The position numbers were made by a program, and so were the translations under genes. From an uncultured Candidatus Saccharibacteria bacterium (GTDB taxonomy: Bacteria > Patescibacteriota > WWE3 > UBA101185 > UBA10185), in NCBI GenBank assembly GCA_964615625.1, contig CAZTQT010000002.1:5555-69554 (forward strand): a stretch of 64,000 nucleotides of DNA. Reading direction: 5' to 3'. Under the pieces are notes generated by a model. It was not told the origin of the DNA. It ran no database searches and saw only the letters and a program-made list of their open reading frames with translations. Below are positions 1 through 64,000 of this stretch, piece after piece. How positions within the stretch are numbered: the first letter of the stretch is position 1; the number at the start of each line of letters is the position of its first letter.

Positions 1-1202
1 TCACTATCTCTTATCTCACCAACCATTATGATATTCGGGTCTTGTCTAAGGAAAGATCTTAAACCAGAAGCAAAAGTCAAACCAGCCTGAGGATTAACTT
101 GAACTTGGTTGACTCCAGGAACTCTAATTTCAACAGGATCTTCTATAGTGACTATGTTAACCCTAATAGTATTTAATTTGTTTAAAGTTGAAGCTAATGT
201 AACAGTCTTACCAGAAGATGTAGGTCCTGTAACAAGTATCATCCCATTAGGCTTTAATGACATTTCCTCATATCTTTTTAAAGTTAAACCACGCATACCT
301 AAATCTCTGTAGGTAAAAACTGTACCTTCTTCTTTTAAAAGCCTGATAACAACTTTTTCACCAAAAACAGTAGGTAGAGTAGAAACTCTAAGGTCTGTTT
401 CTGTTTTTCCTACTTGAACTTTAAATCTACCGTCTTGTGGTATTCTTTTTTCATCTATTTTCATCCCCGCCAATATTTTTATTCTTGCTACAACAGGATC
501 TGTCATCTCTTTGGGTAATTTTCTTTTTTCTGACAGAATACCGTCAACCCTATATCTTAATCTACAAACGTCCTCACCAGGCTCAATGTGTACATCAGAA
601 GCTCCGGATTTAACAGAAGTTTCCAAGATCATACCAACAACCCTAGCTATTGGTGCATCCTTTATGGTCGCATCAGACATATCTGCCTGACCTTCCTCAA
701 TCTTAACAGTGTTTTGAGTAATTTCCTCCATCGCTGCTGTTATTTCTTCACCAAGCTCCTTACCTTTTTGCTCATCCAATACTCTGTCCAATATTTTTTC
801 TGTAGTTATGAAAGGTACTACCTTATGACCTGTTCTTCTTTCAATAAAATCTATGGTCTGAAGATCTAGCGGATCTACCATTGCTAAAGAGAGTTTGTTT
901 GCGTCTACTTCAAAGGGTACTACTTTATATTTTCTTGCTATATCAAGAGGAACTTTATCCAAAAGCTCGGGGCTTATCTGCCCAGGAGTAAGTTTTGCAT
1001 ATTCAATGCCGTAAACCTCACCAAAAGCATCGGCATAGTCATCACTACTGACATAACCTCTATCTTTAATTATGGAATCTACGCTTTTACCTGTATTTAC
1101 ACTCTCAAACTTAATAGCTGAAAGTTGATCGGAGGTTATAAGGTTCTTGCTGTACAGTACATCTGCTACAGTATTTAGTTTATTTAAATTATTTTTATCC
1201 AT
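1..1202 (-). CDS. Type II secretion / type IV pilus assembly ATPase (GspE/PilB family). N-terminal part only; the gene continues past the window start.
   Basis: Reverse-strand translation from the ATG at 1202 gives a GSPII_E N-domain, Walker A GPTSSGKT, an EDPVE Asp box and RQDPNIIMVGEIRD. The ORF runs off the window edge and is absent from the ORF track. Confidence 0.8.
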   Translation of the reverse strand, partial: MDKNNLNKLNTVADVLYSKNLITSDQLSAIKFESVNTGKSVDSIIKDRGYVSSDDYADAFGEVYGIEYAKLTPGQISPELLDKVPLDIARKYKVVPFEVDANKLSLAMVDPLDLQTIDFIERRTGHKVVPFITTEKILDRVLDEQKGKELGEEITAAMEEITQNTVKIEEGQADMSDATIKDAPIARVVGMILETSVKSGASDVHIEPGEDVCRLRYRVDGILSEKRKLPKEMTDPVVARIKILAGMKIDEKRIPQDGRFKVQVGKTETDLRVSTLPTVFGEKVVIRLLKEEGTVFTYRDLGMRGLTLKRYEEMSLKPNGMILVTGPTSSGKTVTLASTLNKLNTIRVNIVTIEDPVEIRVPGVNQVQVNPQAGLTFASGLRSFLRQDPNIIMVGEIRDS

Positions 1203-1290
1203 AGGGCAGTATTTATACCTTTTAATGTTAACAACTCATAAATACAAATTCAATAAATGAAAAACGTACAGTTAGGGTATAATCAAACCT

Positions 1291-1977
1291 ATGAACGGAT
1301 CGCTAATAATATCAGGTGGGAATAGAGAAAATAGAGAAAACAAAATAATTGAAATAATAAATAAAGAAGAGGGAAAAGCTTTTGAAAAAATAAAAGATTT
1401 AGAAGATAAACCAGATATTTTTGTAATAAATCTTTTAGAAGGAGAGAGATCCATAGGAATATCTCAAACACGAGAAGGGATAAATTTTTTAAGAGAAAAG
1501 CCGTTTTCTTATGAAAAAAAGTTTTTGGTGGTCTTAAACGCAGAAAAAATGACTACCCAAGCTCAAAATTCTTTGCTAAAAACACTGGAAGAACCACCTA
1601 AACACGCACTTATAATACTTTCAACAAGAATTAGAGATCAACTGATAGCTACAGTGGTCTCAAGATGTAAAAATATAAACGTAAAAAGTGAAGATGATGG
1701 TATCAACGAAGATTTTGTGTCTCTTGAAAAAATATTGAAGATGAGCCTGGGTGAAAGAATTGATGTATGCTCAGAAATATCAAAAGAGGAAAAAGAGGAT
1801 GTTATAAACATGCTTGAAAACTGGTTGATAGAAGGAAGAAAAAATTTATTGAAAAAGCCAGAAAATGTTACAATAACAACAAATTTAAATAGAATAATAG
1901 AAATAAAAAGGGATTTGGAAAACTCAAATGTTAATGTTAAACTCTCTCTTGAAGCTTTGGTTTTAAGCCTTAAATAG
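1291..1977 (+). CDS. holB: DNA polymerase III delta-prime-like clamp loader subunit (short form)
   Basis: Motifs AQNSLLKTLEEPP and the SRC sensor, as in HolB/DnaX clamp-loader AAA+ lids. Only 228 aa and no intact Walker A, as is usual for delta-prime. Confidence 0.6.
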   Translation: MNGSLIISGGNRENRENKIIEIINKEEGKAFEKIKDLEDKPDIFVINLLEGERSIGISQTREGINFLREKPFSYEKKFLVVLNAEKMTTQAQNSLLKTLEEPPKHALIILSTRIRDQLIATVVSRCKNINVKSEDDGINEDFVSLEKILKMSLGERIDVCSEISKEEKEDVINMLENWLIEGRKNLLKKPENVTITTNLNRIIEIKRDLENSNVNVKLSLEALVLSLK

Positions 1978-2026
1978 ACTCTTTAGAACTGCCTTCCCTC
2001 TTGTTAAGGGGTTTGTAAATTAGTAG

Positions 2027-4021
<1,995 letters not shown>

Positions 4022-4028
4022 ATTTCTA

Positions 4029-4973
4029 ATGTATCCTTCTAATATGAGAAAAATAGGTGTAACACAAGCTGTATATACATCGGACATGGACTCACTTGCC
4101 TGTTCTATTGCTTATTCTGAACTTTTAAGATTAGAGGGCAAAGATGCAGTGGCGTATATACCAAAGGAGCCAGGAAGCAGTGTTACTGACGAAATTAAAT
4201 CTTGGGATTTTAGCTATGAAATAGAACCAAAGCCCGAAGAATTGGAGAATATAGACTTTGTTATGGTTGATACAACAGATCCTCACACATTTCCTAAATT
4301 TGTTACAGAAGACAAGATTGTTGAGATATATGACCATCACTACGGGTATGAAGATTATTGGAAACAAAAACTAGGAGAAAAAGCCACAATAGAAATGATT
4401 GGTGCATGTGCAACCTTAATATGGGAAGAATACAAAAAAAGAGGTTTTTCTGACAAAATATCTCAAGTGAGTGCAAAACTGCTTTATGCAGCTATTGTTT
4501 CAAATACTTTGAACTTCAAGGCCACAATTACATCTCCAAGGGATGTAACAGCTTTTCAAGAACTGTCTGTCAAATCAGGAATATCCAAAGATTGGATAGA
4601 AAAATACTTCATTGATCAAGAAGAATACATATATAAAAACCCAAGACAGGCCATAATAGATGACATAAAAATAATAGAATTCCCAAATTTAGGAAAGAAA
4701 ATAACAATAGGGCAAATAGAATTATGGAACAGTAAGAAATTTGTAACAGACTACAAACCTTTAATTAAAGAGATAATGGATAATTTTGGACACAAATTTT
4801 GGTTTTTCAACGCACCTTGTATAGCAATGGGTACTACATATGTTTTAGCTGAAGATGAGTACATAAAAGCAGTTCTTCAAGAAAAGTTTGATTTTTCCTT
4901 TGACGAGAACATAGGAAAATCAGAAAAACTTATAGAAAGAAAGGAGTTTGTTAAGGAAATTTTGGAACTCTAA
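4029..4973 (+). CDS. DHH-family phosphoesterase (NrnA/PpaC-like)
   Basis: DTTD and IYDHH motifs, about 314 aa. It sits between gyrB and gyrA. Confidence 0.5.
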   Translation: MYPSNMRKIGVTQAVYTSDMDSLACSIAYSELLRLEGKDAVAYIPKEPGSSVTDEIKSWDFSYEIEPKPEELENIDFVMVDTTDPHTFPKFVTEDKIVEIYDHHYGYEDYWKQKLGEKATIEMIGACATLIWEEYKKRGFSDKISQVSAKLLYAAIVSNTLNFKATITSPRDVTAFQELSVKSGISKDWIEKYFIDQEEYIYKNPRQAIIDDIKIIEFPNLGKKITIGQIELWNSKKFVTDYKPLIKEIMDNFGHKFWFFNAPCIAMGTTYVLAEDEYIKAVLQEKFDFSFDENIGKSEKLIERKEFVKEILEL

Positions 4974-5018
4974 AGGACTTCAAATTTACCTTAAATCTGC
5001 TAATATAATAAGGTTCAT

Positions 5019-7604
5019 ATGGCTAAGGAAACTCAAAAAACAGAAGAAACGGCGCCTATCGCCAACCCTAACATTTTACATACTGAGATAACTGAGGAAA
5101 TGCAGGGTGCGTATCTTGATTACGCAATGAGTGTTATTGTCTCAAGAGCCTTGCCAGATGTTAGAGATGGTTTAAAACCCGTTCAAAGAAGAATTATCCA
5201 CGCTATGCAAGAATCAGGAATGACTTTTTCTGGTAAATTACATAAATGCGCCAGTGTTGTAGGTAATGTTTTAGCCAAATACCATCCTCACGGAGACACT
5301 TCAGTCTACGACGCTTTAGTTAGGATGGGGCAAGATTTTAGTTTAAGATACCCACTTATTAAACCTCAAGGAAACTTTGGAAGTATAGATGGAGACCCAC
5401 CGGCAGCCATGAGGTACACAGAATGTAAACTTGAAAAAATAACTGATGAGCTGTATTCAGATATAGATAAAGATACTGTAGATTTTGAAATAAACGACCT
5501 TCAAAATAAGGAACCGGTGCTTTTGCCTTCAAACCTTCCTAATTTATTGTTAAATGGGGCAACTGGAATTGCTGTTGGTATGGCTACAAATGTACCACCA
5601 CATAATTTAGGTGAGGTTATAGAGGGCATAAATGTTTTAATAGATAAAGCTGATAATATAGGTACCGCACCAAAAAAAGACGATGAGGTACAAATAGCTA
5701 CCCTTGATTTTTCATCTGATGCTAATGTTGAAGATTTAACAAAATACATACTTGGACCAGACTTTCCAACAGGAGGAATAATATACGACCAGAAAGAAAT
5801 GATTCAAATGTACGCAACGGGGAGAGGAAGAGTTGTGACACGAGCAAAAGTAGATGTGGAGGAAACAAAATCTGGAAAAGTAAAGATTATAGTTAGTGAA
5901 ATACCGTACATGGTCAACAAATCAACACTTATATCAAAAATAGCCGATCTTGTTAAAGAAAAAAGAATTATTGGGATATCTGACATAAGAGACGAATCCA
6001 ATAAGGACGGGATAAGAATAGTTATTGAGTTAAAAAAAGATGCAGTAGTAAATAAGATTAAAAACCAACTTTTCAAATATACACAGTTACAAAATACTTT
6101 TAACTCTAATTTTGTGGCCCTTATTAATAACGAACCTAAGTTAATGCCTCTAAAGATGATCTTGGAAGAATTTATTAAGCACAGACAACATATAGTGGTA
6201 AGAAGAACAATTTATTTACTCAAGAAAGCTGAAGAAAGAGCCCATATATTAAAAGGTCTAAAAATAGCCTTAGATAACTTAGATGAGGTCATAAAGCTAA
6301 TAAGATCAAGCAAAGATGCAGATGCAGCAAAGGATGGGTTGATGAAAAAGTTTGGTCTTTCTGAGATACAGGCTCAAGCCATATTGGACATGCAGTTAAG
6401 AAGATTAGCTGCGTTAGAGAGACAGAAAATAGAAGATGAGTTAAAGCAAGTATTAGCAACAATAGCCGATTACGAGGATTTATTAAAATCACCAAAGAGA
6501 ATAATTGAAACAATAAGAAAAGAGCTGAATGAGATAAAAGAAAAATACGCAGATGAAAGAAAAACAAAGGTAATAAAAGGAAAGATAGGGGAGTTGAGTG
6601 ACGAAGATTTAATAATAAATGAGAAATGTATAGTTACAATATCAAAAAGTGGCTATATTAAAAGACTGAAAGAAACTACATACAAAAAACAGGGTAGAGG
6701 AGGAAAAGGTATTAAGGGACAAGAGTTAAGGGACGAGGATGCTGTTGATTCAATAAAGATATGTAATACCCACGATTGGGCATTTTTCTTCACAAATACA
6801 GGTAAAGTTTATAAACTAAGGATTTGGGATATACCAGAATCTTCAAGAAATGCCAAAGGTATTCCTTTAATAAACTTCTTAAGCATGAAACAAGATGAAA
6901 AGGTACAAGCATTCATCACAAAAACTATTGAGGAGCTAGAAAACAATAGTAAAAATGACTGTATATTCTTCACAACTAAAAAAGGTGTTGTTAAAAAGAC
7001 ATCCGTTGATGATTTTGAAAATATAAGAACATCGGGCATTATTGCAATAACACTAGATAAAGGTGATGACTTAACATTTGTTGACACTACAACAGGTGAG
7101 GACGATGTACTGTTAACAACAGCAATGGGTCAATCTATAAGATTTAGTGAAAAAGATGTTAGACCTATGGGGAGATCTGCAAAAGGTGTGGGCGGTATAA
7201 AACTATCAAAGAATGACGATATGGTTGTAGGTACAGTAATAATACCCAAAAAGAGTAAAGACGTAGAACTTCTTGTATTATCAGATCTTGGATATGGTAA
7301 AAAGACTCCAACAGAAGAATATAAAGTGCAAAAAAGATCGGGATCAGGGATACTAACTTACAAAGTTAAAGACAAGACGGGGAAATTAGTGTCTGCAAGG
7401 GCTTTAGAGAAAGGAAAAGATATAGACGTTCTTATTGCTACAACATCTGGAAAGGTAATAAGACTCTCCGCGGGTCAAATACCAACACTAGGAAGGGCTA
7501 CACAAGGAGTAAGATTAATAAAACTAGATGGAAATGACAAAGTAGCATCAGTGGCTCTAATGACAGAAGAAGAACAAGAAATGGCAGAGGAAGAAGAAAA
7601 TTAA
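5019..7604 (+). CDS. gyrA: DNA gyrase subunit A
   Basis: AAMRYTE active-site region, QRRIIHAM, C-terminal beta-pinwheel repeats and an acidic tail over 861 aa. Confidence 0.95.
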   Translation: MAKETQKTEETAPIANPNILHTEITEEMQGAYLDYAMSVIVSRALPDVRDGLKPVQRRIIHAMQESGMTFSGKLHKCASVVGNVLAKYHPHGDTSVYDALVRMGQDFSLRYPLIKPQGNFGSIDGDPPAAMRYTECKLEKITDELYSDIDKDTVDFEINDLQNKEPVLLPSNLPNLLLNGATGIAVGMATNVPPHNLGEVIEGINVLIDKADNIGTAPKKDDEVQIATLDFSSDANVEDLTKYILGPDFPTGGIIYDQKEMIQMYATGRGRVVTRAKVDVEETKSGKVKIIVSEIPYMVNKSTLISKIADLVKEKRIIGISDIRDESNKDGIRIVIELKKDAVVNKIKNQLFKYTQLQNTFNSNFVALINNEPKLMPLKMILEEFIKHRQHIVVRRTIYLLKKAEERAHILKGLKIALDNLDEVIKLIRSSKDADAAKDGLMKKFGLSEIQAQAILDMQLRRLAALERQKIEDELKQVLATIADYEDLLKSPKRIIETIRKELNEIKEKYADERKTKVIKGKIGELSDEDLIINEKCIVTISKSGYIKRLKETTYKKQGRGGKGIKGQELRDEDAVDSIKICNTHDWAFFFTNTGKVYKLRIWDIPESSRNAKGIPLINFLSMKQDEKVQAFITKTIEELENNSKNDCIFFTTKKGVVKKTSVDDFENIRTSGIIAITLDKGDDLTFVDTTTGEDDVLLTTAMGQSIRFSEKDVRPMGRSAKGVGGIKLSKNDDMVVGTVIIPKKSKDVELLVLSDLGYGKKTPTEEYKVQKRSGSGILTYKVKDKTGKLVSARALEKGKDIDVLIATTSGKVIRLSAGQIPTLGRATQGVRLIKLDGNDKVASVALMTEEEQEMAEEEEN

Positions 7605-7634
7605 TATAAACCCTGTCATTAGTTATTACAATTA

Positions 7635-8423
7635 ATGGATTTCCACGAAATCACTCAATTTGAGAGAGAAATTTATAATAAAGGCATAAAATACATTGCC
7701 GGTATAGATGAGGTGGGTAGAGGACCTCTGGCTGGTCCTTTTGTTGTATCAGCAGTTATTTTAGATCTTGAAAAAATATTTAGCTCTAAATTTCAAAATA
7801 ATCTCAGAAATATAAAGGATAAAAATATTAGATTTCCTACCAATATAGGAAAAGACAGCATATTGGACAATAAATTAATACGGAAAGAGGATCCAACAAA
7901 TAACGACGTCTCGTTAGATAAAAATGGGCTTGTAGAAACCTACATGTATACACAAATAAAAGATTCTAAAAAATTATCTGCAAAAAAGAGGGATTATTTA
8001 TCTGAATTTATTAAAAAGGAAGCTTTAAGCTATACAATAGAGGTCTTTGAACCGGAAGACATAGATAAAACAGGTATTACAAAACTAACTCAAGAAGCTT
8101 TTTTTAAATCTATAAAAGACTTAAATATAAAAGCACAATATGTACTCACAGACATGTTTGAGGTTGATAAAATAACAAAAGAACATCAGAGAAACATTAT
8201 AAATGGGGATAGTAAAAGTATAACAATAGCTTCAGCCAGCATAATAGCTAAGGTATTTAGAGATAATATTATGATAGAAGCCGGTAAAAAATACCCAAAG
8301 TACGGTTTTGATAAACATAAGGGATATGGAACAAAAGCACACATGGAAGCTATTTATAAATTTGGGCCATGTGAGATACACAGAAAAAGCTACGAGCCCA
8401 TAAAAAGTATATTAAAAAAATAA
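7635..8423 (+). CDS. rnhB: Ribonuclease HII, with an internal insertion of about 65 aa
   Basis: GIDEVGRGPLAGPFVVSAVIL, DSKKLSAKKR and a C-terminal KHKGYG…HRKSY. Confidence 0.85.
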   Translation: MDFHEITQFEREIYNKGIKYIAGIDEVGRGPLAGPFVVSAVILDLEKIFSSKFQNNLRNIKDKNIRFPTNIGKDSILDNKLIRKEDPTNNDVSLDKNGLVETYMYTQIKDSKKLSAKKRDYLSEFIKKEALSYTIEVFEPEDIDKTGITKLTQEAFFKSIKDLNIKAQYVLTDMFEVDKITKEHQRNIINGDSKSITIASASIIAKVFRDNIMIEAGKKYPKYGFDKHKGYGTKAHMEAIYKFGPCEIHRKSYEPIKSILKK

Positions 8424-8458
8424 AAAGCCCGGCAAAATCAAAATGCAGGGCTTTTGTA
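8423..8458. terminator. Bidirectional hairpin terminator between rnhB (+) and the 8469 gene (-)
   Basis: An aaaagccc / gggctttt stem flanked by A- and T-runs. Confidence 0.5.
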
Positions 8459-8468
8459 GGTAGGTAGG

Positions 8469-8837
8469 TTAGCTTATTTTCTCCATAAGAATAGTGCCGT
8501 AAGAAGCATTTCTATTCTTAGGATCCATACTCACCACCTTATAAATATCCTCTTCCTTTCTACCTTGCATGAGCAAGTGCTCACGACAAAATGGTGCTAA
8601 AAACACAGGTTTCTTAATAGCATCTTCTTGCGGTTTCCTAAAAAGAGGGGAACCAGATAATTGGTAACGTATCCTTATACTATCTTCCTTAGATGAATAA
8701 AGAACATCACTAAGCCTTAAAGTGGCTAATGGCTTTCCGTCACCATCAATCTCATTTGATACTACATGCTCTGTTTTAACAGTAGTTGTAGGATTCCATC
8801 GCCAAAAATAAAAATCTACATCTTTATCTTTTCCCAT
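8469..8837 (-). CDS. Hypothetical protein
   Basis: 122-aa ORF with no recognisable motif, adjacent to the recombinase gene. Confidence 0.45.
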   Translation of the reverse strand: MGKDKDVDFYFWRWNPTTTVKTEHVVSNEIDGDGKPLATLRLSDVLYSSKEDSIRIRYQLSGSPLFRKPQEDAIKKPVFLAPFCREHLLMQGRKEEDIYKVVSMDPKNRNASYGTILMEKIS

Positions 8838-8842
8838 TTCAA

Positions 8843-9229
8843 TTAAAAAACCTTTCTCGCTATATTTTCCAATACAATAGAATAGTTTCTATTATATTTA
8901 AGCCAAACCTCAGAAATATAATACCCTGATAAATCACGTATATGAGTAATACCTGTTTCCTGACAACATCCTTGTGATGAAAGGTAATTTATGCACCCCA
9001 TAAGTACGTAATACCCATGATCCACATCCAATATTTCAAACAGTGTTGGAAATACTTTAGTATTTGGAGTACTACAATCTACTATTAATGTCCCTAATCT
9101 GGTAACCGGATCATCAAAATGAATACCTGTATATTTAATTAGAGCAGAAGGTGTCACAGCATCAACTTCAGGGTAAATGCAAAGAGTAGCCGCCTCAATT
9201 CCTTGCAGGGTCTTATAACCTCTAATCAT
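8843..9229 (-). CDS. Hypothetical protein, Cys-containing
   Basis: 128-aa ORF, 5 bp from the next gene, so a likely two-gene operon. Confidence 0.45.
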   Translation of the reverse strand: MIRGYKTLQGIEAATLCIYPEVDAVTPSALIKYTGIHFDDPVTRLGTLIVDCSTPNTKVFPTLFEILDVDHGYYVLMGCINYLSSQGCCQETGITHIRDLSGYYISEVWLKYNRNYSIVLENIARKVF

Positions 9230-9391
9230 TTTTCTCTCCTTTTACTGATTATTTTTTTCATTCTAGCATCAACAAAAAGTTAAGACAATGTTGGATAATT
9301 ACATGTAATTTGTATTATATAACCTATAGTAGGATTGGGGGTAAAATCTAAGATAATCTAAAATAAGAGGTGCGCAAACATGCAGGGAAAC

Positions 9392-10417
9392 CTACCCAAG
9401 GAAAGAGACCTCATCACTTTTGTCTGAATCTTCCTCTTCTAAACTACCATCCGAAATAATATCTTTATGATACTTTCTATGTATATCCCGCAACTGTTTA
9501 TTTGTTATATGAGTATATATTTGAGTTGTAGAAACATTAGAATGTCCTAACATCTCCTGCACTTCACGCAAATCAGCTCCCTCAGAGAGCAAGCCTGTGG
9601 CGTAAGTGTGTCTTAATGTGTGCGGGGTAGCATCAACGGATATTCCAGATCTTTTTACATACTTTTTAATAAGCCTTTGGACACTTCGTGGAGTAATTCT
9701 CAAAGACTCACCGTCAAAATCGTTTTCTTGCATTTTCTTACCAGAATACCTTATAAACAAAGGGACATAAGGATCAGCACGGGTAAAAAGGTATTTTTTA
9801 AGCCATTTTATAGCCTCAGGTGACAGGTAAACTGTACGAGCTTTCCTACCTTTTCCTACAACTGTAAACTCTCCAGTCTCTAAATTTACCTCATCTCTAT
9901 TTAACGCAACAAGCTCTGACACACGTAGACCTGTACTGTAAAGTGTTTCAATAATAGCTTTATCTCTAATCCCAGACTTTTTATCTAAATTTTGAACTTC
10001 AAACAATTTCTTCATTTGTTGTGTATTTAGAACCTTTGGCACACGGTCTTCAGACTTACCCAAAATTATTTTTTCTGGAGAAAAGGCCTCTATACCTTTT
10101 TCAATGACTAAGTATTTCAAAAACGCCCTAATAGCGACAAGAAATGTCTTTTGGGTAGACCTCTTAAATTCACTATTTGACTTAGAACTAATTCTACGAT
10201 TCAAATTGACTCTGTATTTCTTAATCAAATCGTCATCTATGTCTGAAATTGAAAAAACATCTTTTTTGAGGAAATCTTCTGACCACTGACCAAAATCAGT
10301 TAAATAAAAATGGTACATCTTTATAGTGTTTTGTGAGAGATTTCTTTCAAGTTCACAAAATTCAAGATACTCAAGTACAACATCATCAAATTTTAAAGAT
10401 AAATTAATCTTAGCCAT
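9392..10417 (-). CDS. Tyrosine site-specific recombinase, XerC/XerD-like
   Basis: C-terminal catalytic HTLRHTYATGLL…LGHSNVSTTQIYTH with the nucleophile Tyr, an N-terminal core-binding SAM-like domain, and an acidic C-terminal tail. Confidence 0.85.
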   Translation of the reverse strand: MAKINLSLKFDDVVLEYLEFCELERNLSQNTIKMYHFYLTDFGQWSEDFLKKDVFSISDIDDDLIKKYRVNLNRRISSKSNSEFKRSTQKTFLVAIRAFLKYLVIEKGIEAFSPEKIILGKSEDRVPKVLNTQQMKKLFEVQNLDKKSGIRDKAIIETLYSTGLRVSELVALNRDEVNLETGEFTVVGKGRKARTVYLSPEAIKWLKKYLFTRADPYVPLFIRYSGKKMQENDFDGESLRITPRSVQRLIKKYVKRSGISVDATPHTLRHTYATGLLSEGADLREVQEMLGHSNVSTTQIYTHITNKQLRDIHRKYHKDIISDGSLEEEDSDKSDEVSFLG

Positions 10418-10885
10418 ATTTATTAAAATTATACTTCATATAAAAGCTTGTGAAAAATCACAATGTATTAAAATCTGGAGAGGCCTACCATCTCACATAT
10501 GTATTTTCATGCAACTGCAAATGATTTCAAGATAAACAACTATACTTAAACGGTTAAAGTAACGTCAAAAAATTAAAAACGCCTTAAAATCGATTCTAGA
10601 GCCTAATACCTACTTTTTGTTGTTGTTACAACTTAAACACAGACAATCACTAAACAAAAATAATAAAACAGGGTCGGGAAGAGGTTAAAAATTTACGGGA
10701 TAACCGCATATAAAGAGGAGCGGGAAATAGGTACCAGAAAAACATAGATATATAAATGAGGTAGAGAAATTAAATTTTCATTGAATATATTTTTAATAAA
10801 TAAATCTAAAAAATAATCATTATAATTTTCTTTATTATTTTTGTGAAAAATAACAGTGGAGAGGTGATCTTGGTTTATACACAAG

Positions 10886-10913
10886 ACGTCGTATAATGTA
10901 TGTTTAACGACAT
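10886..10913. promoter_or_regulatory. Candidate dif-like Xer recombination site
   Basis: ACGTCGTATAA-TGTATG-TTTAACGACAT: two 11-bp arms matching 8 of 11 as inverted repeats around a 6-bp TGTAT(G/A) spacer. This resembles the dif consensus (…ATAA TGTATA TTATGT…) and lies about 470 bp from the recombinase gene. Confidence 0.4.
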
Positions 10914-11126
10914 CATGTTAGGGGTAAAGCCATAAAACAACATATAAGGGAAGTAGACGGATTATGACACTAGCTATGAGAGAGAAGTGAAATAAACGCA
11001 CGTTAATTAATTAAATTATTTTCTCCTTTTATTTCTATTTAATTAAATTATTTTCCCTCAATTAAATTCCTCTAAATCTGTTGTAAGTTTTTTTGCAGTT
11101 ATTAATTTACTTTCCCGCATACCAAG

Positions 11127-11135
11127 TTATCCACA
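11127..11135 (+). promoter_or_regulatory. Perfect DnaA-box consensus TTATCCACA, single copy
   Basis: Exact 9-mer match. A 1-mismatch TTATACACA lies at about 10874. Confidence 0.3.
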
Positions 11136-11150
11136 TCCCCTACTCCGGAA

Positions 11151-11324
11151 AACTATGACAAACTTACAGAAAATAACTATGACAATTCTACAGAGAAATA
11201 TATATGACAATCTTACAAAGAAACGTGATTTTTTACATTATTTAATATAAAAATACTATAAGATACTATAAGTTATACAAAGTTAGCACTCCAACCTATA
11301 GTATGACAAACGTACCGAAGAAAA
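11151..11324. repeat. Iteron-like direct repeats, four copies of about 23 bp
   Basis: Three tandem copies at 11151–11223 and a fourth at 11297–11324, in a 1 kb ORF-free region. Consensus is TATGACAA-N4-5-TACAGA(A/G)AAA. Confidence 0.6.
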
Positions 11325-11435
11325 CCCTAATAAAAATTGCACTATCCCCTTCCCCACTTCCCCATTATACCCTGTTGTTAAAACAAAAAGTAAGATTTTA
11401 TGAACTTAAAAAGCAAAATTAAATGTCTAAAATTT

Positions 11436-12317
11436 CTAGAGTCTAAAAAACAACATTAATATAAAAAATACTAAGATAATCAAAAGATACCTCATTATAA
11501 TACCGCGGGATAAATCGTTTTTTAAATGTAAAGAGATGTAATTTAGTATAAAAAGCATCATTGAGGAAACAAACAAAGCTCTTAGGAAATCCTCTGATGG
11601 AAAAAAGGAAACTGCAAAAGAAGATATGTAAATAATAAAAAATGAGAAAGCACACAGATATAATCTCTCCCCTAAACTGGTCTTTTTTGCATCAGGCTCG
11701 TATTCATGTATTTTTAATTGGTAATAAGTGAATAAAACTGAAATTGTTGATGCCAAAGCAGATTGTATAAAAACTACCACGTTTAGTTTAAATATACCTG
11801 CAAGAAGTGGGATAGCTACAATAATTTGAAGTATCTGACTCCATGTGACTGCTACCCTAAATAAAGGAATTATCTCTTCCCTATCGTGGACTACCAAAAA
11901 TATATTATCTGCAAGAGAAACTAAATAATACAGTCCTGAGAAAAAAATAATTACAAATATTTTAAAAACAGACCCCAAATTTGGATAAAAAGTTAATGAA
12001 AGTAACGCCCCAGACACAACACTGATAGGCATTATTGTACTAAACAAAAAGTTTTCCTTTGTAACACCTGGGTAATGTGAAATAAGAACACCGGAAAATA
12101 CTAAAAAAATCCCTATTATTACAGTTAAAAATAGGTTTTGTTTAATCACTCCCTGGGTAAAAGTGTATATAAACACAGCTATAAGTGCCGACTGAATGAG
12201 ATACCTGTTTCTTTTTGCTATATCAGAACTAACTATTTTTAGCATTTTTCTTTTTAACCTTCTCGGCAGGATGTTTTGGGATGAATGCTGTTTCCCAATC
12301 ATCTTTAACACTACCAT
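11436..12317 (-). CDS. Polytopic membrane protein, hypothetical
   Basis: About 8 predicted TM helices. The start is uncertain: the longest ORF overlaps ruvC by 89 bp, and an alternative Met at 12245 overlaps by 17 bp. Confidence 0.5.
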   Translation of the reverse strand: MVVLKMIGKQHSSQNILPRRLKRKMLKIVSSDIAKRNRYLIQSALIAVFIYTFTQGVIKQNLFLTVIIGIFLVFSGVLISHYPGVTKENFLFSTIMPISVVSGALLSLTFYPNLGSVFKIFVIIFFSGLYYLVSLADNIFLVVHDREEIIPLFRVAVTWSQILQIIVAIPLLAGIFKLNVVVFIQSALASTISVLFTYYQLKIHEYEPDAKKTSLGERLYLCAFSFFIIYISSFAVSFFPSEDFLRALFVSSMMLFILNYISLHLKNDLSRGIIMRYLLIILVFFILMLFFRL

Positions 12318-12819
12318 TTTTATCCTTATTGGTAATATTATCCAACATTGTCTTTTTCACATAACACAAAGCCATAGCAACAGCATCATTAGCATCGTCA
12401 GATTTTACTTTTTTATTTAAACCCAAAATTTTCTGAACAGCCTCTTGCATTGTTTTTTTATCTGATCTACCATAACCAGTTAAAGCTAGTTTTGCTTCTA
12501 GTGCGGTGTATTCTTCCACTTTTACTTTTTTATTAGCAGCAGCAAGCATACTAATACCACGAGCTTGGCCAACCGCTATAGCCGTTTTTGCATTTGTATT
12601 GAAAAATAATTTTTCAATTACCATAACATCTGGCTTATTTTCTTTTAATACGGAGATTAAAGTATCGTACAAAAATTTTAGACGTTTTTCAGGTTCTAAA
12701 TCTGGATGGGTTATTATAACTTCCCCATCTATTAATTTTATCTTTTTACCATTGCTTTTAACTTCTATAACCCCATATCCCATTCTGGCAGTACCGGGAT
12801 CTATTCCTATTACAATCAT
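12229..12819 (-). CDS. ruvC: Holliday junction resolvase RuvC
   Basis: N-terminal IVIGIDPGTARMGYGVIE and RNase H-like fold motifs, with a basic C-terminal extension. Confidence 0.85.
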   Translation of the reverse strand: MIVIGIDPGTARMGYGVIEVKSNGKKIKLIDGEVIITHPDLEPEKRLKFLYDTLISVLKENKPDVMVIEKLFFNTNAKTAIAVGQARGISMLAAANKKVKVEEYTALEAKLALTGYGRSDKKTMQEAVQKILGLNKKVKSDDANDAVAMALCYVKKTMLDNITNKDKNGSVKDDWETAFIPKHPAEKVKKKNAKNS

Positions 12820-13397
12820 TCTTCATCTGGAAGCTCAAAATTTACATATACGTCTTGGACATCATCATGGTCATCAATTTCCTCTAACAAAGCCTCAAGT
12901 TTTTCTGCGTCCTCCTTTGACACATCAACCATGTAGCTTGGATTATCTGGATCTGGAGAAAAAATGTAAGAGGTGCTTCCTAAGCCTCCTAAAGACCCAC
13001 CATGTTTATTAAATATATTTCTGATTTCGGCAACAGTTCTGTTTATGTTATCCGTCAAACCCTTGATATAAAAAGCCTCTCCATTTGGTCCAAAACCTTC
13101 ATAAATGACCTCAGAAAAACTTATATTTCCTCCTTGACCGGAACCCTTTGCAATAGCTCTATCTATGTTATCTTTGGGCATCCTAGCCTCTTTAGCACGT
13201 TCTACAGCAAGTCTTAATTTTGGATTTGAATCTGGATCAGATCCCGACTTTGCAGCAACACTTATAAGTTTGCTCATCTTTGAAAAAATCTTGCTCTTTT
13301 TTGAATCTGTAACTTCCTTTTTTCTTTTTATATTAGCCCATTTAGAATGTCCCGACATAGCGATTATATTATCACTTCTTTTTGTTTTTTTAAACAC
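12816..13397 (-). CDS. yebC: YebC/PmpR-family transcriptional regulator, short form
   Basis: MSGHSKWANIKRKK signature. The true start may be the Met at 13358. yebC–ruvC synteny is conserved. Confidence 0.8.
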   Translation of the reverse strand: MFKKTKRSDNIIAMSGHSKWANIKRKKEVTDSKKSKIFSKMSKLISVAAKSGSDPDSNPKLRLAVERAKEARMPKDNIDRAIAKGSGQGGNISFSEVIYEGFGPNGEAFYIKGLTDNINRTVAEIRNIFNKHGGSLGGLGSTSYIFSPDPDNPSYMVDVSKEDAEKLEALLEEIDDHDDVQDVYVNFELPDEE

Positions 13398-13459
13398 TGA
13401 TCACAACTAACCTCAAATCTCTTATTGACAAAATTTTTTCTTTTTATATCCTATCACTT

Positions 13460-14149
13460 ATGAGTTTGAGCCTAGCAGTACTAACAAAGAAGGCAATAGA
13501 CGCATCACTAAAGCAAAAATGGGATGAGGCTATAGAATTGAATTTAGAAATACTAAAGATTTATCCAAAAAACACAGATACAAAGATAAGATTAGGAAGA
13601 TGTTATATACAAAAAAAGGACTTTAATAAAGCAAAAAGGATATTTAAAGAAGTTCTTGATGTGGATCCTATAAATCCAATAGCATTAAAAAACTTTGATC
13701 TAGCCAAAAACCAGAAAACCGATTCTAATGTATCAGGGTCTCATGTAAACACAAAATCATTACTAAAAGAGCCTGGGAGCAGTCACGAGGTATCTGTAAA
13801 TACGCTCTCTAAAGGTATTAAGAAAGAGGATTTTGTATCTGGAGATGAGCTGACATTTAAACAAAAAAAGAAAGAGATAGAACTATATCGTGATAAAAAA
13901 GGTAAGAAAATATTAGCAGGAAGCATAAACGATGATTATACGGTGCAAAAAATATCCTGTGCCTTGAGTAAAAAGATAAATATAAAAATAATATTCATAA
14001 AGTGGAAGGGTTCTGAAATGACAGTGCTAATAAAGGCGTCAGCACCAATTTTTAAACCCGACAAAGTAGAAATAAGACCTTACCTAAGAAAAGGAACCAT
14101 AGAAGAACCGGAAATGGACATGGAACCAGAAGAGGAAGAAACTGAATAA
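13460..14149 (+). CDS. TPR-repeat-containing hypothetical protein
   Basis: N-terminal TPR-like helices and an acidic C-terminus. Confidence 0.45.
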   Translation: MSLSLAVLTKKAIDASLKQKWDEAIELNLEILKIYPKNTDTKIRLGRCYIQKKDFNKAKRIFKEVLDVDPINPIALKNFDLAKNQKTDSNVSGSHVNTKSLLKEPGSSHEVSVNTLSKGIKKEDFVSGDELTFKQKKKEIELYRDKKGKKILAGSINDDYTVQKISCALSKKINIKIIFIKWKGSEMTVLIKASAPIFKPDKVEIRPYLRKGTIEEPEMDMEPEEEETE

Positions 14150-14153
14150 CTAT

Positions 14154-14942
14154 TTACCTCAAATCATCATCATCCATTATATTGTTAATATATTCTTTTT
14201 GTACTTTTTCATCAGTGCTCTGCTTTTGTGGTGCAATCTTTTCTTCTTTTTTAATATTTTTTGGCTTTGTATCTTTGTCTTTTTTAATTACCGCAACTCC
14301 CCCACTCTCGGAACTTTTATTTTCATTTTTTGATCTCTTTGGCTTCGGTTTTCTTTCAACCTTTATATCTTTTTTCTCAGGTTTTTCGGGTAATTTTGCT
14401 GCTGTACTGTCTTTAAGAACTTTATCTAAAGCCGCAAAAGGAACTTTAGAATTTTCTTTTGGTATTAAGGCCACTGCTTTATCATTTAACTCTGCATTGT
14501 TGTATTCAGCCGATATATCAGATATTTTATAAGAACCATCATCAGACAATAAATACCACTTACCTTCTTTTTTAGCTAAAACACCCTCAACTTGTTTTCT
14601 TTCAACCTTATCTATTTGCTTAAAAATTTGTTTCCCAGAATCCGTAAAAACCTTTAAAATATCCCCATAAACTAGCTTTGATTTGGCTGCATAGTTAGCT
14701 GGTACTTCTGTTTTCCTACCATCTTGTGCTATTAAATACTGACCATCAAAAACACCTTCTGTTCCTGGAACACTTTGGTAATGGGCTTTTCTTTCTTCTT
14801 GCTCCATCAAATCTATGGCGTTTTTAACCTTCTCCATATGATTTAAAGAAGCCTGAATAAGATTCTTTATATTCTCATACTTTTTTTGATAACTACCTTT
14901 AAATTCAAACTCGTCCTTTTTTTCTTTTTTATTTTCTTCCAT
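14154..14942 (-). CDS. Lys-rich hypothetical protein
   Basis: 262-aa ORF, 4 bp downstream of the ATPase gene, with a K/E-rich low-complexity tail. Confidence 0.45.
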   Translation of the reverse strand: MEENKKEKKDEFEFKGSYQKKYENIKNLIQASLNHMEKVKNAIDLMEQEERKAHYQSVPGTEGVFDGQYLIAQDGRKTEVPANYAAKSKLVYGDILKVFTDSGKQIFKQIDKVERKQVEGVLAKKEGKWYLLSDDGSYKISDISAEYNNAELNDKAVALIPKENSKVPFAALDKVLKDSTAAKLPEKPEKKDIKVERKPKPKRSKNENKSSESGGVAVIKKDKDTKPKNIKKEEKIAPQKQSTDEKVQKEYINNIMDDDDLR

Positions 14943-14945
14943 CTT

Positions 14946-17483
14946 TTACTCCTCTATATTTTCTAAATTTATATTTTCAGGATTATCTAAATTTTTTTCA
15001 GCATACTCTTGAGCTATAGCCATACCCTTATCAAATTTTGTTGTAAGCCATTTATTCACTCTGCCTTCAACTTTTTCCCTTGGCACTCCGTATTTTTCCC
15101 TACTTCTTTGTAAAACTTTCTCACGGTTAGATGTTTTAGGTACAATAAAGTCATCTGCCCATGGGACTATAATTTTAGCCGAAAATGGATGCGATGTCAT
15201 TCCATCAACCATTAGTTTAGTATATATCTGAAATCTTTCTAAAGAAATTATATCTTCTTCCGTAAAGTATGGTGCAAACTCCTTAGATAATTCTTTAGCA
15301 TCGGGAGCACCTAAGGAAAATGTCATTATAGTACCAACGTTTCCATAAACAGCCTTAAGCAGATTCTCCGGCAATTGTCCCGTAAACTGATGGGTTAAGT
15401 TTAAACCTAACTTATATTTTCTTGATTCAGAAAGTATCTCTTCAAAACTTCCGGTAGCAAAGTTTTGAAACTCATCTACATAAAGATAAAAGGGTCTTCT
15501 TCTATCGTTTGGTATTTTGGCCCTTTGGAGAGCGTAGAATTGAATTCTAGACACCAATAAAGCCCCAAGTAGGTTAGCATTATCCTGACCTATCTTACCC
15601 TTTGAAAGGTTCATTAAAAGTATTTTCCCAGAATTCATGGCATCCCAAATATCTATAGTTGATCTTCTTTGACCAAGTATATTTCTTATTGTTGTAGAGG
15701 CTAAAAATCTATTTACCTTGTTTTGAATTGGCGATATGGCTTCTGTCACCAGTTTTTGATTGCCTTTCATTTGTTTAAATTCTTCGTCCCAAAACTTTTT
15801 AACCAACGGGTCTCTCACACTGTGCAAAATATAATTCAAATAATTTTGATCTTCTAATAATCTGGTAATTCCTAGCATTGTAGTACCTGGAACTTCTAAT
15901 AAAGTCAGGACGCAGTAATTTAGCAAGTATTCAAGTCTAGGTCCCCATGAAAAATCAAAATGTTGTTTTATAGCTGAAACAAGACCAGAAGCCATGAGGT
16001 TTTTTTGAGATTGATCGTCTATCTCAAGAAGATTTAGTGCAACCGGAAATTCAGTATCAGAAGGATCCATGTATATTACATCCTCTACTCTATTATCAGG
16101 AATTCTGTCTAAGATATTTTCTATAGTCTCACCATGGGGATCTAATATTGCGGCCCCCTGACCATTAGCTATATCTTGAGACAACATTGTTACAAATAAT
16201 GACGACTTACCTGTTCCTGACTTTCCTATGACGTAAAGGTGCCTTAATCTATCATCGTTATCGTTTCTTATTCCAAACTTAACAGATTTATTTCTATATA
16301 ATGTTTCACCTATGTATGTACAGTTCTCAGTGGGTAAATTAGCGGGTGGTTCTGATTTTCTTGAGTAAACCCATGAAATATTGGGAGTATCTATATTAGA
16401 AAGAGGAAAATGAAAAATTGTCGCTAACTCCTCTGTATTAAGTATCAAACACCTGCTAGGATCAAATTCTCTATTCTTGTAATCACTTAGAGCCGCAACT
16501 TTGTTACTTTCCTCACTACTAGAAAAACTATTTAAACTTGTTCCAGAAAACTGATTTAAAGAAGCTATTATCCCTCTCATATTAGTATCTACTCTATCCA
16601 TACTTGTAGAGGCTGATACAACTCTGACAACAGTCTCAAAACCCATTCTTGATAATTTATTTTCAATTGATTTTAACTCCGTCTCTTTTGCAGCACTTAT
16701 TTTAGGAGGAGTGGTAATATATTTTCCTTTAACTTCCGTTCCTTGGGCAGGTGTTGTAAAAAGACCTGTTATGACTCCGGAGACTATTTCTACTATTTCT
16801 TTTTTAATAACGTCAAAAAATATGTTGTAAGCACTTCTTGTTTTTCCTGGATCGGCACCTTCCCTCACTTTATTTACATAGTCAAAACCTTCTTGTTGCC
16901 ATTTATCTGCAACAGGTCTGACTAAAACCTGAAACCAAACTTCTTCCCCACCTAATAAGTTTGATACAGAAGATGACATTGAAGAAATAGGATCAGTTTC
17001 AAAATCTCTAAAACTCTTAATTGGATAAAAATCTGGTTTTGTAAAAGAAATTGTAGATACCTTATATTCTGTGTGAGAAGTATTTATAGCTGGAGTATAG
17101 TCAGAAACTACGGATATATGAGCATCTGGGTATTGTGCGTATATCTGACTTTCAACAAACTTTAAGATATTTGATGGAGTTGTAACATAAAAACGTATCC
17201 CTCTATCTCCTGATGCAACCATCTCAAAAGACACACGCTCCTGCATTGCTGAGTCATCTTTTAATAAACCGTGTAAAGCAGAAAACATATTTTCCGCGCT
17301 TAGAGAAGATGCTTGAATATCTCTCTTTTGATCATCGTTTCTACTTAGCTGTACTTCCAGAACTTCTACATTACTATCAGAAAGTTTTTCCTCTGTTTTT
17401 TTAGATTTTTTGATTTTTAAATACACACCAAACAGAACAAGTCCTAAAGCAATAATTATTATTAAATAATCTCCTAAATTCAT
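14946..17483 (-). CDS. Membrane-anchored P-loop ATPase of the HerA/FtsK/VirB4 (DUF87-like) superfamily
   Basis: N-terminal TM helix, a non-ATPase domain of about 400 aa, then Walker A VIGKSGTGKSS, DPHGE and Walker B LYVDEFQNF. Confidence 0.7.
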   Translation of the reverse strand: MNLGDYLIIIIALGLVLFGVYLKIKKSKKTEEKLSDSNVEVLEVQLSRNDDQKRDIQASSLSAENMFSALHGLLKDDSAMQERVSFEMVASGDRGIRFYVTTPSNILKFVESQIYAQYPDAHISVVSDYTPAINTSHTEYKVSTISFTKPDFYPIKSFRDFETDPISSMSSSVSNLLGGEEVWFQVLVRPVADKWQQEGFDYVNKVREGADPGKTRSAYNIFFDVIKKEIVEIVSGVITGLFTTPAQGTEVKGKYITTPPKISAAKETELKSIENKLSRMGFETVVRVVSASTSMDRVDTNMRGIIASLNQFSGTSLNSFSSSEESNKVAALSDYKNREFDPSRCLILNTEELATIFHFPLSNIDTPNISWVYSRKSEPPANLPTENCTYIGETLYRNKSVKFGIRNDNDDRLRHLYVIGKSGTGKSSLFVTMLSQDIANGQGAAILDPHGETIENILDRIPDNRVEDVIYMDPSDTEFPVALNLLEIDDQSQKNLMASGLVSAIKQHFDFSWGPRLEYLLNYCVLTLLEVPGTTMLGITRLLEDQNYLNYILHSVRDPLVKKFWDEEFKQMKGNQKLVTEAISPIQNKVNRFLASTTIRNILGQRRSTIDIWDAMNSGKILLMNLSKGKIGQDNANLLGALLVSRIQFYALQRAKIPNDRRRPFYLYVDEFQNFATGSFEEILSESRKYKLGLNLTHQFTGQLPENLLKAVYGNVGTIMTFSLGAPDAKELSKEFAPYFTEEDIISLERFQIYTKLMVDGMTSHPFSAKIIVPWADDFIVPKTSNREKVLQRSREKYGVPREKVEGRVNKWLTTKFDKGMAIAQEYAEKNLDNPENINLENIEE

Positions 17484-17704
17484 TTATTTTTCCTTCCTTT
17501 TTAATATCTCCATAATATTTGGTAGAGGTTAAATAATAACCTCTGACCAATAAACTACAAGTTTTCAAATTACTTCGCGGCGACAAGCTTAAACTTGGGG
17601 AATAAAATAAACCCCCGCCCATCTGACGAGCTTGCGAGTCCGAGGGGTAACGTTTTAATCCCAAGAACTCTAAGACACTAAAATTTAGACGTCAGATTGG
17701 AGGT

Positions 17705-17739
17705 ATAAATAAACCCCCGCCCTATATTTGGGACGGGGG
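17705..17739 (-). terminator. Rho-independent terminator for the 17768–18841 gene
   Basis: Minus-strand hairpin CCCCCGTCCC…GGGCGGGGG followed by a U-run. Confidence 0.6.
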
Positions 17740-17767
17740 ATAGAAAGGAGAGAGTACTATGGTTATA

Positions 17768-18841
17768 TTAATACAAATCTCCTGAAGTGTCAAATCCAAG
17801 TATAACTACAACATCCGATCTATCTACCTCGTTCTCCATGATACTATGGGATCTAGCCTCTGCTTTAGAGATTATATTAGATATTCTAAAAACCCGTGAT
17901 AAAAATAACACTGTTTCAGACGCATTATCATCAGTAACAATGACACTTTTATCATAAGTTTTTGTAGTATTTTGAGTAGCTACTACTCTACCACCAAAAT
18001 TATTTACTACCCTTGATCCAAAAGACGCCAATCCAGAATAATTTGTACCGTTTAATACAGAGACACTCTTTTTTTCCTTAGATAAAACAGAATCCAAAGT
18101 AAATTCCCTTATAAAATTATCAAAATTATCAGTATTGGAAAAATTTTCTGGAACTATATTTTTTTCTAATATATTTTCTTTTGGCAAAGAACTGATAAAA
18201 GATGTCAGATTATAAAACTCTCTTATATCCATATCTGTTTTCAAATGATCGTTTAAACTAGCAACGTCTTTCATTTTCATCATTTTTAAGATTCCGCCCC
18301 CACGCCATAGTTTATCAAAAAAATCATCATATTTGGTGTCAGTAACAATAAATTTATCTACTTTAAATCCAAAAAGTTTAAAAATAGATCTGTTTATAGC
18401 CTCTGCCCCAGAAACATATTTATCTTGTGCGTTTAACTCACCTAATGCAAACACCTTATCAAGAGTCTCAGAACCAAATCTTCCGGGTATTTCATAATTT
18501 TTATCAACAGGGACATTAAAAGCAAAAACACGATTTGTATCTTTATTGAGAATAAAAAACTCTACCTTTTTTATGACAACTGGGTCTGATTTTAAGTCTT
18601 CTGCAACAATGTAGGAAATTGTAGGAATGGGTTCGTCTGCAATTGCATAACTTGTTGATGAAAGTGCTGACGCAAACCTTTGATTTAGATATTTGTAGAA
18701 AGTATATGAAAAAAGTAAAAGAAATGAGAAAACAAACACCACAACAACTACGACTGCATTACGAATATTTTTACGTGCAGACCTAGTTATACCTGTTTTA
18801 GAGCTAGAACTATATTTCCTTCGGGCAGGGATCTTTTTCAT
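17768..18841 (-). CDS. Signal-anchored hypothetical protein
   Basis: Basic N-terminus plus one TM helix, then a domain of about 300 aa with no recognised motif. Confidence 0.5.
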   Translation of the reverse strand: MKKIPARRKYSSSSKTGITRSARKNIRNAVVVVVVFVFSFLLLFSYTFYKYLNQRFASALSSTSYAIADEPIPTISYIVAEDLKSDPVVIKKVEFFILNKDTNRVFAFNVPVDKNYEIPGRFGSETLDKVFALGELNAQDKYVSGAEAINRSIFKLFGFKVDKFIVTDTKYDDFFDKLWRGGGILKMMKMKDVASLNDHLKTDMDIREFYNLTSFISSLPKENILEKNIVPENFSNTDNFDNFIREFTLDSVLSKEKKSVSVLNGTNYSGLASFGSRVVNNFGGRVVATQNTTKTYDKSVIVTDDNASETVLFLSRVFRISNIISKAEARSHSIMENEVDRSDVVVILGFDTSGDLY

Positions 18842-18862
18842 AGATATATCTGATATATCATA

Positions 18863-19558
18863 TTATATTTGGAATTCTTTTGGCAAGGGAGCTTCAAATC
18901 TTTGAAATTTATGTGTTCGTGGGTTAAAAAACCCTAAAAAATGTGCATGTAACATCATTCTACCAAAGACTTCTTCATCTGTTTTGAGTAAATTTTTTGC
19001 GCAATAAATAGAGTCGCCTGCTACAGGATGTCCAACAGCAGAAAGATGTATTCTAATTTGATGTGTCCTACCCGTTCTAGGAAAAACTTTGCAAAATGTA
19101 TAACTATTACCCTCTTTATTAAAAATTCTTACCTTCTCTAATCTAGTAAAAGCGCTTTTACCATCCGAAACAATAGCTATTTTTAATGGATTTTTTGGAT
19201 TTCTAGCAATAGGTGCATCTATCTCAATTATCTCATCCCCCACCCTACCGTGTGCAACAACAATGTATTCTTTAAAAGTACGTCTCTCTTTAAACTGCTT
19301 TTGCAAAAAATAAAAAGAATCTGGATCTTTAGCTACAACAATAACACCCGATGTATCCTTATCTAATCTATGCACAATACCCGATCTTTTTATGAACTCT
19401 TCATCAGCAACATCAAACTCTCTAAGATATCTAGCATCCAGAATATCTTGCAAAGTTGATTCTTTATAAGTATTAGACCTGTTAACAACAAGTCCACAAG
19501 GTTTATTTAAAACCAATATACTCTCATCTTCAAATATTATTTCTATTTCTTTTTCCAT
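18863..19558 (-). CDS. RluA-family pseudouridine synthase
   Basis: HRLDKDTSGVIVVAKD catalytic Asp motif. Conserved lspA–rluD-type synteny. Confidence 0.85.
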   Translation of the reverse strand: MEKEIEIIFEDESILVLNKPCGLVVNRSNTYKESTLQDILDARYLREFDVADEEFIKRSGIVHRLDKDTSGVIVVAKDPDSFYFLQKQFKERRTFKEYIVVAHGRVGDEIIEIDAPIARNPKNPLKIAIVSDGKSAFTRLEKVRIFNKEGNSYTFCKVFPRTGRTHQIRIHLSAVGHPVAGDSIYCAKNLLKTDEEVFGRMMLHAHFLGFFNPRTHKFQRFEAPLPKEFQI

Positions 19559-19860
19559 AACTGATAAAAAATAACAAACACACCTATTGTAATAGCAAAA
19601 TCAGCTAAATTAAAATGGAAAATATTAAAAAAGTTTATATAGTCCCTTACGCATCCATTTTTAATCCATTCAAAAATATTGGATAAACTACCAAATAATA
19701 TAAGTAAAAACCCTATATTATAATTTAAACCTTTTTCGTAAAAATTTTTTATGTAAAAAAATGAAAATAAAACTAACAACAGCACGGATAACAATACAGA
19801 TAATTTAAACCCTATAAAACTTGAAAAAATATGGTTACAGTTGTAGACAGCTTCTATCAC
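19543..19860 (-). CDS. lspA: Lipoprotein signal peptidase II, apparently N-terminally short
   Basis: C-terminal LspA motifs (LFGSLSN, NGCVRDYINF, FNLADFAITIGV). Only 105 aa with 3 TM helices. An upstream non-ATG start is possible. Confidence 0.65.
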   Translation of the reverse strand: MIEAVYNCNHIFSSFIGFKLSVLLSVLLLVLFSFFYIKNFYEKGLNYNIGFLLILFGSLSNIFEWIKNGCVRDYINFFNIFHFNLADFAITIGVFVIFYQLWKKK

Positions 19861-20909
19861 TGTAAGGCGTTTTTCTCTAGTATCTCATCTTGCCTAATAT
19901 CTTCAATCTGAGATTGATCTGTTGCACAATCTATACATGTTGTTGCCTCTGGATAAGCCTCTAATCTAGCTTTGTCTATCTCCTGTCCACAAACCTCACA
20001 TTTACCATATTTACCCGTTTCTATTGCTTCAAGAGCTTTTCTAACCTGTACTTTTGATTCTTTAACTGTAGATAAACGTGCATCGGTGACAGTTTTTCCT
20101 GTATCTTCTAAAACATCATCTAATGTTTCTGCGTTATCTGTGGCCCTACCGTGTTGTAAATAGGGGTCACTATCTATAAGGGATTGCTGCTGCTCCTTTA
20201 AACTTTTCTCCTTTATTTTTAATCTTCTTTTTAAAGCATTTATAAGATTTTCTGGCAATATTGATTTTGACATAGTTTTTTTACCTCTAAAGTATAGATT
20301 TATAATACCTATTGTAACCAAAATAGAAGCCATTAGTAAAGAACCGCCCTTTTTTAGAAAAACCAAAATGCACACAGAAACTGAGAAAAGAAAGAAGGAA
20401 AATATCATCCCAGACATAAATTTATAACCTCTATGGACCATTACAAGAATATAATTCAGTATTAACAATCCAAGTAAAATTAAGTAAACCCATTCCTTAG
20501 AAACTAAGAAATATCCTAAACTTATAAACATTAAAAAAATTGCAAATGAAACAGAGTAAATATCTAAAAGTCTAAAAATAGACCATTTGAATTTTTTTGA
20601 AAAGAAAAACACTGGTAATAAACTGGTTAGAAAGAAAAAAAGCAATAACACTGATGTTTGGTCAAGTTTTAAAAATATGCTTGATGGAACATATATTTTT
20701 AACCATTCAAAAATCCTATAAACAGTATAAGAAATGCCTCCAGAAATTATAAGAGATGAAAATACAAGATCAAAAAATCTATGAGTATTAAACCCATCTT
20801 TTTTTGACTCACTCCAAAGAACAAAAAGCTGTGAAAACAAACCCAACAAAACAACAACAAAAATGGTATTAAAACTTCCAGATTCTGTTTTTATATTTGC
20901 AGGAATCAT
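19857..20909 (-). CDS. Polytopic membrane domain fused to a C-terminal DksA/TraR-type C4 zinc finger (YlyA-like)
   Basis: About 7 TM helices, then a K-rich linker and CEVCGQEI…TTCIDCA (CxxC-x17-CxxC). Its position upstream of lspA–rluA mirrors Bacillus ylyA. Confidence 0.6.
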   Translation of the reverse strand: MIPANIKTESGSFNTIFVVVLLGLFSQLFVLWSESKKDGFNTHRFFDLVFSSLIISGGISYTVYRIFEWLKIYVPSSIFLKLDQTSVLLLFFFLTSLLPVFFFSKKFKWSIFRLLDIYSVSFAIFLMFISLGYFLVSKEWVYLILLGLLILNYILVMVHRGYKFMSGMIFSFFLFSVSVCILVFLKKGGSLLMASILVTIGIINLYFRGKKTMSKSILPENLINALKRRLKIKEKSLKEQQQSLIDSDPYLQHGRATDNAETLDDVLEDTGKTVTDARLSTVKESKVQVRKALEAIETGKYGKCEVCGQEIDKARLEAYPEATTCIDCATDQSQIEDIRQDEILEKNALQ

Positions 20910-20914
20910 TATTT

Positions 20915-21469
20915 TTAAGCTTTAGATATATACTCACCACTTCTTGTATCTATTTTTATCTTATCCCCTATTTTTATAAATGTTGGAACTTTAACTTTGG
21001 TACCGTTTTCAAGTTCTGCATCTTTATAAGCATTTGTCACAGTATTTCCTTTAAATCCTGGTTCTGTATATTTTATCTCAAACACCATAGTTATTGGCAA
21101 ATCAACTATTATAGGTGTCCCTTCAAAATACTTCACCATAACCTTTTCTCCTTCTTTCAAAAATGCCGCTGTGTCTCCTATAGTTTCTTCATCAATTGTA
21201 AACTGGTTAAAGTTTTCAGGATCCATAAAAACATACCCAGCTGAATCTTTATATAGGTACTGAGCATTTTTTGTCTCTACAAAAGTATCTTCAACATGGG
21301 CTGTTGATTGCCAAGATTTCTCTAAAACCTGACCTGTTATCAAGTCTTTCATCTTTATCCTCACTTGAGCACTACCTCTACTAATCTTTATATGCTGATA
21401 CTTAACCACCACAAAAGGGTGGCCGTTTTCTTTGAAGATTGTTCCATTTTTTAGATCAGTGACTACCAT
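20915..21469 (-). CDS. efp: Elongation factor P
   Basis: 184 aa with three OB/KOW-like domains and an EF-P N-terminal pattern. Confidence 0.9.
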   Translation of the reverse strand: MVVTDLKNGTIFKENGHPFVVVKYQHIKISRGSAQVRIKMKDLITGQVLEKSWQSTAHVEDTFVETKNAQYLYKDSAGYVFMDPENFNQFTIDEETIGDTAAFLKEGEKVMVKYFEGTPIIVDLPITMVFEIKYTEPGFKGNTVTNAYKDAELENGTKVKVPTFIKIGDKIKIDTRSGEYISKA

Positions 21470-21559
21470 AGCTCACTATTTTACCACCTTTTATCATGTT
21501 TTTGATATTAAATTATTCAGGTATTTTAAAGAAAACGCCCTTTGACAAGATTCTGTTAT

Positions 21560-29458: not shown

Positions 29459-30442
29459 ATGAATCTAAACAAACTGCCAAAAAATCTTCTAAGGGGTTAT
29501 GCTTTTCTTCTTATTGCCACAATTTTGTGGGCTGCTGCAGGACCTGTAATAAAATACACACTCAAATATATACCACCAATGACATTTCTATTTTTAAGAT
29601 TCCTTATTGCAAGCTTAGTTATGCTGCCCTACGCTATTTATGAAATACAAAAAATAGAAATCAACAAAAAAGATTTTCTTGGAATATTTCTATTTGGAGT
29701 CCTAAACCAAACATCAATATCCTTAATATTTTTGGGGTTAGAGAAAACTACAGCTATAGATAATGCGATTATAGGAATACTTGGATCTATACTAGCAGTG
29801 ACAGCTGGAGCTTATTTCTACAGCGAAAAACCAAACAAAAACATAAAGATAGGGTTAATAGTAGCTTCTCTGGGTACATTAATCGCTATGTTAGAACCTA
29901 TTCTCTTAGAAGGAGTAGGTTCAAACACAAAAAACAGACTTATTGGGAATTTAATCTTATTTTCATACAACATTGTATGGGTTTTTTCAATTGTTTGGGC
30001 AAAATCATGTGCTGGGGTTAAATCAAAAGCCATAGATAAATATATAGAATTAATACACATAAAACCATTAACAAAAAAATACCCACCTGCTTTAATGACG
30101 GCGTTGTCTTTTTTTGTTGGAGTTGTTACGTTAGCACCTCTAGCTTTTTTAGAAATGATAAAAAAACCTGATTACAACTTCAGTCTAGCATCAATGAATG
30201 CAAACAGTATAACGGGTTTAATGTATTTAGCTCTTTTCTCTTCTATTGTAGCGTACGTTGTTTATCAAAAATCTTTAGAAGATGTGAAAGTTACAGATAC
30301 TGCATTTTTCCATTACCTAAGCCCTATTTTTTCTATACCTATAGCTTATCTATTACTTGGAGAAACTGTAAATATATATTCTTTAGTAGGAATAGTACTT
30401 ATTTTTACAGGTGTTTACATAGCAGAAGTCAAAAAACCGTAA
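29459..30442 (+). CDS. EamA/DMT-family transporter
   Basis: Ten TM helices arranged as two EamA halves. Confidence 0.7.
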   Translation: MNLNKLPKNLLRGYAFLLIATILWAAAGPVIKYTLKYIPPMTFLFLRFLIASLVMLPYAIYEIQKIEINKKDFLGIFLFGVLNQTSISLIFLGLEKTTAIDNAIIGILGSILAVTAGAYFYSEKPNKNIKIGLIVASLGTLIAMLEPILLEGVGSNTKNRLIGNLILFSYNIVWVFSIVWAKSCAGVKSKAIDKYIELIHIKPLTKKYPPALMTALSFFVGVVTLAPLAFLEMIKKPDYNFSLASMNANSITGLMYLALFSSIVAYVVYQKSLEDVKVTDTAFFHYLSPIFSIPIAYLLLGETVNIYSLVGIVLIFTGVYIAEVKKP

Positions 30443-30486
30443 TATACTTGTTGAAAACGTGAAATATTGTTATACTCCTTAACGTT

Positions 30487-30840
30487 ATGAAAAAGGATAT
30501 TCATCCAAAATTAAACAAAGAGTGCGTGGTTACATGTGCGTGTGGTAACACTTTTACTACAATGTCTACCCTACTTTCTATAACGGTGGAAGTCTGTAGT
30601 GCATGTCATCCTTTTTATACTGGACAAGCCAAATTTGTGGACACAGAAGGAAGAATAGAGAAATTTTCTAAGAGATTAAAAATAGCTGAAGAAAGAAAGA
30701 AAGAAGCAGATACGTTAAAATCCGCAAAAAAGGCTAAAAAGAAATCCGCTGAATCATACAAAGAAGTGTCTTTAAAAGAAATGTTGCAGAAAGCAAAAGA
30801 AGAAGATAAAGCAACAGAAACAGAAGAACCAGAAGAATAG
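30487..30840 (+). CDS. rpmE: 50S ribosomal protein L31, with a K/E-rich C-terminal extension
   Basis: MKKDIHPK start and a CxC…CSxCHPFYTG zinc-ribbon motif. Confidence 0.85.
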
Positions 30841-30903
30841 ATACATCTCTCCAATCATCCTAAATTTATGTACTTTGTGTTGTTTTTGTATAAAAATTGA
30901 GAT

Positions 30904-31872
30904 ATGGAACAAAACTATTTAGAAATAGAAATTAAAAAAATAGAGGAAGAGATCCTCTTAAATGAAAAGGCCTTGGAAAATGAGGAAAATATGGAAATGA
31001 GAAAAATGATTCAAGAAGAGATAGATTCTTTAACTACACAAAAAAAAGTTCTTGAGGATTCATCCTATTCACAAGGAGAGCATAAAGAGAGCCTAGGTGA
31101 CAGCAATGGTTCCGTCAATATAGATTACAACACCTCTACTTTAGAAATAAGATCGGGCGCTGGTGGAGATGAAGCAGGTCTTTTTGCAAGAGATCTTTAC
31201 AGAATGTATTCAAGATATGGCGAGACAGTTGGTTGGAAAATAAAAGAAGACTACTTAAATGAAAATGAAGCTGGGGGTATTAAAACCTTAATAGCAGAGA
31301 TAAAAGGCCCAGATGTGTACAACATATTAAAAAATGAATCCGGAGTTCATAGAGTACAAAGAGTCCCTATTACAGAATCTGCAGGTAGGATACACACATC
31401 AACAGCCACAGTTGCAGTTTTACCAAAAATTAAAAAAATAGAAATTGAAATAAAACCAGACGATCTTAAGTGGGATTTTTTTAGATCTGGTGGTAAAGGC
31501 GGACAAAACGTAAACAAAGTGTCTACAGCAGTAAGATTAACCCACATACCTACAGACACTGTAGTTGAGTGCCAAGAAGAGCGTTTTCAGGGTAAAAATA
31601 GGGAAAAAGCACTATCTCTTCTCCACTCTAAACTGTATACCCAAATGCAAGAGCAAAATGTTAAAAATATTACTGAGTTAAGATCGTCACAAGTGAGTTC
31701 TGCTGATAGAAGTGAAAAAATAAGAACATATAACTTTCCTCAAGATAGAATAACAGATCATAGAATTGATAAAACTTGGCATAGCTTAGACAGGGTTATG
31801 AATGGTGAAATAGAAAATATATTAAAAGATACAAACGACTTGATGAAACTAAAAGAACAAGAAGAAAATTAA
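30904..31872 (+). CDS. prfA: Peptide chain release factor 1, short form
   Basis: PIT (PxT) codon-recognition tripeptide, GGQ motif RSGGKGGQNVNK, and rpmE–prfA synteny. Confidence 0.85.
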   Translation: MEQNYLEIEIKKIEEEILLNEKALENEENMEMRKMIQEEIDSLTTQKKVLEDSSYSQGEHKESLGDSNGSVNIDYNTSTLEIRSGAGGDEAGLFARDLYRMYSRYGETVGWKIKEDYLNENEAGGIKTLIAEIKGPDVYNILKNESGVHRVQRVPITESAGRIHTSTATVAVLPKIKKIEIEIKPDDLKWDFFRSGGKGGQNVNKVSTAVRLTHIPTDTVVECQEERFQGKNREKALSLLHSKLYTQMQEQNVKNITELRSSQVSSADRSEKIRTYNFPQDRITDHRIDKTWHSLDRVMNGEIENILKDTNDLMKLKEQEEN

Positions 31873-33083
31873 ATTTCTTTTGCCATTTCCAAAGCCTTGT
31901 TTAACTGAGCATCTATACTATTATCCAAATCTTCTTCCGTAACTTCCACAGTCACATCTGGCTCTAATCCATTTTTATGAACCCACTCTTCTTTTGGAGT
32001 AAGCCATTTTGCTATTGTTACATGTAACCCAGAGCCATCTTTAAAGTCTTTAGCATCTTGTATAGTTCCTTTGCCAAAGGATTTCATTCCAATTATCTTG
32101 GCGCCAATATTATCTCTTAAAGCCGCTGCTAATATCTCAGAAGCTGAGGCACTCCCCTGATCTATAAGAACAAATACTCCAGGAATATCTTTAAATATCC
32201 CAACTTTAGATGTTTTAAATGGGATTTTCTCTCCTGTAGATAATTCTTCAACCAATACTGGCTTTCCTCTAAAGAAATCTTCTGATATATGAACTGCAGA
32301 ATCAAGATAACCTCCTGGATTTCCTCTTACGTCTATTATCACAGCATCAAGTTCATTCATTTTTACATTTATTTCAGAAGCAACTTTGTCCCATTCTCTA
32401 TTTGTTTCTGTACCAAATCTACTTATTCTTATATAGGCAGTACCGTCTCCTTTATCTTCCCAAGTTACACTTGAAACTGTTATAACACCTCTTGTTAAAT
32501 CAACATCTCTTGGATCGCCAGTACCTGTCTGGATAACCAATTTAACCTGTGTGCCAGAAGAACCACGTATTAAAGAAACTGCCTCGCTAACATCCATCCC
32601 AGCGGTACTTTTATCATCAATTTGTAAAATTTTATCCCCAGCTTTTAAACCTGCTTTCTTGGCAGGAGAGCCGTCCAACGGGGCTACTATAACTAAAAAA
32701 TCATCCTTTAAACCAAGTTCAGCTCCAATACCTTCATATTTCCCACCCATTGAGTCCATAAAGCTTTTGTTAATCTCTGGGGGTAAAAATGTGGTATATG
32801 GGTCCCCTAAAGAACTAACCATTCCAGAAATAGCTCCGTACATCATTGCTTTCTGATCAATAGGTCTCTCAAGATATGTTGTGTTTAACATATCCCAAAC
32901 TTCCCAAAAAAGAGAGAAATCAAGCTCACCCTTTGGTGGTAATTTATTAGTAATCTTTATTTCTGGAGGATTTTTTCTGACTTCAAAAACAAAGCCTCTT
33001 TTTCCAAAGTAGTAACCACCATAAAAAAACCCCACGGCTATTAAAAAAATTATTAAAGTGTTCTGAAACTTTTTAAACTTCAT
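31869..33083 (-). CDS. C-terminal processing peptidase (S41 family, PDZ-containing)
   Basis: N-terminal TM helix, PDZ domain, and the S41 catalytic region GSASASEILAAAL. Confidence 0.85.
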   Translation of the reverse strand: MKFKKFQNTLIIFLIAVGFFYGGYYFGKRGFVFEVRKNPPEIKITNKLPPKGELDFSLFWEVWDMLNTTYLERPIDQKAMMYGAISGMVSSLGDPYTTFLPPEINKSFMDSMGGKYEGIGAELGLKDDFLVIVAPLDGSPAKKAGLKAGDKILQIDDKSTAGMDVSEAVSLIRGSSGTQVKLVIQTGTGDPRDVDLTRGVITVSSVTWEDKGDGTAYIRISRFGTETNREWDKVASEINVKMNELDAVIIDVRGNPGGYLDSAVHISEDFFRGKPVLVEELSTGEKIPFKTSKVGIFKDIPGVFVLIDQGSASASEILAAALRDNIGAKIIGMKSFGKGTIQDAKDFKDGSGLHVTIAKWLTPKEEWVHKNGLEPDVTVEVTEEDLDNSIDAQLNKALEMAKEI

Positions 33084-33087
33084 TGAT

Positions 33088-34080
33088 CTACTCTACTATA
33101 AAAAAATTAGGATACCTTACTTCTGCAATTATATTATCAACGCTGAACCTAACAAATATACTAGATTCACCAACAGTGTCAACTACTCCTGTTTGTCCAA
33201 AATGTGGATCCTGCAGTATTTGTACAGTCATACCCTGTTCAATGTTCTTAAAAACAGCGTTCTCACTAACCTCTTTCTCAGGATTCAAATCCTCTACTCT
33301 AACGGGAATTCTTAACAAGTTATTTTCACCTTCAAAAAATACATATCTGTAAGAAACAGAGCTCAAGAATTTATATATTTCTTCAGATGTTTTTAACCTT
33401 CCAAAACCACAAAATATGCCAATAGGGAAATTGTGTTCTTTTGCAAAATCAAAAACTTCGTTATGAGCACTTCCGACCAATAAAGCAGATGCTTCTAATT
33501 CATATGCTCTCTTTACCACATCCACACTTACATAATCCCCAATATACACAATTTTTCCTTTTATACCTTTAACAAAATTTTCTAAGTAAGAAGTTTTTAA
33601 TACATCAGAAGGATTAGGGAAAACTACCAACTCACCGGACGCGTGAAATTTTGTGCTAGATGCTAATAAAATATCTTTTGTTTGAGTTTCTATTAGTGCT
33701 GACATATTCTCATAAAAAGATTTAACATTTCCCCACACACCTGAAAGAAGTACATATTTTCTTTCATTTTCTTCAAATACAAACCCACCACCTTCAATTT
33801 CTTTTAAAGTACCATCGTAAGGAGCAAAAATTTTCTCATTTTTTGCTTTCCCAAGAAGAGTATCAACATAATAAAATTTACTTGGAGTTTTTAAATCAAC
33901 AGGTTTAAACCCGTCTGGAAGACTTAGCTTATTCTGAGAAAATCTACAATCTCCTAAACTATTGAAGGGCTCAACAAAATCCCCTTCTTTTACACCCCAG
34001 ACACCACCTACAGGAAAAACCCTTTCTATGAAACATTTTCTATTTTCAGTTATTTTTTTAACAACAGGTACTAACATCAA
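33088..34080 (-). CDS. Hypothetical protein
   Basis: 330-aa ORF, 4-bp overlap with the upstream gene, no TM helix. Confidence 0.45.
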   Translation of the reverse strand: MMLVPVVKKITENRKCFIERVFPVGGVWGVKEGDFVEPFNSLGDCRFSQNKLSLPDGFKPVDLKTPSKFYYVDTLLGKAKNEKIFAPYDGTLKEIEGGGFVFEENERKYVLLSGVWGNVKSFYENMSALIETQTKDILLASSTKFHASGELVVFPNPSDVLKTSYLENFVKGIKGKIVYIGDYVSVDVVKRAYELEASALLVGSAHNEVFDFAKEHNFPIGIFCGFGRLKTSEEIYKFLSSVSYRYVFFEGENNLLRIPVRVEDLNPEKEVSENAVFKNIEQGMTVQILQDPHFGQTGVVDTVGESSIFVRFSVDNIIAEVRYPNFFIVE

Positions 34081-35108
34081 TTTCCTTTTAAAACAGACTC
34101 AAACTGCTTTATACAATCATTAAATAACTTTACATCAGAATATATACTCCCACTACCACTTGCTCGTGTATCAAACACCAAGCCAATCCTTCCCCCAGTA
34201 GCTCTTAAATCTATAGTTCCAAGATCTCTGCTTTTTATAGAAACCTTAGCAGGGTTTTCAACCTTCAGAGGAAGTACAAAAACTTTATTTTCTTCAATTT
34301 CAATAAATTTATCATCCCCAACACCGGTGCTTAACAAACACTCGCAAGCACCACCGGTCCTTATGAATAATCCTGAGTCCTCTATGTACTCAAAAAGATC
34401 CCCAACCATCTCCTTATCGTATAACTGAGTTGCTCTATAAAGCGAAAAAAAGTTAGAAGTATCAAGATAAATATTAAAAACTCCAAGACCTCTAAGCATA
34501 TCTAAAGCCAAAATATAATTGAGTTCTTTATCTAAAATATTTTGCGAAAATCTACCACCTGTAAAAATGATTTTCCTACCAGATTCAAACTTTAGATTCT
34601 TTGGTATCCTTCCATAAACTTCTGTATCAACAGATATTTGAGAAGAAACATCTGACGGAACTAGCTGTGGGAAAATAGCTGCATTAGCAATATCATTAAA
34701 TTCACCAAAATCACTCTCACTCTTTTCTGCACCAACATATTCTCTAATATCGGATTTTGAGCTTATATATCCTTTTGTTATCAGGGCACTGTTGTTAACA
34801 AAAACTGGTATTATTTCATCTGCTTTTTCAATTAGATCTACCACTCCGACTGAGAGTTTAGTTTTTATATTTAAATTTGGAGGTTCTATGAAACCACAAG
34901 TTACAATGTTGCAAGTACTTGGTTTTATACCCCTATCAATCATTATTTTTTCCAACAGTTTGGAATAAAAATCACTCTCATCACACTGATTAGAAAACAG
35001 TCCTTTTGAATAAACATACGGGAAATTCAAGATTTCTGTACTTTTCTTATCTTTTTTTATTAAAAAACTCACACCCGAAACATCAAAATGAGCAGTTATT
35101 AAGGACAT
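34077..35108 (-). CDS. Hypothetical protein, possibly an actin-like ASKHA-fold ATPase
   Basis: Phosphate-1-like N-terminus ITAHFDVSGVSFLI and a later IIFTGGRFSQN. This is weak similarity only. Confidence 0.4.
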   Translation of the reverse strand: MSLITAHFDVSGVSFLIKKDKKSTEILNFPYVYSKGLFSNQCDESDFYSKLLEKIMIDRGIKPSTCNIVTCGFIEPPNLNIKTKLSVGVVDLIEKADEIIPVFVNNSALITKGYISSKSDIREYVGAEKSESDFGEFNDIANAAIFPQLVPSDVSSQISVDTEVYGRIPKNLKFESGRKIIFTGGRFSQNILDKELNYILALDMLRGLGVFNIYLDTSNFFSLYRATQLYDKEMVGDLFEYIEDSGLFIRTGGACECLLSTGVGDDKFIEIEENKVFVLPLKVENPAKVSIKSRDLGTIDLRATGGRIGLVFDTRASGSGSIYSDVKLFNDCIKQFESVLKGN

Positions 35109-35127
35109 GGGTATATGATATCAATCA

Positions 35128-35385
35128 CTAAAGGGCGTGTCTATCAGTATAAGGTAAGAGCCCCATATATCTAGCTTTTTTTATCTCAACAGCTAAGAGC
35201 CTTTGATTTTTTGCTGTAAGACCGCTGTACTTCTGGGGAATAATCTTTCCTCTTTCGTTTATAAATCTTCTCAAAACTAATACCTCTTTATAGTCAGGTG
35301 TAGTTCCGGTTTCTGTAAAATAACAATTTTTTGCTACCGGAGTTCTTTTTTCTCTTCTTGGTTTTTTATCTTTTTTGTATGCCAT
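35128..35385 (-). CDS. rpsR: 30S ribosomal protein S18
   Basis: RFINERGKIIP…TAKNQRLL signature. Confidence 0.9.
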   Translation of the reverse strand: MAYKKDKKPRREKRTPVAKNCYFTETGTTPDYKEVLVLRRFINERGKIIPQKYSGLTAKNQRLLAVEIKKARYMGLLPYTDRHAL

Positions 35386-35441
35386 GTTTAATCTTTAATC
35401 AACTAGCCCCGCAATCTGCGGGGCCCTAATTTCAATATAAT

Positions 35442-35930
35442 TTAGTTTCCTTCTCCTGTATCTAAGTCCCCTGTATCCAGATCTCCAAGATCAAGATCTC
35501 CTAGATCATCTAAGTTTATCTCTTCACCAGAGTCTCCTTCATTTCCTTCATCATGGTATTCAACATCATCCATCTCATCACCGTCTTCCCCACCTTTTTT
35601 AGGGGTCAAAATGATCATATCGTCAATTATAATCTCTGTCTTATATCTCTTCTTACCATCATCGCCGACCCAATCTCTGGTTTGAAGCCTTCCTTCAACA
35701 AAGACTTTAATACCTTTTTTGAGAAGCTGACCACATATTTCAGCTAGCTTGTTCCAAGCAACAACATTATGAAAATCTACTGATTGCTTCTTTTCACCTT
35801 GTGTAACCCACTCTCTATTGGTGGCTATTACAAAACTTGCTACTGCATTCCCTTGAGGAGTGTACCTCATCTCGGGATCTCTTGTTAGGTTACCTATAAG
35901 CATTACTTTGTTTAGATTTCTTGATGCCAT
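35442..35930 (-). CDS. ssb: Single-stranded DNA-binding protein
   Basis: OB-fold N-terminus MASRNLNKVMLIGNLTRDPEMRYT. The acidic tail ends in DLGDLDTGDLDTGEGN. Confidence 0.9.
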   Translation of the reverse strand: MASRNLNKVMLIGNLTRDPEMRYTPQGNAVASFVIATNREWVTQGEKKQSVDFHNVVAWNKLAEICGQLLKKGIKVFVEGRLQTRDWVGDDGKKRYKTEIIIDDMIILTPKKGGEDGDEMDDVEYHDEGNEGDSGEEINLDDLGDLDLGDLDTGDLDTGEGN

Positions 35931-35955
35931 AGTATTTCCTTCCTCCTGTGCTTGC

Positions 35956-36237
35956 TCACTTCTGAGCAGTAATTAGATACCTCATTAAACCGTTAAGTAA
36001 ATTCAATTTTTCCCTTAATTTTTTTACAACCGAAGAATCACATTCAAAAGTGAAAATGTCGTAAAAACCCTCTGTATTCTTTTCTATCTCATAAGCAAAC
36101 TTTCTTCTGCCCCAAAAATTATTTTGTATTTCCTTAGCTCCTGCAGAGCTCAAGACCTCAGATAGGCTACTTGATAGTTTCTTAGCACCTTCTTCTCCAA
36201 GATCATTCCTATAAATTGTCATTATTTCGTATTTCAT
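35956..36237 (-). CDS. rpsF: 30S ribosomal protein S6
   Basis: MKYEIM…WGRRKFAYEI signature, with rpsF–ssb–rpsR synteny. Confidence 0.9.
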   Translation of the reverse strand: MKYEIMTIYRNDLGEEGAKKLSSSLSEVLSSAGAKEIQNNFWGRRKFAYEIEKNTEGFYDIFTFECDSSVVKKLREKLNLLNGLMRYLITAQK

Positions 36238-36380
36238 ATTTAAAGCTTTAAACTACGTCAAATTATATATTTAAAATCCCTCATGTCTATAACTTTAATT
36301 CTATCTACAATAGAATCAGTAGAGACTGGGAAATGTTATCAAAAATGATGAAAAAGGCAAGTGGTATAATAGTATAACAA

Positions 36381-36716
36381 GTGATAATCGTATTTGAAAA
36401 AAAAGCTGATAAAGAAGAAGTTACGGAAGTTACCAAAATATACAAGGGTTACACTAAGGTTGTTGTTGATATAGAAAAAGAAATTTTATCAGCTGGTGGT
36501 GAGTATCACGCAGATTGTGAACAATTACTCATCTCAAACGGCAGCTCACAGGAAAATCTATGGGGAGGTGGGTTTAGGTTTAACAATAAAGAGGTTGATT
36601 TTATGGCCCTAACTAATTTTAAACCTAGTATTAATCATTTTACTTATGAAATATCTCTCCCCGAAATAAGAGAAAAAGTAGAAAAAACTATTAGAAAGAT
36701 TTTTGATAATGAATAG
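36381..36716 (+). CDS. Hypothetical protein
   Basis: 111-aa ORF with no motif recognised. Confidence 0.4.
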   Translation: MIIVFEKKADKEEVTEVTKIYKGYTKVVVDIEKEILSAGGEYHADCEQLLISNGSSQENLWGGGFRFNNKEVDFMALTNFKPSINHFTYEISLPEIREKVEKTIRKIFDNE

Positions 36717-36981
36717 AAATAAAATGAATATAAAAATGGATCTTTTAAGGGTGGCCAAAACTGCACTAGATACTAAAAATGAATTTGATACCCAAGTTTC
36801 CAAAGAATTTTTAGATAAGGCAAAAAAAGAGTTTCTACTAATTGGGGACGAGGAAAGAGATTTATTAAACGTCTTAGAATCCCACTATAATGAAATGGAT
36901 GATATCAAGAATGATCATGAGAAAAGAATAAAATGGGGTGAAAAAATCATGACAATAGCCTCAAGATTAAGCATAAATTGA
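36703..36981 (+). CDS. Hypothetical protein
   Basis: 92-aa ORF overlapping the previous gene by 14 bp. Confidence 0.35.
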   Translation: MIMNRNKMNIKMDLLRVAKTALDTKNEFDTQVSKEFLDKAKKEFLLIGDEERDLLNVLESHYNEMDDIKNDHEKRIKWGEKIMTIASRLSIN

Positions 36982-36987
36982 AATCGT

Positions 36988-38103
36988 TTAAACACTAAAT
37001 CTAAATAAGACTACATCTCCATCTTGGATAGTATAGTTTTTTCCTTCTAATCGTATCATTCCAAGATCCTTTGCTTTTTTCAAACTCCCTATCTTAAAAA
37101 GATCCTCAAAATTTATTATTTCTGCAGATATAAAACCTCTTTCAAAATCTGTATGTATTTCACCTGCAGCTTGTGGTGCCTTAGATCCTTTTTTTATTGT
37201 CCACGCTCTTACTTCTTTTGGACCTGCTGTTAAAAAAGTTTCCAGACCTAAAATTTCGTATCCTTTTTTAATAAGTTTATCTAAACCAGAGTACTCTATC
37301 CCGAGCTCTTTTAAATAATTTTCACGCTCATTTTTATCAAAATCAGCTAATTCTGACTCTAATTTTGCACAAATCACAACCCCGTTCTTCAGATCTTTTG
37401 GAATGTTTTGTTCACTTTTATTACTCAAAAACCCTTCATCAACATTTAAAACGTAAATTTGCGGTTTTTGGGTCAATAAATGCAATTCTTTTGAAGCCTC
37501 TAGCTCCTCTTCTGTTAAATCAATTTGGTTAGCTAATACTCCTTTGTTCAACTCATCTAAAATTTTCTTTGCTGTTTCATATTTTACTCTTGCTTCTTTT
37601 CCTGAATTTCCCCTTGTCTCTTTTTCTAACTTCCCTATTACGTTTTCTAAAGATTGTATATCAGCAAGAATAAGTTCTGTATTTATCGTCTCCTTATCAG
37701 ACTCGGGATCTATAGAACCAGATCTAATAACGTTATCATCACTAAAAAACCTAACTACGTGGGCAATAGCGTTTACTTCTCTTATATGTCCTAAAAAAGC
37801 ATTTCCTAAACCTTCACCTTTAGAGGCACCCTTAACTAAGCCCGCAATGTCATAAAATTTCACTACAGCTGGGGTTACTTTTTCAGGTATTTCTCTACCT
37901 TCTGACCCTCTCCCGTGATCATTTACTACTATTTTGCATAATTCTTCTAATCTGTAGTCAGGGACGTCCACCATTCCTATATTTGGCTCAATTGTTGCAA
38001 AAGGATAGTTTGCCGCTAAAGCAGCCTGACGTTTTAATAATGCATTAAACAATGTTGACTTCCCAACGTTGGGAAGACCTACGATACCTATAGATAGACT
38101 CAT
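36988..38103 (-). CDS. ychF: Ribosome-binding ATPase YchF (Obg family)
   Basis: G1 motif GIVGLPNVGKSTLFNAL and a C-terminal TGS domain. Confidence 0.9.
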   Translation of the reverse strand: MSLSIGIVGLPNVGKSTLFNALLKRQAALAANYPFATIEPNIGMVDVPDYRLEELCKIVVNDHGRGSEGREIPEKVTPAVVKFYDIAGLVKGASKGEGLGNAFLGHIREVNAIAHVVRFFSDDNVIRSGSIDPESDKETINTELILADIQSLENVIGKLEKETRGNSGKEARVKYETAKKILDELNKGVLANQIDLTEEELEASKELHLLTQKPQIYVLNVDEGFLSNKSEQNIPKDLKNGVVICAKLESELADFDKNERENYLKELGIEYSGLDKLIKKGYEILGLETFLTAGPKEVRAWTIKKGSKAPQAAGEIHTDFERGFISAEIINFEDLFKIGSLKKAKDLGMIRLEGKNYTIQDGDVVLFRFSV

Positions 38104-38531
38104 AATTTAGAAACCTATTATAAACCTAAAAACCTGTACATTATGCCAAATGGTAATAAATAAATCCAATATCAGACTTGTATACAAAAAAGCGCCCGAG
38201 TGAGAGACAATGTATCTCAACATCGAGCGCTTTAAAAACAAGTGATTGTTTTTAGATTAGATTGATAGTTCTTGGATCTCTTTCTAATCATTTTGCTACT
38301 TATACCCTCCTGTTAGAACGGGTTTAATTCAACATCAAGTAGCTGGATGTTTGATTATTTCTGCCTTTTTATTTATAAGGTCTTATCGGTTCTCAATCAT
38401 TCCGAACAATTATTTAATAGGCAAATCCTCATCAATCAAATGTCCTGGCGGGGGCACTTGATATCAGATTCTTTTAACCTAGCCCAATGTTTTCTCCCTA
38501 AATTTTAAGTCCTAGGTAAGGACTCTAAGTG

Positions 38532-39239
38532 CTATTCAGTAATTTCGAGAAGAATGCCACTGATCTTCTCCAAGGACCACTCCTTGGTACGACAGGCCAT
38601 CTCTTCAATATCGAGTATCCAATCCAGATACCCTATTTCCAAGTGTCCTACTTGATTTATCCCTACAGTGAGACCAGGTTGCATTTTTATTATGTCTGTG
38701 GTTTCCCACTTCTCTGGTTCTTTGTAAGAACCATTACCAATAACGCCAATCTGGAGGGCTAACCACCCACTTTCGGGCATTTCCCACAGATCGGCAAATT
38801 CATCGGTAACGGTTAAAATTCTTCCTGTTTCGGCATCTACCCACCGATAACTGGCATCCACGTTTCTCCAATCTTGCACCCAAACATTATTGTCAGGGTT
38901 GGTGACAAAAGTGAAAAACGCTTTAAAACGAGCGTATTCCTCAGCGTATGAGTATCCTGAGAATTGTGTATCAGGGACCCTATCAAACAAAACCCCCATT
39001 AGATAATTAGGGCTTGTAGTCTGAGCATAATTAAATGCCCATTTTTCTAAGGCATTTAACTCTCTTGGACCTTTTTCCATAATAGGGGTCCATACAGCAT
39101 GACCATTCTGCTCAATCCAGTTAACAGAGATTATCTCTTCTCCTCGGATTGTGGCGTTTATCTGATACCCATCTCTATAATGGGCACCATCAGGGAATAT
39201 ACTCATTAACGCCCTAAGCTGTGGTGGTTTTAAGTCCAC
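38532..39239 (-). CDS. Hypothetical protein, Trp/aromatic-rich
   Basis: 235-aa ORF with no motif recognised. Confidence 0.45.
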   Translation of the reverse strand: MDLKPPQLRALMSIFPDGAHYRDGYQINATIRGEEIISVNWIEQNGHAVWTPIMEKGPRELNALEKWAFNYAQTTSPNYLMGVLFDRVPDTQFSGYSYAEEYARFKAFFTFVTNPDNNVWVQDWRNVDASYRWVDAETGRILTVTDEFADLWEMPESGWLALQIGVIGNGSYKEPEKWETTDIIKMQPGLTVGINQVGHLEIGYLDWILDIEEMACRTKEWSLEKISGILLEITE

Positions 39240-39313
39240 CTCATAGCAGAAATCTTCCCCCTCATACTCAAAACTGAAAAATACATCAGTGTCTTCAGGG
39301 TGGAAAAATTCCT

Positions 39314-40087
39314 ATGTATTCAAAGACTTTGAAAGAATCTGGCTTAAAAGACAAAGAAGCTATAATTTACGACATACTTTTAGACCACGGGATACTACCT
39401 GTTGTAGAAATAATAAAAAAATCAGGATTAAAAAGAGGGATAGTTTATAAAACACTTTACGACTTACAAGACAAAGGTCTTGTCTCCAAACAAACAATTA
39501 AAAAGAAATTACATTTTAGAGCCGAGCATCCCTATAAATTATCTGAACTTGTTGAAGAACAATTAAGAAAAGCCCAAAATAACCAACTGACTTTGCAGAC
39601 CTACCTACCCCAGTTAATATCTGCTTTTAAAACAACTGACAATAAACCTGGTGTGAAAATATATGAAGGAGTGAATGGTATTAAAGAAGTTTATAACGAT
39701 ACATTAAAAGAAGGAAAAGAAATTTGGGCCATATTACAGACATCAGATGTTGAACCAAAAATATATGATTGGTTGACAAAAACATATGGTAAAAAAAGAG
39801 CTGAATCAAACATTTGGGCTAAAGTTATTGTGGCTCAAGATATAAAAACAAAAACTTACACAAGCAAAAATGAGTTAGAAAAATGCGAAACTAGAGTTGT
39901 TCCTAAAGAAAAATTTCCCATTGGTATAGAGGTTGATATCTACGGAAGCAAGGTTGCCTTCATTAACTTTCATAAAGATGGGGATCTGGTTGGAATAATT
40001 GTCCAAAATGATCTTATTGCCAACACAATGAGAGCTTTGTTCTCTCTAGCCTGGGAAAAAGCTGGGGATTATGCCACAAGAAATTAG
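39314..40087 (+). CDS. Winged-helix transcriptional regulator (TrmB/MarR-like N-terminus) with a C-terminal domain
   Basis: N-terminal wHTH pattern LKDKEAIIYDILLDHG…VYKTLYDLQDKGLV. Confidence 0.5.
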   Translation: MYSKTLKESGLKDKEAIIYDILLDHGILPVVEIIKKSGLKRGIVYKTLYDLQDKGLVSKQTIKKKLHFRAEHPYKLSELVEEQLRKAQNNQLTLQTYLPQLISAFKTTDNKPGVKIYEGVNGIKEVYNDTLKEGKEIWAILQTSDVEPKIYDWLTKTYGKKRAESNIWAKVIVAQDIKTKTYTSKNELEKCETRVVPKEKFPIGIEVDIYGSKVAFINFHKDGDLVGIIVQNDLIANTMRALFSLAWEKAGDYATRN

Positions 40088-40101
40088 AAACGCTGTTTTA
40101 A

Positions 40102-42162
40102 TTAAAGTTTACGACTTACCTCAAAATATATTGCCCCACCATCCATCTGAGTGCTAACCTCTCCTAATTTTCCTTTCCTATAGGCATCACGCATATATTT
40201 AAGTTTTTCTGGTTCTCTTCCAGCCATGTACATCATAGGGATTCCCATTGGTAACCCCCAAGCATCTACAAATTTATTATAATCAACTCCCGGATCTAAC
40301 ATTCCTATAGAAACCGCACTATCAATAAACTCTTGAGGGTCAATTTTATCTACTTCAAAATCTGGATCCTTTTCTATTATGTAATAACTATTATCAAACA
40401 GGTCCCCATCACCTATAGGTGCTTCCTCAACTTTATTTACTTTAAATCCAAACAATTTTGCATAATCTCTAAATTGAGAATCCGTTGTGGTCATTCTATT
40501 AAACTTGTGTTTTTCATCTGGTCCGTCAAATATGTTTCTTGCTTTCCCTGTCTCTACCCCAAGAGATTCTAAATGAGCAGAATATCTGGATATTTCATCA
40601 GCATACTGATCTTTTACCTCAGATACCTTCTCTTCTGGTATCTTCGGTATGTCAATAATACCTATCCCGTTAGGAGTTAAAACACGATGCATTTCATCAA
40701 AAAATCTAGCCATTTTTTCAGGAGTATTATTGTGTAAAACAGTCCTTCCAAAACAATAGAAAACTTCTGGCGATAAATCTCCAGAGTTATCACCATTAGG
40801 GAAGGGCATATTATGCCAATCTGCGACAGAGGTCTTAATTGATGGGTCCTGTTCTTTAATCCTTTTAACATGGTGTTGCTCATAATCTAAGGCTGTAATG
40901 TTATAACCTAAATCATGTAAAACAACAGCAAGTCTTCCCGTACCAGCCCCTACATCAACAACCCTAACCTCTTGGACAGGCTTTCCAAATTTATCTGCAA
41001 ATTCCTGTATCTGATCCTGTATTATCCTTGACTCTCTAAGAGTTAACTCTGGATTATTTAATACGTATTCATGAAAATCTATAGATTTATATATCTGAGT
41101 TAAACTTGTCATTACTTCCTGAATATCTTGACCTTGTAATGTGTTGTACAGATTTGTTAAAGACTCATTATCTTTACTATGCTCTGTTATTGTTTCTATA
41201 ATAGGAACAACTCCAAAAACATTCATTCCCTGAACTGCTAGTGTTAATCTAGCACTATCACTTAAACCTTCTGAGGTAATGATATTTGTAACCACTTCTA
41301 TCTCATCCATGGTCTCTAAATTTTCTAATACCTTTCTTACAACAGATCCTTTACCTTCTTCTGCAAATTGTTGTATTGCTCTCACAACCAAAGGCATCAG
41401 ATGTTCTTTTTCTTGGTCATAATCTTCTTTATTCATTCTATAAATATTGTTAATCTCTTCCCCTGGGTGGGGTTTTGTCATTTTTACCTTATTATTGGAT
41501 AGCCATAATCTGTATGTAAGATAATCAAGCATTTCTTCTCTATTTTCAAAATTTGAATCAAAAAGTAAATTCTCTACTCTTTTGACTCCAGAATACCTTT
41601 CATCACCACCAATGATTCTCTTTATTAAATTCTTTTCCTCTGGATGAATAATCATATCCATAGTTTTGTGATAACTCATGGCCTTACCATCCCAATAATC
41701 TTGTATAAAAAGGTTCTCTTTTGTAGGATTATGATAAAGTCTATCAAACTGAGTATTAGTGTACTCCCACGCTCTCAGAACATTCGATATATCTTCATCA
41801 CTGCCCCCTGTTTTAATTATATTTTTGTGAGACTCCCAGGCTTTAACATCAGTAGGTACATATTCCCCTATAGACTGAGTTTCGTTTTTTAATTCAGGTA
41901 CTTGATTAATAAGAGATACTAATTGTTCATGAGATTCAATAGATGTTCCTAAACCCCATACAAAAACAGGGCGTTCGGGAAGACTTGAATCTATCTCTAA
42001 AGATGTTGTATTTTCAACACTTTTTACACCTTCAACATCTTTGAATAGCTCTTCTGCTAAATTAGTTGGATTCTCATCTTTCTCATCTAAATAAAGATCG
42101 GTTACCTCGTCTATTGATGATTCGGGGTTTTTCATCATACGTATATGATACAACAGAGACAA
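40102..42162 (-). CDS. Large protein with a central class I SAM-dependent methyltransferase domain
   Basis: Motif I VRVVDVGAGTGRLAVVL at about residue 395, flanked by a 390-aa N-terminal and a 200-aa C-terminal region with no recognised motifs. Confidence 0.55.
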   Translation of the reverse strand: MSLLYHIRMMKNPESSIDEVTDLYLDEKDENPTNLAEELFKDVEGVKSVENTTSLEIDSSLPERPVFVWGLGTSIESHEQLVSLINQVPELKNETQSIGEYVPTDVKAWESHKNIIKTGGSDEDISNVLRAWEYTNTQFDRLYHNPTKENLFIQDYWDGKAMSYHKTMDMIIHPEEKNLIKRIIGGDERYSGVKRVENLLFDSNFENREEMLDYLTYRLWLSNNKVKMTKPHPGEEINNIYRMNKEDYDQEKEHLMPLVVRAIQQFAEEGKGSVVRKVLENLETMDEIEVVTNIITSEGLSDSARLTLAVQGMNVFGVVPIIETITEHSKDNESLTNLYNTLQGQDIQEVMTSLTQIYKSIDFHEYVLNNPELTLRESRIIQDQIQEFADKFGKPVQEVRVVDVGAGTGRLAVVLHDLGYNITALDYEQHHVKRIKEQDPSIKTSVADWHNMPFPNGDNSGDLSPEVFYCFGRTVLHNNTPEKMARFFDEMHRVLTPNGIGIIDIPKIPEEKVSEVKDQYADEISRYSAHLESLGVETGKARNIFDGPDEKHKFNRMTTTDSQFRDYAKLFGFKVNKVEEAPIGDGDLFDNSYYIIEKDPDFEVDKIDPQEFIDSAVSIGMLDPGVDYNKFVDAWGLPMGIPMMYMAGREPEKLKYMRDAYRKGKLGEVSTQMDGGAIYFEVSRKL

Positions 42163-42318
42163 TTTATTGGATAGTAAAAATATGAAAGAAGTGTTCTACT
42201 ATAAATTACACAGGTACATATAATCCTAAAAGCCCCCTATCTCATATATAAAAATAGATTAAAAGTAAATTAAAAAAAACAAAAGCCCGAGCTTAAAATA
42301 CAAACTCGGGCTATAAAA

Positions 42319-42621
42319 TTAAAATTTAAAGTGTTTACGGCGGGCAGATCCCCCTGTATCTTGTCCCATGGGTTTCCTACCGGGGTTTTTAGATCCGTTT
42401 AGAGCTTGGCTACGCCCAAATTGTTCGCTTTCTTTCCGTTGCCGGTGCTTTTTCCAGCGATAATCGGCCTTTTTCATGGCTTCCCTGTAAGCTGGGCAAT
42501 ATCTGTTACAAAATTCTAAAACATCTCCATTTGGGAACTTAACCCGTGCTCTAAGAGTGTCAACCACTCTACCACAAGTACACGTGGTAGACTCTAAAGT
42601 ACCTTTACCATCTTTATCCAT
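42319..42621 (-). CDS. Small zinc-ribbon (TRASH/YHS-like) protein with a basic disordered tail
   Basis: CTCG…x20…FCNRYC pattern. Local GC about 45–47%, clearly above its surroundings. Confidence 0.45.
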   Translation of the reverse strand: MDKDGKGTLESTTCTCGRVVDTLRARVKFPNGDVLEFCNRYCPAYREAMKKADYRWKKHRQRKESEQFGRSQALNGSKNPGRKPMGQDTGGSARRKHFKF

Positions 42622-43117
42622 CTTTCTCTCCTTTTGATTATATTTTTGAGACTAAATTTTATCTCTTAAAGCCTTCTATCTAAAATAAAAAGCTTTAAGA
42701 GAGAGCCGATGTTAGGGTTAGTACCTTTCATCGGCTCTTAGATGCTTAAGCTTGGTTGTTTAGAACCTTTTACATAACGTGTAAGCTTAGTACACATTAA
42801 AACCTTTTTTGGTCGCTGAACATTCAATCCCTACGGATTTACGGTACCAACCGCTGTTCTAAGTGTAACCAAGGAAAGGATTCCTTTTTTCGGATATATT
42901 TAATATCCTTCCAGACCACTGATTTCCCTGTCTATAAGGACCAGTCCACAAATGGATGGTATGAGAGCAGGTACTTTCTAACGATTAGTCTGGTGGCTAA
43001 CCAAAACTGAGGAAAGAGATTTCCTCTCAAAACCCTCTATTTGAAAAATAAAAAGCTTTGAGAGAAAGTCACGTTAATATTTTACCTTTTTACCCTCTTT
43101 TTGTCAATACTATAGGG

Positions 43118-44254
43118 TTAATTAATAGCTTCTAACTCTTTTCTTAATTTTTCCATTAAAATACTATAAAAACGCAAATTGTGTATTGTAGCAAGCCTTA
43201 AAGCCGTTACTTCTTTATTTCTAAAAAGATGACTTAAATAAGATTTACTATAATTCTTACACAGTAGGCAATCACAAGCCTCACTTATTTTTGTATGATC
43301 TTGAGTATATTTTTTACTACTTGGATCTAAAAATGAGTAAAAATTGTCATCTCTAATATTTATGTCTTCTATTGACTTAGCATTATATACATATAATCTG
43401 CTATGACGTGCGTCTCTTGTTGGAAGGACACAATCAAAAATATAAAATCCTAGATCAAAACATTTGATAATATCTTCTGGCTTACCCACCCCAAGACCAT
43501 ATAATAAATAATCCTCGGGGGAATTTTCTGCAATTATTCTAGGAACATCTAAGTTAAACTCACCACTTTCCTTCATGGGCCAACCCCCGTAACCTAAACC
43601 ATCAAAACCTATCTTAACTAATTCTTTTGTACAATATTCTCTTAAATCTAAATACTCCCCTCCTTGGACAACGCCTAATAAATAAGGTCTGTCTTTTTCT
43701 TCTATATTATTTTCATTACATATTTTTAAAAATTCCTCTTTTGATCTTTTGGCCCAACTAAGAGTCCTTTCAACAGTTTCCTTTGCTTTTTCATAAGTAC
43801 ACTTGGGTTCAGTGAAATCATCTAAAACTACTACCATATCTGTTTTTAAGAGCATTTGAAATTGAATAGATTTTTCTGGAGTTAAAAACACCTCTTCCCC
43901 ATCTTCTGTTTTAAAAGTTACACCCCTATCATCAATTACTCCCTTGTTCTCACTTCTTTTTGCTAAAGACATTACTTGAAACCCACCAGAATCAGATATA
44001 ACCCCACCCTCCCATGACATAAATTGTCTTATTCCGTCAATATTTTTAAGAATATCTTCATGCAAATCTTTGTATAAATGATAGGTATTAACCAAAATCC
44101 CTGGCGTTTGTGTATTTTTTATATCAACAGAATCCAATGTTCTTATTACAGCTCTTGTAGCGTCTGGAAAAAACACTGGGAGAGGTATATCACCATTAAT
44201 AGTTTTAAATTTTTTAGCTGTTGTTTTTGAACCCATACTTATGAAATAATACAA
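43118..44254 (-). CDS. tgt: Queuine tRNA-ribosyltransferase
   Basis: Catalytic region and zinc site CDCLLCKNYSKSYLSHL. Confidence 0.85.
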   Translation of the reverse strand: MYYFISMGSKTTAKKFKTINGDIPLPVFFPDATRAVIRTLDSVDIKNTQTPGILVNTYHLYKDLHEDILKNIDGIRQFMSWEGGVISDSGGFQVMSLAKRSENKGVIDDRGVTFKTEDGEEVFLTPEKSIQFQMLLKTDMVVVLDDFTEPKCTYEKAKETVERTLSWAKRSKEEFLKICNENNIEEKDRPYLLGVVQGGEYLDLREYCTKELVKIGFDGLGYGGWPMKESGEFNLDVPRIIAENSPEDYLLYGLGVGKPEDIIKCFDLGFYIFDCVLPTRDARHSRLYVYNAKSIEDINIRDDNFYSFLDPSSKKYTQDHTKISEACDCLLCKNYSKSYLSHLFRNKEVTALRLATIHNLRFYSILMEKLRKELEAIN

Positions 44255-44274
44255 AAAGGTGAAGAATTATCAAA

Positions 44275-44859
44275 TTAACTAGCAATTGCGCTTTTAACAA
44301 AATCTTCTATCTCGCTCTGCCTACTATCTTTAGAAAAATCATTTAAATATTTTTTCCAGTTTTCAATGTGTCTATCTAAATTAGAAATAAGTTTATTCCT
44401 AGAATTATCTTTATTATCAAGCATTTCTCTACTACTCTCACTTCTTGAAGAAAACCCCGTTAGTATATGCCTTGCTATTACAGCTGTGCTTGTTTTATTT
44501 ACATTTTGGCCTCCTGGACCAGATGACCTTGTTTGAGAATATTCAATTTCTGTTTCCCACTGTTTATGAAGATTTTCTGTATCTGTGTTATCTAAACATT
44601 TTATTAACCACAAAGAGTAATATTCTAAGGCACCCGGAATCTGAGACTCGTTTAAATTTTTTATTGGAGATTTTTCAAGATCATTTTTTAAAGATGAGGT
44701 TATGAGATTCATTTCCTTTTCTCTATAGTTCTTTACTACCTCTTCTTTAATTGCCCTTTTAGTCTTTTTACCCTGTCTATCTCCTCCACCACCACCACCT
44801 TTTTCCACACCCATTAGCTCATCTTCAATTTCCCAAAGTTGTTCCTCTGTTAGTTTCAT
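44275..44859 (-). CDS. RF-1-domain (GGQ) peptidyl-tRNA hydrolase family protein, ArfB-like, with an extended N-terminus
   Basis: SSGPGGQNVNKTSTAV motif and an N-terminal Gly6 tract. Confidence 0.6.
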   Translation of the reverse strand: MKLTEEQLWEIEDELMGVEKGGGGGGDRQGKKTKRAIKEEVVKNYREKEMNLITSSLKNDLEKSPIKNLNESQIPGALEYYSLWLIKCLDNTDTENLHKQWETEIEYSQTRSSGPGGQNVNKTSTAVIARHILTGFSSRSESSREMLDNKDNSRNKLISNLDRHIENWKKYLNDFSKDSRQSEIEDFVKSAIAS

Positions 44860-44936
44860 ATATTAATTATATTCAGATATCACAATAGTTAAAAATTCCG
44901 AAGATAAGCTAATAGAACTTAAGATCATATAAATTT

Positions 44937-46079
44937 TTACTCAGATTTATTTATAACTTCACTGGACAAATACACCAAATGTTTAAACATTTCCCTAAGA
45001 TTTAATCCAAGATTTCTATCGTTTACCAAAGGTGCTGATAACCTACCCCCAGCATATTTAAAGTAATCATACACCTGTCGTGGTAATGCCTTTATACTTG
45101 TTCTGTAAACAGCATTTAAATCTTCTACAATACTATCTACATCAAAATCTTCTTTATATAACCTAATTCTTTCAATCATCTTGTCAACACCAAAACCATC
45201 TTCTGGAAGTTCTACAACATCTATAAAAACTTCTCTAGGCAACTCTTCTGCTAAAGATTTGTAGGACATTACATCATCAAGAGCTGACCAGTCCTCATTA
45301 CTAATACCATCTCTTTTAGAGACAATCTCAGAAAAATTGCCAGTAATTATACCTCTATCAAGTTCTTTAATTTTCGCACCCAATTCAGCATCCCTAACAA
45401 GAGACGCCCCAAGTTGGGAATCTAAATAGAAAAACGGGGCTATTCTTTTTTGGTTAAATTGATACGCACCATCAATAATAAACCCCTCTATATCAGAATC
45501 ATAAACATTTTTAATTTCAGTTAGAGCGTTTTTTAAGGTAGCCCCAGTATCTTCAAACTCATCTACTACTAGTACTTTTTTCCCTAAACTCTCAGGCTTG
45601 ATCTTTTCCTTCACAATACTTTTTGTAAATTCTGATCTAACCTTGTTACTCTCTGCTCTTTTTCCAATATCCATAAATTTAATTTCTGGTAGATTTAAAT
45701 TGCTGTCAATAAAACCTTTTTTCTCTAACATATCTACCATTTCTCTATATAAATATGATCCCGGCCTTGCAGATTTATCAAGAAAAATCAAAGTATCATA
45801 TCCCTCCCCACTCTTTGCACCATCAACAACCTTTTCTATTAAATTTAAGGTACCCTCCAAAAAGTATTTTGACTCATTAGTGACATTTCTAGCATATTCC
45901 GTAGAGTCCCTAAGTCCCCATTTGTGAGGACCGAACTTTTCCAACATTTTCCTTTCTATTTGCTCCATGTCCTCATCATTCAACAATTTAGATATTTTTA
46001 CATTAGATTCATTACTTTCAATACTGCTAATTTTTTCTGTTGGTGGGATTATAGAATTTATATTTTCAATACCATTCAT
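44937..46079 (-). CDS. Hypothetical protein with a type I phosphoribosyltransferase-like motif
   Basis: KVLVVDEFEDTGATL PRPP-binding-loop-like motif at about residue 225. Confidence 0.5.
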   Translation of the reverse strand: MNGIENINSIIPPTEKISSIESNESNVKISKLLNDEDMEQIERKMLEKFGPHKWGLRDSTEYARNVTNESKYFLEGTLNLIEKVVDGAKSGEGYDTLIFLDKSARPGSYLYREMVDMLEKKGFIDSNLNLPEIKFMDIGKRAESNKVRSEFTKSIVKEKIKPESLGKKVLVVDEFEDTGATLKNALTEIKNVYDSDIEGFIIDGAYQFNQKRIAPFFYLDSQLGASLVRDAELGAKIKELDRGIITGNFSEIVSKRDGISNEDWSALDDVMSYKSLAEELPREVFIDVVELPEDGFGVDKMIERIRLYKEDFDVDSIVEDLNAVYRTSIKALPRQVYDYFKYAGGRLSAPLVNDRNLGLNLREMFKHLVYLSSEVINKSE

Positions 46080-46228
46080 AATTAATAATGTTATCAGAAA
46101 ACGGAAAAATTTTTACTCTAAATGTGCTAATAATTTTAACAATCATATGATTAGTGCATCAAACTTGTAAGAATAACTTCAACAGAAAAACTTGAGAACG
46201 GTGTCAAAAAAATGACCGGAACTTCCTT

Positions 46229-46510
46229 TTAGGAACATTCCGGTCTAATTCTACTAACAGGTATACCCATTTTATCCCAATCTTTAATTGTATTTAAAAC
46301 TGGGTGAGTAGGGTAATAATCCACAAACTCAGCTAAGGACAGAGTGCTACAGGATGGTAACTCCTCGTTAAATCCTAAGACACACCTAAGCTTCTTCAAT
46401 TTCGCTTCATTTAAAGCTGTAATTACACGAGAGTTTCCAGAAAAAGACAAGATCATCACCCAAACCTTTACACTATCACCACGATCCACCTTAATTGTAT
46501 TTAATTTCAC
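46229..46510 (-). CDS. Hypothetical protein
   Basis: 93-aa ORF. Confidence 0.35.
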   Translation of the reverse strand: MKLNTIKVDRGDSVKVWVMILSFSGNSRVITALNEAKLKKLRCVLGFNEELPSCSTLSLAEFVDYYPTHPVLNTIKDWDKMGIPVSRIRPECS

Positions 46511-46560
46511 CTTTTCTCTCCTATTTCTTTTTTGAGACGTTATTCTAACATAAAAATTAT

Positions 46561-47046
46561 CTAAATACCAAGTTCAAGTACTTGCTCTCTAATGTCTCTA
46601 ATAAGCTCATTCTGATCCACAGTTGCACCTCTTATTGCATTTTCCAAGGTTCTAGTACGAACAATAAGAAGTTTTAAATTATTTTCTTCTGCATTCCTCC
46701 TTTTATAGTTTATAACAGAAGGGTTTCTGGAAGTTGTAACATCAAAATGCACATACTCATTAGTATCAGGACGATAAATGACAAAGTCCCCTCCCTTCTC
46801 ATGTACATCCTCCTTATATGTAGTCTTTCTAAACCTTACATCTTTAAAAACTTTACCAGCATTCTCATCCTCTTCAGAAAAACCCTCTAACCCAAGAACT
46901 TTTTCTAAAAACTCTCCCACTAATTTCTCAGCACGCTCACCTCCATCATAGCTTTCAGAACTCCAAACTACTGGATTAGTATTTGGATTATTATTTTGAT
47001 TAACATTTGGATATTTATTTATACCCATAGAATAATTTAAACACAC
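46561..47046 (-). CDS. Hypothetical protein
   Basis: 161-aa ORF with an N-terminal N/P-rich region. Confidence 0.4.
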   Translation of the reverse strand: MCLNYSMGINKYPNVNQNNNPNTNPVVWSSESYDGGERAEKLVGEFLEKVLGLEGFSEEDENAGKVFKDVRFRKTTYKEDVHEKGGDFVIYRPDTNEYVHFDVTTSRNPSVINYKRRNAEENNLKLLIVRTRTLENAIRGATVDQNELIRDIREQVLELGI

Positions 47047-47087
47047 CCCACTTCAAAACTCCAGCAAAATAATCTATGATATAACCA

Positions 47088-49046
47088 ATGCCCAGAACAA
47101 TTAAAAAGATCATCTTATCTGCTATAGTTTTTCTTCTTACTTTTACTGTATATGTATCTTTTGAACACACGGTTATGGCGGGCACCACACCACCCATAAC
47201 TTCCGCCCAAGTTGATCCAGAAAATCCAAACGGTAAAAATGATTGGTACACCAAACCTGTAAAAATAACTCTAACAGGAACCGATCTTGAAAGTGGTGTT
47301 AAAGAGATCAATTACAGAATAGACACCAGTAATTGGGTAAAAAAAGATTTCTCTAACTCTTTAAATTTAGCCCCAAACCCATCTTTTGAAGAAATTGGGA
47401 GTTTAGATTCCCTAGACACACAAGACTGGAAAATAAGTAATTCAGCACCTGGGGCAACTTATGCTAGGGATAATGTTATTTATAAAGATGAATTTCCAAT
47501 AACATCTGTAAGAATAGACTCTACAGATAACTCCTGGCATTCTATAAATCATTCTGATATTTTTGCAGCTGCAAGTTCTTTCCACAACATGAGTGCTTAT
47601 GCATGGATCAAAACATCTAGTGCCAGTGGTAATGTTTACTTTAACATATACTCCATTTCCAGAGATAATTTAGGGCAAGTAACAACAAACTTTGTAAAAA
47701 CAAGTCCTGTTGTTTCGGGTACAAGTGACTGGACAAAAGTGTCAACTAACTTTACACCAACCGCAGAAAATGTAATAGGTGTTTATATGGAGGTTGGAAT
47801 AGAAGGAACGAGTACAATGTGGGTAGACGCTGTAAATATAAGCAAATCAGATGTACCAACAGTCCTATTTTATGTCAGTTCAGATGGGCACCACACAGTT
47901 GAGTATTACTCAGTAGATAAAGCTGGAAATGTAGAACCTACAAAGTCAATTAATCTAAAGGTTGATCAAACACCCCCTGGGAGATGGAACGATTCAGGTT
48001 CTGTAAGATCTTTGATAGGAAATGACCATCAAATATATACATGGATCTATGTTGAAGATGATACATCAGGTATCTCCACACTTACTGATAAATTTCAATA
48101 TTTTATACCTGGGAGGGGTACTGATTTTGGACGATTTCCAAATGTTGGAGAATGTAAAGGAACATGGCAAAACGATGGATGGGCAATTCTTGTCAGCCCT
48201 CCGTTTTTACCTGGTGTGAAAAAAGCCTACCTAGTTACACCAATGGTGGACTTTTGTGACAGTGAGTGGCATAAAGCATGTCATTACGTTAGGTTTTACT
48301 CTGAGGATATGGCTGGGAATTCAGCTGTCAAAGATCTGTGTATAAACGGTCCTTGGATCAAGATAAGAGGAAACGGAATTGTTAGAGCTAATCAAAATAT
48401 AGAGATGGTGGCTGAATCTGTAGAACACAGTACCGATGGACTGGTTGAAATAGGAGGAGATTCAATAAATTTCTTCACATCCTCTAAGAATGCGTATTTG
48501 AAGCAAATCGATCCTCCAATAGAATTTGATTATCAAAAGTTTTTTGAAAGTGTAAAAGGTCCAAAAACCCAAATATCTACGACTGGAAACTTAGTTGCCT
48601 CGTCAGGGCCATACGTTATAGAAGGAGACTATGAAATAACCAATTCAAAAATACCTAGTGGATACTCCTCTGCAACATTTGATCAAATAGTTTTTGTTAA
48701 CGGGAATCTAAGAATATCAACCAATGTAGGGGTCTCTAAAACATCAACAGCTCTTTTCATAGTAAGTGGTGATGTAGAAATAGGCAAAAAAGTTGAAAAT
48801 GTAGAAATAGGGATTATATCTGATGGGGATATAAAAACAGCCTACAACTTAGACGAAGGAAAGACATGCAAAACACTTAATTTAAAGGGAATATTTATTG
48901 CTAATAGAATAAGGTTTTCAAGAACGTTGCAAGGAAACAACAATGAAAAAAGTCCTGCTGAAAACGTTTTATACGAACCCAAATATGTTTTGAAAATGTC
49001 CAATTTTATAAAATCCAATTCTGTAAAATGGATATATTCTGATTAA
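47088..49046 (+). CDS. Large secreted or cell-surface protein, hypothetical
   Basis: N-terminal signal peptide or anchor, then 650 aa rich in beta-strand-type residues (T, S, N, G, D). Confidence 0.55.
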   Translation: MPRTIKKIILSAIVFLLTFTVYVSFEHTVMAGTTPPITSAQVDPENPNGKNDWYTKPVKITLTGTDLESGVKEINYRIDTSNWVKKDFSNSLNLAPNPSFEEIGSLDSLDTQDWKISNSAPGATYARDNVIYKDEFPITSVRIDSTDNSWHSINHSDIFAAASSFHNMSAYAWIKTSSASGNVYFNIYSISRDNLGQVTTNFVKTSPVVSGTSDWTKVSTNFTPTAENVIGVYMEVGIEGTSTMWVDAVNISKSDVPTVLFYVSSDGHHTVEYYSVDKAGNVEPTKSINLKVDQTPPGRWNDSGSVRSLIGNDHQIYTWIYVEDDTSGISTLTDKFQYFIPGRGTDFGRFPNVGECKGTWQNDGWAILVSPPFLPGVKKAYLVTPMVDFCDSEWHKACHYVRFYSEDMAGNSAVKDLCINGPWIKIRGNGIVRANQNIEMVAESVEHSTDGLVEIGGDSINFFTSSKNAYLKQIDPPIEFDYQKFFESVKGPKTQISTTGNLVASSGPYVIEGDYEITNSKIPSGYSSATFDQIVFVNGNLRISTNVGVSKTSTALFIVSGDVEIGKKVENVEIGIISDGDIKTAYNLDEGKTCKTLNLKGIFIANRIRFSRTLQGNNNEKSPAENVLYEPKYVLKMSNFIKSNSVKWIYSD

Positions 49047-49047
49047 T

Positions 49048-50433
49048 CTATAGTTTTTTCTTAACTTTAAAGCTGCCTGTCTGGCTATCCTCTACCACAT
49101 ACCCAAGATCATTAATTTGTTTTCTAACCATATCAGCTTTATCCCAAATGCCGTTCTTTCTGTATTCATTTCTCATCTTTGCCAAATTTAAAATATTCTC
49201 AGGAATCTCTACCCCTATATGTTCTTGTAACCTTAGTCCCAACACTTCATCCATTTTTAATATAGTATTTAATTTTGAAGATTCTGGGGTGGTACTTTTT
49301 ATAAGCTCCCAAAACACTGCTAAAGCCTCGGGCATGTTCAAATCTTCATTCAATTTTTCCATAAATTTCTTGATATATTTATCTGACACTTCTGCCCTTT
49401 CATCGTACTCATAACCAGACACTATATCGTAAATTCTATTAAGTGTGTTTTGAGCATTCTGCATAGCTTCCCATGTAAAATTTAAAGATCCTCTGTAATG
49501 TGATGTCATGAACAAGTATCTTAAATCCAAAGGAGAGAAACCTTTGTTTTTTATATCTGAAAGAGTATAAAAATTGTTCAAACTCTTGCTCATCTTCCCA
49601 CCATCAACAGTTAAAAACGCACCGTGAACCCAATAATTAACAAATGGTTTACCTGTAGCACACTCACTCTGGGCAATTTCATTTTGATGGTGAATCATTT
49701 TTAGATCTTCCCCACCAACATGTATATCTATGGTCTCCCCAAGCTCGGTCAATATCATAGAAGAACATTCTAAATGCCACCCAGGAAATCCAACTCCCCA
49801 AGGTGATTGCCACTCTTGTTGTCTTTTTTTACCCTCAGGAGAAAATTTCCAAAGTGCAAAATCTGTTGGATTTTTCTTTTCAGGATTGGGATCCACACGC
49901 GCACCTTCTTTTACATTTTCTACAGTAAGTCCTGATAGATTACCGTACTTTTCAAATTTTGACGTATCAAAATAAACCCCATCGGTTGTTTCATATGTAA
50001 ATCCTTTGTCCTCTAGTGTAGCTATTAAATCTATTTGACTATCAATGTATTCGGAGGCTTTTGTAAATTTTCTTGGCTCAGTAAGATTCAAATCCTTGTA
50101 TTCTTCTAAAAACATCTTTGAATACATATCAACAATATCTCTTGCAGATTTACCCTCTTCAACTGATTGTTTTTCAATCTTATCTTCCCCACCCTCAGGG
50201 TCATTACTAGTCTCAAACAAATGACCTACGTCAGTCATATTCATTATAAAATCTACTTTATAACCACCCATCTTTAGAAACCTGACCAGAAAATCAGCTA
50301 ATGAGAATGTTCTCCAATTGCCAATTTGTTGATCTTTGTAAACTGTCGGTCCGCAACAATACATCTTCACATTACCTGGTTCTATAGGCATTATTTCTTC
50401 TATATTCTTTGTCAGAGAGTTATATATCTTCAT
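49048..50433 (-). CDS. cysS: Cysteinyl-tRNA synthetase, with a divergent HIGH motif
   Basis: CGPTVY, GWHLEC zinc motif and KMSKS. QIGN sits where HIGH is expected. Confidence 0.85.
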   Translation of the reverse strand: MKIYNSLTKNIEEIMPIEPGNVKMYCCGPTVYKDQQIGNWRTFSLADFLVRFLKMGGYKVDFIMNMTDVGHLFETSNDPEGGEDKIEKQSVEEGKSARDIVDMYSKMFLEEYKDLNLTEPRKFTKASEYIDSQIDLIATLEDKGFTYETTDGVYFDTSKFEKYGNLSGLTVENVKEGARVDPNPEKKNPTDFALWKFSPEGKKRQQEWQSPWGVGFPGWHLECSSMILTELGETIDIHVGGEDLKMIHHQNEIAQSECATGKPFVNYWVHGAFLTVDGGKMSKSLNNFYTLSDIKNKGFSPLDLRYLFMTSHYRGSLNFTWEAMQNAQNTLNRIYDIVSGYEYDERAEVSDKYIKKFMEKLNEDLNMPEALAVFWELIKSTTPESSKLNTILKMDEVLGLRLQEHIGVEIPENILNLAKMRNEYRKNGIWDKADMVRKQINDLGYVVEDSQTGSFKVKKKL

Positions 50434-50454
50434 ATAGACTAGAATTTTACCATA

Positions 50455-51102
50455 TTAAACACTAGAACGCCCCTCAAGGGCTCTACTTAAAGTTATGTCA
50501 TCAGCGTACTCAATATCACCGCCAACAGGAAGGCCTCTTGCTATTCTTGTTATTTTAATTTTGTTTTCATCTACGAACTTCTCTCTTATAAGCTTTGATA
50601 TATACATAGCTGTAGACTCCCCCTCCATACTTGTATTTGTAGCTAATATAATTTCTATAATCAGATCATTATCAATAATATTTTCTAAAGATGATTCATT
50701 TAAAAGATTGTCTATTCTATCTAAAAGTTCTTTAACAAATAGTTCGTCGGGACCAATATTGTTAAGAGGATCAATTATCCCATGAAGTACATGGTAAACA
50801 CCTTTAAAATTAGTTTTTTCTAAAGCAAAAGCATCTAAAGGACTTGCTACCACTGCTATAACATTCTTCTCTCTTAAAGGATCGCTGCACACCGAACATA
50901 TGTCATATTCTGTTACATTCTTACATATAGAACAAAACTTGGTTTCTTTTTTTAAATTGGTTAGGGAATTAGAAAACTTTTCAAGCTCTTCTTGAGGAAA
51001 GTTTAATAATGAAAAAGTAAGTCTTTGAGCTGTCTTAGGGCCTATTCCTGGTAAGCGTTCAAAATAATCTATTAAATTTGATATTGGCTTTGGTAATTTC
51101 AC
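50455..51102 (-). CDS. recR: Recombination protein RecR
   Basis: HhH region LPGIGPKTAQR, C4 zinc finger and Toprim domain. Confidence 0.9.
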   Translation of the reverse strand: MKLPKPISNLIDYFERLPGIGPKTAQRLTFSLLNFPQEELEKFSNSLTNLKKETKFCSICKNVTEYDICSVCSDPLREKNVIAVVASPLDAFALEKTNFKGVYHVLHGIIDPLNNIGPDELFVKELLDRIDNLLNESSLENIIDNDLIIEIILATNTSMEGESTAMYISKLIREKFVDENKIKITRIARGLPVGGDIEYADDITLSRALEGRSSV

Positions 51103-51123
51103 AAAAACACCTCAATACAATAA

Positions 51124-52761
51124 TCAACCTACCAAAGGTAGCCCACCATCAAAAACCTCAAGAATTGATTTTCCATCTGGTTTTGAAGGTAAAACAACAT
51201 TTAAATCTGTTAAATTTGCACTACTGTCATCTTTTAAACCTACAGGTCTGTTATTTTTATTAACAATACATTTCAACCCCAACTTCATACCAAATATCTT
51301 TTCACATAAATCTTCTATTAATTTTTTTGTCCTGGCGCTTTCTAATCTTTCTTTATGAAATGGGTAAAAAACTTCAACTATTATGTCACTACCTTTAACC
51401 GCTACAGGAGCACACAATGTCAAAATTGTAGTCAGAGAGTGGTTTAAATCTTTACTATCTTTTACAAATTTTTCCCAATCTTTTTTTACATCTTCAAAAG
51501 GTATAACAGGTTCCGCATCAAAGTCATCAACTACTTCTTCCAAATCTTTTACATCTTCCTTAACTTTCTTTTTACTTACTTTTGTATCATCATCAACTAT
51601 TTCCTCTTTTTTACTTTTTTTTACATTGCTATCCACAACTTTTCTAGATTTTTCAATGTCAGGACCTTTAGGAAAAGGCGAGTCACTGCTACTTTCATTA
51701 CCACCTGAGCCAGAACATATCTCGATTACGGCTAACTCCACCGGAAGCTGGGAAATAAACGAGCCTCTAATATTTTTATGTGCTTCCATAAATATTGATA
51801 TGGTTTTTACTAGCCACTTTATCTCAACCTTCTTAGATTGCTCCTTTATTTCATCTAATAATTCTTCTGTGGTGTCTATTCCAGAATCCTTTACACCTGA
51901 TTTAATAAACAGCATTGATCTTAGATATTTTAAAAGCTCCCCAACCCAAACATATAAATCTATCCCCTCCTCATAAACTTCAGAGATTGTTTCTAAAGCA
52001 TTGGCCGCATTTGACATTAGAAGATGACTTACACACTCTACGTATTTCTTTTTTGAACTTAAATTAAGAAGTGCGTTTACATTTATATCCCCATCATGAA
52101 CTTGCTCCAAAAGGACACACGCACCTCTATAATCACCCATAGAAGCTTCAGCTATTTTAGATAAATCTTCATCAGTTATATCAATGCTTTCCTCTTTTGA
52201 TATGTCCTTTAAAACGGAAACAATTTGCTTGATAGTAGGTCTCTTTAATTTAAATATTTGGCACCTAGATTTTATAGTTGCAGGAACTTTATGCTCTTCT
52301 GTTGTACATAAAATGAAAGTAGTTTTCTTTGGCGGCTCCTCTAATGTCTTTAAAAGTGCGTTAAAAGCCTCTGTTGTGAGCATATGTACCTCATCTATTA
52401 TGTAAACTTTATTTGAACCCATTGTAGGAGCTAGTCGTATCTTATCTTTTAAATCTCTAATATCATCTATACCTCTATTACTAGCAGCATCTATTTCTAT
52501 TAGATCAATAAAGGAACCATTTCTTATGGAAACACAGTTAGAACATTCGTCACACGGATCTCCGTTCTTCTTTAAATTGGTGCAATTTAGAGATTTTGCT
52601 AAAACTCTTGCTAAAGTTGTTTTCCCCGTTCCCCTAGGACCAACCATTAAATAGGCATGGGCTGTTTTCCCTGATTTTACTTGGTTTGCAATAATATCAG
52701 CAATATCATTGGTACGGCTTATATCACTAAACTTTTGTGGGCGATATTTTGTATAGTACAT
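51124..52761 (-). CDS. dnaX: DNA polymerase III subunit gamma/tau
   Basis: Walker A GPRGTGKTT, zinc module CTNLKKNGDPCDECSNC, and SRC. Confidence 0.9.
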   Translation of the reverse strand: MYYTKYRPQKFSDISRTNDIADIIANQVKSGKTAHAYLMVGPRGTGKTTLARVLAKSLNCTNLKKNGDPCDECSNCVSIRNGSFIDLIEIDAASNRGIDDIRDLKDKIRLAPTMGSNKVYIIDEVHMLTTEAFNALLKTLEEPPKKTTFILCTTEEHKVPATIKSRCQIFKLKRPTIKQIVSVLKDISKEESIDITDEDLSKIAEASMGDYRGACVLLEQVHDGDINVNALLNLSSKKKYVECVSHLLMSNAANALETISEVYEEGIDLYVWVGELLKYLRSMLFIKSGVKDSGIDTTEELLDEIKEQSKKVEIKWLVKTISIFMEAHKNIRGSFISQLPVELAVIEICSGSGGNESSSDSPFPKGPDIEKSRKVVDSNVKKSKKEEIVDDDTKVSKKKVKEDVKDLEEVVDDFDAEPVIPFEDVKKDWEKFVKDSKDLNHSLTTILTLCAPVAVKGSDIIVEVFYPFHKERLESARTKKLIEDLCEKIFGMKLGLKCIVNKNNRPVGLKDDSSANLTDLNVVLPSKPDGKSILEVFDGGLPLVG

Positions 52762-52907
52762 AGGAAACTGCCTCTAATATATTAGTATAATTGTTGGCTA
52801 CCTCTAAACCACTAACTTTTATTAGAGAGTTTATAAAATGATGTACTAGATCATTAAACAATCTCAATTTCTACAAATTTTTGTTTGAAAATTTTTAGCT
52901 AAGATTT

Positions 52908-53411
52908 TTATAACAGACTCTCTACTGTACGAGAAAATTTCTGTATTTCAAAAATATTGTCACTAGAAAAATCTTGTAAAACCCACTCATCAACAGGAAT
53001 ATTCTTATTTTCAGGCTTCCCAACCCCAATTCTGATACGAACAAAATCTTTCGTCCCCAACTTTTCAATTATATCCTCTACCCCATGATGACCTGCTGCA
53101 TTTTTACCTACTTGGTTTTTAATGCTACCAAAAGGTATATCCACATCATCATGTATGACAATGATATCTTTGGGATCTATTTTATAAAAATTTGCCAACT
53201 TTGAAACAGCTCTTCCAGAGTTATTCATGAAGGTAAGGGGTTTAACTAATAAATATTCTTCATACTCAGAAATCTCTGATTCAAATTTTTCACTTTTCTT
53301 CCACTCTAAATTTTTATCTTCAGCAAATCTGTCCAAAATTATAAAACCAGTATTATGCCTACACTTAGCATACTTATCACCTGGATTTCCAAGTCCAACT
53401 AACATTCTCAT
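52908..53411 (-). CDS. pth: Peptidyl-tRNA hydrolase
   Basis: LVGLGNPG…HNTGF signature. Confidence 0.9.
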   Translation of the reverse strand: MRMLVGLGNPGDKYAKCRHNTGFIILDRFAEDKNLEWKKSEKFESEISEYEEYLLVKPLTFMNNSGRAVSKLANFYKIDPKDIIVIHDDVDIPFGSIKNQVGKNAAGHHGVEDIIEKLGTKDFVRIRIGVGKPENKNIPVDEWVLQDFSSDNIFEIQKFSRTVESLL

Positions 53412-53791
53412 TTTGTCTTTTTTTTACTAACCTTTCCATCTAAACCCAAGGATTTTTTTGCACTCACTTTTATAGCTCCATCATCTCCTGGGTGATGTAC
53501 CCCAAGTAAGTGTAAAACCCCATGTCCGACGAGTTCTGATATTTCTTCTTCTAGATCATTTCCATAATCTTTTGCCTGTCTTTTAGCTTGATCTTTATTT
53601 ACTACAATATCTCCTAAATACAAAGAACCATCGTCTTGATTTTCTTTTATATCAAAGGATAAGACATCAGTAGTATAATCTCTGTTTAGATACTCTTTAT
53701 TAAGCTTTTTCATATCCCTATCGTTAGTTATAAAAACGGAGATAAAAGCTTTTTTTCCAAGAATTTTTTTTAAATCCATGTTACTTACCAC
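53408..53791 (-). CDS. ybeY: rRNA maturation endoribonuclease YbeY
   Basis: HGVLHLLGVHH zinc motif. Confidence 0.85.
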   Translation of the reverse strand: MVSNMDLKKILGKKAFISVFITNDRDMKKLNKEYLNRDYTTDVLSFDIKENQDDGSLYLGDIVVNKDQAKRQAKDYGNDLEEEISELVGHGVLHLLGVHHPGDDGAIKVSAKKSLGLDGKVSKKKTK

Positions 53792-54116
53792 CTCTAAAGG
53801 TAGGGTTGTTATTATTTTCTAATTCAAACGGGAAAAGCTCTGCAAATTCCATATAAACCCCAAGTTCTGCTTTCTCTCTTTCTAACAACTCAGTTCTCCC
53901 TAGTTTTTCATAAAGTTCTATGCTTTCTTTTCTATTCTTTATCTCTTTTCTCAAAACCTTAAATGCATCCTCATCCGTTATTTCTTTATTTTGAGATTTA
54001 AACTCTATTTCTTTGTTTTTTACCTGATTTAGATAAAACCTCAACACATCCACCCTTAAGGCATCCTTATTCTTCATGTATTCAAACAGCTTGGATCTTA
54101 AATCATCTACTATCAA
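53781..54116 (-). CDS. yqeY: GatB/YqeY-domain protein
   Basis: YqeY-like helical pattern, with rpsU–yqeY synteny as in Firmicutes. Confidence 0.55.
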
Positions 54117-54304
54117 TATTTGTTCCTTTCAAAATACATTTTTCTTTTCAACTCTTTATTCTTTTTCCTTTTTACCTCACTTGGCTTAACATAGTGTTCC
54201 CTATCCTTAACTTCCTGAATTATTCCGGATTTAAGAACTTCTTTGTTAAATCTTCTTAAAGCTTGATCCAAACTTTCTCCATGTCTAACTTTAATTTTTG
54301 TCAT
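54113..54304 (-). CDS. rpsU: 30S ribosomal protein S21
   Basis: [19 protein letters not shown] signature. Confidence 0.9.
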
Positions 54305-54683
54305 ATCTTTTCAGCAAATACAAATCTATTTTTATCACTATAGTTGTGTATCTGACACAGTCAAAAAAATTGACTGTCTAAAAAGCACCTCCAAACTAAC
54401 ACTTTTAATTATCTACACAGCATATAATTTAAACATTAAACACTAAATGTTGGTTCATATTTTGTCATTATTTTATTATCAGAATAAACTGTTAACTGAT
54501 TAAAAACATAACAAGATATAAAACTAAATCAAAAAAAAATAAATGTTTAATGATTTTCAATATGCAGTTACGTTTCTAGTATATACACATTACAAACGTT
54601 AATGCAAAACTTATACCACAAAGGGAACCCTTGAACAATGGAAAAATACAAGGTAATTATTTTATCTAAACTACAACAATATA

Positions 54684-55832
54684 TTACCAAACTTTAATAT
54701 CTTTAAAGGTTATTAGTGCTACTAAAACCAACAGAGTTATCATTCCTATATTATGCACTCTTGCTTCAAATTTTTGATCAACCTTCTTTTTGGTGATACC
54801 TTCGTAAATTCTAAACATTGTTCTACCACCATCTAAAGCTGGTATAGGTAAGAGATTTGTGAAAGCAAACCCCAAAGATATCAAGGCCACAGTATCTATA
54901 AGAATTAAAATTTTTCTACCATCTATGTCTTCTATTATGGAACCCAGTATATTAAAAAGTCCTACGGGACCAGTCATGCTACTAGCAACAGGCTCTATAT
55001 CTTTTGTTTCTACAGATATTCCTATTACTTTGCCGATGGTTGACAGTGAGTACGAAAGCATATTGTATACATGCATAGGACCAGCAAATATCTTCTGGAC
55101 AAATGTATCGTAAGAAATAGATTTAGCTTCTCCTAAATAAACTCCGATTATGGCACTGCTATCATCACTTCCTTTGATTTTATTTTTTTCTGGGATTAAG
55201 GTGTAAACTTTACTCTCTTTGGAGGATATGGCATTTACATCTGCAGTAACTACTTCAACACTTTCCCCTACCTTACCTGATAAAGCCTCTCTTAAACCAT
55301 AGACATCTTTCACACTCACACCATCAACAGTTAAAACTACCTCCCCATTTTTTATACCAGCTTTGTAGGCTGGAGAATCTTTTTCAATGTCAAATATCAT
55401 TGTCTCGTAGACTCTTTCGTTACCTAATTTGAATTTATAATCAAAAAACATTGGAATATAAAAACTTTTAAAACCAGTAAAAAAGAACAGAATATAGTAA
55501 AGGACAAAACCTAGAATTAAGTTCATAAAAACACCTGCTAGTAACACTTGTGATTTCTGCCATGGTGTTTTATTGGCAAAGCTACCAACATCATCTTCTT
55601 TTACATCTTCATCGTCTTCACCAGCTATTTTTACAAAACCACCAAATGGTACAAGATTTATTGAATATAAAGTTTCACCAAATTTTTTTCCAAATAATCT
55701 TGGAGGATACCCAACTCCAAACTCTTCTACCCTAATACCGTTTTTTCTAGCTGCCCAGTAATGACCCAACTCATGTACAACAACAAGAAAAGATATTATT
55801 AACAAAACAATTATTATAGTGATAAAGTTCAT
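54684..55832 (-). CDS. rseP: RIP zinc metalloprotease RseP (site-2 protease)
   Basis: HELGHY motif, PDZ domain and a C-terminal LDGG motif. Confidence 0.85.
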   Translation of the reverse strand: MNFITIIIVLLIISFLVVVHELGHYWAARKNGIRVEEFGVGYPPRLFGKKFGETLYSINLVPFGGFVKIAGEDDEDVKEDDVGSFANKTPWQKSQVLLAGVFMNLILGFVLYYILFFFTGFKSFYIPMFFDYKFKLGNERVYETMIFDIEKDSPAYKAGIKNGEVVLTVDGVSVKDVYGLREALSGKVGESVEVVTADVNAISSKESKVYTLIPEKNKIKGSDDSSAIIGVYLGEAKSISYDTFVQKIFAGPMHVYNMLSYSLSTIGKVIGISVETKDIEPVASSMTGPVGLFNILGSIIEDIDGRKILILIDTVALISLGFAFTNLLPIPALDGGRTMFRIYEGITKKKVDQKFEARVHNIGMITLLVLVALITFKDIKVW

Positions 55833-55838
55833 AAAAAT

Positions 55839-56390
55839 TTAGACGGTCATTAATTCTTTCTTTTTACTATCGCCTAACGTATCAGCCTCTTCTATAAATT
55901 CTTTTACAATACCTTCAACTTCTTCTTTCTGTTTAAATTTTTCATCCTCAGTTATTACTTTGTCAGAAAAATCTTTGTCTATTTCTTTCATTGCGTCTTG
56001 TCTAATACTTCTTATAGAGTTTTTACAATTCTCAACTTTTTCAGAAACATTCTTTGTGAATTCTACTCTTCTCTCCTCTGTTAAAGCAGGAACATTTACT
56101 CTAATTCTATCTGCTTCTTTTATAACCCCTAAACTAAGACCACAATTTCTTATGCCGTTAATAACAGCATCAATAACCCCCGCATCCCAAACAACAATAG
56201 CTAAGTTATTTGTATCCATGACAGTTATAGATCCAAGCTCTTTAACAGTCATAAAAGTTCCTGGGTAAGCTTCAACGGAAATATCTGACACTAAAGCTGG
56301 GGAGATACGACCTGCCCTAATTTGAGACAAATCTGACACTAAAAATTCTATTGACTTGGATAATTTGCTTTTCAGTTCTGAATTATTCAT
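55839..56390 (-). CDS. frr: Ribosome recycling factor
   Basis: Typical RRF length (183 aa) and sequence pattern. Confidence 0.9.
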   Translation of the reverse strand: MNNSELKSKLSKSIEFLVSDLSQIRAGRISPALVSDISVEAYPGTFMTVKELGSITVMDTNNLAIVVWDAGVIDAVINGIRNCGLSLGVIKEADRIRVNVPALTEERRVEFTKNVSEKVENCKNSIRSIRQDAMKEIDKDFSDKVITEDEKFKQKEEVEGIVKEFIEEADTLGDSKKKELMTV

Positions 56391-56414
56391 AAGGGAATAA
56401 TATCAAAACAGTTC

Positions 56415-56873
56415 TTATTCTCCAACGACAAACTTGGTGAATTTTACTATTTCAATCTTCTCACCAACTTTAGCAGTGGTTTCATTTACCAAATCCAATA
56501 TTTTTTTAGAAGGATCTCTTATATATTCAGATTGCAAAATTTCCTCAATATCAGAATAATCTTCAACACACACTTGCATTGCTACTTCTTTACATAAGTT
56601 TTTGAAATCATCTGTTTTAGCTACAAAATCTGTCTCACATCCTAACATTACAAGACTTCCAACCTTACCGTTCCCATGAATATATGAGTAAACTAAACCA
56701 TCTTGAGCAACTCTGTCTGATTTTTTTGCAGCCTTTGCAGCAGATTTCTTTAAAAGCTCCTCTTTTGCTTTTTCGTAATCATCACCCACTTCTTCTAACA
56801 TTTCCTTGACTTCTAAAACCCCCGCACCTGTTTCTTCTCTTAGTTTTTTAATTATTTCAATATCTACAGCCAT
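56415..56873 (-). CDS. tsf: Elongation factor Ts, short form
   Basis: UBA-like N-terminus IKKLREETGAGVLEVKEML and only 152 aa. Confidence 0.85.
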   Translation of the reverse strand: MAVDIEIIKKLREETGAGVLEVKEMLEEVGDDYEKAKEELLKKSAAKAAKKSDRVAQDGLVYSYIHGNGKVGSLVMLGCETDFVAKTDDFKNLCKEVAMQVCVEDYSDIEEILQSEYIRDPSKKILDLVNETTAKVGEKIEIVKFTKFVVGE

Positions 56874-56875
56874 TT

Positions 56876-57676
56876 TTATTCCTCCTTTTCCGAAGTATCC
56901 TCCGGCAAATTATCATTTTCCTCTTTTATTTCTTCTTTTTCTTCCTCTTCAGATTCTTCTTTTTTCTTTTTTTCCGCTTTTCCAAATTCTTTGTAACCCT
57001 CTTCAATAGCATCTGCTACTGCTCTAACAATTAAAGCAACCGACTTAACAGCATCATCATTTCCCGGAATTGGGAAATCAACAGTAGTAGGATCAGCGTT
57101 CGTATCAACAACAGACACTACTTTAACACCAGATCTTTTAGCTTCCCTTATAGCCGTGCTTTCTCTTTTAGGGTCAATAACAAATAAAACATCTGGTGAG
57201 TTCTTTAATGATGTGATACCACCATATGTCGCTTGAAGTTTTTCTATTTCTCTATCAATTAAAAGCCTTTCCTTCTTTGTGTATACAGAAAACTTCCCTT
57301 CCTCTTTTCCTTTTAGATAATCTAAAAGCTTATCTATATTTTTCTTTATAGTTTCAAAGTTTGTTATTGTACCTCCAACCCATCTATCATTAACATATAA
57401 AGCACCACTTCTTAGAGCTTCTGCTTGGATTATATCTTTGGATTGTTTTTTTGTTCCTAAAAGAACGATTATCTTCCCTTTTGAAGCCTGTTCAAACAAG
57501 AAATCGCAGGCTTTTCCAAGTAATTCTTCAGTTTTTTCTAAATCTATAATATGGACATTTTTATTGACCATATAAATATAAGGTTCCATTTTTGGATGCC
57601 ATCTTTTTGCTTGATGCCCAAAATGAACTCCAGCATCTATCATTTCCTGTATATTAGGTATTTTATATTTTGCCAT
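56876..57676 (-). CDS. rpsB: 30S ribosomal protein S2, with an acidic C-terminal tail
   Basis: HFGHQAKRWHPKM motif and an rpsB–tsf–frr cluster. Confidence 0.9.
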   Translation of the reverse strand: MAKYKIPNIQEMIDAGVHFGHQAKRWHPKMEPYIYMVNKNVHIIDLEKTEELLGKACDFLFEQASKGKIIVLLGTKKQSKDIIQAEALRSGALYVNDRWVGGTITNFETIKKNIDKLLDYLKGKEEGKFSVYTKKERLLIDREIEKLQATYGGITSLKNSPDVLFVIDPKRESTAIREAKRSGVKVVSVVDTNADPTTVDFPIPGNDDAVKSVALIVRAVADAIEEGYKEFGKAEKKKKEESEEEEKEEIKEENDNLPEDTSEKEE

Positions 57677-58056
57677 TTTATTTTTTCTACTTTGGGGAAT
57701 ACGTAAAGAGTAAAGTCTTTAAATTTCCCCTCTTTTAGTTTTGAAATTATATACTTTCCAATTTCTCACCCATGCCCTGTTTTGATACCATCTCACACAG
57801 GGAGAGAGTCTTGGGACACAGACAAGTTAACACAAGGTCGTTTCTTTTGCAATAGATTATAAATAAAATAAATGTTAGAATACTTCCAGAAAGAGGCGGT
57901 AAAGTAGAAAGGAGGAACATAAGATCTAACCGTTAATTTAGCGGTAATCTCACAAGCCATAACGATAGTGTTTTCCCACCACAATCGCTATGTTTTTAAC
58001 ACTTAGTACAATTAGAGACCTTAGCACGGAGAGAAGATGTAAATCCAAAACCGCCT

Positions 58057-59649
58057 CTATCTCTCTTCTTCCCACCACGAATCTGGGTAGTAGTCTCCCC
58101 TATCTAATGAGTCTAAACATCTACAATTAGAGTATTTTATAAGGATACTAGCATCCCCCCCCACTCCTTTCTCTATACCATTATGAGTGCAATTCCTATT
58201 TAAAAACTCTAATGTATCTTCTTCCGCATTTCCAAATACAAAAGCATTAGTGATCAATATATTACTGTACCCATCACAAAAACGGTTATATAAAAGTTCA
58301 AAAAATATATACTTACCACCAATATCCCAGTACTTTTCATTGTAAGTTTTATCTAATTGCAGAATATCAAAATCTATAGCGTCATTTTCCGTGGGTAAGA
58401 TTGAAACAACAGATTCTATTATCTTTGGATATTTATACAAAAACACCTTTGGAAATATAACCCACCCACTACGTAAAAGAATAAATTTTTCAGAACCACC
58501 TGAGTTTTCCAAAATACTCTCTATACTGCTTAATAGATCTCTGTCCACCTTCATCAGATGCATAAACTCAGTACCAGAAAATAACGTAGTAGCTATAAAA
58601 CATAGAGTAAACAAAACAGGGAAAAAAGTGTATCTAAATTTGTAGAGATAAGGTGAAATGAGTAGATGTAAAAGCATTATAGTAAACCCAGAATACCTAA
58701 CCCTTACATAGCCCTTAGTAACGTATCCTACTAAAATGTTTAGTAGAAACAATGTAAACACAGCTTTATTAATTTTATTTGAAAAAATACTGCCTTTTTT
58801 AAACCCCTCATAAATTAGCATGGCAATCAATATAATAAATATATCCTTAAACCTCTTTGCGAAATGAAATGGGAAAAAAGCATCAATAAAAAAATCTGAT
58901 AATCCTTTATATATATCAGACGACCAAGACATTCTGTACTTGTTATTAGCAACTTGATCCAATCCAAAAAAATATAGATAGCAAAGAACAAATAACAATA
59001 TTATGAATAAGTATGACAAAAGTAATTGATAATATGGTTGATTATCGCATCTATTTTTATAAGATAGAAAGATCTCGTAAAACCAAATGGTCATTAAACT
59101 AATAAAAGGTCTTAAGCCAAAAAACATTGTAATAACAGTTAAAAACAGCAAAAGATTGAGCAGCCATTTTTTCTCTGAATCCTTGTAAGCAATATAGGCA
59201 ACCAAACCCATAAAAATTATAGGGATAGTTATAGTATCTTGTTTTATATAGGAAGTGATGGTTAAAAATGCATATCCTGCTAAGAAGAGGTACATTCCTA
59301 AAGTTAATTTGTATTTTTCCCAAATACCAAATATGTTTCCAAGAAATACAGCCAACATAGTTAAAACCATAGATATAATCACCATAATATTTCTTGTAAT
59401 TGATGGGTCAAAATTCCTAAATAATCTCAGGAATAGGTAAAAACCTAAAGGATGTGGTTCTGAACTTACTGACTTTATAAATATATCCCATGGTTGCTTA
59501 CTTATACTAACAACGATAGTTTCATCAAAGTCTAAAAATGGATAAATTTTGCAATAGAGAATTTTAAGTGAAGTAACTACAATCAATATAAACGCTGGGA
59601 CAAGATATGGGGCAAATTTTTTAAAAAAGTCTTCTATTTTTCTAAACAT
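58057..59649 (-). CDS. Polytopic GT-C-type glycosyltransferase-like membrane protein (ArnT/PMT-like)
   Basis: At least 10 TM helices, a DE motif (DFDET) in the first loop, and a C-terminal soluble domain. Confidence 0.5.
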   Translation of the reverse strand: MFRKIEDFFKKFAPYLVPAFILIVVTSLKILYCKIYPFLDFDETIVVSISKQPWDIFIKSVSSEPHPLGFYLFLRLFRNFDPSITRNIMVIISMVLTMLAVFLGNIFGIWEKYKLTLGMYLFLAGYAFLTITSYIKQDTITIPIIFMGLVAYIAYKDSEKKWLLNLLLFLTVITMFFGLRPFISLMTIWFYEIFLSYKNRCDNQPYYQLLLSYLFIILLFVLCYLYFFGLDQVANNKYRMSWSSDIYKGLSDFFIDAFFPFHFAKRFKDIFIILIAMLIYEGFKKGSIFSNKINKAVFTLFLLNILVGYVTKGYVRVRYSGFTIMLLHLLISPYLYKFRYTFFPVLFTLCFIATTLFSGTEFMHLMKVDRDLLSSIESILENSGGSEKFILLRSGWVIFPKVFLYKYPKIIESVVSILPTENDAIDFDILQLDKTYNEKYWDIGGKYIFFELLYNRFCDGYSNILITNAFVFGNAEEDTLEFLNRNCTHNGIEKGVGGDASILIKYSNCRCLDSLDRGDYYPDSWWEEER

Positions 59650-59676
59650 AGTCCTATTATCTTAGGCAGTTCAAAA

Positions 59677-61890
59677 CTATACTAAAGAAGTAAGGGTTTC
59701 ACGCTTCTTTTCATTTTTCGGCATGGGGTTAGACCAACTACTCCAATCACAATCAGGGTATTTACTACAACCATAGAAAGTTTTTCTTTTTGCTTTTTTA
59801 ACAACCACATCACCATCACCACATTGTGGGCACTTCATGCCTATTTTTTCTAAATAATTTTTGGTTGTTTTGCATTTTGGATAATTACTGCAAGCTAAAA
59901 ATTTACCAAATCTCCCCTGTCTTAAGACAAAGACACCGTCTTCACAATTGGGACACTTTCCATAATCAACATTCTGCTCTTCTTCTGAACCACCCGTCTC
60001 GTTACTTAAAGGTTTGGCATATTTACAATCAGGATAACCAGAACAACTTAAAAATTTTCCATATTTACCAAGTTTAAAAACCAACACTTTCCCACAATCA
60101 GGACATTTTTCGTCACTTTCTCCAAGATTTGTCACATCTCTTTTGCTTAAAATTTGTTCTTTTTCTAATAATTCTTTCTCAAAAGGTTCGTAGAAATTTC
60201 TTATAACAGGCACCCACTCCTTGTCTCCAGCTGCTATGTCATCCAAGGACTTCTCCATCTCAGCTGTAAATCCATAATCAACAACATCCTGAAAATGCTC
60301 TACTAGTAAATCGTTTACAACATAAGCAACATCTTTTGGAACAAAATATTTTCCATCTTTTTCAACGTATCCTCGAGCTTGGATTGTAGTTATTGTAGGA
60401 GCGTATGTTGAAGGTCGCCCCACACCTAACTCTTCCATTTTTTTAATTAAAGTTGCATCACTATATCTGGCAGGAGGTTGTGTAAAGTGTTGCTCAGATG
60501 TAATTGACTTTAAATTTACACTTTCTCCTTCTGAAACATTTGGCATTATGGATCCTTCAACGTTCTCATCTTCACCTGATTCAGAATTTTGCCCTATACC
60601 TAAAAACTTACCTACTTCTAACCACCCACTAAATTTTATTTGAGATCCTGTAGCTCTAAACAAATATTTCTTTTGAGATAAAACATTAACAGATGTTTGA
60701 TCGTATATTGCTGGGGTCATTTGACACTCAATAGATCTTTTCCAAATTATTGAATAAACTTTCAACTCATCTTCTTTTAGTTTTTTACCACTTTTGCTCG
60801 GTATAAAAAGGACATTAGTCGGTCTTATCGCTTCATGAGCTTCTTGTGCGTTCTTTGACTTTGTTTTATAAAAATTAGGTTTTTCAGGAATAAATGAAGG
60901 TCCAAAATTACTTTTAATAAAATCTCTAGCACTATTAACAAAAGCTGGAGATAAATTTAAAGAGTCTGTCCTATGATAAGTAATATAACCATGTTCAAAT
61001 AAACTTTGAGCAGCTGACATTGTTCTTTTTGCTGTAAATCCAAAAACATTAGACATTGTTTGTTGAAGTGTTGAAGTACTTAAAGGAGCGTAGGGCTTAC
61101 TACTTCTCTCTGTCTTTTTCACAGAATCTATAACAAAACTATCTTCTTTTAAATCCTTTTCTATTTTTTGAGCACTTTCCTTATTAGGTATCTCAATTTT
61201 CTTTTTGTCTTTTTCAACTAAAGAGGCTTCAAAGTTGCTTTTGCTTGAAACTGAATTAAATAGCCCTTTCATACTCCAGTATTCTTCTGATTTGAAAGCA
61301 TCTCTTTCTCTTTCTTTTTCAACAACTAATCTAACAGCAACACTTTGAACTCTCCCTGCTGAAAGACCATACATTACCTTTTTCCATAATAATGGAGAAA
61401 GTTTATAACCAACAAGTCTATCTAACACTCTTCTTGCCTGTTGTGCATCTACTAAGTCTGTATTTATGCTACCTACATTTTTGAAAGCTTCTTTTATAGC
61501 ATTCTCAGTAAGCTCATGAAAAACGACCCTTCCAAATTTCACGTCTTTTTTTTCATCTGTTTTTGTTTTTTTACTTTTTGATTTTTTGCCTGATGGTTTA
61601 AGAAGATATTCTAAATGCCACGCTATTGCCTCTCCTTCTCTATCAGGGTCTGTTGCTAATATTATCTCATCAGCGTCTTCGGATTTTTGTTTTAAGTTAG
61701 AGATAGTTTTTTTAGCTTTTGGAGGAACAATGTACTCTGGTTCAAAATTTTTTTCAACATCTACGCCAAGACCACTTTTAGGGAGATCCCTTATATGGCC
61801 CATGGAAGCTTCTATTATGTAATCTTTCTTAGGTAAAATCGCAGAAAGAGTTTTAGCCTTTGTTGGTGATTCTACTATTACTAATTTCAT
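59677..61890 (-). CDS. topA: DNA topoisomerase I
   Basis: Toprim N-terminus LVIVESPTKAK, an active-site Tyr region, and C-terminal C4 zinc ribbons. Confidence 0.9.
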   Translation of the reverse strand: MKLVIVESPTKAKTLSAILPKKDYIIEASMGHIRDLPKSGLGVDVEKNFEPEYIVPPKAKKTISNLKQKSEDADEIILATDPDREGEAIAWHLEYLLKPSGKKSKSKKTKTDEKKDVKFGRVVFHELTENAIKEAFKNVGSINTDLVDAQQARRVLDRLVGYKLSPLLWKKVMYGLSAGRVQSVAVRLVVEKERERDAFKSEEYWSMKGLFNSVSSKSNFEASLVEKDKKKIEIPNKESAQKIEKDLKEDSFVIDSVKKTERSSKPYAPLSTSTLQQTMSNVFGFTAKRTMSAAQSLFEHGYITYHRTDSLNLSPAFVNSARDFIKSNFGPSFIPEKPNFYKTKSKNAQEAHEAIRPTNVLFIPSKSGKKLKEDELKVYSIIWKRSIECQMTPAIYDQTSVNVLSQKKYLFRATGSQIKFSGWLEVGKFLGIGQNSESGEDENVEGSIMPNVSEGESVNLKSITSEQHFTQPPARYSDATLIKKMEELGVGRPSTYAPTITTIQARGYVEKDGKYFVPKDVAYVVNDLLVEHFQDVVDYGFTAEMEKSLDDIAAGDKEWVPVIRNFYEPFEKELLEKEQILSKRDVTNLGESDEKCPDCGKVLVFKLGKYGKFLSCSGYPDCKYAKPLSNETGGSEEEQNVDYGKCPNCEDGVFVLRQGRFGKFLACSNYPKCKTTKNYLEKIGMKCPQCGDGDVVVKKAKRKTFYGCSKYPDCDWSSWSNPMPKNEKKRETLTSLV

Positions 61891-61966
61891 ATAAACTTGA
61901 TAAATGATACCACGAAGAATTTTTTGTCAACATTTTTGAACTTAAAATTTTGCAATTACAACCAAT

Positions 61967-62248
61967 TTGTCATACAATATACCCTATAGAGATATAGAAA
62001 AAGGAGAGAAAATGGTACTACAATTTATTAAAAACCACCCTGGATATGTGGTAGCGATTGTTCTATTCGTTTTGGATGTGGTTTTCATATACTTAACATT
62101 CAAAACATCACCGTCAGTTGTAAATGGTAATAAGAAAGAAGACAGTGATAAAATACCGTTAGTAACATTAATAAGCGCCTGGGCAAGTATGATCTTAGGA
62201 TTTTCTTGGATGGTCGCATTAGTGGTAACGTGGATTTTTAAACTATAA
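61967..62248 (+). CDS. Small membrane protein, hypothetical
   Basis: Two TM helices over 93 aa. Confidence 0.4.
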   Translation: MSYNIPYRDIEKGEKMVLQFIKNHPGYVVAIVLFVLDVVFIYLTFKTSPSVVNGNKKEDSDKIPLVTLISAWASMILGFSWMVALVVTWIFKL

Positions 62249-62321
62249 ATCCAAATCAAACCCCGAGACTGTAAAAACCTCGGGGTTATTTTTATCCTTC
62301 AAACCGTGGTAAAATACTGAT

Positions 62322-62879
62322 ATGGCAGTAAAAAATATTGTAACTACACCTAACGAAATACTAAACAAAAAAACCCAGAAAGTGGGTAATATAGATGATG
62401 AAATTATTAATATAGCAAAAGACTTAATAGACACTGTAAAAGTAGCTGAAGAACCTGAAGGTGCAGGTCTTGCTGCCACCCAAATTGGTGTTTCAAAAAG
62501 AATGTGCGTAGTAAGAAATTTTTTTGAGGATCCTCTAAATCCAAATGAAGTGAAATCTCACGAGATTATATTAATAAACCCAAAAATAACTCACTACTCT
62601 GATGAAAAAGAAATAGACTGGGAAGGTTGTTTAAGTGTTCCAGATGTGTATGGTCTTGTTGAAAGAGCAAAAAAAATAAAAGTTACTGCAAAAGATTTGG
62701 AAGGAAATATCTTAAAAATAAAGGCAGAAGGATTTTTTGCTAGAACTATACAACACGAAGTGGATCATTTAGACGGTACCCTCTTTACGTCAAAAATAGA
62801 AGGAGATACTTTAACTCAAAAACAATTTGATGAAATGTTAGAAAAAAATAAAGACAATGATGAATATGAAAACAATTAA
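62322..62879 (+). CDS. def: Peptide deformylase
   Basis: GAGLAATQIG, EGCLSVP and QHEVDHLDG motifs. Confidence 0.9.
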   Translation: MAVKNIVTTPNEILNKKTQKVGNIDDEIINIAKDLIDTVKVAEEPEGAGLAATQIGVSKRMCVVRNFFEDPLNPNEVKSHEIILINPKITHYSDEKEIDWEGCLSVPDVYGLVERAKKIKVTAKDLEGNILKIKAEGFFARTIQHEVDHLDGTLFTSKIEGDTLTQKQFDEMLEKNKDNDEYENN

Positions 62880-63801
62880 AATAATATTCTTTGGCACATC
62901 AGACAGGTCTTTGCCAATACTGGAATCATTAAATACTAATTTCAACCTATGCCTATGTGTAACAAAACAAAATTCAAAAATAGGAAGAAAACAAATTGAA
63001 AAAGAAACAGAAGTCAAAAGTTGGTCAAAGAAAAATAATATTGATTTTATAGAAATAGGGTCACTAAAAAAACAAGACCTAGAGGATGTTGTTAAAAAAA
63101 TCAAAGATGTATCTCCTGATTACATAATAGTAGCAGATTTTAGTTTTATAATCCCAAAAAAAATAATAGATACTGTAAAAGGCAATATAATTAATATACA
63201 CTTCTCTCTTTTGCCTAAATACCGGGGTGCAAGCCCTGTACAGTTTGCAATTTTGAACGGAGATGATGTTACAGGAATAACTTATTATTTATTAGATGAA
63301 GGGATGGATAATGGTAAGATAATTTCACAAATTGAGTACAAATTAGATACAAAATATACATCAGGGGAACTTTATCAAATTTTATTCAACATAGCTGCAG
63401 AAAATTTACCACAAGTTATAAAAAATATGTCAGAAAATAAAATTATTTTAAAAACTCAAGATGAAAAACAAGCAACCTATACTATTTCAAAAACTAATCC
63501 AAAACATACATTTATTTTTAAAGAAGACGCGTTAATAAATTGGCAAAACTCTCCTGAAGAAATAGAAAGAAGTATAAGAGCATACAATCCTTGGCCAATA
63601 TCCTGGACGTATTTAAAAGATATTGAAGAAAACCATAACTTGGATGAAGAGGTGATATTAAAAAATCACATTGATAAAAATTTAAAAGTAAAAATATTTA
63701 GCTCAGAATTAGTAAACGAAAAGTTGAGAATTAAAACTTTACAAATAGAAGGTAAGGGTAAAATAACTTGGAAAGAATTTAGAAACGGATATGTTTTGTA
63801 A
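62857..63801 (+). CDS. fmt: Methionyl-tRNA formyltransferase
   Basis: Formyltransferase core HFSLLPKYRGASPVQ, with def–fmt synteny. Confidence 0.9.
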   Translation: MMNMKTIKIIFFGTSDRSLPILESLNTNFNLCLCVTKQNSKIGRKQIEKETEVKSWSKKNNIDFIEIGSLKKQDLEDVVKKIKDVSPDYIIVADFSFIIPKKIIDTVKGNIINIHFSLLPKYRGASPVQFAILNGDDVTGITYYLLDEGMDNGKIISQIEYKLDTKYTSGELYQILFNIAAENLPQVIKNMSENKIILKTQDEKQATYTISKTNPKHTFIFKEDALINWQNSPEEIERSIRAYNPWPISWTYLKDIEENHNLDEEVILKNHIDKNLKVKIFSSELVNEKLRIKTLQIEGKGKITWKEFRNGYVL

Positions 63802-63802
63802 A

Positions 63803-64000
63803 TTACTCTAAAGACTCGTTAGATTCTTCTGACTTCTCTGCTTCTAAAAGTGCTGCTATTTCTTTTTCATCTTTTTTTATTCTCTTTAAACAAGATGAAC
63901 ATAATACAACTTTTACTTTTGAACCATTTATTAAAAATCTTTTAACTCTTAGGTTAACGGAATTTCTTGTAGTAGTTCTTCTAGTAACACGGTTACCAAT
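63803..64000 (-). CDS. rpmB: 50S ribosomal protein L28. C-terminal part only; the start lies beyond the window end.
   Basis: Reverse translation gives GNRVTRR…KRFLINGSKVKVVLCSSCLKRIKK (L28 pattern). Absent from the ORF track because it is truncated by the window edge. Confidence 0.6.
   Translation of the reverse strand: MGNRVTRRTTTRNSVNLRVKRFLINGSKVKVVLCSSCLKRIKKDEKEIAALLEAEKSEESNESLE

Follow-up and report, generated by a model that had tools for sequence, protein, structure and literature searches.

The window analysed here, a 64-kb stretch of DNA, belongs to a genome of candidate division WWE3 (Patescibacteria). At its centre of interest lies xer, a gene for a tyrosine recombinase, separated by a spacer (10418–11435; 1018 bp, 28% G+C, no ORF of at least 64 aa) from memb293 (11436–12317), which encodes a 293-aa membrane protein. 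The order orf845, yebC-ruvC, memb293, an ORF-free spacer of 0.8–1.6 kb, xer and an rnhB-gyrA block was recovered in 34 WWE3 genomes, between which memb293 is only about 40% identical. The genes of the neighbourhood include gyrB, gyrA, holB, dnaB, dnaX and recR. Variable, lineage-specific orphan ORFs occur on both sides of xer, towards the site described below and towards rnhB; those near xer yielded no Pfam or PHROG family, and none was common to several lineages. A sequence-only reading of the window had placed a Xer-type recombinase beside an ORF-free, repeat-rich spacer of about 1 kb, with which the coordinates, Pfam matches, iterons and a 20-nt repeat all agree. It had also described genes on the plus strand from 1.3 to 8.4 kb converging with genes lying all on the minus strand from 8.5 to 25.9 kb. 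The convergence is real, but the second series is not uniform, since a Pfam-supported TPR gene (13460–14149) is on the plus strand. Beyond the counter-oriented island (Table 1), the genes resume the direction of xer. A small protein gene within the spacer was considered and rejected, as the open frames are not conserved and the iteron spacing is no multiple of three.

Table 1. Features of the xer locus, with positions given in the window
Feature	Position	Strand	Basis and remarks
Counter-oriented island (holB, gyrB, DHH, gyrA, rnhB)	1291–8423	+	Pfam and relatives; conserved, 7–10 kb
xer	9392–10417	-	ORF list; XerC/D/XerA-like tyrosine recombinase, 341 aa, complete R-K-HxxR-H-Y catalytic set
xer promoter -10 TATAAT inside degenerate half-site ATGAAGTATAAT	10428–10439	-	Promoter scan, upstream alignments, half-site scan
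Promoter-like TAGAAT block CTCTAGAATCGATTTTAAGG	10582–10601	-	Conserved, upstream of xer
CCCGACCC	10671–10678	-	Lies in the C-run/T-rich 300 bp flanking the core site towards xer
Core site, 28 bp	10886–10913	.	11-bp arms, 6-bp centre
A+T-rich stretch between DnaA box and core site	10991–11055	.	Includes AATTAATTAA palindromes and an A+T-rich direct repeat of 20 nt
G-run, exact DnaA box, GC cluster TGCGGG	11110–11146	-	Box TGTGGATAA at 11127–11135, reading TTATCCACA on the plus strand
Three direct iterons TGTAnGnTTGTCATA	11154–11217	-	Period 24–25 bp
AGTGCTAA, CTATAG palindrome, fourth iteron	11283–11316	-	
G-run block GGGGAAGTGGGGAAGGGGA	11345–11363	-	Contains GGGAAGGG, pointing towards the core site

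The product of xer has the architecture of a simple tyrosine recombinase, with a SAM-like core-binding domain at the N-terminus, a catalytic domain at the C-terminus and no arm-binding domain (Pfam Phage_integrase, 2.5e-42, and Phage_int_SAM_1). Its NCBIfam scores were 249.7 bits for XerD, 244.9 for XerC, 210.7 for XerA and 123.6 for XerS, all below the respective cut-offs (330, 335, 220 and 267), the XerA score falling just short. The protein is thus practically equidistant from the XerC and XerD models and reaches the equivalog threshold of neither. Comparison with the PDB gave matches to XerD (1a0p, 3e-44), XerA (4a8e, 6e-38) and XerH (5jjv, 3e-14), the alignment with 1a0p spanning residues 16–314 and showing the segments LRVSE, GKGRK, HTLRH, GHS and IYTH; a weaker match to integron integrases was also obtained. 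Orthologues across WWE3 are 66–88% identical, and no second Xer was found within the 64-kb window. The Xer-related recombinases of candidate phyla already include a named subgroup, ‘Cand’ (PMC8138268); the literature searched contained no account of a dif site for these bacteria.

The spacer holds an imperfect palindrome, ACGTCGTATAA-TGTATG-TTTAACGACAT on the plus strand, with 8 of 11 arm positions complementary. The sequence-only reading had reported this palindrome with its 11-bp arms, 6-bp spacer and dif-type core; it is present as described, and its borders are confirmed by the relatives. In the sense of xer it reads ATGTCGTTAAA-CATACA-TTATACGACGT, the outer 7 nt being identical in both arms (shared bases A-N-G-T-C-G-T), and it has the core ATAATGTAT in common with E. 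coli dif (GGTGCGCATAATGTATATTATGTTAAAT; PMC2731167). As a feature of a single sequence, the palindrome is no better than chance: 11-6-11 palindromes with at least 8/11 complementary positions number 148 in the window (12 of them within the spacer) versus 151 in shuffles, and many random 28-mers exceed the 16/28 identity of the site to E. coli dif. It rises above chance because the 28-mer is conserved among relatives.

The site was compared across 116 loci, from 36 related genomes and 80 metagenome contigs. One copy, in constant orientation, was present at all 36 genome loci covering the region, with 0–3 mismatches in 33 of them, and a DNA-only scan of metagenomes recovered 89 stretches, each with one 28-mer. 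The same genomic context surrounds 88 of these 89 matches, and xer lies downstream in the same orientation in all stretches with enough room (62/62), the site being located at a variable distance of 240–1875 bp upstream of the xer orthologue. Information content falls to background at positions 0 and 29, giving a conservation border of exactly 28 bp; 13 columns are invariant, and the 6-bp centre is conserved like the arms. There was a single 28-mer per locus in the 116 loci, without duplicated or flanking second sites, and a single one in the 64-kb window, elsewhere in which no canonical dif was found; attC-like repeats were absent from the loci, and the 28-mer from the viral contigs searched. 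GTCGTATAAT was rejected as a generic promoter motif, since the window contains a single exact copy. The site exists with exact borders, in one copy per locus and in strict linkage with xer, and the protein is of the XerC/D/XerA type. The earlier proposal of a Xer-family gene with a probable recombination site beside it is borne out by synteny, by the conservation of the 28-mer and by the metagenome scan.

This conservation bears on the possibility that the palindrome is a chance feature or the hairpin of a non-coding RNA. A 7-bp stem can be drawn and the palindrome alone is not above chance, but conservation with exact borders in more than 110 independent loci makes this reading extremely improbable. 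The loop is invariant, 18 of 196 cells are unpaired, and the one double change is reached by 55 of 500 shuffles. A non-coding RNA was accordingly rejected: Rfam at gathering scores gave no match for the window or for eight related loci, the spacer had none at E ≤ 10, and the 28 site variants displayed no covariation, their changes being uncompensated.

The region upstream of xer contains a sequence related to the core site. In about 13 close relatives, the half-site overlapping the xer -10 box reads ATGTCGTATAAT, which is identical to one arm of the core site, and in distant relatives the TAGAAT block lies 25–40 nt before the ATG. C-runs flank the core site on the xer side, and CCCGACCC was found at +200 to +250 in 27 of 80 modules. 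The occurrence of the half-site over the -10 box in many lineages suggests autorepression, in which Xer would repress its own gene through this half-site. The 28-mer might itself be an operator bound by a dimeric transcription factor, or by Xer as a mere repressor, controlling xer or its neighbours with no recombination involved. Such a role would fit a palindromic, intergenic element upstream of xer and the related half-site in many genomes. We nonetheless consider it decidedly unlikely: the distance to xer is long and variable and places the 28-mer upstream of both predicted promoters, the centre shows no less conservation than the arms, the 11-6-11 geometry is exact, and the site is also present on an unrelated phage-like contig.

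In this contig (L132), the site differs at one position, and nothing else is shared with the WWE3 loci. The contig is possibly a mobile mimic, as expected of an element exploiting Xer, seen in one short contig. Together with the variable orphan ORFs around xer and the weaker match of the protein to integron integrases, it might suggest that xer encodes the integrase of an element that is mobile or captures cassettes, with the 28-mer as its attachment site, which would account for the lineage-specific small ORFs. This is very unlikely, as the locus, its orientation and its flanking genes are constant across the whole class, each locus has a lone site, further or flanking copies and attC-like repeats being absent, the protein is most similar to XerD, XerC and XerA, and the orphan ORFs have no common family.

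The putative dif-type site and the adjacent Xer were compared with known systems. The archaeal XerA/dif system of Pyrococcus abyssi (PMC2958812) combines one XerC/D-like recombinase, as presumed for WWE3, with a similar 28-bp 11-6-11 site that has near-palindromic arms, a TATAA inner arm and conserved A+T-rich flanks. The WWE3 system differs in being bacterial and in having its site beside the gene, whereas the dif of Thermococcales is not next to xerA (PMC2958812); the two sites are identical at 11/28 positions, and the WWE3 site is symmetric in the outer rather than the inner part of the arms and has a DnaA-box/iteron module attached. The classical XerCD/dif system of E. coli and proteobacteria (PMC2731167) shares the 28-bp length and 11-6-11 geometry, and XerD (1a0p) is the closest match of the protein. 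One WWE3 arm and the centre match the XerC-arm side of the Nitrosomonas europaea dif (9/11 plus 5/6; PMC2731167). The highly conserved XerD arm TTATGTTAAAT is missing, however (4–5/11). The outer 7 nt of the arms are symmetric at 6–7/7 positions, versus 2–5/7 in XerCD dif sites, and nothing in the WWE3 site suggests two different binding proteins; its gene is next to the site, which is away from any skew switch within 10–20 kb. Arms alike in their outer 7 nt and the absence of a canonical XerD arm fit one protein on both arms, and a single-recombinase system is plausible from these features, the near-equal XerC and XerD scores and the lack of a second Xer in the window.

The sequence-only reading had likened the locus to the XerS/difSL system of streptococci and the XerH/difH system of Helicobacter and Campylobacter (PMC5357621, PMC1914069). 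The likeness extends to the layout, in which gene and site form one module, and to a presumed single recombinase, but not to protein or site sequence. The WWE3 protein lies outside both families (XerS, 123.6 versus 267 bits; XerH, 3e-14 versus 3e-44 for XerD) and is XerC/D/XerA-like, and its site is of the classical 11-6-11 type, 28 bp with a 6-bp centre, whereas difSL has 31 bp and an 11-bp centre; the sequence is also unlike that of difH. The XerL/dif system of Legionellales (PMC9765430), identified by way of a conserved palindromic site of about 30 bp and a mobile element carrying it, resembles the presumed WWE3 system in resolving the dimers of one lineage with a single recombinase, but XerL is a different, larger recombinase (PMC9765430), and the mobile-element evidence in WWE3 consists of one short contig.

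On the side of the core site away from xer, the spacer contains a module with origin-like parts, the positions of which are kept in 72–79 of 80 modules. An exact DnaA box was found in 72 of 80 unique modules (79/80 allowing at most one mismatch), and its distance to the core site has a median of 221 bp (IQR 209–228). The GC cluster lies 8–13 nt past the box and is followed by about 200 bp of A+T-rich DNA. There are four direct iterons in all (11154–11316) and, across relatives, 214 copies in a single orientation with a modal spacing of 23–25 bp and 1–5 per module; they are confined to the spacer, and the idea of a genome-wide motif was rejected. A cluster of DnaA boxes was also rejected: at one mismatch there are 27 boxes in the window versus 22 expected, and the exact box at 11127 is the sole one kept in relatives. 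No DnaA-trio periodicity of 3 nt was evident in the modules. No dnaA, dnaN or Rep gene was present within ±10 kb in 147 loci; a search of these loci for DnaA and for an FtsK motor (a weak test, with approximate query sequences) found neither. In the basal unwinding unit of bacterial oriC, at least one DnaA box is combined with a spacer of no more than 16 bp containing a GC cluster, with three or more DnaA-trios and with an A+T-rich element (PMC8287927). The module contains an exact box, a GC cluster at +8 to +13 and an A+T-rich stretch. The switch in strand-composition polarity expected at a bacterial oriC is absent.

As the distance from box to core site varies little (IQR 209–228 bp) and that from site to xer widely (240–1875 bp), the 28-mer is possibly part of this module and may belong to it functionally. 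Plasmid Xer sites such as cer and psi also have a core site flanked on one side, at constant distance, by a few hundred base pairs of conserved DNA resembling protein-binding sequence, and iterons, a DnaA box and an A+T-rich region are shared with iteron origins. The WWE3 locus differs in being chromosomal and vertically inherited, with no adjacent Rep gene, and ArgR, PepA or ArcA boxes were not recognized at it. The DnaA box, iterons and A+T-rich DNA may constitute accessory or control sequences.

The convergence of genes had led to the proposal of a replication terminus at about 10 kb. This convergence and the switch in raw GC skew at 8.4 kb are due to the conserved counter-oriented holB-gyrB-DHH-gyrA-rnhB block, and the third-codon skews do not support the proposed location: GC3 and AT3 did not flip and had equal strand polarity on both sides in 27 genomes (±10 kb). 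The same polarity extended from -8.7 kb to +72 kb in the window genome and for 20 kb past xer in a 925-kb genome, so that two genomes had no switch over roughly 20 kb downstream. The site is on the leading-strand path, and any switch in replication polarity lies at least 10–20 kb further on. The walk towards the terminus reached about 20 kb past xer, all six assemblies of the window population breaking off 18–25 kb past the gene. The site may still lie in the terminus region, because known dif sites are found up to 33–96 kb from the skew maximum (PMC2731167). Where xer lies in the 768-, 853- and 925-kb contigs is uninformative without an origin; an origin at about 62 kb, where genes diverge, was rejected, as GC3 polarity is not flipped there. 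GGGAAGGG in the G-run block fits the KOPS consensus GGGNAGGG, which is that of E. coli. Where FtsK guides dif, skewed G-rich octamers of this kind converge on it from either side whatever the strand of the genes. Counts of GGGNAGGG were 97:18 upstream and 4:127 downstream (40:0 and 3:18 in intergenic DNA), and 3:3 in same-strand genes downstream. Most instances follow the coding strand or conserved orthologous positions, and the striking bias in raw counts mostly reflects these effects.

Skews and module together raise the question of whether the spacer is, or derives from, an iteron/DnaA-box replication origin, with the 28-mer as an origin-linked multimer-resolution site; in the extreme form, replication would be unidirectional and origin and terminus would coincide. 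Plasmid F has origin-linked multimer resolution by rfsF/ResD, and the layout of the module resembles that of iteron plasmid origins. A unidirectional origin/terminus junction would predict constant polarity across the module, as observed, and the neighbours gyrB, gyrA, holB, dnaB, dnaX and recR are origin-near genes in Firmicutes. The 1–5 direct iterons, exact DnaA box, GC cluster and A+T-rich DNA at conserved positions, and the likeness to the box-spacer-unwinding unit (PMC8287927), also favour this explanation. However, a bidirectional origin is contradicted by the constant polarity, for which a mid-replichore position accounts equally well; the DnaA box is single, with no clear DnaA-trio periodicity, dnaA, dnaN and Rep genes are absent within ±10 kb in the 147 loci, and complete genomes of candidate phyla are generally reported to have bidirectional skew patterns (PMC7111523, as a general statement). 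We therefore regard an origin as unlikely. A composite, class-wide chromosome-maintenance locus is a further proposal, which we hold to be unlikely. Xer recombination would be physically coupled in it to a DnaA-bound, iteron-containing module with origin-like parts. This module would be either an accessory region, dependent on DnaA or an iteron-binding protein and licensing FtsK-free, off-terminus dimer resolution, or a plasmid-type origin from which replication runs unidirectionally to end at the same locus, with dif at the origin/terminus junction.

The reading that we favour, with a probability of about 0.68, is that the 28-mer serves the adjacent Xer as its recombination core site, being a dif-type site at which WWE3 chromosome dimers, and possibly catenanes, are resolved. 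Binding of the site by Xer, the sufficiency of one recombinase and the role in dimer resolution are inferred. On the model of XerA/dif, XerH/difH and XerCD/dif, each 11-bp arm would be bound by one Xer monomer recognizing the outer A-N-G-T-C-G-T, two sister sites would synapse as a tetramer, and strands would be exchanged across the 6-bp centre CATACA. Gene and site are co-inherited beside yebC-ruvC.

For the Candidate Phyla Radiation, the literature searched held no description of chromosome dimer resolution, and the locus provides an exact 28-bp site and a recombinase for the whole WWE3 class, ready for binding and recombination assays. The 28-mer, present once per locus, can serve as an anchor to orient and check WWE3 assemblies, and as a query for Xer-hijacking elements, with one candidate contig so far. 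Symmetry in the outer half of the arms, the lack of a XerD arm and a protein equidistant from XerC and XerD bear on the origin of two-recombinase systems from one-recombinase ancestors. The fixed coupling of the site to the origin-like module, with its DnaA box, iterons and A+T-rich DNA, at a place that has no polarity switch may reveal a new form of Xer control or an unusual arrangement of replication in these bacteria.

The sequence-only reading gave correct coordinates and sequences for the 28-mer, a dif-like palindrome with two 11-bp arms and a 6-bp centre. The palindrome exists as described, but by itself it does not rise above chance: 11-6-11 palindromes matching at 8 or more of the 11 positions numbered 148 in the window and 151 in shuffles, and the spacer between the recombinase gene xer and memb293 alone held 12. 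Its identity to the E. coli dif site (16/28) was surpassed by several random 28-mers. When ten close spacers were aligned, the block of highest conservation coincided exactly with this 28-mer. Information content stayed close to background as far as position 0, was high over positions 1 to 28 (position 2 being free) and fell back to background from position 29 onwards. In every related locus covering the region, the 28-mer was present in one copy and in constant orientation, 240–970 bp upstream of xer (in the sense of that gene); it had 0–3 mismatches in 33 of 36 loci, while memb293 had drifted to about 40% identity. A pattern scan of metagenomes, based on DNA only, yielded 89 stretches with one match each, and an xer orthologue lay downstream, in the same orientation and 261–1875 bp away, in all 62 stretches with enough room. 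The 28-mer is, therefore, a DNA element with sharp borders, present in single copy and strictly linked to xer. Changes in one arm were not compensated in the opposite arm and the centre was invariant, which argues for recognition of the DNA by a protein and against an RNA hairpin, a reading also disfavoured by an Rfam search that gave no match. On this comparative evidence, the 28-mer is almost certainly a real, functional site.

Many assembly contigs stop no more than about 150 nt from the 28-mer or within the spacer (L060, L078, L102, L112, L128 and L130, and also L001, L011, L016 and L031, from the related loci L001–L147). These breaks may result from extremely A+T-rich DNA or from heterogeneity of the population at the site.

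The recombinase has the full catalytic set. Its closest structures are E. coli XerD (1a0p, 3e-44) and Pyrococcus abyssi XerA (4a8e, 6e-38), and it is far from XerH (3e-14 only). The NCBIfam scores (XerD 250, XerC 245, XerA 211 and XerS 124 bits, all under the curated cut-offs) favoured neither XerC nor XerD. The nearest relatives, with 66–100% identity, all come from candidate division WWE3/Patescibacteria assemblies, and no second Xer was found within the 64-kb window. The 28-mer has the classical 11-6-11 geometry. Its left arm and centre (window + strand) resemble the XerC arm of proteobacterial dif sites, with 9/11 and 5/6 matches, respectively, to that of Nitrosomonas europaea (dif sequence from PMC2731167), whereas the right arm agrees with the otherwise highly conserved canonical XerD arm at only 4–5 of 11 positions. 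The two arms have their outer 7 nt in common (A-N-G-T-C-G-T, 6–7/7) and differ in the inner four, the opposite of the pattern of arm similarity in XerCD dif sites; shared outer arms would be expected if a single protein bound both. The 28-mer is very probably (probability of about 0.8) the core site of this Xer.

An extra half-site is present at the start of xer in many lineages. The sequence ATGTCGTATAAT overlaps the −10 box of xer in about 13 close genomes, lies just upstream of xer in loci L001–L011, L029, L031, L078, L084 and L104, and has A-type counterparts near the start of xer in L027, L113 and L033. A half-site in this position may allow autoregulation by Xer. A near-identical 28-mer, with one central mismatch, was found at positions 1465–1494 of a phage-like contig (L132; Ga0172381_10105050, 2,339 bp) that has no other DNA in common with the WWE3 loci. 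Its genes had homologues solely on short contigs crowded with small ORFs on the same strand, one of which encodes an excisionase-type HTH protein (HTH_17). This single case looks like a candidate mobile element with a dif mimic, which would exploit Xer.

Scanning a single genome per species identified 34 WWE3 loci sharing the gene order, with an ORF-free gap of 0.8–1.6 kb between memb293 and xer. The HerA/TrwB/VirD4-like ATPase keeps its synteny with yebC-ruvC-xer throughout the WWE3 loci; a sequence search of the PDB gave no match for this protein, which may be a DNA translocase. In this otherwise rigidly syntenic region, lineage-specific orphan ORFs of 50–190 aa adjoin xer, occupying both the interval between xer and rnhB and that between the 28-mer and xer (the latter in L009, L020, L024, L033, L058, L059, L063, L068, L084 and L109). 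They gave no Pfam or PHROG family, except for one weak double-zinc-ribbon match, and none was common to different lineages; orf128 and orf122 were found only in the window's own population.

Features of the locus in the window and elements of the origin-like module (positions relative to the 28-mer are for 80 unique modules read in the xer sense)
Feature	Window position	Strand	Position relative to the 28-mer	Remarks
holB	1291-1977	+		first gene of the + block
gyrB, DHH protein, gyrA, rnhB	after holB, block ends at 8423	+
orf128, orf122	8469-9229	-		two orphan ORFs
xer	9392-10417	-		tyrosine recombinase, 341 aa
Spacer	10418-11435			1018 bp
Promoter half-site	10428-10439			degenerate copy, decayed to ATGAAGTATAAT
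28-mer	10886-10913
Module	11110-11363
G-rich motifs fitting GGGNAGGG	11345-11363, 11136-11146			pointing towards the 28-mer
memb293	11436-12317	-		polytopic membrane protein, 293 aa
ruvC, then yebC	next after memb293	-
TPR gene	13460-14149	+
Gene for 262-aa protein	beyond TPR gene	-
HerA/TrwB/VirD4-like P-loop ATPase	14946-17483	-		845 aa, N-terminal membrane helix, Walker A GKSGTGKS
G-run block			about -450
CTATAG palindromes around AGTGCTAA			about -380
Direct iterons cTGTAnGnTTGTCATA			between CTATAG palindromes and DnaA box	1-5 per module
G-run, then exact DnaA box TGTGGATAA			median -221 (IQR 209-228)
GC cluster			8-13 nt past DnaA box
A+T-rich DNA			DnaA box to 28-mer	~200 bp; AATTAATTAA near -120
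C-run and T-rich DNA			+30 to +300	~300 bp

The site had been proposed to mark a replication terminus at about 10 kb, on the basis of converging genes. The convergence is real, but the genes at 8.5–25.9 kb do not, as claimed, all lie on the − strand, the TPR gene being on the + strand. A sign change in the raw GC skew is likewise present, at about 8.4 kb, but it is due to a head-on island and does not mark a replichore boundary. In the window, the coding-strand GC3 skew was about +0.25 for − genes to the right of the site and about 0 for + genes; left of the site, the value for the five + genes, about +0.04, resembled the latter rather than the former. Upstream of the site, GC3 skew pooled over 27 genomes was +0.132 for xer-strand genes and −0.128 for opposite-strand genes, the corresponding values downstream of xer being +0.147 and −0.059; the xer-sense strand is thus G-rich on either side, irrespective of gene orientation, and the AT3 skews agree. 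In the window genome, this polarity persisted over the whole span between −8.7 kb and +72 kb; in a 925-kb genome (JBPOHV010000001.1, 925,229 bp, with the site near 690 kb), it held for the 20 kb beyond xer. To the left of holB, the genes are again on the − strand (a type IV pilus/T2SS operon), and the 925-kb genome shows the same return to xer-direction genes beyond the holB block. The convergence is, therefore, a conserved head-on island of 7–10 kb, and a terminus at this point is not supported by the evidence put forward for it. The island's essential genes (holB, gyrB, gyrA and rnhB) are conserved as a block in 27 genomes, where they are transcribed against the inferred direction of replication. 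The leading strand is usually G-rich, so forks would cross the site heading towards xer, and the terminus would lie further downstream. Such a polarity still leaves room for a dif role: published dif sites lie 0.2–96 kb from the skew maximum, that of E. coli being 39 kb away and that of Rickettsia prowazekii, in a 1.1-Mb genome, 33 kb (PMC2731167).

A candidate origin at about 62 kb (window 61890–61967; L145:1–10000), with topA transcribed to the left and def, fmt and the genes of large DUF285 surface proteins to the right, was rejected: the genes diverge, but GC3 polarity is the same on both sides. The window population is represented by six independent assemblies (L037, L038 and L048–L051), all of which break 18–25 kb past xer, suggesting a repeat or variable region there, to the left of the window start.

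The E. coli KOPS consensus, GGGNAGGG, points to the 28-mer from either side (97:18 upstream and 4:127 downstream). Most of the downstream occurrences coincide either with the coding strand of the head-on island or with positions conserved between orthologues, and the ratio in same-strand downstream genes is 3:3. A site-directed, KOPS-like polarity is hinted at only by the intergenic counts (40:0 upstream, 3:18 downstream) and by the GTAGGG ratios among genes on the opposite strand (upstream 11:1, downstream 5:14). Gene strand and orthology confound this signal, which is suggestive only.

The spacer had been described as repeat-rich; its repeats were confirmed and, moreover, were conserved and highly ordered across 80 modules, located about 200–450 bp upstream of the 28-mer in L001–L147 and keeping fixed distances from it throughout the class. 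The iterons (core TTGTCATA) comprise 214 copies, none inverted, with a modal spacing of 23–25 bp. The DnaA box is exact in 72 of the 80 modules and has no more than one mismatch in 79, and its distance from the 28-mer varies far less than that between the 28-mer and xer. This layout is similar to that of an iteron-type plasmid origin and to the DnaA-box unwinding unit (PMC8287927). Each module has only one DnaA box, with no clear DnaA-trio periodicity, and searches of 147 loci found neither dnaA or dnaN nor a Rep gene closer than 10 kb. A bidirectional origin here is ruled out by the polarity data, which display no strand switch. The module may supply Xer with accessory sequences of the cer/psi kind, may be a DnaA-controlled locus, or may constitute the origin/terminus junction of a chromosome replicating unidirectionally. 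This origin-like module attached to a dif-like site is the unexpected part of the locus.

Among Xer-related recombinases, those of candidate phyla include a subgroup named “Cand” (PMC8138268); the literature searched yielded no dif site described for its members. By analogy with known systems, the site studied here probably serves chromosome dimer resolution by an XerA-like single recombinase.

What the first reader, a model, noticed from the sequence alone, without database searches (positions are those of the whole stretch)
14154..18841. Membrane-anchored HerA/FtsK/VirB4-superfamily ATPase with hypothetical partners
The 845-aa protein has one N-terminal TM helix, a domain of about 400 aa with no recognised motifs, and then a DUF87/VirB4-like ATPase (GKSGTGKSS, DPHGE, VDEFQNF). 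A Lys-rich 262-aa protein follows after a 4-bp gap. A signal-anchored 357-aa protein lies upstream with its own terminator. The architecture (TM helix, large ectodomain, ATPase) is reminiscent of VirB4/TraC-like secretion or conjugation ATPases, which have been reported to be important in episymbiotic reduced-genome bacteria. No other T4SS components could be identified nearby, so it may be a minimal or divergent translocation module.
Basis: partly seen in the sequence, partly recalled or inferred. Interest (0 to 1): 0.55.

Follow-up and report, generated by a model that had tools for sequence, protein, structure and literature searches.

The report
Orphan conjugation-type coupling ATPase in a CPR bacterium
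The 845-residue protein is a membrane-anchored ATPase of the kind that feeds DNA or proteins into type IV secretion machines, belonging to a subtype found across the ultra-small Patescibacteria, already catalogued but never characterised, and sitting here among housekeeping genes with no secretion machine nearby.

Summary
The three ORFs, the motifs and the terminator are real. The 845-aa protein belongs to a large family found throughout the Patescibacteria (this window is WWE3-like). It has one N-terminal TM helix, Pfam DUF8128 (PF26449) and a T4CP-type (VirD4/TrwB/DotL-like) ATPase.

With only one TM helix, the 400-aa domain is cytoplasmic, not an ectodomain. A separate AlphaFold model of it matches only the N-terminal domain of VirB4 (TrwK of R388). 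The ATPase sequence matches coupling proteins, not VirB4.

Distant homologues with the same N-domain include the coupling protein of an actinobacterial conjugative cluster (VirB6-like, PrgI, VirB4, this protein, relaxase-like) and uncharacterised Bacillus and Geobacillus phage proteins.

The 262-aa protein is a true partner. It is translationally coupled and is fused to the ATPase C-terminus in some relatives. The 357-aa LytR_C protein is only a lineage-specific neighbour with its own terminator.

No T4SS gene was recognised in about 84 kb. The inferred Saccharibacteria orthologue is non-essential in published Tn-seq.

Verdict: an orphan coupling-protein homologue, already noted in the literature. 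The VirB4-like N-domain and the modular splitting and fusion are the new details. Function is inferred only.

The parts
14946..17483 (-). 845-aa DUF8128 + T4CP-type ATPase (clade B of the Patescibacteria family)
   Evidence: ORF. Pfam DUF87 1.4e-7, TrwB_AAD_bind 2.8e-7 (30.2 bits, cut-off 20.5), TraG-D_C 8e-4. PF26449 precomputed. Family profile against PDB sequences: TrwB 1.4e-8, DotL 6.4e-7.
17403..17468 (-). Single N-terminal TM helix (aa ~6-27), N-out/C-in
   Evidence: KD19 2.48 at aa 6-24, the only window above 1.6. Followed by KIKKSKK. Helix 3-28 in both models.
16329..17372 (-). DUF8128 domain (aa ~38-385), cytoplasmic, VirB4-N-terminal-domain-like fold
   Evidence: Domain-only AF2 model, pLDDT 77.9, pTM 0.71. 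Foldseek PDB: 14 best hits all TrwK/VirB4, E 1e-6 to 8e-4, TMq 0.39-0.45; next hit E 4e-3. BFVD: phage G gp156 E 1e-20, TMq 0.62. 2121 representative clusters at E<=1e-3.
15144..16286 (-). RecA-like nucleotide-binding domain of T4CP type (aa ~400-780)
   Evidence: Pfam TrwB_AAD_bind aligned over aa 414-720. hhalign to pSK41 VirD4-like TrsK over 306 columns, E 6e-5. Foldseek Cagbeta 8dol E 3e-5.
16200..16226 (-). Walker A GKSGTGKSS (aa 420-428)
   Evidence: Sequence. G420, G425 and K426 invariant.
15672..16028 (-). All-helical insertion between Walker A and Walker B (aa ~486-604), at the position of the T4CP all-alpha domain
   Evidence: Six helices, 491-604, in the AF2 model; pLDDT about 50-77, so moderate confidence.
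15471..15488 (-). Walker B YLYVDE (aa 666-671)
   Evidence: Sequence. Y668, D670 and E671 invariant.
14154..14942 (-). 262-aa partner protein: helical N-terminus, beta-rich core, Lys-rich linker, conserved C-terminal tip
   Evidence: Starts 3 nt after the ATPase stop, GAGGAG upstream. Core fused to the ATPase C-terminus in L006 (aa 959-1074) and P0127. 139 homologues, no Pfam family.
14409..14798 (-). Conserved core of the 262-aa protein (aa 49-178)
   Evidence: Invariant G60, G63, F65, G67, N83, Y84, K87, S88, G93, D94, K97, K108, Q109, I110, R115, A170. No PDB sequence match.
14157..14198 (-). Conserved C-terminal tip KEYINNIMDDDDLR of the 262-aa protein
   Evidence: [DE]DDLR at the extreme C-terminus in 27 of the 28 aligned homologues that have the tail (28 of 33 rows).
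17768..18841 (-). 357-aa signal-anchored LytR_C protein: neighbour, not shown to be a component
   Evidence: LytR_C 2.6e-6 at aa 259-351. TM at aa 30-48. Upstream of the ATPase only in L004-L008.
17714..17739 (-). Intrinsic terminator after the 357-aa gene
   Evidence: 9-bp stem with 8 GC pairs plus TTTATTTATA.

Best explanation
Shown: the 845-aa gene encodes a coupling-protein-type (VirD4/TrwB/TraD-like, T4CP) ATPase of a subtype found across the Patescibacteria classes sampled. It is tethered to the cytoplasmic face of the membrane by one N-terminal helix. Between the anchor and the motor it carries a cytoplasmic DUF8128 domain with the fold of the VirB4 N-terminal domain. The 262-aa protein downstream corresponds to a C-terminal module that is part of the ATPase itself in some relatives: a beta-rich core, a Lys-rich flexible linker and a conserved acidic tip ending in DDDLR.

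Inferred: like other T4CPs, the protein forms a membrane-associated ring, uses ATP, and recruits a nucleic-acid or protein substrate. Recruitment would go through its C-terminal module (the 262-aa protein here) and, in other lineages, through an adjacent Sigma70_r4 + HARE-HTH DNA-binding protein. The substrate would be handed to a membrane channel, most plausibly the Patescibacteria T4SS encoded elsewhere. The VirB4-like N-domain would provide the docking surface that VirB4 uses for VirB3/VirB8-type subunits. The 357-aa LytR_C protein is an unrelated envelope protein.
For: T4CP identity.
- Pfam TrwB_AAD_bind is above its cut-off. Relatives also hit T4SS-DNA_transf and TraG-D_C.
- The family profile finds TrwB (1.4e-8) and DotL (6.4e-7) among PDB sequences, and no VirB4.
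- hhalign aligns 306 columns with the pSK41 VirD4-like protein, but only a 73-column P-loop stretch with pSK41 VirB4.
- Walker A and B residues are invariant.

VirB4-like N-domain.

A bona fide T4CP shares this N-domain. On Embleya plasmid NZ_CP108778 the 812-aa homologue lies between VirB4 and a Replic_Relax protein, next to PrgI, TrbL_4 and NlpC/P60 genes. Its N-domain aligns with DUF8128 (hhalign probability 90.6%, E 1.3e-6, 285 columns). A Pontibacillus replicon has a split homologue about 8 kb from a VirB4-like CD1110 cluster.

Family anatomy. All 82 non-window loci carry the N-domain and the ATPase. They are fused in most and split into two adjacent genes in 14.

Partner. The 262-aa core is fused to the ATPase C-terminus in L006 and P0127, and the two genes are translationally coupled.

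DNA-binding neighbour. A Sigma70_r4 + HARE-HTH protein lies directly upstream in 39 of 82 loci from two deep classes, and part of it is fused to the ATPase in L050.

Literature. 5,713 VirD4-type homologues were found in 2,918 of 3,035 Patescibacteria genomes, and only 148 were near virB4. The S. epibionticum T4SS cluster lacks a recognisable coupling protein.
Against: No VirB4, VirB6, VirB8, VirB3, pilin or relaxase family was recognised in the 64-kb window or in about 10 kb beyond each end. Whether this organism has a T4SS at all could not be tested.

The Saccharibacteria orthologue inferred from synteny (SEML1_0293) is non-essential in Tn-seq, whereas the T4SS cluster is essential. It is therefore not an obligatory T4SS subunit there.

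The N-domain similarity to VirB4 is structural only. TMq is 0.39-0.45, and there is no sequence signal to TrsD or to the VirB4 N-domain.

The C-terminal half of the ATPase is poorly modelled.
Confidence: 0.55

Rival explanations
1. T4SS-independent membrane DNA motor. The ATPase ring works by itself, or with an unrecognised channel, on DNA delivered by its DNA-binding partners. Possible roles are DNA import or export at the epibiont-host interface, or processing of the chromosome near the terminus.
For: The neighbours are DNA-handling genes in every lineage. In Saccharibacteria they are DprA, TopA and the HARE-HTH protein. In WWE3 and Dojkabacteria-like loci they are YebC, RuvC and XerC. In Microgenomates a convergent Xer-type recombinase lies directly downstream. 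The gene lies 4-7 kb from an apparent replication terminus. The gene is dispensable where the T4SS is essential. There is a weak NCBIfam hit to the archaeal DNA-import ATPase CedD.
Against: A canonical and essential FtsK exists in S. epibionticum, so this is not the FtsK substitute. The CedD hit covers only the P-loop region (27 bits against a 600-bit cut-off). Housekeeping synteny in small genomes is weak evidence. The closest homologue with an interpretable context is a T4CP inside a T4SS cluster.
Confidence: 0.25
2. One reading: a divergent VirB4/TraC-like energising ATPase that, together with the 357-aa and 262-aa proteins, forms a minimal self-contained translocation module.
For: The two-domain architecture and the N-domain fold match VirB4 over about 800 aligned columns. 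The N-terminal TM helix could stand in for a fused VirB3.
Against: The ATPase sequence matches T4CP profiles, not VirB4. No polytopic channel protein is linked in any lineage. The 357-aa protein has its own terminator, faces outward and is adjacent only in a few related lineages. Patescibacteria have a separate genuine VirB4.
Confidence: 0.07
3. A HerA-like ATPase of an anti-phage defence system, or a decaying remnant of an integrated conjugative element or prophage.
For: PADLOC hits to mad8 (1.4e-11) and HerA (1e-6). Homologues occur on plasmids and phages.
Against: No other defence, integrase-flanked or mobile-element genes accompany it. Synteny with housekeeping genes is stable across WWE3. 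The 120 listed homologues are 58-100% identical, and the catalytic residues are invariant in relatives down to 31% identity. The family was found in all the Patescibacteria classes sampled. GC content does not differ from the flanks.
Confidence: 0.05

Closest known systems
Type IV coupling proteins (VirD4 / TrwB / TraD / TraG / DotL; Pfam PF10412, PF02534, PF12696)
   Same: N-terminal membrane anchor. RecA-like NBD with Walker A and B. A helical insertion where the all-alpha domain sits. Sequence matches to TrwB and DotL. A variable C-terminal tail or adaptor used for partner recognition (inference from TraD-TraM and DotL-adaptor biology, my own knowledge).
   Different: One TM helix instead of the usual two. 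An extra cytoplasmic domain of about 350 aa (DUF8128) between anchor and NBD. Chromosomal, with no relaxase and no mating-pair-formation genes nearby.
DUF8128-type coupling protein of actinobacterial conjugative clusters (e.g. WP_331738717.1, Embleya plasmid NZ_CP108778)
   Same: Same N-domain (hhalign probability 90.6%) and the same T4CP-type ATPase. About 24% identity over aa 116-768, E 2e-58.
   Different: That protein sits between VirB4 and a Replic_Relax protein in a T4SS cluster. The window's gene is an orphan among housekeeping genes.
VirB4 / TrwK / TraC
   Same: Two-domain plan: an N-terminal domain of about 400 aa with the same fold, followed by a C-terminal ATPase. The split into an N-domain gene and an ATPase gene in some lineages resembles TrsD + TrsE of pSK41.
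   Different: No VirB4-type Pfam family is matched. The profile finds no VirB4 in the PDB. Sequence alignment to pSK41 VirB4 is limited to the P-loop, and there is no signal to TrsD.
SEML1_0293 of Southlakia epibionticum (Saccharibacteria), and the 'T4CP homologues far from virB4' of Quinonero-Coronel et al. 2025
   Same: Same annotation, same domain positions (PF10412 at aa 402-719) and the same DprA - TopA - HARE-HTH - ATPase synteny as the clade-B Saccharibacteria loci that match the window protein at 36-38% identity.
   Different: 921 aa with a built-in tail. It has the HARE-HTH neighbour, which is absent from this window. Orthology is inferred from synteny and annotation, not from its sequence.
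phrog_5156 (Bacillus phage G gp156, SP-10, SPO1-like and CP-51-like phages; Geobacillus TP-84 gp48, D6E ORF23)
   Same: Full-length match: aa 80-809 against profile positions 75-804, E 1.8e-94. The N-domain fold matches gp156 at E 1e-20.
   Different: About 21% identity, encoded by phages, function unknown.

Membership tests
Type IV coupling protein (VirD4/TrwB/TraD/TraG) | RecA-like NBD with intact Walker A and Walker B | tested here: met
   GKSGTGKS and YVDE are present. K426, D670 and E671 are invariant in 30 divergent relatives.
Type IV coupling protein (VirD4/TrwB/TraD/TraG) | Sequence membership in T4CP profiles rather than VirB4, FtsK or HerA profiles | tested here: met
   PF10412 scores 30.2 bits against a 20.5 cut-off. 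PDB profile hits are TrwB 1.4e-8 and DotL 6.4e-7; HerA is 1e-3; no VirB4. 306 columns align with pSK41 VirD4-like, against 73 with VirB4. No phylogeny was built.
Type IV coupling protein (VirD4/TrwB/TraD/TraG) | All-alpha domain inserted in the NBD | tested here: inconclusive
   Six predicted helices at aa 491-604, between Walker A and Walker B, but pLDDT is only about 50-77.
Type IV coupling protein (VirD4/TrwB/TraD/TraG) | N-terminal membrane anchor with a cytoplasmic motor | tested here: met
   One TM helix at aa 6-24, with positive charges on its C-terminal side. Canonical members have two helices.
Type IV coupling protein (VirD4/TrwB/TraD/TraG) | Genetic linkage to VirB4/mating-pair-formation genes or a relaxase | tested here: not met
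   None recognised in the 64-kb window or about 10 kb beyond each end.
Type IV coupling protein (VirD4/TrwB/TraD/TraG) | Couples substrates to a T4SS channel | not testable with these tools
   Needs genetics or biochemistry.
VirB4 / TraC / CagE | N-terminal domain with the VirB4 fold | tested here: met
   Domain-only model: the top 14 PDB hits are all TrwK, E 1e-6 to 8e-4, TMq 0.39-0.45.
VirB4 / TraC / CagE | VirB4-type sequence (CagE_TrbE_VirB, AAA_10, TraC_F_IV) | tested here: not met
   No such Pfam hit. No VirB4 among the PDB profile hits. The N-domain gives no signal to TrsD.
VirB4 / TraC / CagE | Encoded with VirB3/VirB6/VirB8-type membrane subunits | tested here: not met
Pfam DUF8128 (PF26449) | Match to the family model | tested here: met
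   Precomputed annotation of the identical protein P0001 and of all listed homologues. The model is absent from the local Pfam copy. The N-domain alone retrieves 2121 representative clusters.
FtsK/SpoIIIE | 4-TM N-domain with alpha, beta and gamma domains (PF13491, PF17854, PF01580, PF09397) | tested here: not met
   No FtsK family hit for the window protein. A separate canonical FtsK exists in S. epibionticum.
HerA helicase | HerA-specific profile over the full length, with a nuclease partner | tested here: not met
   NCBIfam HerA scores 16 bits against an 800-bit cut-off, P-loop only. No nuclease neighbour.

The most novel reading that the evidence does not exclude
The DUF8128 ATPases are a distinct, ancient branch of the VirB4/VirD4 lineage. 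Each is a coupling-protein motor that still carries the VirB4 N-terminal domain. In Patescibacteria (and in Bacillus phages) they have been freed from conjugation and work as T4SS-independent membrane translocases. A DNA-binding partner (the HARE-HTH protein, or the 262-aa module with its acidic tip) would load nucleic acid for export to, or import from, the host cell.
Probability: 0.15. Interest if true: 0.7.

Novelty: new member of a known kind. Interest (0 to 1): 0.4.

Why it matters
Patescibacteria depend on host bacteria, and their T4SS is essential in the one species tested, yet its cluster has no recognised coupling protein and its substrates are unknown. Coupling-protein homologues encoded elsewhere are present in 96% of the genomes surveyed. 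They are the obvious candidates for choosing what is transported.

Three results give concrete handles for pull-downs and deletions in the tractable Saccharibacteria. The family keeps a VirB4-like docking domain. It splits and fuses at fixed points (N-domain, motor, tail module). It travels with DNA-binding partners.

The gene in this window is one more member of that already-catalogued family.

Tried and rejected
- Rfam on 13-20 kb and on the whole window: only two tRNAs, and nothing in the 284-nt leader.
- DUF8128 is not mentioned in any paper of the library.
- The 262-aa protein has no Pfam, NCBIfam, PADLOC or PDB sequence match; PHROGs gave only one marginal hit (phrog_37318, E 0.01).
- hhalign of DUF8128 against pSK41 TrsD gave no signal.
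- tblastn with the N-domain alone finds only 4 plasmid records.
- WWE3 is absent from the stored part of the Quinonero-Coronel tables, and a literature search for WWE3 plus T4SS gave nothing useful. Whether WWE3 has a VirB4 cluster stays open.
- The idea that this is the CPR substitute for FtsK was dropped, because S. epibionticum has a canonical, essential FtsK.
- The idea that the 898-kb Pontibacillus 'plasmid' is a mislabelled CPR genome was dropped, because it carries flagellar and chemotaxis genes.
- The look-up of the 314-aa ORF at the right window edge found no record.

Full report
**Observation.** The three ORFs lie on the minus strand exactly as described: 357 aa (17768-18841), 845 aa (14946-17483) and 262 aa (14154-14942).
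- The quoted motifs are in the translation. Walker A K426 and Walker B D670/E671 are invariant in 30 relatives of 31-66% identity.
- The 845-aa protein has one convincing hydrophobic segment (aa 6-24, Kyte-Doolittle 2.48). The next best window (1.30) contains four charged residues.
- The 262-aa ORF begins 3 nt after the ATPase stop codon, behind a GAGGAG Shine-Dalgarno sequence. It is 18.7% lysine but also 18.3% acidic.
- The 357-aa ORF has a signal anchor, followed by a hairpin of 9 pairs (8 G-C) and a T-run at 17739-17714.
- The genes are real. The search found 1337 homologues of the ATPase and 139 of the 262-aa protein, almost all from Patescibacteria metagenomes; the named ones are candidate division WWE3. 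The identical protein is on a 111-kb contig of assembly GCA_046128295.1.

**What the 845-aa protein is.** That model is missing from the local Pfam copy.

By sequence the C-terminal half is a coupling-protein ATPase:
- TrwB_AAD_bind is above its curated cut-off. DUF87 and TraG-D_C also match, and relatives add T4SS-DNA_transf.
- A profile of 30 divergent members finds TrwB (1.4e-8) and DotL/IcmO (6.4e-7) among all PDB sequences. HerA is marginal and VirB4 is absent.
- hhalign aligns 306 columns, from Walker A past Walker B, with the VirD4-like protein of pSK41. It aligns only a 73-column P-loop stretch with pSK41 VirB4.
- The full-length AlphaFold model (pLDDT 71.6) puts six helices between Walker A and Walker B, where coupling proteins carry their all-alpha domain. 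This part and the C-terminal half of the motor are of modest or low confidence.

**The N-terminal domain.** In the full-length model the best PDB matches are TrwK/VirB4 of plasmid R388, aligned over about 800 columns (E 4e-9), ahead of the coupling protein Cagbeta over about 380 columns.

To separate the domains I modelled residues 1-392 alone (pLDDT 77.9, pTM 0.71). Its 14 best PDB hits are all TrwK/VirB4 chains, including a 457-residue TrwK chain. E-values are 1e-6 to 8e-4 and TMq is 0.39-0.45; the next, unrelated hit is at E 4e-3.

The protein has a single TM helix followed by KIKKSKK. DUF8128 and the ATPase must therefore both be cytoplasmic. The 'large ectodomain' reading is wrong.

**The family.**
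- The N-domain alone retrieves 2121 representative clusters. They fall into two size classes: 800-1100 aa (fused to the ATPase) and 410-450 aa (ending exactly at the EPPxxLP boundary).
The best 80 loci come from Saccharibacteria, Dojka-, Nomura-, Peregrini-, Gracili-, Woese-, Levy-, Davies-, Doudna-, Shapiro- and Magasanikbacteria.
- All 82 non-window loci carry the N-domain and the ATPase. They are fused in most and split into two adjacent genes in 14.
- There are two paralogue clades, which stand in tandem in L010, L015 and L030. The window protein belongs to clade B, together with the Saccharibacteria copies.
- The family reaches beyond Patescibacteria. phrog_5156 matches residues 80-809 (E 1.8e-94). 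Bacillus phages G, SP-10, SPO1-like and CP-51-like, and Geobacillus phages TP-84 and D6E, encode full-length homologues of about 21% identity. Phage G gp156 shares the N-domain fold (E 1e-20, TMq 0.62).
- On Embleya plasmid NZ_CP108778 the homologue (E 2e-58) lies in a conjugative cluster. The gene order is TrbL_4 protein, PrgI, VirB4, this protein, Replic_Relax protein, NlpC/P60. Its N-domain aligns with DUF8128 (probability 90.6%, E 1.3e-6, 285 columns).
- A Pontibacillus replicon has a split copy about 8 kb from a VirB4-like CD1110 cluster.
- So DUF8128 plus ATPase is a genuine coupling-protein subtype of monoderm conjugation systems. The Patescibacteria copies are chromosomal orphans of it.

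**Partners.**
- The conserved core of the 262-aa protein (aa 49-178) is fused to the C-terminus of the ATPase in L006 (aa 959-1074) and in P0127. It is a separate gene in L010 and L030.
- Its homologues share an N-terminal helix, the beta-rich core, a variable Lys/Pro-rich linker and an almost invariant C-terminal tip ending in [DE]DDLR.
- Many clade-B ATPases of other classes have instead a built-in basic disordered tail ending in a short hydrophobic-basic tip. This occurs in 24 of 86 ATPases against 46 of 741 other ORFs. The pattern was defined after looking at the data, so it is only suggestive.
- I read the 262-aa protein as the detached C-terminal module of the motor. It has no match in Pfam, NCBIfam, PADLOC or PDB sequences, and only one marginal PHROGs hit (E 0.01).
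- In 39 of 82 loci, from both Saccharibacteria and Parcubacteria-type lineages, the gene directly upstream encodes a protein of about 360 aa with Sigma70_r4 and HARE-HTH domains. Part of it is fused to the ATPase in L050. It is absent from this window.
- The 357-aa LytR_C protein is upstream only in WWE3 and Dojkabacteria-like loci. It faces outward and has its own terminator, so I treat it as a neighbour.

**Context.**
- Every other ORF examined in the window is a housekeeping gene or has no Pfam match. Recognised genes include gyrase, topoisomerase I, DnaB, DnaX, RecR, SSB, EF-P, RuvC, YebC, XerC-like, ribosomal proteins and tRNA enzymes. No VirB, pilin or relaxase family appears at E<=1e-4.
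- Ten kilobases beyond the left end of a sister contig there is a type IV pilus cluster, not a T4SS. Beyond the right end there are large surface proteins.

**Literature.**
- Quinonero-Coronel et al. 2025 found 5,713 VirD4-type homologues in 2,918 of 3,035 Patescibacteria genomes. Only 148 were near virB4, and the authors suggested these homologues may have been exapted.
- Wang et al. 2023 noted that the essential T4SS cluster of S. epibionticum lacks a recognisable coupling protein.
- In their tables SEML1_0293 has the same domain layout and the same DprA - TopA - HARE-HTH - ATPase synteny as our clade-B loci. It is non-essential, although its reads fall from 5817 to 2940 to 1372 over the time course. 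Its HARE-HTH neighbour SEML1_0294 and the second ATPase SEML1_0142 are essential. A canonical FtsK (SEML1_0096) is present and essential.
- Orthology of SEML1_0293 with the window protein is inferred from synteny and annotation, not from its sequence.

**Mechanism and rivals.**
- Shown: family identity, domain order, cytoplasmic topology, intact catalytic motifs, the VirB4-like fold of DUF8128, the physical link to the 262-aa module, and the lack of nearby T4SS genes.
- Inferred: ring formation, ATP-driven handling of a DNA or protein substrate recruited through the tail module or the HARE-HTH partner, and hand-over to the distal T4SS through the VirB4-like domain.
- Main rival: a T4SS-independent DNA motor. 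It is favoured by the DNA-handling neighbours in every lineage, by the phage homologues and by dispensability where the T4SS is essential.

**Verdict.** This is a real gene pair of a known but uncharacterised family, and a new member of a known kind. The VirB4-like N-domain, the fixed split and fusion points, the tail module and the phage and actinobacterial relatives add detail beyond the published census. Function remains inferred. Interest is moderate.

Noticed in passing
window 17484-17767 (- strand): The 284-nt gap before the ATPase gene holds the terminator and a second copy of GGGCGGGGGTTTATTT about 100 nt downstream. The RNA fold has z = -3.9. There is no Rfam match, and the gap is only 8-150 nt in sister loci L004 and L005.
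   Followed up: partly
window ~8400-11450: Gene orientation and GC skew both switch sign here, with genes converging, which looks like the replication terminus. An XerC-like recombinase (9392-10417) and a 1-kb AT-rich non-coding stretch (10418-11435, a possible dif region) lie at the switch, 4-7 kb from the ATPase.
   Followed up: no
window 21606-22502, 22635-23078, 23091-23450 (- strand): Three adjacent paralogous ORFs (298, 147 and 119 aa) are built from repeats of about 35 aa with a Cys-containing motif (EC..V/I ... P.GS). They have no Pfam family.
   Followed up: no
window 19857-20909 (- strand): A 350-aa protein with several N-terminal hydrophobic helices ends in a DksA/TraR C4 zinc finger (E 4e-14). 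This is an unusual, apparently membrane-anchored DksA-like protein, conserved in the WWE3 sister loci.
   Followed up: no
L092 168-9912 (sister contig, left of window start); window 1-~1200 (-): A type IV pilus cluster (PilB, PilT, PilC, pilin, prepilin peptidase) and a two-component system lie just outside the window's left edge. The 3' part of pilB probably runs into the window.
   Followed up: partly
L004-L085, C-termini of the ATPase ORFs: After a basic disordered tail, many clade-B ATPases end in a short tip such as I/L-x-L/F-R/H or PG(E/Q)x(I/V)xF (24 of 86 against 46 of 741 other ORFs). In WWE3 the conserved tip DDDLR is on the separate 262-aa protein. This was a post-hoc pattern.
   Followed up: partly
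L019 6785-7888; L069 6752-7837; L010 6791-7771; L050 6777-10799: A protein of about 360 aa with Sigma70_r4 and HARE-HTH domains lies directly upstream of the ATPase in 39 of 82 loci, and part of it is fused to the ATPase in L050. Its S. epibionticum counterpart (SEML1_0294, annotated RpoS) is essential.
   Followed up: partly
L087 4533-6791 (phage D6E ORF23); L088 4497-6761 (TP-84 gp48); phage G gp155/gp156: Bacillus and Geobacillus phages encode full-length homologues of the DUF8128 ATPase (phrog_5156, function unknown). Phage G has two adjacent genes with the N-domain fold.
   Followed up: partly
L010 2897-11063; L030 3740-11192; L015 1128-6163: Tandem clade-A and clade-B paralogues occur. 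In L010 and L030 the order is ATPase A, 262-aa-like protein, HARE-HTH protein, ATPase B.
   Followed up: partly
L091 (NZ_CP062975.1, Pontibacillus 898-kb 'plasmid'): This replicon carries flagellar, chemotaxis, ClpX and PBP genes, a VirB4-like CD1110 cluster with a pilin-like gene, and a fragmented DUF8128 homologue next to a sigma-like HTH protein and a JAB/RadC protein.
   Followed up: partly
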